A stretch of DNA of 64,000 nucleotides, taken from Macrostomum lignano. Lineage: Eukaryota. Positions 1 through 64,000 of the stretch are shown piece by piece (the stretch's first letter is position 1; every line of letters begins with the position of its first letter). The notes beneath the pieces were generated by a model. It ran no database searches, had not been told where the DNA came from, and was given only the letters and a program-made list of their open reading frames with translations. A program made the position numbers and the translations under genes. The stretch is from positions 1 to 64,000 of the forward strand of contig NIVC01000283.1 in the NCBI GenBank assembly GCA_002269645.1, read 5' to 3'.

Positions 1-16070: not shown

Positions 16071-18445
16071 CAGTGAGTGCAGGTTTAGTGTCAGCATGAG
16101 TGCAGGTCTAGTGTCAGCATGAGTGCAGGTCTAGTGTCAGCATGAGTGCAGGTCTAGTGTCAGCATGAGTGCAGGTCTAGTGTCAGCATGAGTGCAGGTC
16201 TAGTGTCAGCATGAGTGCAGGTCTAGTGTCAGCATGAGTGCAGGTCTAGTGTCAGCATGAGTGCAGGTCTAGTGTCAGCATGAGTGCAGGTCTAGTGTCA
16301 GTGAGTGCAGGTCTAGTGTCAGCATGAGTGCAGGTCTAGTGTCAGCATGAGTGCAGGTCTAGTGTCAGTGAGTGCAGGTCTAGTGTCAGCATGAGTGCAG
16401 GTATAGTGTCAGCATGAGTGCAGGTATAGTGTCAGCATGAGTGCAGGTATAGTGTCAGCATGAGTGCAGGTCTAGTGTCAGTGAGTGAGTGAGTGCAGGT
16501 ATAGTGTCAGCATGAGTGCAGGTCTAGTGTCAGTGAGTGCAGGTCTAGTGTCAGTGAGTGCAGGTATAGTGTCAGCATGAGTGCAGGTCTAGTGTCAGCA
16601 TGAGTGCAGGTATAGTGTCAGCATGAGTGCAGGTCTAGTGTCAGTGAGTGAGTGAGTGCAGGTCTAGTGTCAGCATGAGTGCAGGTCTAGTGTCAGTGAG
16701 TGCAGGTCTAGTGTCAGTGAGTGCAGGTCTAGTGTCAGCATGAGTGCAGGTCTAGTGTCAGTGAGTGCAGGTCTAGTGTCAGTGAGTGCAGGTCTAGTGT
16801 CAGTGAGTGCAGGTCTAGTGTCAGTGAGTGCAGGTCTAGTGTCAGTGAGTGAGTGAATGCAGGTCTAGTGTCAGTGAGTGCAGGTCTAGTGTCAGCATGA
16901 GTGCAGGTCTAGTGTCAGCATGAGTGCAGGTCTAGTGTCAGCATGAGTGCAGGTCTAGTGTCAGCATGAGTGCAGGTCTAGTGTCAGTGAGTGCAGGTCT
17001 AGTGTCAGCATGAGTGCAGGTCTAGTGTCAGCATGAGTGCAGGTCTAGTGTCAGTGAGTGCAGGTCTAGTGTCAGCATGAGTGCAGGTATAGTGTCAGCA
17101 TGAGTGCAGGTCTAGTGTCAGTGAGTGCAGGTATAGTGTCAGCATGAGTGCAGGTATAGTGTCAGCATGAGTGCAGGTATAGTGTCAGCATGAGTGCAGG
17201 TCTAGTGTCAGTGAGTGAGTGAGTGCAGGTATAGTGTCAGCATGAGTGCAGGTCTAGTGTCAGTGAGTGCAGGTCTAGTGTCAGTGAGTGCAGGTATAGT
17301 GTCAGCATGAGTGCAGGTCTAGTGTCAGCATGAGTGCAGGTATAGTGTCAGCATGAGTGCAGGTCTAGTGTCAGTGAGTGCAGGTCTAGTGTCAGCATGA
17401 GTGCAGGTCTAGTGTCAGTGAGTGCAGGTCTAGTGTCAGTGAGTGCAGGTCTAGTGTCAGTGAGTGCAGGTCTAGTGTCAGTGAGTGCAGGTCTAGTGTC
17501 AGTGAGTGAGTGAGTGCAGGTCTAGTGTCAGCATGAGTGCAGGTCTAGTGTCAGTGAGTGCAGGTCTAGTGTCAGTGAGTGCAGGTCTAGTGTCAGTGAG
17601 TGCAGGTCTAGTGTCAGTGAGTGCAGGTCTAGTGTCAGTGAGTGAGTGAATGCAGGTCTAGTGTCAGTGAGTGCAGGTCTAGTGTCAGCATGAGTGCAGG
17701 TCTAGTGTCAGCATGAGTGCAGGTCTAGTGTCAGTGAGTGCAGGTCTAGTGTCAGTGAGTGAGTGAGTGCAGGTATAGTGTCAGCATGAGTGCAGGTCTA
17801 GTGTCAGTGAGTGCAGGTCTAGTGTCAGTGAGTGCAGGTATAGTGTCAGCATGAGTGCAGGTCTAGTGTCAGCATGAGTGCAGGTATAGTGTCAGCATGA
17901 GTGCAGGTCTAGTGTCAGTGAGTGCAGGTCTAGTGTCAGCATGAGTGCAGGTCTAGTGTCAGTGAGTGCAGGTCTAGTGTCAGTGAGTGCAGGTCTAGTG
18001 TCAGTGAGTGCAGGTCTAGTGTCAGTGAGTGCAGGTCTAGTGTCAGTGAGTGAGTGAGTGCAGGTCTAGTGTCAGCATGAGTGCAGGTCTAGTGTCAGTG
18101 AGTGCAGGTCTAGTGTCAGTGAGTGCAGGTCTAGTGTCAGTGAGTGCAGGTCTAGTGTCAGTGAGTGCAGGTCTAGTGTCAGTGAGTGAGTGAATGCAGG
18201 TCTAGTGTCAGTGAGTGCAGGTCTAGTGTCAGCATGAGTGCAGGTCTAGTGTCAGCATGAGTGCAGGTCTAGTGTCAGTGAGTGCAGGTCTAGTGTCAGT
18301 GAGTGCAGGTCTAGTGTCAGTGAGTGCAGGTCTAGTGTCAGCATGAGTGCAGGTCTAGTGTCAGCATGAGTGCAGGTCTAGTGTCAGTGAGTGCAGGTCT
18401 AGTGTCAGTGAGTGCAGGTCTAGTGTCAGTGAGTGCAGTTCTAGT
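16070..18445. repeat. 2.4-kb minisatellite mixing a 23-bp unit (gagtgcaggtctagtgtcagcat) and a shorter variant (gagtgcaggtctagtgtcagt)
   Basis: Visible units. Confidence 0.97.
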
Positions 18446-18662
18446 GCAGTTAGTTCGTAAAATTGATAAACTCTTACAATAAAAATTTTTCTTTAAATTC
18501 GTACAACGAGCTGCAAATTTCACTCCAGTTGAAAATTTTTAACCCTCAAATGGGCCGTTTTAGTCAACTATCAGCTTGACTAATCTACTCGAAGTTGCAA
18601 AAGTCAGCTCAGCTAGAGAATTTGCAGACGCCGGTTTCGTTGAAAGCCAGCTGGCCGCCGCC

Positions 18663-25390
<6,728 letters not shown>

Positions 25391-25764
25391 GACTGATCTC
25401 GAAATCTGTGTGATCAACAAAAGCTATAAAAAGCATGAAATTTTACAAACTGAGTTCAGAACCTCAGGTTAGCACAGGAATCGGTTTAAGAAGTCAACAT
25501 TGAGCAGCAGATAGCTGTAAAATGTTTGAAAGAGACTCGCGGCATTGAAGCCACACAGATTAGATAACTTATTAGTGAGTGTCACAACACAATTCTTTTT
25601 CTTATCAACAGCGAATGATGTACATGCAAAGTCTACAATATGTACATTCGCAGCACCCACTTGTACGAGCGAGTGAGTCTTTCCGCAGAGGTGGTGTCAC
25701 CAACTTTCTATGATCACAGTGAGACTGCGCTTCTGCTTACACAATCGCAAGCATCTGCTGATAC

Positions 25765-26060
25765 TTCAGGGGGTACTGTCACACCTCTAAATGCTTCAGG
25801 GAATACCGTCATCTCCCAATGCTTCAGGGGGTACCGTCACACCTCCAGATGATGCTTCAGGGGGTACTGTCACACCCCCAGATTATGCTTCAGGGGGTAC
25901 TGTCACACCCCCAGATTATGCTTCAGAGAGGTACTGTCACACCTCCAGATGATGCTTCAGGGGGTACTGTCACACCTCCAGATTATGCTTCAGGGGGTAC
26001 TGTCACACCTCCAGATTATGCTTCAGAGAGGTACTGTCACACCACCCAATGCTTCAGAGG
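25765..26060. repeat. 33-bp tandem repeat (gcttcagggggtactgtcacacctccagattat)n
   Basis: Visible units between ELOVL and the PanK-like gene. Confidence 0.9.
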
Positions 26061-26994
26061 TACTAAAGGGGTCAAAGGGGTGGCTCAATCCACAATACAT
26101 GTACTTCAGAGGTAAGTTTTCCAAAGACTCAGACCTGAAATAATTCAACACACAAATGGTCCAATGCCGCAGGCGATATCTAGGAAAAGGTCTAACATAA
26201 AAACTCGTCAGTAAAATTTAAACATTTATTTTTCATATCAGCAAGTCGTGGAATTACGAATGTTTGTTGATTAAATTTAGTATCAAAATTAGTCAACGCT
26301 TGGTAGCGAAAGGCAAAGTGTGATATACTCGTAAAAAACAAAGACCTAATATTGATTTTGTAGAACCAAATCGGAATTTTCTCTGATTTTGCGCTACTCA
26401 TAGGGGTATTATTTGAATTTTATCGATTTTTTAATAAAGTAAATAAGAATAATATACTTCAGAAATTCAAACTACAAAACACGACCTGACAGAGTCAGAG
26501 TTATACTATAATGCATTTATTATCATATTCAAAATCGTTCCAGCTGTGATAAGACAAAACAGCTACGCCTATAAAGTAGTACCGTACGACATGGTGCCTC
26601 TAAAAGTAAAAAAAGTATTGTTTAAAAATGAAAAAAAAAATCTGTGCAATAAAGAAATGAAAAAATTATTTTTGGTTTGAAAAACAGACAATAAAATTGA
26701 GATTACTAAACTCAAACTTAGAGGTGCGCGTAATAAAAAACGCAAATGTGAAAATTAAAGCACGTGGCATACATTAAAGGAAGCGAGAAAGGAAGCGATA
26801 AGCAGCAAACAGAAGCAAGGAAAACAAAGACTACAGCGAATCATATCAGCAATTTGCATCTCTGTTTTATATTAGCAGCTAATCAATAAAAGAAATCAGT
26901 GAAAAAGTCAAACTTTGCTACGCACGCAGTTGCCTTGTTGCCAGAATGTTGCTATAGAGAGAGATGGCTTTTGATTTTGCATTTAAAAAATCGC

Positions 26995-31328
<4,334 letters not shown>

Positions 31329-32138
31329 CTTATATATTGATGATTATAAATTGATACGATTTAAAAACCGTGGCCTCTTTCCAACGGTCGACTAGAAAAA
31401 GATGCAAGAAAAATGTCAAAGAATGTGATATATAATCATACAATTTTCACACTGGGTAGTCAAGGTAACGCTCTCTACCTTCACAGGGCAATCTGTGCAT
31501 TCAGTCAGCCTAAAATTATTTCTCACCCCCTTTTAACAGACAGATAGAATATGCACGCTACAATACTAATTGCATTCATAGAAATTCTATTTTACCTAGA
31601 AGCCCCCCCACCCACACCACTTCACTCAGCCCTAAGCTTGGAGCACAATGAATGCATCTACAGAAGGGTCACGCAGAGTCTTAGTGGCGTGATATTTTTA
31701 TGCAACCTAATAATAATAAAATATACACATAACATGATAAAATAAATTAAGACAAAACGAAGTTTTTCATCGAAACTAGAAATGAAACTAATTTTTAAAT
31801 AAATCTGTTTTAATTGTATACTTGCGCTTACTTTGTTATATAGACGGTGACACAGGTCCAGCCCAAGGCCCGGAAATGAGTTCAGGCCATAGACTATGAA
31901 AAGCCCACTAAATCAAGGGTTTCAATTGTCTTGCAAATTCTTTGTGATTATTATATTTCTAATCATATTATCGTTAGTTTGAAAAAGAAAAGCCAACACA
32001 CTCTAACTACCCTACTAATAGTAAACATATAAAGAAAAAATTACTAATTTTATTAACCCTTTATTTTCTAGAAGTGCTAAATTATAAATAATGAATAAGT
32101 TGATCGTGCGGTTATTTTCACACCGGCCTCTAACACTC

Positions 32139-32576
<438 letters not shown>

Positions 32577-32614
32577 CTACTACCTTATAAGAACAAAGTT
32601 GAATAAATGGCAGA

Positions 32615-33095
32615 GGGAAGCAGAGTGTACGTTGGGCTAGAGGGAAGCCTCTGTACGTTGGGGGTAGAGGGAAGCCTCTGTACATTGGGGTAGAGGGAAG
32701 TCTCTGTACGTTGGGGGTAGAGGGAAGCCTCTTTACATTGGGGTAGAGGGAAGACACTGTACATTGGGGATAGAGGGAAGCCTCTGTACATTGGGGGTAG
32801 AGGGAAGCCTCTGTACGTTGGGGGTAGAGGGAAGCCTCTGTACGTTGGGGGTAGAGGGAAGCCTCTGTACGTTGGGGGTAGAGGGAAGCCTCTGTACATT
32901 GGGGTAGAGGGAAGCCTCTGTACGTTGGGGGTAGAGGGAAGCCTCTGTACATTGGGGTAGAGGGAAGACACTGTACATTGGGGATAGAGGGAAGCCTCTG
33001 TACGTTGGGGGTAGAGGGAAGACACTGTACATTGGGGGTAGTGGGAAGCCTATGTACATTGGGGGGTAGAGGGAAGCCTCTGTACATTGGGGTAG
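32615..33095. repeat. 26-27-bp minisatellite (agagggaagcctctgtacgttgggggt)n
   Basis: Visible units upstream of the ATP synthase c start. Confidence 0.95.
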
Positions 33096-33140
33096 GAAAG
33101 ACACGATGTATATTAGTAGTACGGAGTTATAAAAATGTCT

Positions 33141-33224
33141 CTAAATCAGACGATCAAGACGTCAAAGTCTAAGACATCTTCATGATTTGCGGATCAGATG
33201 TCCCTATCAGTGTCATCATATTGT
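33141..33224 (-). ncRNA. Box C/D snoRNA, SNORD74/snR64-like, diverged copy
   Basis: Minus strand: box C ATGATGA (33219-33213), guide CACTGATAGGGACAT, D' CTGA, C' ATGAAGA, box D CTGA (33149-33146). The guide is identical to the seven intronic copies while the rest has diverged. Confidence 0.8.
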
Positions 33225-33764
33225 TTCTGTATTGCAAATACCAACTAAACTAAGTGAAGAAAAACAAAAGAACTTAAAAAGCAGAAAAACAAAGTGTTTT
33301 TGAATTCACCAGGCTGCAATATCCAGAGCTGTTTTTATTATTTCAAATACGAGTTATTTCCAATCGCGTATCAGTCAATAATCCAGTAGCAATATAAAAT
33401 TATATTGTTATATTATAACATTACTATATAATTAGCGGCTATTTCGGATGAGCAGAAATATGTTAATAATAAAGCTGCTGCATGTAACAAACAATTGATA
33501 TATAACCTATGCAACTTATGATTAGAATTGATTAACCACAAACATAACCAGATATTCTCAAAATTTATTAATAATACAATCGTAATAATAAATTTACTAA
33601 TTTTTTAACTAGATAGCAGGACACAGGCAAATATTAAGCATAGTGGCATGTGTAGTAGAAAAAGAATTGAGAACACTTAGTAGAAATCAGAGCTTGCTTC
33701 TGCAGTTAAGTTAAAGTCGGGTTTCACAAAGCAGCGGGCGATGGTAACTGTAATGGATTGCGGA

Positions 33765-36700
33765 TCACTGCAGTACAAGGCCGACCTGTCAATTAAAATG
33801 GAAAATTGACTGGTTATTAGCGAAATTATCCTTCAGAGCAGATATTGAAACATCAGTGGATGAGGAGATCGGTGAGTGAGAGGCAGACAGGTCAGGTCAA
33901 TCACGGTTTAGACAATTAGACTTGAAGTCTGTGACATCTTCAGAGTTTTTGTATCAGATGTCCCTATCAGTGTCATCATTGTGTCGGGAATTTTAACAGG
34001 TGGGATGGGGAGACAGGTGGGGATGGAGAGACAGGTGGAGATGGGGAGAGAGGTGGGGATGGGGAGACAGGTGGAGATGGGGAGACAGGTGGGATGGGGA
34101 GACAGGTGAGATGGGGAGACAGGTGGAGATGGAGAGACAGGTGGAGATGGGGAGACAGGTGGGGATGGGGAGACAGGTGGGGATGGGGAGGCAGGTGGGG
34201 ATGGGGAGACAGGTGGAGATGGGGAGACAGGTGGAGATGGGGAGACAGGTGGGGATGGGGAGACAGGTGGAGATGGGGAGACGGTTCAGACAATTAGACA
34301 TGAAGTCTGTGACATCTTCAGAGTTTTTGTATCAGATGTCCCTATCAGTGTCATCATTGTGTCAGGAATTTTAACAGGTGGGATGGGGAGACAGGTGAAG
34401 ATGGGGAGACAGGTGGAGATGGGGAGACAGGTGGTATGGGGAGACAGGTGAAGATGGGGAGACAGGTGGGATGGGGAGACAGGTGGAGATGGGGAGACAG
34501 GTGGGGATGGGGAGACAGGTGGAGATGGGGAGACAGGTGGGATGGGGAGACAGGTGATGATGGGGAGACAGGTGGGATGGGGAGACAGGTGGAGATGGGG
34601 AGACAGGTGGGATGGGGAGACAGGAGATGATGGGGAGACAGGTGGGATGGGGAGACAGGTGGAGATGGGGAGACAGGTGGGATGGGGAGACAGGTGGAGA
34701 TGGGGAGACAGGTGGGATGGGGAGACAGGAGATGATGGGGAGACAGGTGGGATGGGGAGACAGGTGGAGATGGGGAGACAGGTGGGATGGGGAGACAGGT
34801 GGGATGGGGAGACAGGTGGGATGGGGAGACAGGTGGGATGGGGAGACGGTTCAGACAATTAGACATGAAGTCTGTGACATCTTCAGAGTTTTTGTATCAG
34901 ATGTCCCTATCAGTGTCATCATTGTGTCGGGAATTTTAACATGTGGAGATGGGGAGAGAGGTGGAGATGGGGAGACAGGTGGAGATGGGGAGACAGGTGG
35001 TATGGGGAGACAGGTGAAGATGGGGAGACAGGTGGGATGGGGAGACAGGTGGAGATGGGGAGACAGGTGGGATGGGGAGACAGGTGGGATGGGGAGACAG
35101 GTGGAGATGGGGAGACAGGTGGAGATGGGGAGACAGGTGGGATGGGGAGACAGGTGGAGATGGGGAGACGGTTCAGACAATTAGACTTGAAGTCTGTGAC
35201 ATCTTCAGAGTTTTTGGATCAGATGTCCCTATCAGTGTCATCATTGTGTCGGGAATTTTAACAGGTGGGATGGGGAGACAGGTGGGATGGGGAGACAGGT
35301 GGGTGGGACGTGGAGAGAGGTGGGATGGAGAGACAGGTGGATGGGGAGAGAGGTGGGATGGAGAGACAGGTTGGATGGGGAGAGAGGTGGGATGGAGAGA
35401 CAGGTTGGATGGGGAGAGAGGTGGGATGGAGAGACAGGTTGGATGGGGATAGAGGTGGGATGGAGAGACAGGTTGGATGGGGAGACAGGTGGGGATGGGA
35501 GACGGTTCAGACAATTAGACTTGAAGTCTGTGACATCTTCAGAGTTTTTGTATCAGATGTCCCTATCAGTGTCATCATTGTGTCGGGAATTTTAACAGGT
35601 GGGATGGGGAGACAGGTGGGATGGGGAGACGGGTGGGGATGGAGAGACAGGTGGTATGGGGAGACAGGTGAAGATGGGGAGACAGGTGGGATGGGGAGAC
35701 AGGTGGAGATGGGGAGACAGGTGGGATGGGGAGACAGGTGGGATGGGGAGACAGGTGGAGATGGGGAGACAGGTGGGATGGGGAGACAGGTTCAGACAAT
35801 TAGACATGAAGTCTGTGACATCTTCAGAGTTTTTGTATCAGATGTCCCTATCAGTGTCATCATTGTGTCGGGAATTTTAACATGTGGAGATGGGGAGAGA
35901 GGTGGAGATGGGGAGACAGGTGGAGATGGGGAGACAGGTGGTATGGGGAGACAGGTGAAGATGGGGAGACATGTGGGATGGGGAGACAGGTGGGATGGGG
36001 AGACAGGTGGGATGGGGAGACAGGTGGAGATGGGGAGACAGGTGGAGATGGGGAGACAGGTGGGATGGGGAGACAGGTGGGATGGGGAGACAGGTGGAGA
36101 TGGGGAGACAGGTGGAGATGGGGAGACAGGTGGGATGGGGAGACAGGTGGAGATGGGGAGACGGTTCAGACAATTAGACTTGAAGTCTGTGACATCTTCA
36201 GAGTTTTTGGATCAGATGTCCCTATCAGTGTCATCATTGTGTCAGGATTTTAAATGTAGGGTTAGGGAGCGACATTGTGGGGATGGGGAGACAGGTGAGG
36301 GTGGGGAAACAGTTGAGGAGATAAACGAGACAAAACTACAAACCTCCTCGGCCTTCATATCTGAGCATCTCCAGTTGTACAGGTAATAGTGCAGATAGCC
36401 GTCTCCGGCGCCGAATTTGAGTTCGCTAAGAAACTGTTTATTCTCCATTAGGTCAAGACAGTTGACAACATCAAATCCGGTACGTTTGGCTTGAATTAGC
36501 AGGTCGCGCATCAAGTCAATCCAGGTCATTGAGCCGGCTACATTGTAGAAACAGTAGGCGGCGAACAGTGTCTTGTGATTCGGATTGTTGATCACAGACG
36601 AGGGCAGACAGTAGAATGAGGCGAAGTCCGACACCCGGTTGCTGTCGGTCGGGTCTAGGCAGACAAAGGACTGCACAATGCCCTCGCGTGGAGTGAACCA

Positions 36701-39169
36701 GTGGGCAAACTCCTTCTCTGGAGGGTAGTTGGGTTCGCAGTGAGATGATAGCGAGTGCAGCGATCTGACATCTTTACTGACACTAACTTTGGCTGGCCTG
36801 ACATTAACTTTAACTGTTCTGACACTAACTAAGACAGTATAAAACTATAAAAGCAGAAAAAACAATATCAGAAAACTTCACACCGTCAAAAACAGGCGCC
36901 AACTGAAAGCTTTCCAAATACTTGCTGAGCAGTTGAAATGCCTGTTTTGTGTGCTTCGGCTGCATCAACTGGAAGCTGGAATTCTTGGGCTGGTCTGGCA
37001 GCTTGTAAAGCTTGATGGCTCGGGCCATAGTCATGTTGCGCTGCAGAGAGCTGAACTGGCACTCCACCAGCTTGCGCGGGTTCAGAGACCTGCGGATGGG
37101 AGAGTGGGGCATTGCGGGTCACACTGACACTGGGGATCTTGGAGGGTCGATTGTCTGGTCTAGAAACTGAGGATCTGGGAAGCTGGCCCAGCAACTGAGG
37201 ATCTGGGAGGCTGGCCCAGCAACCGAGGATCTGGGAAGCTGGCCCAGCAACCGAGGATCTGGGAAGCTGGCCCAGCAACCGAGGATCTGGGAGGCTGCCC
37301 CAGCAACTGGGGATCTGGGAGCGTGGGAGGCTGGCCCAGCAACTGAGGATCTGGGAGGCTGGTGGACCAGCAACTGAGGATCTGGGAGGCTGGCCCAGCA
37401 ACTGGGGATCTGGGAGGCTGGCCCAGCAACTGAGGATCTGGGAAGCTGGCGCAGCAACTGAGGATCTGGGAGGCTGGTGGCCCAGCAACTGAGGATCTGG
37501 GAGGCTGGCGCAGCAACTGAGGATCCGGTCACCCACCTGTGATAGTAGCGGCACGTGGCCACAGGCTTGGGCAGCACCACGCCGCCGGTGTACACGGCCT
37601 GAAACCTGCCGGTGAGGTTCACCCTCCTGGTGATCTCCTTGATCAGCACGGGCGCCACCCGTTTGCCTCGCAGCCGCTTGTGGACGCACAGGAAATTAAT
37701 TTCGACCATTTCTACCCGACGGTCGCGAACTCGAATCCCAGCCGGTATGGCGCTGATGAAGCCGACCAGCTTCCTGTTGCTGCGCACCCGAACTCCGACG
37801 TGCCAGTCAGAGCGCCACCCAGGCGGCTGCAGAGCCCAACGGAGGAACGCGGGCGAATAGTCGAATCTGATTGGTTCGATAAAACAAATTTTGCGAGCAC
37901 TTTTACTTCAACAGATTAAGCTGAACGGCTGACACAACAATATGATTTAACAATCATTAAATTAAAAATTAAAATTCATCATTTTGAAATCTACCAGGGT
38001 TATCAGGACTTAGATGCTTTAATGTAACAATCCTAAGGATAGAAATTTAGTAAATTAGAAGATAAATGAGGCAAGATTATTATCGCCACAAATTATTACG
38101 CTTATAGGAAGAGATTCTTATCCAAAGTATCCATCATGATGGGATTCTAATACCCATAGATCTTTATGATAGGATTCTAATTCCTACAGATAATTAGGAT
38201 GGGACTCTATCCCCACAACTCTTCATGATGGGATTCTAATCCCCACATATAAATAAGATGGGACTTTATCCCAACAGATCTTCATTATAGGATTCTAATC
38301 CCCACAGATCTTCATGATGGGATTCTAATCCCCACAGATCTTCATGATGGGATTCTAATCCCCACAGATCATCACGATGGGATTCTAATCCCCACAGATC
38401 TTCACGATGGGATTCTAATCCCCACAGATCTTCATGATGGGATTCTAATCCCCACAGATCATCACGATGGGATTCTAATCCCCACAGATCTTCACGATGG
38501 GATTCTAATCCCCACAGATCTTCATGATGGGATTCTAATCCCCACAGATCTTTATGATGGGATTCTAATCCCCACAACTCTTTATGAAGGGTTTCTAATC
38601 CCCACAGATTCTTATGGTTTGATTCTAAACCCGAAGAATGTTTTAACTGACTCTAATCCTTACAGATCATTAGGATGAAATTAAATTTTTTCTAAGAGTA
38701 TAGCTCACCTAAACAGCTCGTCCTCATCCTCCACATAGTTCTCATTAAGCAAAGTGTACAGCTCTTGCAATTGAGCATCGTTTTGCAGGTCAACTTCGCT
38801 CCAATCAAACATATTGGGTATATCGTAGGGCGTCTGTCTGATCTGGTCTTTAGGCTTGTCCTCTTCAATTGGCTCGCTAATTGGTTTGGATTCAGTGGTG
38901 AATCCCTGTGGCACAGGCTGGGTGGCCCAGAATTTGTAGTCTCTCTGTTTGGCTTCATCTAAACGTCGTGGCGCGCTGGTGGAAGCTGAACCCGAAGCCG
39001 CTGCAGCAGCCGCAGCAGCAGCAGCAGAAGAGGGAGCCACTCGAAGTGCATTCATACTCTCAGCTAGACTGCCACCCTTAGCACCAGATGATTGCTGCTG
39101 CTGAGGAGACTTGCTTTGTGAACCTGATGCTCCATCTTTGTTGTCAGAGTTGCCTTGGTCTCCAGACAT
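33765..39169 (-). CDS. NMT: Glycylpeptide N-tetradecanoyltransferase, 463 aa; exons 39169-38709, 37866-37537, 37089-36884, 36717-36344, 33785-33765
   Basis: [61 protein letters not shown] and terminal VGLVLQ*; GT-AG introns in phase (1392 nt). Confidence 0.97.
33903..33985 (-). ncRNA. Box C/D snoRNA array copy 1 (SNORD74-like); box D mutated to CTAA
   Basis: Box C 33979-33973 with guide, D' and C' intact; D position 33911-33908 reads CTAA. Confidence 0.6.
34281..34363 (-). ncRNA. Box C/D snoRNA array copy 2 (SNORD74-like)
   Basis: Box C 34357-34351, GATAGGGACAT-CTGA, C' CTGAAGA, box D 34289-34286. Confidence 0.8.
34846..34928 (-). ncRNA. Box C/D snoRNA array copy 3 (SNORD74-like)
   Basis: Box C 34922-34916, box D 34854-34851, guide intact. 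Confidence 0.8.
35168..35250 (-). ncRNA. Box C/D snoRNA array copy 4 (SNORD74-like)
   Basis: Box C 35244-35238, box D 35176-35173, guide intact. Confidence 0.8.
35502..35584 (-). ncRNA. Box C/D snoRNA array copy 5 (SNORD74-like)
   Basis: Box C 35578-35572, box D 35510-35507, guide intact. Confidence 0.8.
35787..35869 (-). ncRNA. Box C/D snoRNA array copy 6 (SNORD74-like)
   Basis: Box C 35863-35857, box D 35795-35792, guide intact. Confidence 0.8.
36161..36243 (-). ncRNA. Box C/D snoRNA array copy 7 (SNORD74-like)
   Basis: Box C 36237-36231, box D 36169-36166, guide intact. Confidence 0.8.
37165..37525. repeat. ~28-bp minisatellite in NMT intron 2, same family and orientation as in ELOVL intron 3
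   Basis: Shared unit gggaggctggcccagcaactgaggatct. Confidence 0.95.
38130..38640. repeat. 30-bp minisatellite (gggattctaatccccacagatcttcatgat)n in NMT intron 1
   Basis: Visible units, degenerate at both edges. Confidence 0.95.
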
Positions 39170-40846
39170 TATGTATATTTGTATTTGTGCTTTTATTTGG
39201 TAGCTCTACTAACCTAATTCTATGATTTATATCTGCTTTCTGTGACCAAAGTCTGAAAATATGTTTAATAGATAAAGTAGATTATATATGACATACATTT
39301 TATGAACTTGGATTGAAAATTAAAATATAAACTAGAGTTGATGCGTTACAAAGGCTTATAAGGGATAATTAGTCAGTTGCCAAGATTTAAATTGCATGAT
39401 AATAATTTAAACTCTAATATACAGGGTTAGTTGTAATATACTTAAAACTAGATATATTTTATATTAATATCTAAATATGTACATTTGCACTAGACCAATC
39501 ATTGTGCTTTCAGTCTCAGACAGACCCTTTTAGTGGCATAATACAGTATAACAAAAAAAGAAACAATAAATAGTGCTGCTGTGCAACCAAACAAAAAGGA
39601 AGAAACAAATAGTATAAACATATAATGAGGCATATACAAGATCATAGCATATGATAAAAACTAACATACAATAGGTCCTAGCATATCTAAGCACAAGGAT
39701 CTAAGCACAAGGATCATATAAGCCAATATGCAAATTATGTTAATTAGGATAGTAGATTTTAAGTTAAGATAAATAAAATAGAGCTCTAGATAGTCTTTTT
39801 AAAAACTAAATAAATAAGACAATATTAATTAACAATCAGTTAATGATTGCTATCATTATTTACAAAGGAATTTTATGAAGTGTTTTATGACTTGTCTTAT
39901 ATAGAAATGGCAAATTTGAAGAAAATAAGCCTAACTTTATTTCAAATCAATAACTTTAAAATATAATTATGTGAAATAAATAATAAATAAAAGTACAATA
40001 AAAAATAAACCCTGGTTATAAAGTTTGAAGCTAAGCATAAAGTCATAAAATGCAAAACTAATAGGGCTTTAGAGTTTCAGATATAATAAGGCAATCTTCT
40101 AATTTAGCATATTTAATTTTTTAAACAAAGTTTAAACAATTGAACAAAGGAAAGTTTGTTAAACTAAAAATATAGAGTTTCAGATGTCATATTAATGTGC
40201 CACCTAGAAAAGGATATTGCCAAAGGTGTTATACAGCTGGCAACAGCACCAAAGAAACTTGTCCAAGTGGATATTTAACAGGGCCTTAGATTTGCTAGAG
40301 TTGCCAAAGTAGCAAAGGTCTGCTGCAGGTCATTTATATGCAATAGGAATTATACTATTAGCGGGTAGTAGATGCTACAAAGAATCTAGCCAGCCATAGT
40401 CTAGATCATACTAGGTGCATGCCCAAACTAAAATTGAATAATTACAAATGCATGCCTATTTTCAAAACTATACTAGTGTTGCAATAATAAATGACCTTTT
40501 ATAGATTGTGAAAATAAATTACTTATTTAAAATTGCTTAAAAGAACCTTTTTAATAGATAATTTAATTGATTTTTATGCTTTTTAACAATATTATTTATA
40601 GCAAAAAATTGATATGTGCAAAGATTTGTTTAAGAGCCTTATTAAGAGTTTTAAAAACCTAGAAAGCTTGAAATTGATGCTTAAAATAAACTTTTTTTCT
40701 ATTTACTTAACACTAACTTTATTTAGTGCATACCAGGTGTGCAAACACACTTTTTTCTTAGGAGCAATATTTTAATTATACAAGCCTACTTTTAACATAT
40801 AAGGCCAAAGCATACCTAAATTTTTAGGCATATATTACATGATCTA

Positions 40847-43800
40847 CCCAGTGCGTGAGCCACCATTGGGCCACTGGTGGGCCACCGGTGGTGCGGTGGC
40901 CATGAGTAACAGACTATTATTTTACTAGAAGCTTGCAAAAACAATTGAAAAGTGCTGGAATGTTTATTTATTTTAGCCTAATTGTTTTTTGACAGGATCC
41001 AAGCATGGTTGGCATCGGGGTGGCATTACAGTGGCAAATGGGCAAGTTGGCATTGAGGTGGCATTTAGATGGCCATTGACATAATAACAACTGCTGTTAC
41101 TGTAAGCCCATAGTGTTTTATTCGTGTTATAATTTGTAGAAAAACTTTCCTAGTAGTTTTTTTCACTAAGTTTGGAATTTACATTTGTTAGTTGGTCAGA
41201 CAGTGGCGTAGAACCACGATGCCAACCCCAAAAAGCAGCTTGAGTCGAAGAAAGTTAAATAATAAATTAACGAAGAAAAATTTTTACTAAACTAAAAAAT
41301 TACTAGATTATTTCAGAGAATCTGTTTTAGACAGTTTCCTTGTCAAAATTTGTTTCACTATTTTAAAAAAAGTCAACTATTTAAATTATGTAAACAAATC
41401 TTTTTTCATCTTATACTACGACTACTACTCTGCTTTAATGGATTAAAGTTGTTAAGTGCGTATAGGCCTACTTCAGGTTCAATAACCCTCAAATTGAATG
41501 GCTGGGTGTTTTTAAGTGACTACCACATTGACATAATACATATTCATTATGTTTAGGCCCCTATTTTGCTTTAAAAATTTTTGTGAATTGATTGAGCCAG
41601 CACTTGTCCTGATCTATAATAGGCCTATAATTATAGGCACATTAATATAGTTGGCTAGGTCTATAAATGGACCAGACCAGTGTCTTAACAGAGTTTTATT
41701 CTTATATAATATATATAGCATATTGTTGAACATTTTTCTAACTCAATTATATTTTCTAGTTAGAAAGTCTTATTTATTTTCATTCTATATAAAGTACACA
41801 TTTTCACATTCAATTCAATTTTGATCAAAGTCCAGTTCTAAAAAACTGGCAGAAATTCAATTCAGACTAGGGCAACAAACCCCAGTTCAAAACATTCTGC
41901 TATCAAAGCAATGTTTAGCCATAGACAAAATTGTCCCTAGTCTGAATTGTCTAAATTGAATTTCCGCAAGTTTTTTTAGAACTGGACTTTGATCAAAATT
42001 GAACATAAAAAGGTGTACTATAGGGCCTATAGCTATTATATAGGGCCTAATAGGCCCTAACTAGGCCTATTTTGGTAAAAATTTAGGCCCACTTAAACAT
42101 TTTAAGGCCTATAGCATTGATGGATAGGCCTAGGCTAATACTTATTTGAAAGATTTTTAATTTTAATGGGAACCAGGCCTATTTTTTTATTTTAAAGCAA
42201 TCTAAATTTAGCATAAAAAGACAAAAATAAGTTGTAGAACTAGGCCCTACCTATGTTAAAACATATCTTTTTCAAAAAAGTTATACATAAACTATATCTA
42301 TTTTGATTCAAATTCAAAGTAGGCCTATATATTAATAGATATGCAAAAAAACCTAGCTTAATAAGGTAGGCCTAATAGGGCCTAATTAATTTTATGTTTT
42401 GAGTTTGAGTTTTGATTTTAATTTTAAGTTTTGATAAGAACTTTTCAAGAGACTAGGCCTAATAACCATTATATAAATAGAATTTTGTTTTGTTAAATAA
42501 GTCTCAAATTTAAATCTTATTTATATTAACTTTCCAGCCTTTTACTATGATTGTCAACTGCAACTGATTTGTTCTATTCTATAAGCACTAAAGTTCTGCT
42601 TGCTTATATTGGATTGAAGTGAAAAAACAATGGCCTTTTCTTATCTTGATTGGTACTATCTAGCAAGACAAGCTCTATACTAAGGACAAATAACAAAAGC
42701 TAAGGTTTGAAGGCCAAGCCAGCAACATGTGAATGCTTGATACAATAGACTCATAGCAATGTTTTGGGTGATATGGTTGCCTATTATAATGGGACAGAAA
42801 AACTGTTTAAGCAATAACACTGCCTTATTCAAACTATGCATTGTTCTAATTTTTTTCAACTAACCTGTTTGTTTGCTTGACTATAAGATGCACTGTCTTG
42901 AATAATTTGCCCTTCCTTGCTTTGAATAATTTGCTTTGTAAAAGAATTTTGAGATGTAAACCTCATACCTATAAAAGAGCCTTAAAGGTCCACATGTTCT
43001 TTCTGGCATATGAGCAGAAGATAGCTGGAAAAGAAAACCTGTTATATTTTTATCTCGTTTTTTTGCCTTATTTTTTAAAATAATTGCATTGCAAACATTT
43101 AACAGTAAAAATCTTTTTTATTTAATTCTGCTTTTCTCATTTTTTATTTTGCTGCGATAGAATTGGGATTTTTACCTTTTAAAATATGTATCTTAGTATA
43201 CTTTTACATTTTTAAAGATATTGCCTTAACTTGTAATTATCAGTTGGCTCTGGATTTTGATTTTGCATTTACCATATATAGCCTTTGTATCTCTTTTCCT
43301 CCTAACAGCTTTCCCAATCATGCATCAATATCATTGCTTACAGGTTAATGATTTTGAGACATGCATTAATAATAGCTCTAATACTTTTAAATTTTACTTG
43401 TTTTATGTTTGCCTTTCTTAGAAAAACCTTTATTCAAATCTGCGCGAAATATTTGTTAGAATGTTGTGGTTTGCAAAAATATTTTTGCAATTATTATTTT
43501 GTTTAAACTATAACGAATTTTGGGTATAAATAGATACGCTGAGCAGACTTGAGGAAGCAACCGTTTGCTGCCTCTCGGTTTTCGATAAGCAAATTTAGTT
43601 CATTCTAAATATTGAAATCGCTTAAAGACTTAATCATTTCTTAGAGTATAAGAACCCCAATTGGGAGTATCAGAAACTGCTACAAGCGAGAAACCGCCTC
43701 AGGGCAGTAAATTGTAAATTCGCCTCAGGGCAGGAGAACTGCCTCATAACGAGAGAAGATCGCCTCAGGGCAGAGAAGGAACACAAGCTGTGACCCTCTG

Positions 43801-44650
43801 ATCCAGGGAACGCCCAGGACTGAGAGAATAATATTAGGGAAAGTATAGGAATATAATAGACAGTGCTATTAGACCGCTCAGGCCAGAAAAGTACAATAGA
43901 AGTTCATACGCTACCAATAGAAGTACATACGCTACCAATAGAAGTACATGCGCTACCAGTAGAAAGACAATTAATAACCAGTAGAATTGTTAAGGAGAAA
44001 TAGCTTTATTACAACTTTGGTGGCAGCTAGTAAGGCTAGCAAAAGGAATAATTAAGAGCCCTACAACAATTTTATTTCTTTATTATTATAATTGAATTGT
44101 AACTATGGGTATCTACTGTGCTATTTTCAAAATATAATGGTAATAATATATTTAATAATACTTGAATGTTTCTTGGTCATGTCCAAAAAATATCATAGTG
44201 TCTATTGCATGAAAAATCAAGCTTACTTGTGACTGTTTCTTTTTTATAGTTTCTATTCTTTGCCTTGTCTTATAACTAATACAAGAATGCATACTGCTAA
44301 GAGAAACTAGGGATAAATTGCTATTGTGTCATGTCATGTTACAAATATATGCACAATGGTAGCAGATTACTAAATTTACAGTGAAGTCTTGGCTTTTAAA
44401 ACAGTGGCACTTTAGTGGCTGAAGGGTGGCATTGCAGTGTGGCTGAAGGGTGGCACTGCAGTGGCTGAAGGGTGGCACTGCAGTGGCTGAAGGGTGGCAC
44501 TGCAGTGGCTAAAGGGTGGCACTGCAGTGGCTGAAGGGTGGCACTGCATTGGCTGGCCACCATTGGGCCACCCTCGGCTCCCGAGACAAAACCTCCGGTG
44601 GTCCACTGGTGGCTGGCCATTGGTGGGCCATTGGTGGCTTGCACACTGGG
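40847..44650. mobile_element. Non-autonomous TIR DNA transposon (~3.8 kb), probably CMC/EnSpm-like
   Basis: Left end cccagtgcgtgagccaccattggg; reverse complement of the right end cccagtgtgcaagccaccaatggc. TA on both flanks (atcTA|..|TAgag), subterminal repeats (22-bp array at 44405-44550), no transposase ORF. Confidence 0.75.
41793..42019. mobile_element. ~230-bp foldback element (MITE-like) nested in the 40847-44650 element
   Basis: Long inverted arms ttcaattttgatcaaagtccagttctaaaaaa..ttcagactaggg and their reverse complement. Confidence 0.7.
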
Positions 44651-45178
44651 TAGAGTATGGCTAGCCAGCTATGATTGCATAAGAATTGTTGCTCAAGATT
44701 GATAAGAAAGCAAACAAGGCAAGAAATTTCTCATAATCCCTATCTTTCTTGCTCTAGTTATCTTTCAAAAAACAGTGGAATGATTGCAGGTTTTGGCCAT
44801 AGACATAGCCAATACAATAGCCATGCATTTCAAACTAATTGATATACTACCATATCTTTAACTTATGTGAATTTAAATAATTAATGGCAAAAACTAAGGA
44901 AGTAATTATTTTTTTGTAAAATAATTAAATGTGCAAAACTAGAGGATTGCCAACAATAACTTTATAGCAGGTCTTAACTAGATAGAGCCTAGGCCTAATG
45001 CTAGGTTAAAGTTTAAACAAAATCTTCACTATTTTTACTTTTTAATGGTTAGCATTGTTGCCTCAGTCTAGAAACAACTTTTAGTATGCTAATTAATGTT
45101 CATACAAATGGAAAAATGAAATAAATGCACTAGGCTTAACTAGGCCTATAAAATAATAGCAAAAATGATGAAAATATC

Positions 45179-45377
45179 CAGTAGCGCAACCAGAAATTTT
45201 TCAAGGGGGGGGGCGGATTCTGAGGGTAAAGTCCCGGGAGGGGGGGGGCGGCGGAGGGGTGGCTCTGTTTTTGGCAAAAATTCGCTTGGTCCCCCCTTTT
45301 TATTTTTTTTCGGTCCCCCGCCTAAGGGGGGGGCGACCGCCCCCCCCCCCCGCATCCCCCCCCTGGTTGCGCCACTG
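45179..45377. mobile_element. 199-bp hAT-type MITE
   Basis: TIRs cagt(a/g)gcgcaaccag and a perfect 8-bp TSD AAAATATC (45171-45178 and 45378-45385). Confidence 0.9.
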
Positions 45378-47482
45378 AAAATATCTTTGTTGCCATATTA
45401 CATGATAGGCCTAAATGAGGCTACACTACATCCAAATGAAAGGAGAAGAATTACTAAAAATAACCTCAAAATCTTACTGGAGTCCCTATGACTTAACTCC
45501 CTACTATTTAAATAGAAATTAAGCACTATTGTGTGCATAGTGCATTGAATCAGTTTTTTTTTATTTACAGGAAATTTGATTGTCTAATGTTTTTTACTAT
45601 CTTTAAATTTATTGTTGCATAGGCCTAATGTATATTAAAATATATTATTTAAATAGATATTATATTCCTAAAATCGAATAATTAACTAAGACTGGATATT
45701 CAGCTTAGAGTGCTGGAACCCAAAATAAATGTATCATTATCATTATTATCAATATCATATCATCGATCAGTCAGTCGAATGTTAAAACATATATAGTTAG
45801 AGTTCAAATGCGTGATTTAAAATATAAGCATATTTTTGCAGCGTAAAACAAATGAACACTGCTGTTTAAAACTCTGTAAAATAACTACTTTTAAAAATGC
45901 AATCGAAAGTGTTCTAGTTTTGTAAAAAAAATTACGATTCCTCGTCATTAGCTTTGAAGTTTCAATGTTCCGGACAAATCATCTTACAATAATCGCTGCA
46001 CAAAATAAAACTATTTTTTCTCAACTGAATCGCTAGCGGTACAAGTCCTTAAACATTCAAAAACGAACCAATTAGCACTAGTAGTAAAAACAAAAAACGC
46101 AAGGACAAGCCGGAAAAGAAATACTGAGTAAAAAATTGGCGATTAAAGAAAATGTTGGAGGCCGATTTTCATGTAACTCATCGTCATTTAATCTTGTAGA
46201 CTTAATTTTTACTCATCCAGCACAAAATATTTCCTCTTGCAACTCATTGTGTCGATATTCATTAAACTGCTTAAACAGCATGCAGAAACGTCATGAGATG
46301 ACGAGATGCGCGGGTAACATCTAGATAACATCTATACTCTGGAAATTTTGTAACTGATGGTACGTATTTCAGTAAACTATGTAAGGCAGTATAACTGCAT
46401 GTTCAGTAAATGAAGCTCCTATTATTTATGCACAATGGCACACTATACATACTTCGCACCCATCCATTTTAGTCAACAATTAGCCCAAATGCTAAGAGTG
46501 CATAAGCGCATGAAACTCTCAAAACTCAAAACTCTCGCAAACAGCTTAACACCTGCAGCAGTCTGCACCAACTCCGCCAATTGGTAATAATATACATGTA
46601 ATGAATTTTTTATAATGATACTGGCTTGGTTATGCCACAGGCATCCAAAATGATCACAAATAGGGAAGAAAGGATCCAATTATGCATCAGCCTTGATATT
46701 AGCTCTGCATGAGCATATACATGCATTGAGGGCCGGACCTGAAGATCCACGTCTGTCGTCTTTGATGCAAAAATGCAACCAACCGAAATATTTAGGCGCT
46801 GAATGAGCAAAGCTGTGTAATCTCAATACTTTTACATTAATAGCGAACACCGTTTAGCCTAGCTATTGATCACGTAAAAATCTGATCTTCGGCTTGAATA
46901 CGAGCAGCGAGGGGTGACCTCCCATGCATCTTCCATTCCACAAAGTCCACATGAATCTTTCTCTCTAGGCTACGGAAGGTAAATGGCGGATACAGATGTA
47001 AATGAAACGACAGCCGCGACATACTTCTAAATCGTAGAAAGATGAAGAACGATGTTTAGAATAAGACTTGGCCATTTACGCTAGTAGTGTAAGGTTGTGA
47101 TAGAAAGCTTGCGATTTTTAAAGAGAGATTGAACTGCCGCAGAGGGAGGCTTTGCTGCTCGACCTTGCTCATTCAGTACCGCGGGGCCGGGGCAGGACTG
47201 TACAGTGTACAGTGCTACATGAAGGTAGCTCTGTAGGATAGGATAGGAAATCAAATTCGTCCTTTTCTCTACAGGTAAGCTGTACAATTAGCAGAGAGTA
47301 CACTCAGTACAGCTCACCCCCTGCGTTTGAACAGCCCGTGCTGCGGAGCAGAGCAGGAAGAGAATGTAGAGAGAACCGCACGGTCACTACTTTAAGCTAG
47401 TCTTTTCCATTTATCTCGTATTAAAGCTGTAGTCACCACTAAGCTAAATGAAGCTAAGGAAAAGGTAAAAAATATCGAAAGC

Positions 47483-47542
47483 ATGACTGACTCTTTGGCG
47501 ACCGCTGGCAGCTATGCGGAAGACTTTCAGAGCTCCATCGCT

Positions 47543-47576
<34 letters not shown>

Positions 47577-48646
47577 GCAGCTCCTCGAACTCAAAGCAGT
47601 CTGAAACTCAGTCTTCGTCGTTCGTAAAAGACGAGCTGAACAAGCAGCCTGCCGTATCATATCGCCATCACGACAGGCAATCCAAGCGTTTGATCTGCAT
47701 ATATGCGCCGGAATTCGAAGAAGTCTCGGACGAGAGCAGCGATTTAGAAGTAGACAGTGTCGCTGATCGACCTGGCCAACATCATCAGCAGCCCGCTGAT
47801 CAGCTGACCGCGAGGTCCCGGCGTTCAACCATCAACGCGAGCTACTCGAGCAGCTTTGAGGCGACAACAACAGGCACAGGCACAGGCACTGGCACTGGCA
47901 CAGGTACTCGCCGCCGACCAACTGCAACCAGCAGCAGCAGTAGCAGCAGAAGTCGGAGCAACTCGTCCTCTTCAAGTAGCGACGCTTTAAACCGCACGAT
48001 GAGTCGAATGCACATAATCTCTATCGAAGAGTTGACGGAGGCGCACGCCGAGGGCCAGGCGGAGCATCGCTTCTTGGACAACGCTCGCGAGCGTTTGACT
48101 CGACTGGCTGACAGCGACTCGTCGGAGTCAACAGTGTCGTCGCAGGCAACTCAGCCAGCAGCGATGCTGAAGCCCGGATACGTGTACGACGAGCGAACCG
48201 CTGAGGCAGCTGCTGCGGCGCTGCTGAGGCGACTTCGACTGAGGCAGCCTTCGACTGCCGAATCAACCGCAATGGATCCTCCGCCATCGAGCTGCTACTA
48301 CTTTCCGTTTTGTTCAACGCCCGTCAACTTCGAAGTACCTCGCCTAGCAATTGAACAGCTTCGAGTCGACAGTCTCCGTCGCGGAGGTCGTCGGCTGCTT
48401 TCAGCCACGGGTCACGATCCCGCCAGGTGCGATGACTGTGGACAGGTTCGCGATCGTCTTGCCAACGCCGAGTGGCTACTTGACCTGACCAGGCGAGTGC
48501 GCAGAGACACAACAGAGCAGCGGTTGCGTCAGAACGATTTGGCCAGCGTGATGTCGCGTCAGATGCTGAATGTGGCGCAAAATGCTCGACTGGTGTCGGA
48601 TTGGTTGCAGACTGGCAGGGCTCCGCCGTTCCACGGCCTATCCTGA
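47483..48646 (+). CDS. Intronless 387-aa protein with a Ser-rich N-terminus and a C-terminal C8orf48/DUF4606-like region
   Basis: Long ATG-to-stop ORF. VPRLAIEQLR..HDPARCDDCGQVRDRLANAEWL resembles the remembered H-x4-C-x2-C-x3-R-x2-LA motif of C8orf48; family call is by eye. Confidence 0.75.
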
Positions 48647-49875
48647 CTCAGAATATTTTTTTAATATAAATGTTTAGATTTATATTACTTAATTGTCGTA
48701 CTATAAGTTATTGAAGTAATCTTTACTGTTTTTATTAAAAAGCGATCTTTAATCAATCGATCAATTAATTTGTTTAAACGGGGCATAGCTAGCCTTGCTA
48801 ACACGAGTTTACTAAAATATTGTTTCAAAAATTTTCTGGAAGAAGTCAGGTGTGTTAACTGTTTATCGACGTCGCTGAAAAATGAGCACTTTACATTGTA
48901 CAGAAATTCAGCTGAAGTATTACGTTGTCAAAGGGTGAAGTATGAAGCTATAATATTGATCCTCTTAGCTAGACACATCAGAACACATCACAGACACATC
49001 AGACTGCATCAAATACACATCAGACTACATCCTAGGTACATCAGACCACATTAAACACGTCGGGACTTTAGCAGTCCACCATACAAGCACAGAAATTATA
49101 TGTGAGTAGACATATCGCATATACATATGTACGAGTATTAGGTTGCAGAGGAGAAACAGGCCGGAGGGCCGGCAGCACCAGCCTGAGGTGTCATTGGGTA
49201 GACACCAAGCTATAAAAATGACTGTTTGACTACGGATGATTTTAAAACTTCATTGCTTTCAAGGACAAAAATTCCTACCACGAAGCTTGTAGACGCTTAT
49301 TAATGCATTCCAGCTATTAAACTCTGCTATTTCGTGCCTCCATAAAGATTGTAAAACTCTGGACAATTGCTTCTCGTTATAACTATCTATCTTCACTGAT
49401 AGTAAGTCAAGCTAAATTGTGTATATTAATTATTAATGAGAGCCAGGTGGGCTTGCTATAGTCTCCACTGACAGGATATGCCCCAAGCCCCCTCCCAGTA
49501 AAGGCTATGGAGGACATGCCAATGCTTTGTCCCCCCAACCCCACCTTGTGAGCCGTTGTGGAAATCAATAATTTGCTTCAGGGTGCCAATATGAGCGCTA
49601 GCAACACCGATTCTCAAAAAAATGTACATGTTGGAATTTAGTCATGTAGAATTCTTGACTTTGCTCTCCCCACACCATAAAATCCCCGGCGCGCCCCTGC
49701 TCTCATTGGGGTAGCTAATTCGAGCTATTGAGAAGAAACCTGACTGAAGCACTGGGTGGTTGGTTGCTTTGATTTGAAAAGGGCAGGTTGGAAGCTACAA
49801 GGAAATGAATGGTACTGTGCAAGATAACGACTACACTTTACCGCTGCTCCGAACTTCACGCAATGGCCGATAAAG

Positions 49876-50000
49876 TCAGTGGACTGAGGAGGGCGACCGC
49901 TTCGACGGTACAGCGTCGTACGCGCGGCTCAAAGACAGTCGGTTCGTCTCCAGCGACCCGTCGGCCAGCTTCACGTGACTGATGAGGCTCAGAAGAGAGC
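49876..50000 (+). pseudogene. Relic of a third PAN-LamG paralog
   Basis: cagtggactgaggagggcgaccgcttcgacggtacagcgtcgtacgcg..agcttcacgTGActgatgaggctc matches 51570-51690 with a 1-nt insertion and TGG->TGA. Confidence 0.85.
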
Positions 50001-51068
50001 CGAGTTGCCAACTTTGCCTAATCGAGTCATGGCACCGCAGTTGCCGCAGCTCCCTGTCTGAACAGCTAGCAGAACTGGACAACGTCTCTTGACTGCAATA
50101 AGCGAGCGAAATCGAGCGAAATCCCCTGAGACTTGGTTTCAAAGAAATTTTGAAATTAAAATCATTGAATGCAGTTGCCCCGTAAGTTTTTATTAAAGGA
50201 TCATTTGAAAGTCACATTGAGATTCCCACGAAAACGTTGGACAACAGTCGAAGCCCCTGTTCTCAGAATTGACGTTCAACAAGTTTCAGTTCAGAAAACC
50301 TTTTTATTTCTGATCGATCTTGGAACATAATAATAGTGCTATAGGAAAAATAGAATTCTTCATATCAAAGCAACGTGAAAACTTCTAAGATAGGACCAAG
50401 TGGTTCGAATTTCGCATTGAGGCCAGTTTTCACTGCCCATTGCTCATACGTTTAGTCAGATAGAAAGTTTTCAGTTTTTGAGCATGTGAGGTGTCTTGTG
50501 AGATTTACTTGAGTTTGAAACCGGAAGTTTCGCTAGAAACAGAGGACTTCCCAATGCATTTATATGTAGAAGCGCAAACAACTTCCAGCGAAAGTGGAAG
50601 AGTGGGGTGTCCTTCTGATTTAGCTATCAGTGGCATGGCAACGCGGAAGTCCGGGCAGTTGAGGTTGCATCCTTAGGATTTCGCTGCTTCTGCCTCTAAA
50701 AAGCTTTGCTCTCAACAGTGAGCCACAAGTCAACGCGTTTGAGAACTGAGCTTACCGATGTACACCGAATTAATCGATACTGGGCCACCTCTGATACGCT
50801 TTACTGCTTGTTGCGGCAACATGCCAGGGCTGCCCCTCCCAACCTCTTGACAAATGCAGGACTCCCTGCCTCACTGGGAATGGGAACTAGATAGAGTTAG
50901 CTGCTGGATGCAGAGGCTCATGCAAATCAGGAGCCGCCACTGGATGTCGCTATGGCCACGCCACTCCCCTCCCCACTCCGCTGCGGAGAGCCAGAGAAGA
51001 CAAGCTGAAGCAATTTAATTGGAACGAAGCAGCGAAAACCCAAGCGCAACTTCTCTAAGCCGCAAAAA

Positions 51069-52127
51069 ATGGAGTCACCGGGCAAAACCCACAGCTGCAA
51101 AATCATCAAGACAGCCGCTCTTCTTCTGCTGCTGCCTCTTGCTGACTCGACAGCGAGCTGCCGAAGACGCTGGTGCCAGTACCGGATGCTGCACTGCCTC
51201 AACGAGACCTCGGCGCTGACTCGATGGAGCTCGCAAAGCCTGCAAGCCTGCGTGTTGAAAGCGAGCAGCGAGCCTGACGACCTGGTGCTTGAGTGGAACA
51301 AGCAGACAGGTGTGTGCTCGCTCTTCCACTACCAGCAGGTGTGTCGCACGATGCAGGCAAGCGGTGCCGTCGCGATCGGAGCTGGAGCTGCAGTGCAGCA
51401 GTCGCAGTGCTCGGTGTATCGCGCGTTGTCGTTGGCGAGCTGCGACGCCTCGCTCGACGCTCAGCTGGTGGGCGTGTGGCTGGCAGGTGGGAGCAGCCGG
51501 TTCAGCAACCTGGTGTGCCAGAGCGATAGCGGCGGCGGCGGCAGCCACCGACTGGAGAGCGCGAACATGCAGTGGACTGAGGAGGGCGCCCGCTTCGACG
51601 GGACATCGTCGTACGCGCTGCTCAACGACAATCGCTTCGTCTCGAGCGACCCGTCGGCCAGCTTCACGTGGCTGATGAGGCTCAAGAGGCAGCCGAGGAT
51701 CCAGCCCTTCATGGAGGCTGTGTCCTGCTCAAACTTGGTTATAGTGGGGTCCCACTTTTGGGAGTACGATTCGGTCAATAGGCTTTATATCAGCAAAACG
51801 ATATCAAATTCCGAAAGCAGCAGGTTCGTGCTGTACTCCGACAATGAAAATCTGCTGCCAGCGAGCGACGAATCGTGGATCAACATCGGGGTCACCGTCA
51901 AAGCCGGCAACTCAACTCTGTCGTCAATGTACTTTAGCGGCAGTTTTGTCTCTGCCAGCAGCGCCACTGAACAAGCCGATCATCAGCTGCCCTGCCAGTT
52001 CCTGTCGGTGGGTCGCAGGTTCGCCGGAGGAGGCACCAGTCTCAATGGAGTCGTTCGAGCCGTGGCTGTCGCCAACACCTCAATGACGCTGGCCGAAATC
52101 AATGAGTTCTTCTCTGTGCTGCCTTGA
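51069..52127 (+). CDS. Secreted protein, 352 aa: signal peptide, degenerate PAN/apple-like domain, ConA-like/LamG (pentraxin-like) domain; paralog A
   Basis: Hydrophobic leader AALLLLLPLADS; SLQAC..WNKQTGVCSLF; ARFDGTSSYALL, SFTW, WINIGVT, MYFSG, LSVG, LNGVVRAVAV, MTLAEI pattern of Laminin_G_3; intronless. Confidence 0.85.
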   Translation: MESPGKTHSCKIIKTAALLLLLPLADSTASCRRRWCQYRMLHCLNETSALTRWSSQSLQACVLKASSEPDDLVLEWNKQTGVCSLFHYQQVCRTMQASGAVAIGAGAAVQQSQCSVYRALSLASCDASLDAQLVGVWLAGGSSRFSNLVCQSDSGGGGSHRLESANMQWTEEGARFDGTSSYALLNDNRFVSSDPSASFTWLMRLKRQPRIQPFMEAVSCSNLVIVGSHFWEYDSVNRLYISKTISNSESSRFVLYSDNENLLPASDESWINIGVTVKAGNSTLSSMYFSGSFVSASSATEQADHQLPCQFLSVGRRFAGGGTSLNGVVRAVAVANTSMTLAEINEFFSVLP

Positions 52128-53003
52128 AAACATCGGCCGCTTTAATTGCAGCTTGTAGTCAGACAAGAAGTTCGAACTATTAAAGCCAAATATTAAAGCC
52201 GCTTACTTCATTCTTCGGTTTTTCAATGTCCCCACCCAAGCTAGATTCTTTACCTGATTGGCGTTGCGCAAAAATTAATCTAATGAAACGATCATAAACA
52301 CGTGGCATGAAAGTTGCCTTTTGACTTTCAGAGGAGTTCAATTCAATTTCTGTGAAGCCTTGTAATACTTGTTCTGTGTCTAATGACTTTAGGGGAACCC
52401 TCCATTGCTGGCTGTTCATGGCAAATAAAAAAAAATTTAGGAGGGCTGCGGGCACCCTGCCGTAGCGCCTTCGGCGACATCGTCCCACAATATCCAGTGC
52501 TGACGGCAATCCTGCCCAGGTGTGTAGATTCTCTATGCCAAGGGAAGGGGGGTTGGCCCTCGCCCCCAGGAGCTCTGGCTGACTGACAAGCGGCACGCAC
52601 TAGCAAACAAACGCTTCAGTTATCGAGTTCTTGTTTTGCGAGAACTTGTTTTGAGGAGTTGTTGAGTATCAAGAAATAGCCATGTTGGCACAGGACTCAG
52701 ACTCATGGCGATGGGGCTTATCAATGTCAGCTTAGTCCATCTTGTTTATTAGCCCCAGGCCCTTATTCACTTTTAATTTCACGGAGAAACGCCCTACAAA
52801 ACTCTCGATGCTGTCAATCTCATTCTCAAAGTCAATAGGAACATTGTATTGAAAATTTATGCCTGTTACTGGACAAGTTTATTTAATTTTTCCAAACAAA
52901 GGCACTTAAGTCTAGATTTGAGATGCCCCAGTCTCATTGAATTGTAAAGCGTAAATCGGCGCGTAGTTTTCTTAAAATTCTGAGTTTTGAACTCAGTTCT
53001 GGT

Positions 53004-55319
<2,316 letters not shown>

Positions 55320-55709
55320 ACTCACTAGTCTGCCTTTCGGATGCTGTTTCACCCAACACTGTCCCGTCAGTATTTATATACTTGATGGTGTCCGTCAGTC
55401 CAGCCTCTTAATTCCCACATCGCGATATTGGCTGTTGAAGAAGACTTTTTCGCTTACTGAAGTGTCCTTATTGGGGTTGGCTCATCCAATTGACAGCTGA
55501 AACCGGAGTGTTTGCTGTTATTCAGGTGTTGCTTAATAAAGATGGTAGAATAGCAGACATTGGTCAGGTCGTTGGAAGGTCGCTGTTGGGAAGCTGTAAA
55601 ACTGCGTAAAATACTGATTTACAGACTCACGAAAAATAGTAATCTCTACGCGTTATGAAATCGTCTGCTTCAAATCTGCTATCGCTACATAATTATTAAA
55701 TATCAATTC

Positions 55710-56530
55710 TTGACAAGCACCTCTGAGGTTACCAAAATTCCAACAATAAAGTATGTAATTTCCAAATACGATTATAAAAGCTCTGCGATAATTTTATGGG
55801 ATGAAGTTTCTCAAGCATCGTTAAATGAAGCCAAACAGGTCTCATTCACCGATAACATTCTCCAGAATTTGGTGTGCCTTGTGTTGTTGTGGCGGTGACA
55901 CGCCTGTCACACGCTGGAGTCTATGTCGGCCTGGAGCTCCGAGTTCGTCAACTTTGTCGTGTACGCTCACTCGATTGCGTGTGTGCTGCGGGCGCCGTTT
56001 CTGACCGCGCACAGCTGGACAATGCTGTTCTGAGGTGCGCGGCGTCAAGATTCGCTGGCCTATCCGCGCCAACCTGTGGTTCTCCAGAAACCGGACAGCC
56101 GCCTGCTTGGCTTTCTTCATCTGGAGAGTGAGCTCGGCTACTTTGGTAATCCACTGTCCACGTGCTCCCAGTACAAAACCATGGAGAACTACGGGCTGCA
56201 GACGGTCACTCCGGTAGTCTTCGCCGTGCTGACCAACATATTTCTGCTGCGATCCCTGCGTCGCTAAAGACTTTGCCTGGACTGGACAGCCTACATGTAA
56301 TCGAGACTTTGGCGAGACTTACCACTCGAGAGATAGTGCTTCTTCTGCAGCTGTACCGGCTCTGCCAGATCCCCATGATCTTGTTCGGATTCAACGTCCT
56401 GCTGAAAATTCCGGCCCGTCTACATTGTCAATTGGCCTCGTCGGGAACCTCATTCCTCGATGCAAGAGACGTTAACCACTACCCCCTTTGCAACTACATG
56501 TGCGATGCACTCGGAAGTATACAGTTACAT
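55710..56530 (+). pseudogene. Decayed rhodopsin-like (class A) GPCR
   Basis: TM-like pieces in the right order but in shifting frames: QNLVCLVLLWR*, ACVLRAPFLTAHSWTMLF*, VKIRWPIRANLWFSRNRTAACLAFFIW, TVTPVVFAVLTNIFLLRSLRR*, REIVLLLQLYRLCQIP. Confidence 0.5.
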
Positions 56531-57242
56531 ATTCACCCGCAGAGAGCATACAGATAGTTCGCATATCATTGCTCATTAAAAAATTTAATATTATTTTTTA
56601 AACTAATGGTAATTACCTTTTAACATGCCCACCCCGACTTTAACATGGACATCCATGTAAGTAAGTAGAAGGGTTGAACCTTGGATGCCGTTATTGCCCC
56701 CTTACCCAGGCCACAATGCACATCTACATGCTGCCTCAACATCAACAACAACAACCTCAACAGCCTTTGCATCGTGGCAGCTAATGGCTATAAAACCAGC
56801 TATAGCACGCAGCCTATATCGCACCCTTGCTGACTCATGAAAAATTCAGAGCTGCAACAACTGCCCACGGGATGGGAGGATGGAGATGGGGACTAATCAA
56901 GAGAGACATAAAGCAACTTCAATAGCGATGATGAAGAGAACCTGCTGCCCACGCAGGGAGCCTGCAGAGCTCTGGCCCCCGCATCAAATAAAATGCAGCT
57001 GATTAATGGCAATGGCTGGAAACTGCTGGCCACCCCACTGACTACCCCAGCGCAGCCCATCAACGCTTTGCCCGCATCTCATAAGAAGCAAGCGAGCTCC
57101 CCTGTCGCTATGGCCAAGCCACTCCCCTCCCCACTCCGCTGCGGAGAGCCAGAGAAGACAAGCTGAAGCAATTTAGTCAGAACGGAGCGGCAAAACCCAC
57201 GCGCAACTTCTCGTGCTCAGCACCGCTAGGCCGCAAAGCAAA

Positions 57243-58295
57243 ATGGAGTCACCGGGCAAAACCCACAGCTGCAAAGTCGTCTTGACAGCCGCTCTTCTTC
57301 TGCTGCTGCCTCTTGCTGACTCGACGAGCTGCCGCAGGCGCTGGTGCCAGTACCGGATGCCGCACTGCCTCAACGAGACCTCGGCGCTGACTCGATGGAG
57401 CGCGCAAAGCCTGCAAGCCTGCGTGTTGAAAGCGAGCAGCGAGCCTGACGACCTGGTGCTTGAGTGGAACAAGCAGACAGGTGTGTGCTCGCTCTTCCAC
57501 TACCAGCAGGTGTGTCGCACGATGCAGGCAAGCGGTGCCGTCGCGATCGGAGCTGGAGCTGCAGTGCAGCAGTCGCAGTGCTCGGTGTATCGCGCGTTGT
57601 CGTTGGCGAGCTGCGACGCCTCGCTCGACGCTCAGCTGGTGGGCGTGTGGTTGGCAGGTGGGAGCAGCCGGTTCAGCAACCTGGTGTGCCAGAGCGACAG
57701 CGGCGGCGGCGGCAGCCACCGACTGGAGAGCGCGAACCTGCAGTGGACTGAGGAGGGCGCCCGCTTCGACGGGACATCGTCGTACGCGCTGCTCAACGAC
57801 AGTCGCTTCGTCTCGAGCGACCCGTCGGCCAGCTTCACGTGGCTGATGAGGCTCAGGAGGCAGCCGAAGGTCCAGCCGTTCTTAGAAGCCGTTTCCTGCT
57901 CAGACAAGAACACCTACGGACCTCATCTTTGGGAGTATAGCTCCTCAAATCAGTTCTACTTCACAAATTCTGGCACAAGTTCAGAGGCTGAAAATATTCG
58001 AGTAGAGTCACAATTAAATGTGCTCCCGGCGAGCAGCGAGTCTTGGATCGACATTGGGATTGTTTTCAAACCCAGCAGCTCAGCGCCGGCAATTCTGTAC
58101 TTCAGCGGCAGCTTCGTAGGAAGTACGCAACTCGACCCTGTCCCAAGTGTTCGGCATAGCTGCTTCTACTTGTCGGTGGGCCGGCGTTTTTACGGTAACA
58201 ACTTATTTTTGAAGGGAGTGATCAGAGCTCTAGCGATCGCCAACGCTTCCATGGCAGAGGCTGAGATACGACACTTTTTCTCTTCGTTACCTTAG
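57243..58295 (+). CDS. Secreted PAN-like plus LamG protein, 350 aa; paralog B
   Basis: Same architecture as 51069-52127, ATG start MESPGKTHSC; N-terminal part nearly identical, C-terminal part diverged. Confidence 0.85.
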   Translation: MESPGKTHSCKVVLTAALLLLLPLADSTSCRRRWCQYRMPHCLNETSALTRWSAQSLQACVLKASSEPDDLVLEWNKQTGVCSLFHYQQVCRTMQASGAVAIGAGAAVQQSQCSVYRALSLASCDASLDAQLVGVWLAGGSSRFSNLVCQSDSGGGGSHRLESANLQWTEEGARFDGTSSYALLNDSRFVSSDPSASFTWLMRLRRQPKVQPFLEAVSCSDKNTYGPHLWEYSSSNQFYFTNSGTSSEAENIRVESQLNVLPASSESWIDIGIVFKPSSSAPAILYFSGSFVGSTQLDPVPSVRHSCFYLSVGRRFYGNNLFLKGVIRALAIANASMAEAEIRHFFSSLP

Positions 58296-58596
58296 TTGAC
58301 CCGATTAGAAATTTTTCATAAGCTCTACGACATTTTGTAAAGCTTATTGGCCTCTCTGCATCTCCCTCTTGAGTTATATGCTTTATTTATATTTAGAAGT
58401 GCGAATTTGCAAATGTTTTGCTCACAGTGCCGAAGATACCCTGATTTTATACTGCCATTGTTTCTGACTGAACTCGTTTTTAATATTCAATTTTAGTAGT
58501 TGCTAAGCTTTCTTATCTTCTGTGTCTGCGTCTGCGGATAAATAAAAAGGAAGAAAAATGTTTTGCATGAGAATATTAAATCAGAATATTGCCAGT

Positions 58597-59630
<1,034 letters not shown>

Positions 59631-61149
59631 TAGTAATGACGTGAGGCTACCCAGTGGAAAAAAAGGGCTCGGGCCACCGGAGGGGTGTCTGGCTCGGGCC
59701 GAGGGTGGCAATGCACAGCTAAATCTGGCTCGACCCAACGCTGGCCCGCCACCAGCGCGCCAGCGCTTTGCCTCCTATTTTTCGCGTCTTTTATTTTTGC
59801 CCCATTCTACTGGTAATTTTATTCTATTATAGTTCCACCTACCGTGCCTATAAATCATCAGAGACAGTGTGAGTTTGCACTGTGCACACAGCATAGTGTG
59901 GTAGGTGGGCTACCACCGGTGTTTTTTTGCTTTGTCCCGGGTTAGGCCCATTTTGTCCACCATGAGGTGCGAAATGACGTGTCCCGCCATCTCTCGTTCC
60001 CGGGTTTGCCCCTTTGGTTGGTCCCGCGGTTGCGCCCTTGTGTGGTTTGTCCCTTTCCCGTCTGTGGTCCCTTCTGTTGCCCCACCCCCGTGCCAAATTT
60101 ACTTTGCTTATTTTCGGTTCAATATTTTGTTTTTTCCAATCGATGCACCACCGCTGGATCCCGTAACTGATCTCAGTGTTGGCCTTGTTCACCCCAACTT
60201 GTGTCCTAACTTCTCCGTGTATTATTTAATCAATGCGAAATCGCAGCGTTTTACTAACTTTCCTACTTTTTTACTTTTTATTTTTTCTTCTTCCTCCTCC
60301 ACCTTTTCCTCCTCTCATCCTCCTACCCCTCTGCCTCTTGTGTTTAGCTTTTAATTAGCTGTTTACTCTATCAATAAAGCTTAAGAATCATAAGTTTGTT
60401 TAGCACCCCGGCACGCCGGATCCACTTCATCGATCGTATCTCGCTCTCTGTCGCATCAATGCTTATTCACTATCGTTTGTCGACTTAATAAAACCGTAAA
60501 CAGTCTGCTATTAATTTTCCTATCAATTAACTGAAGCCTCGTTAGTCTATATTAAGTTATTTGCCCGTGGGGCGTAAAACAACAAGTTCTCAACTCAAAG
60601 AAAGTCTGAGACTTCAACGTTCCGTAATACGTAAATTACGGTGGTGGCAGCTCTACCCTACTGAAAGTAAGCAGATCAGCACATTCAACGCGCAAATTCT
60701 ACGGTGTCAAAATCTACGGTGTCTACCATCTGAACGACCGTGCCGCTCTAACGACCGCTCTGCTACGATTACGACTACCCTCCCCCCGGACCTGAGGAAC
60801 CCGGCAGTCGGAGTAAAGCAGGAGAAATGCGTCCGAATTTTCTGCAGAATTTTTTTTCGGCTTTACAAGTGCCGAAGATCACGAAGGCGGCAGTTTAAAG
60901 TTTAAAGAAAACCGCTCCAAGCTCCCAAGTTCAAAATTTTTCTTTTCTCCCCCCCACCTCAATAGCACCAACAAAAGTACAGGAAACATGTACTTGGCTC
61001 GAACATTTACATTTCGCGCCAAAATTCAAAACGTAACTTTTGGCAATTTAAAGTTTGTCGGAGAACGAATTGTCAAGCGGACAATAAATACGCATTGTAT
61101 TTTTATTTTTACATTCTTCTTGCGGTATACATTTTTGGCTAAAAAGGTC

Positions 61150-61508
61150 ATTGGAAATACAAGACATTCAGTGTTAAAATAAATCAGTGGAAATACAAGA
61201 CATTCAGTGGTAAATAAGTCAGTGGAAATACAAGACATTCAGTGGTAAATAAATCAGTGGAAATACAAGACATTCAGTGGTAAATAAGTCAGTGGAAATA
61301 CAAGACATTCAGTGGTAAATAAGTCAGTGGAAATACAAGACATTCAGTGGTAAATAAGTCAGTGGAAATACAAGACATTCAGTGGTAAATAAATCAGTGG
61401 AAATACAAGACATTCAGTGTTAAAATAAATCAGTGGAAATACAAGACATTCAGTGGTAAATAAGTCAGTGGAAATACAAGACATTCAGTGGTAAATAAGT
61501 CAGTGGAA
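61150..61508. repeat. 35-bp tandem repeat (ggaaatacaagacattcagtggtaaataagtcagt)n inside the TIR element
   Basis: About 10 visible units. Confidence 0.92.
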
Positions 61509-61542
61509 CTCATGCAAGCAATTAAGGCTACAAAGGGCTGAA

Positions 61543-62415
61543 TCACTCAAATATGAGTGAATCGTCCTCGGAACTGCTTTCCCGCGTTCGCTTCCGAGGA
61601 CGGTCCGCATCTGCAGTTCGTCTTCCTCCTTGCTGGTCGTTGTTTGCCTGCGCCACTACAGCCGCCGCCGCTGAGGAATCGCGACGCTTTTGACGGCCTC
61701 CCGCTCTGTCGTGCGCGTTTTTCAGGACGGAGATGACTGCTATCTCCACATCGCGCTCGGCAGGCCTCTGACCTCCGTGCATCTTCGAGATGGCAGCTGA
61801 AGCAAAATAAGTGTAGGAATATTGCATCACTTGTACAACGGGCTAGGCGTACGAAAAAGTAAAGATTCTATAATTATATTGGAAAAATCCTTCCACAGTG
61901 CTTTTGGTCTACTAGCAGTAGCAAAAAATTGAACATATAAGTCCTAAAAGAAATCCGAATTTTGTCCTTCCAATGCATGCCCAAAAACAATGGAGCGGAT
62001 GAAGCATAAAATAGAGATTACACTCTGCCGACTGCAGAGTGAGCACTGCACTAAGATACGACTCTGTCAAATCGGTAGCCTTGTCAAATTGTACACTGTT
62101 GAGTTGTGAATAAGGAGAGGGAACTTCTGTGCTACAAAAATATTGTTCAATCCAGATTGTCCCTTACCCGCGCCATCATCGCCTCAGAAGATGTGACGAA
62201 GTTCGCGTACTCCCTCCATGACCCTACTGGCACCGGCTCGGTCTCAGCTGCAACGGCTTGCCCACCATGCCCTCCAATCGCAGCCAGGAGATCGCGACGC
62301 AGGCGCTGCATTTCTGCCCTCATCTGCTGCACTTGTTGCTCCATCTGAGACTTCAGCTCTACTCGGGTGATGTGCAGCTGCCGGAAGATGCTGTTGAGGG
62401 CAAAAGTTTGGCCTT
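61543..62415 (-). CDS. Partial spliced gene inside the TIR element; coiled coil plus DUF4806-like tail. Candidate exons 62415-62168, 61943-61853, 61796-61543; 5' exons not identified.
   Basis: Good acceptors and donors with compatible phases; ends ..VEIAVISVLKNAHDRAGGRQKRR, resembling the LKxAxDRxGGR end of transposon-associated DUF4806 proteins (by eye). Confidence 0.45.
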
Positions 62416-62717
62416 CTAAGAGGGCAAAAGAAGGGCAGTCATGCGCTGTTCTCAATCCGGCCCTTGAGGTAAAAAGTTTGCTGATTCTTGCACTAAAAGC
62501 ACTAGGCTTAGGCACATTAGATAAAAACTGAACTGAACATGAACTTTTATATCAGCTGGTACCCTTCGCTTCCAAGACTCACTAAAGCCAAAGCCGAAAA
62601 CTGGATGACACTTGCTTGAAATTCAAAAAGGGCATTTGGAGGATCATGCAAAAAAGTGGGTGGGGGGCTTCAGCACCCCTGTGCCCCCCCCCCCCCGGTT
62701 CCGACACCCCTGCGCAG

Positions 62718-63160
62718 ATAGCAAGCATTTCCCTGGTAGCAAGCATTTCCTTGTACGGCTCGTAGCAAGCATCTCCTGATAGCAAGCATTTCCTGACAGC
62801 AAGCATCCCCTGATAGCAAGCATTTCCTGATAGCAAGCATCCCCTGATAGCAAGCATTTCCTGATAGCAAGCATCCCCTGATAGCAAGCATTTCCTGATA
62901 GCAAGCATTTCCTGATAGCAAGCATCCCCTGATAGCAAGCATTTCCTGATAGCAAGCATTTCCTGATAGCAAGCATTTCCTGATAGCAAGCATTTCCTGA
63001 TAGCAAGCATCCCCTGATAGCAAGCATTTCCTGATAGCAAGCATCCCCTGATAGCAAGCATTTCCTGATAGCAAGCATCCCCTGATAGCAAGCATCCCCT
63101 GATAGCAAGCATTTCCTGGTACGGCTCGTAGCAAGCATCCCCTGATAGCAAGCATCCGCC
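62718..63160. repeat. 17-bp minisatellite (agcaagcatttcctgat)n inside the TIR element
   Basis: Visible units. Confidence 0.93.
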
Positions 63161-64000
63161 CAGCCCAGATAGCAAGCATCCCCCCAGCCCTAGCATTACT
63201 CCCCCAGATTAGCACCACCCACCCTCAGATTACCAGCACTCCGCCCAGATTAGCAAGCACTCCGCCCAGATTAGCACTCTGCCCAGTTAGCACTCTGCCC
63301 AGATTAGTACTCCACCCAGTAGCACTCCACCCGGATGCTTGCCTCAGCTGCCACAATCTCGAATTGAGAAAATTAATATTTTCTCATTTCTCTAAAATAA
63401 ATAAATTTTATACAAATATCACCGCATACCTAGTTGTCTACTATGAGTAGTATGACTGGTTTGCAGACAGTTTGGCCACAGCATGACCAGCGCTTTGCCT
63501 CCTGTATGGCCAAGCCGAAGAAGTGCCATGCATTTTCCGAGGTTGAATTATCTTGCATTTTTATGTTAAACGATGTGATTAATGACAAAGCAGATACCTA
63601 TAATGGTGTTATAATGTCAAATAGGGGCATACGTAAGTTTTTGTAATGGCCACCATAAGGCCAACTGGCCATCGAATGGCCACCGGTGGCCCAAGCCATT
63701 TTTTTCCACTGGGTAGTAGAATTTGCCGAATTAGAAGTTAGCCTCCACTGGGGCATTGATTGCGATTTAATATATTTGAGATCCAAGCGTTCGCTCAAAG
63801 AGCAACATGCACTTAAGTATTGTGGATGTACACTAGCTTGATGTAGCTACATTATAAATAGACAAGGGCGCAATGCGAAAGGTAGAGTGGACTGCAACTA
63901 GTTAGATAGTTAATTAGTTATTTGTTAGTTATAACTACAGTATAAGAAGATAAGTCTGTAAATTATATTATTGAGATTTTATTTCAGGATTCCGGAACCG

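Follow-up and report, generated by a model that had tools for sequence, protein, structure and literature searches.

The window, that is, the whole stretch of DNA analysed here, covers 64,000 nucleotides of Macrostomum lignano contig NIVC01000283.1, and its locus is called L001 where sister loci have to be told apart. The minus strand carries an N-myristoyltransferase (NMT) gene and an intronless ATP synthase subunit c gene (ATP5G). Our NMT model has five exons, 1392 nt in sum, and agrees with the M. lignano NMT protein PAA86339.1 over all 463 residues, the sole mismatch being one exon-junction residue that was guessed in the model. A 459-aa NMT variant is also known, possibly from an older independent assembly. 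The bounds that the initial annotation gave for NMT intron 4, 36343 to 33786, are right, as the intron runs from GT to AG and the model matches the protein. Inside this intron, on the strand of NMT, lie seven short units (c1 to c7), and an eighth related unit (c8) lies between NMT and ATP5G. As for ATP5G, its coding sequence was modelled at 32486-32139, and the annotated coding sequence begins 8 codons farther upstream, directly after the TTTCAG at 32511-32516 (SL trans-splice acceptor motif [T/C]TNCAG; PMC8629364). The features of the locus are as follows.

36344..36717, minus strand: NMT exon 4 (gene model)
33786..36343, minus strand: NMT intron 4, the last coding intron and host of the array, GTTTGT...TTGACAG, 2558 nt (gene model and protein match)
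36166..36237, minus strand: candidate snoRNA unit c1, ATCC loop variant, starting 106 nt after the 5' splice site
35792..35863, minus strand: candidate snoRNA unit c2, CATG hairpin-loop variant
35507..35578, minus strand: candidate snoRNA unit c3, consensus sequence, with the top Rfam score (Afu_335, 27.5 bits)
35173..35244, minus strand: candidate snoRNA unit c4, ATCC variant
34851..34922, minus strand: candidate snoRNA unit c5, CATG variant
34286..34357, minus strand: candidate snoRNA unit c6, CATG variant, the 3'-most unit whose boxes are all intact, its box D end 500 nt from the 3' splice site
33908..33979, minus strand: unit c7, a likely pseudogene at the window locus, box D CTAA, ending 122 nt from the 3' splice site
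33996..36162, no strand: 17/18-bp minisatellite making up the six internal spacers of 213-493 nt (TRF, 122 copies)
33765..33785, minus strand: VGLVLQ and the stop codon, all that the last NMT exon codes for (gene model)
33146..33219, minus strand: c8, a divergent paralogue, 74 nt long, sharing box C, guide and D' with the array units
32612..33092, no strand: an unrelated 27-bp minisatellite between c8 and ATP5G
32511..32516, minus strand: TTTCAG, candidate SL trans-splice acceptor of ATP5G

Taken from the start of box C to the end of box D, each of the seven array units measures 72 nt, and exact segment matches place all of them, box D positions included, where the initial annotation had put them. 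The layout can be read from c1, with box C ATGATGA, a 15-nt guide, D' CTGA, the C' region, a hairpin and box D CTGA. The 26-nt segment ATGATGACACTGATAGGGACATCTGA, which spans box C, guide and D', occurs eight times on the minus strand of the window; with 0 occurrences expected from 100 shuffles, chance origin of these exact copies is excluded.

The full C/D architecture attributed to the units on the host strand holds in six of the seven, c1 to c6, and breaks down in c7, where box D reads CTAA for CTGA. From box C AUGAUGA to box D CUGA, c1-c6 measure 72 nt and c8 measures 74 nt, and these units all have the two boxes that define the box C/D class, RUGAUGA and CUGA. The internal boxes of the class are present as well, with D' an exact CUGA and C' at one mismatch in either of two registers, UGAAGA as first proposed or AGAUGU by alignment to Afu_335, so that the C' register is ambiguous. 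Pairing of GACAT with ATGTC around D'/C' had been suggested, and a GACAUC/GAUGUC stem indeed closes the D'/C' pair and dominates the centroid fold. A short AGAC/GUCU hairpin stands in place of a possible second guide. We considered a further guide ahead of box D and ruled it out: c8 and the array differ in this segment by substitutions and an indel (AAUUGU against GAUCGU), and it is also preceded by the conserved AGAC/GUCU hairpin.

The array units are 97-100% identical to one another, with variation in the loop (UACAAAAACUC), in the D' loop (UAC/UCC) and in the hairpin (CAAG/CAUG). This near-identity is the result of recent duplication and is, taken alone, uninformative on function.

In terms of guide sequence, all units point to one family. 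They carry CACUGAUAGGGACAU-CUGA, known as the D' guide in the snR64/U74/Me28S-Cm2645/Afu_335 family and identical to the consensus of Afu_335 and Me28S-Cm2645, in agreement with the SNORD74/snR64-type guide first recognised here (PMC2780460; PMC6856654). Guide positions 2-11 are the complement of the conserved LSU sequence UGUCCCUAUC. What marks the family in sequence is therefore present: an antisense stretch, 10 nt or longer, that stops 1 nt short of D' and faces LSU UGUCCCUA(U/C)C, its fifth position opposite the first C of CCC. Members known as snR64, snoR44 or U74 form a D'-guided family with a 10-bp duplex, intronic in N. crassa (PMC2780460); the M. lignano guide agrees with the 10/0 D' duplex of CD36, snR64 and U74 given there. 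U74 is directed to human 28S Cm3820, within the site sequence CACUGUCCCUACC (PMC6856654); for fly and fungi we infer the target site. Furthermore, in 21 unrelated eukaryotic metagenome contigs the same box C-guide-D' module, used as the selecting pattern, begins C/D units of 55-90 nt.

A comparison with 4227 Rfam families gave a divided answer to the proposal that the units should be found by Rfam models. For a single unit, the top two families, in a listing that leaves out lower-scoring matches of the same clan, are precisely the two that carry this guide: RF01513 (Afu_335 of Aspergillus fumigatus), with 27.5 bits for an array unit (E 0.002) and 26.9 bits for c8, under its gathering score of 50, and RF00530 (snoMe28S-Cm2645 of Drosophila, clan CL00069), with 24.0 bits (E 0.003) and 21.6 bits, under its gathering score of 48. 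Both alignments cover box C, GAUAGGGACAUCUGAU, D' and box D. Formal membership is thus absent, and at gathering thresholds no family matched anywhere in the window, the SNORD74 and snR64 models included, which we count against the main reading given below. No rDNA lies in the window or in the further loci retrieved. A permissive scan of the whole window returned tsr1 and mir-4529 only, both spurious hits inside repeat arrays.

The weak terminal stem and the unremarkable folding energy also count against genuine snoRNAs. Around boxes C and D the array units can pair only GAC with GUC, 3 bp that span a 3x3 internal loop, and c8 can form 2 bp, compared with 4-6 bp in the metagenome relatives, and a unit folds no better than shuffled sequence (z about 0).

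The paralogue c8 was overlooked in the initial annotation, whose count of seven was confined to 33903-36243. The NMT stop lies 545 nt upstream of it and the last AATAAA 120 nt upstream; the ATP5G acceptor follows after 635 nt, of which 154 nt are non-repeat. Compared with the array consensus, c8 is unchanged at 26 of 26 sites in box C, guide and D', with 36 of 49 (73%) identical in the rest of the body. Identity in the flanks is at random level, so the homology ends at the outer ends of box C and box D. Given 27% divergence, the probability of 26 unchanged sites is about 3e-4. Segments specific to c8 are CCGCAAAUCA and UUGAUCGU. As far as sequence can tell, c8 is the best internal evidence for selection. 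A similar pattern is seen in the introns, where box C and guide are invariant in all 25 units of the three known loci and the other 50 nt hold about 10 variants.

These observations also bear on whether the units are snoRNAs at all. They might be a repeat or transposon fragment with C/D-like motifs arisen by chance, as the Rfam scores under gathering thresholds and the ordinary thermodynamic stability would allow. However, the four boxes stand in canonical order and spacing, the 10-nt guide is identical to that of a pan-eukaryotic family, and conservation between c8 and the array is confined to the body from box C to box D and is perfect over the guide. Moreover, a search of the 64-kb window and of two 25-kb loci found the unit nowhere else. 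We regard such a fragment as extremely unlikely.

As first described, the spacers are a 17/18-bp minisatellite, with the TRF consensus ACAGGTGGGATGGGGAG on the plus strand. On the transcribed strand the motif reads CACCUGUCUCCCCAUC(C/UC), with 54-56% C, 5-6% G and no AG dinucleotide, and in all three loci it is restricted to NMT intron 4. Mini-exons hidden between the units were considered and ruled out, given that AG is absent from the spacers; all seven units therefore lie in one intron. This is an intronic cluster in the usual sense, with at least two sense-strand snoRNA genes in one spliceosomal intron and no exon between them.

The shared intron means that release of internal units would need endonucleolytic cuts. 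Yeast polycistrons use double-stranded RNase III-type sites. The spacers here have almost no capacity for secondary structure and, because they are poor in G, cannot form such sites; no endonuclease or splice signal is evident between the units. An endonuclease step would hence have to proceed with no visible signal, which counts against the main reading.

This composition leaves room for a different outcome, in which the intron gives rise mainly to long snoRNA-capped RNAs, resembling sno-lncRNAs or carrying several snoRNPs per strand. On the debranched intron, exonucleases would get no further than the outermost assembled units, leaving a stable C-rich repeat RNA that could serve as a sink for poly(C)- or CU-binding proteins or affect NMT in cis. 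Mammalian introns with two snoRNAs do yield sno-lncRNAs, whose internal sequence binds proteins (PMC11028025), and the spacers (213-493 nt, 55% C, 6% G, free of AG, hardly structured) offer no evident signal for cutting or splicing. On the other hand, sno-lncRNAs are so far known from mammals only, and the spacer minisatellite evolves fast and varies in length between loci, which speaks against functional constraint. Such RNAs would be compatible with normal snoRNA output. Overall we consider this outcome unlikely.

The intron may also act as a regulator, a suggestion that comes from the units sharing one AG-free, C-rich intron with only the six C-terminal codons, VGLVLQ, after it. Here, stable snoRNP-capped repeat RNAs (flatworm sno-lncRNAs) would be formed and removal of the last NMT intron would become rate-limiting, so that array length (5, 7 or 13 units) could adjust how much active NMT is made as well as the C-rich decoy RNA. 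The C-terminal carboxylate of NMT is the catalytic base. We hold this suggestion to be more doubtful again.

Two further genomic copies of the locus, L002 and L003, carry 13 and 5 units, against 7 in the window. The NMT-ATP5G-ELO synteny is conserved on all three contigs, each with its own unit variants and spacer lengths; the first and last units are common and the interiors differ. An expansion of a single copy during assembly had been named as the finding that would overturn the array, and the presence of the array on three contigs speaks against an expansion in one of them and shows that copy number is unstable. Repeats of this type are error-prone in early PacBio assemblies, and one snoRNA with its minisatellite could in principle have been expanded or mis-joined by the long-read assembler. 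With synteny, private variants and orthologous end units on three contigs, and with introns of just 2-4 kb that fit within a single long read, an artefact is very improbable.

Amplification by unequal crossing-over, as proposed initially, fits the sequence data, since the c1-c2 and c4-c5 blocks are 99.5% identical and the sister loci hold 5, 7 and 13 units. Searches beyond these loci added nothing: the NMT transcript of a related species (81% identity) contains no snoRNA, as expected in spliced mRNA, and a protein-database search with an ORF reading through a unit, aimed at RNA-seq or other Macrostomum assemblies, gave no candidate.

Box-disrupting variants are found in 4 of the 25 intronic units. 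Unit 4 of L003 has CTAA at D', and the first unit of L002 and of L003 reads UGGAGA. The counterparts of c7 in L002 and L003 keep CTGA, with the 4 nt before it (AATT) missing. Lastly, the guide of c8 is mutated in L002 (GAUAGAGACA). Together with this mutation, the box lesions in several units suggest that constraint on individual copies is relaxed.

Such lesions raise the possibility that the array is mostly a silent by-product, with c8, possibly joined by one or two units of the array, as the only source of mature snoRNA. The intronic copies would have hitch-hiked on an unstable minisatellite, would be poorly released and would be drifting to pseudogenes. With tandem repeats filling 37% of the window, expanding minisatellites are normal for this genome. 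The disrupted units include the one best placed near the 3' splice site at the window locus, the terminal stem is weak, and one snoRNA per intron is mostly the rule in animals (PMC11028025). Copy number also varies as freely as a neutral array would. Against this, box C and guide are intact in 25 of 25 intronic units in spite of variation elsewhere, the array is older than the split of the three loci and was retained in all of them, and the guide mutation sits in c8 of L002 rather than in an array. Furthermore, intronic clusters in rice and Drosophila are productively processed (PMC2780460). A largely silent array is thus possible and somewhat doubtful.

The reading we favour as probable, going by guide sequence and anatomy, is that these are genuine box C/D snoRNA genes, the flatworm counterpart, as defined by the guide, of snR64/snoR44/U74/Me28S-Cm2645/Afu_335. 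That judgement covers the explanation as a whole, namely the observed anatomy, guide, host intron, copy-number differences and conservation pattern along with the predicted expression, snoRNP assembly, methylation and processing route. Each unit would assemble with the core C/D proteins and then pair with the LSU rRNA sequence UGUCCCUAUC through positions 2-11 of its guide; fibrillarin would 2'-O-methylate the nucleotide opposite the fifth guide base upstream of D', which is the first C of CCC. There are two forms of the gene, a single copy between NMT and ATP5G and a homogeneous array in the last NMT intron, the latter having presumably expanded and contracted through unequal exchange in the minisatellite to give the three unit numbers. 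All array units would be transcribed within the one NMT intron, and internal units would be freed by an endonuclease cutting the C-rich spacers, after which exonucleases would trim back to the snoRNP.

In the literature searched, no M. lignano snoRNA is described, and nothing relevant was found on snoRNAs with a minisatellite and an intron. The locus supplies a well-supported M. lignano snoRNA with a predicted rRNA target, and an example of minisatellite instability amplifying a small-RNA gene that is, by its sequence, probably functional. With an extra-intronic single copy and intronic arrays of 5, 7 and 13 units in one genome, it is also a natural experiment on the animal rule of one snoRNA per intron, and copy-specific variants would let expressed units be distinguished. 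As transgenesis and RNAi are available in M. lignano, the species could show how animal cells release internal snoRNAs or make sno-lncRNA-type products. The locus reveals neither a new kind of RNA nor a new mechanism. The array belongs to known kinds, the snR64/U74 guide family and the intronic snoRNA gene cluster, and is ordinary in function; as a gene arrangement for an animal it is unusual, not unprecedented.

The closest relatives are yeast snR64, Arabidopsis snoR44, human U74 (SNORD74) and N. crassa CD36. In these, too, a guide at D' forms a 10-bp duplex with the same LSU site, the first C of CCC is the target and a conserved second guide is absent, and they are intronic in N. crassa and in human (GAS5), as the array is here (PMC2780460; PMC6856654). 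Outside the boxes and the guide, nothing can be aligned. The human guide is UAGGGACAU after GG (target UACC) and that of M. lignano is GAUAGGGACAU (target UAUC). The family's genes are single-copy, one per intron, whereas M. lignano has 5-13 copies per intron and a separate paralogue. Regarding the Rfam families, the ACAUC/GAUGU pairing that closes D'/C' in Afu_335 is shared with the M. lignano units, but scores for RF01513 and RF00530 reach about half of gathering and the 3' halves cannot be aligned.

Intronic clusters in rice and D. melanogaster also have several snoRNA genes in one host intron, co-transcribed with the host (PMC2780460; Huang 2004, 2005, cited in PMC5932544). In M. lignano, by contrast, the units are all copies of one gene and the spacers are pure minisatellite; copy number varies between sister loci, the protein-coding host is unrelated to ribosome biogenesis and the organism is a flatworm. 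Tandem amplification of one C/D snoRNA is likewise seen in mammalian SNORD115 and SNORD116 and in the metagenome contig L011, which has the same guide as M. lignano and repeats ttgcag, exon, gtacgt every 365 nt. There, every repeat holds an exon and each snoRNA has its own intron, whereas the M. lignano spacers are exon-free. Finally, the sno-lncRNAs (Prader-Willi region, SLERT, LNC-SNO49AB) share the precondition of more than one snoRNA per intron (PMC11028025), with two units in place of the seven found here, where the units are separated by nothing but a simple repeat rich in C.

The minus strand of the window has eight copies of the 26-nt string ATGATGACACTGATAGGGACATCTGA, against an expectation of zero from dinucleotide-preserving shuffles. 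Seven of the eight copies lie where the initial annotation had placed a tandem array of box C/D snoRNA units, and the eighth (c8) lies beyond that interval. With each unit delimited by its box C and box D, both included in full, the copies and the intervening repeat are:

36237-36166, minus strand, unit c1, 72 nt
35863-35792, minus strand, unit c2, 72 nt
35578-35507, minus strand, unit c3, 72 nt
35244-35173, minus strand, unit c4, 72 nt
34922-34851, minus strand, unit c5, 72 nt
34357-34286, minus strand, unit c6, 72 nt
33979-33908, minus strand, unit c7, 72 nt, the 3'-most unit
33219-33146, minus strand, c8, divergent eighth copy
33996-36162, no strand assigned, inter-block 17/18-bp minisatellite (TRF, 122 copies)

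An array unit consists of AUGAUGA (box C), CACUGAUAGGGACAU (guide), CUGA (D') and an 11-nt loop, followed by UGAAGAUGUC, an AGAC..GUCU hairpin, AAUUGU and CUGA (box D). The repeated block also includes a conserved 18-nt leader, GUUAAAAUUCCCGACACA, and a 4-nt trailer. The terminal stem consists of 3 bp and spans a 3x3 loop; the folding energy of a unit is at shuffle level. The anatomy and family assignment first proposed stand, but not, as yet, the claim of seven functional units, since the box D of c7 reads CUAA and this unit is broken. The proposal of polycistronic release likewise does not stand as yet.

At gathering thresholds, Rfam gave no match across the window. When a single array unit was compared with 4227 Rfam families, the best two were A. 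fumigatus Afu_335, with 27.5 bits (E 0.002) against a gathering score of 50, and Drosophila Me28S-Cm2645, with 24 bits (E 0.003) against one of 48; no score is at gathering level, so the unit is not formally a member of any family. Scores below this level are common among short, fast-evolving C/D RNAs. The same two families came out best for c8, and both alignments are based on box C, GAUAGGGACAUCUGAU and box D. This resemblance points to one specific guide family. In N. crassa, CD36 is an intronic D' guide with a 10-bp, zero-mismatch duplex, and its equivalents are snR64 in both yeasts, snoR44 in Arabidopsis and U74 in human (PMC2780460). U74/SNORD74 was assayed at human 28S C3820, with GATTCCCACTGTCCCTACC as the site according to the published primer (PMC6856654). 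Counted upstream from D', guide positions 2-11 of the array units complement UGUCCCUAUC without a mismatch. The box D/D'+5 rule fixes the methylated residue of C/D guides, and the predicted residue is thus the first C of CCC.

The box C-guide-D' module starts 55-90-nt units ending in CUGA on 21 unrelated eukaryotic metagenome contigs (GC 24-59%), and is therefore widespread. By predicted function, the array is a flatworm version, as expected, of a methylation guide that is ancient and near-universal. Near-identical snoRNA orthologues were found on five metagenome contigs (L007, L009, L010, L014 and L020), apparently from one group of related organisms. These have a clean 6-bp terminal stem (AGCACA/UGUGCU), whereas that of the M. 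lignano units is weak.

The host gene encodes N-myristoyltransferase (NMT), with five exons joined by GT-AG introns (1392 nt in total):

39169-38709, minus strand, NMT exon
37866-37537, minus strand, NMT exon
37089-36884, minus strand, NMT exon
36717-36344, minus strand, NMT exon
33785-33765, minus strand, NMT exon

The assembled product equals M. lignano PAA86339.1 over all 463 residues, bar one guessed junction residue, and a look-up of the exact product led to GCA_002269645.1, NIVC01000283.1, with an equal gene span of 5405 bp. The array lies in sense orientation within the last coding intron (36343-33786, minus strand), with only VGLVLQ-stop (33765-33785, minus strand) remaining 3' of it. 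Intron retention would replace this ending with a 33-letter sequence and a stop (36242-36676, minus strand). The C-terminal carboxylate of NMT is the catalytic base, so this intron, with all its repeats, would have to be spliced out for the enzyme to be active.

The assembly has this locus on two more contigs, L002 and L003, in each case with the neighbouring ATP5G (an intronless ATP synthase subunit c gene) and ELO (an ELO-family gene). The window has 7 intronic units, L002 has 13 and L003 has 5. All three loci have in common the unique upstream flank of the first unit and the unique downstream flank of the last, while the interiors differ, so the array is older than the split of the loci and has changed in length since. 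The array is real and unstable. The c1-spacer-c2 and c4-spacer-c5 blocks are 99.5% identical, apart from whole-repeat indels, the signature of a recent unequal exchange of ~1 kb. Lesions are also present in the sister loci: D' is CUAA in L003 unit 4, and in both L002 and L003 the first unit has UGGAGA and the last unit has a deletion of 4 nt ahead of box D. To judge from these sequences, redundancy evidently relaxes constraint on single array copies.

The window holds 31 tandem (micro- and minisatellite) arrays covering ~37% of its 64 kb, so minisatellites as such are ordinary here. Arrays of TAGA, of a 23/44-bp unit and of a 10-bp unit exceed 2 kb. A 28-bp minisatellite, AACTGAGGATCTGGGAGGCTGGCCCAGC, is present in NMT intron 2 (37165-37525) and, ~9 kb away in like orientation, in the ELO-family gene (27291-28072); minisatellite families are thus dispersed and not solely local. 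The 17-mer motif of the array is restricted to its intron. The G-rich NMT template strand (33786-36343, plus strand) has 9 G-quadruplex-like motifs and the transcribed strand has 0; these motifs may be one source of the instability. Two Rfam matches below threshold, to tsr1 (22127-22704, plus strand, 46 bits, gathering score 235) and mir-4529 (44544-44625, plus strand, 30.5 bits, gathering score 88), both fall within tandem-repeat arrays and appear to be artefacts of the repeats.

The array units are too alike one another to be informative on selection. c8 is an old paralogue of them, identical to the array consensus at 26/26 positions of box C, guide and D' and at 36/49 of the remaining body, with flank similarity at random level. 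Given 27% divergence elsewhere, the chance of 26 consecutive unchanged sites is ~3e-4. Within that remaining body, the identical positions are in the C' region, the closing stem (its GAUGUC strand), the AGAC/GUCU hairpin and box D. Homology does not extend past box C on one side or box D on the other, and these boundaries coincide with the ends of a mature C/D RNA. These comparisons are evidence for selection on the snoRNA, now or recently. Among 25 intronic units from the three loci, box C and guide are invariant, with ~10 independent variants in the other 50 nt; as evidence of selection this distribution reaches only marginal significance, and shared ancestry confounds it. A conserved second guide was rejected, as the segment directly 5' of box D has substitutions and an indel between c8 and the array. 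All three loci have one c8 copy at the same position. That of L002 (17271-17344) has a G-to-A change mid-guide, GAUAGAGACA, adjoining the predicted methylation position; this locus also holds the largest intronic array (13 units).

The array units can be transcribed only within NMT intron 4. The six internal spacers (213-493 nt, 54-56% C, 5-6% G) contain no AG, so there is no cryptic 3' splice site or mini-exon between units. Animals follow a rule of one snoRNA per intron, with release by debranching and exonuclease trimming, and two snoRNAs in one intron can yield snoRNA-ended long RNAs (PMC11028025). Intronic clusters with released members occur in rice and Drosophila (PMC2780460; citations in PMC5932544). 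Release of internal units would require endonucleolytic entry into the single-stranded, C-rich spacers, which are unable to form RNase III-type stems; no cut-site signal was seen in the array sequence. The distance to the 3' splice site is 122 nt for c7, with its dead box D, and 500 nt for the nearest intact unit. This position of a dead unit, like the weak terminal stem and shuffle-level folding energy, calls for caution over release efficiency.

c8 may be made by another route. The NMT stop lies 545 nt upstream of it, and the second AATAAA 120 nt upstream. From the end of its box D, 635 nt, including 481 nt of an unrelated 27-bp minisatellite, lead to a TTTCAG, directly after which the annotated ATP5G CDS begins. 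In M. lignano, 30% of genes are trans-spliced and 15% are in operons, the trans-splice acceptor motif is [T/C]TNCAG, and repeats inflate intercistronic distances (PMC8629364). Repeat-adjusted, the last NMT poly(A) signal is ~350 nt from the ATP5G TTTCAG, below the 1-kb operon criterion of PMC8629364. If NMT and ATP5G were co-transcribed, c8 would lie within intercistronic RNA and could, once 3'-end cleavage and trans-splicing had taken place, be trimmed at both ends. NMT, ATP5G, ELO and a Fumble/PanK homologue all run along the minus strand, with short distances between them after adjustment for repeats, and therefore form a possible operon. The ATP5G start reads aaatTTCAG before TTCAAAAGTG in the window (32511-32516, minus strand) and aaatGCATG before TTCAAAAGTG in L002 (about 17736-17741) and L003 (about 16003-16008), so that 4/5 clustered bases differ between loci otherwise about 98-99% identical. 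The M. lignano spliced leader (…TTATTGCATG) has GCATG as its 3' end (PMC8629364). Gene conversion or retro-insertion from a trans-spliced cDNA could have left this difference as a trace.

The organisation is that of an intronic snoRNA gene cluster, an arrangement already known. A limited literature search found no description of M. lignano snoRNAs and no report of snoRNA arrays set within a minisatellite. The array matters mainly as a tractable test case for the processing of multi-snoRNA introns. On metagenome contig L011 (5869-6526, minus strand, 59% GC), a 365-nt exon-plus-intron host unit repeats, with a same-guide snoRNA per intron, then a second C/D-like element (GATGATGCG…ATCAGA) and microsatellites. 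Its two snoRNA copies, 365 nt apart, each have their own intron, with an exon (ttgcag/gtacgt) in each repeat, whereas the M. lignano units share one intron; it resembles a small SNORD116-style array, in a eukaryote. Compared with known intronic snoRNA clusters, the M. lignano array is distinctive in being a homogeneous array of a single gene, in being interleaved with a minisatellite, in differing in copy number among sister loci, and in having an old single-copy paralogue, c8, next door.
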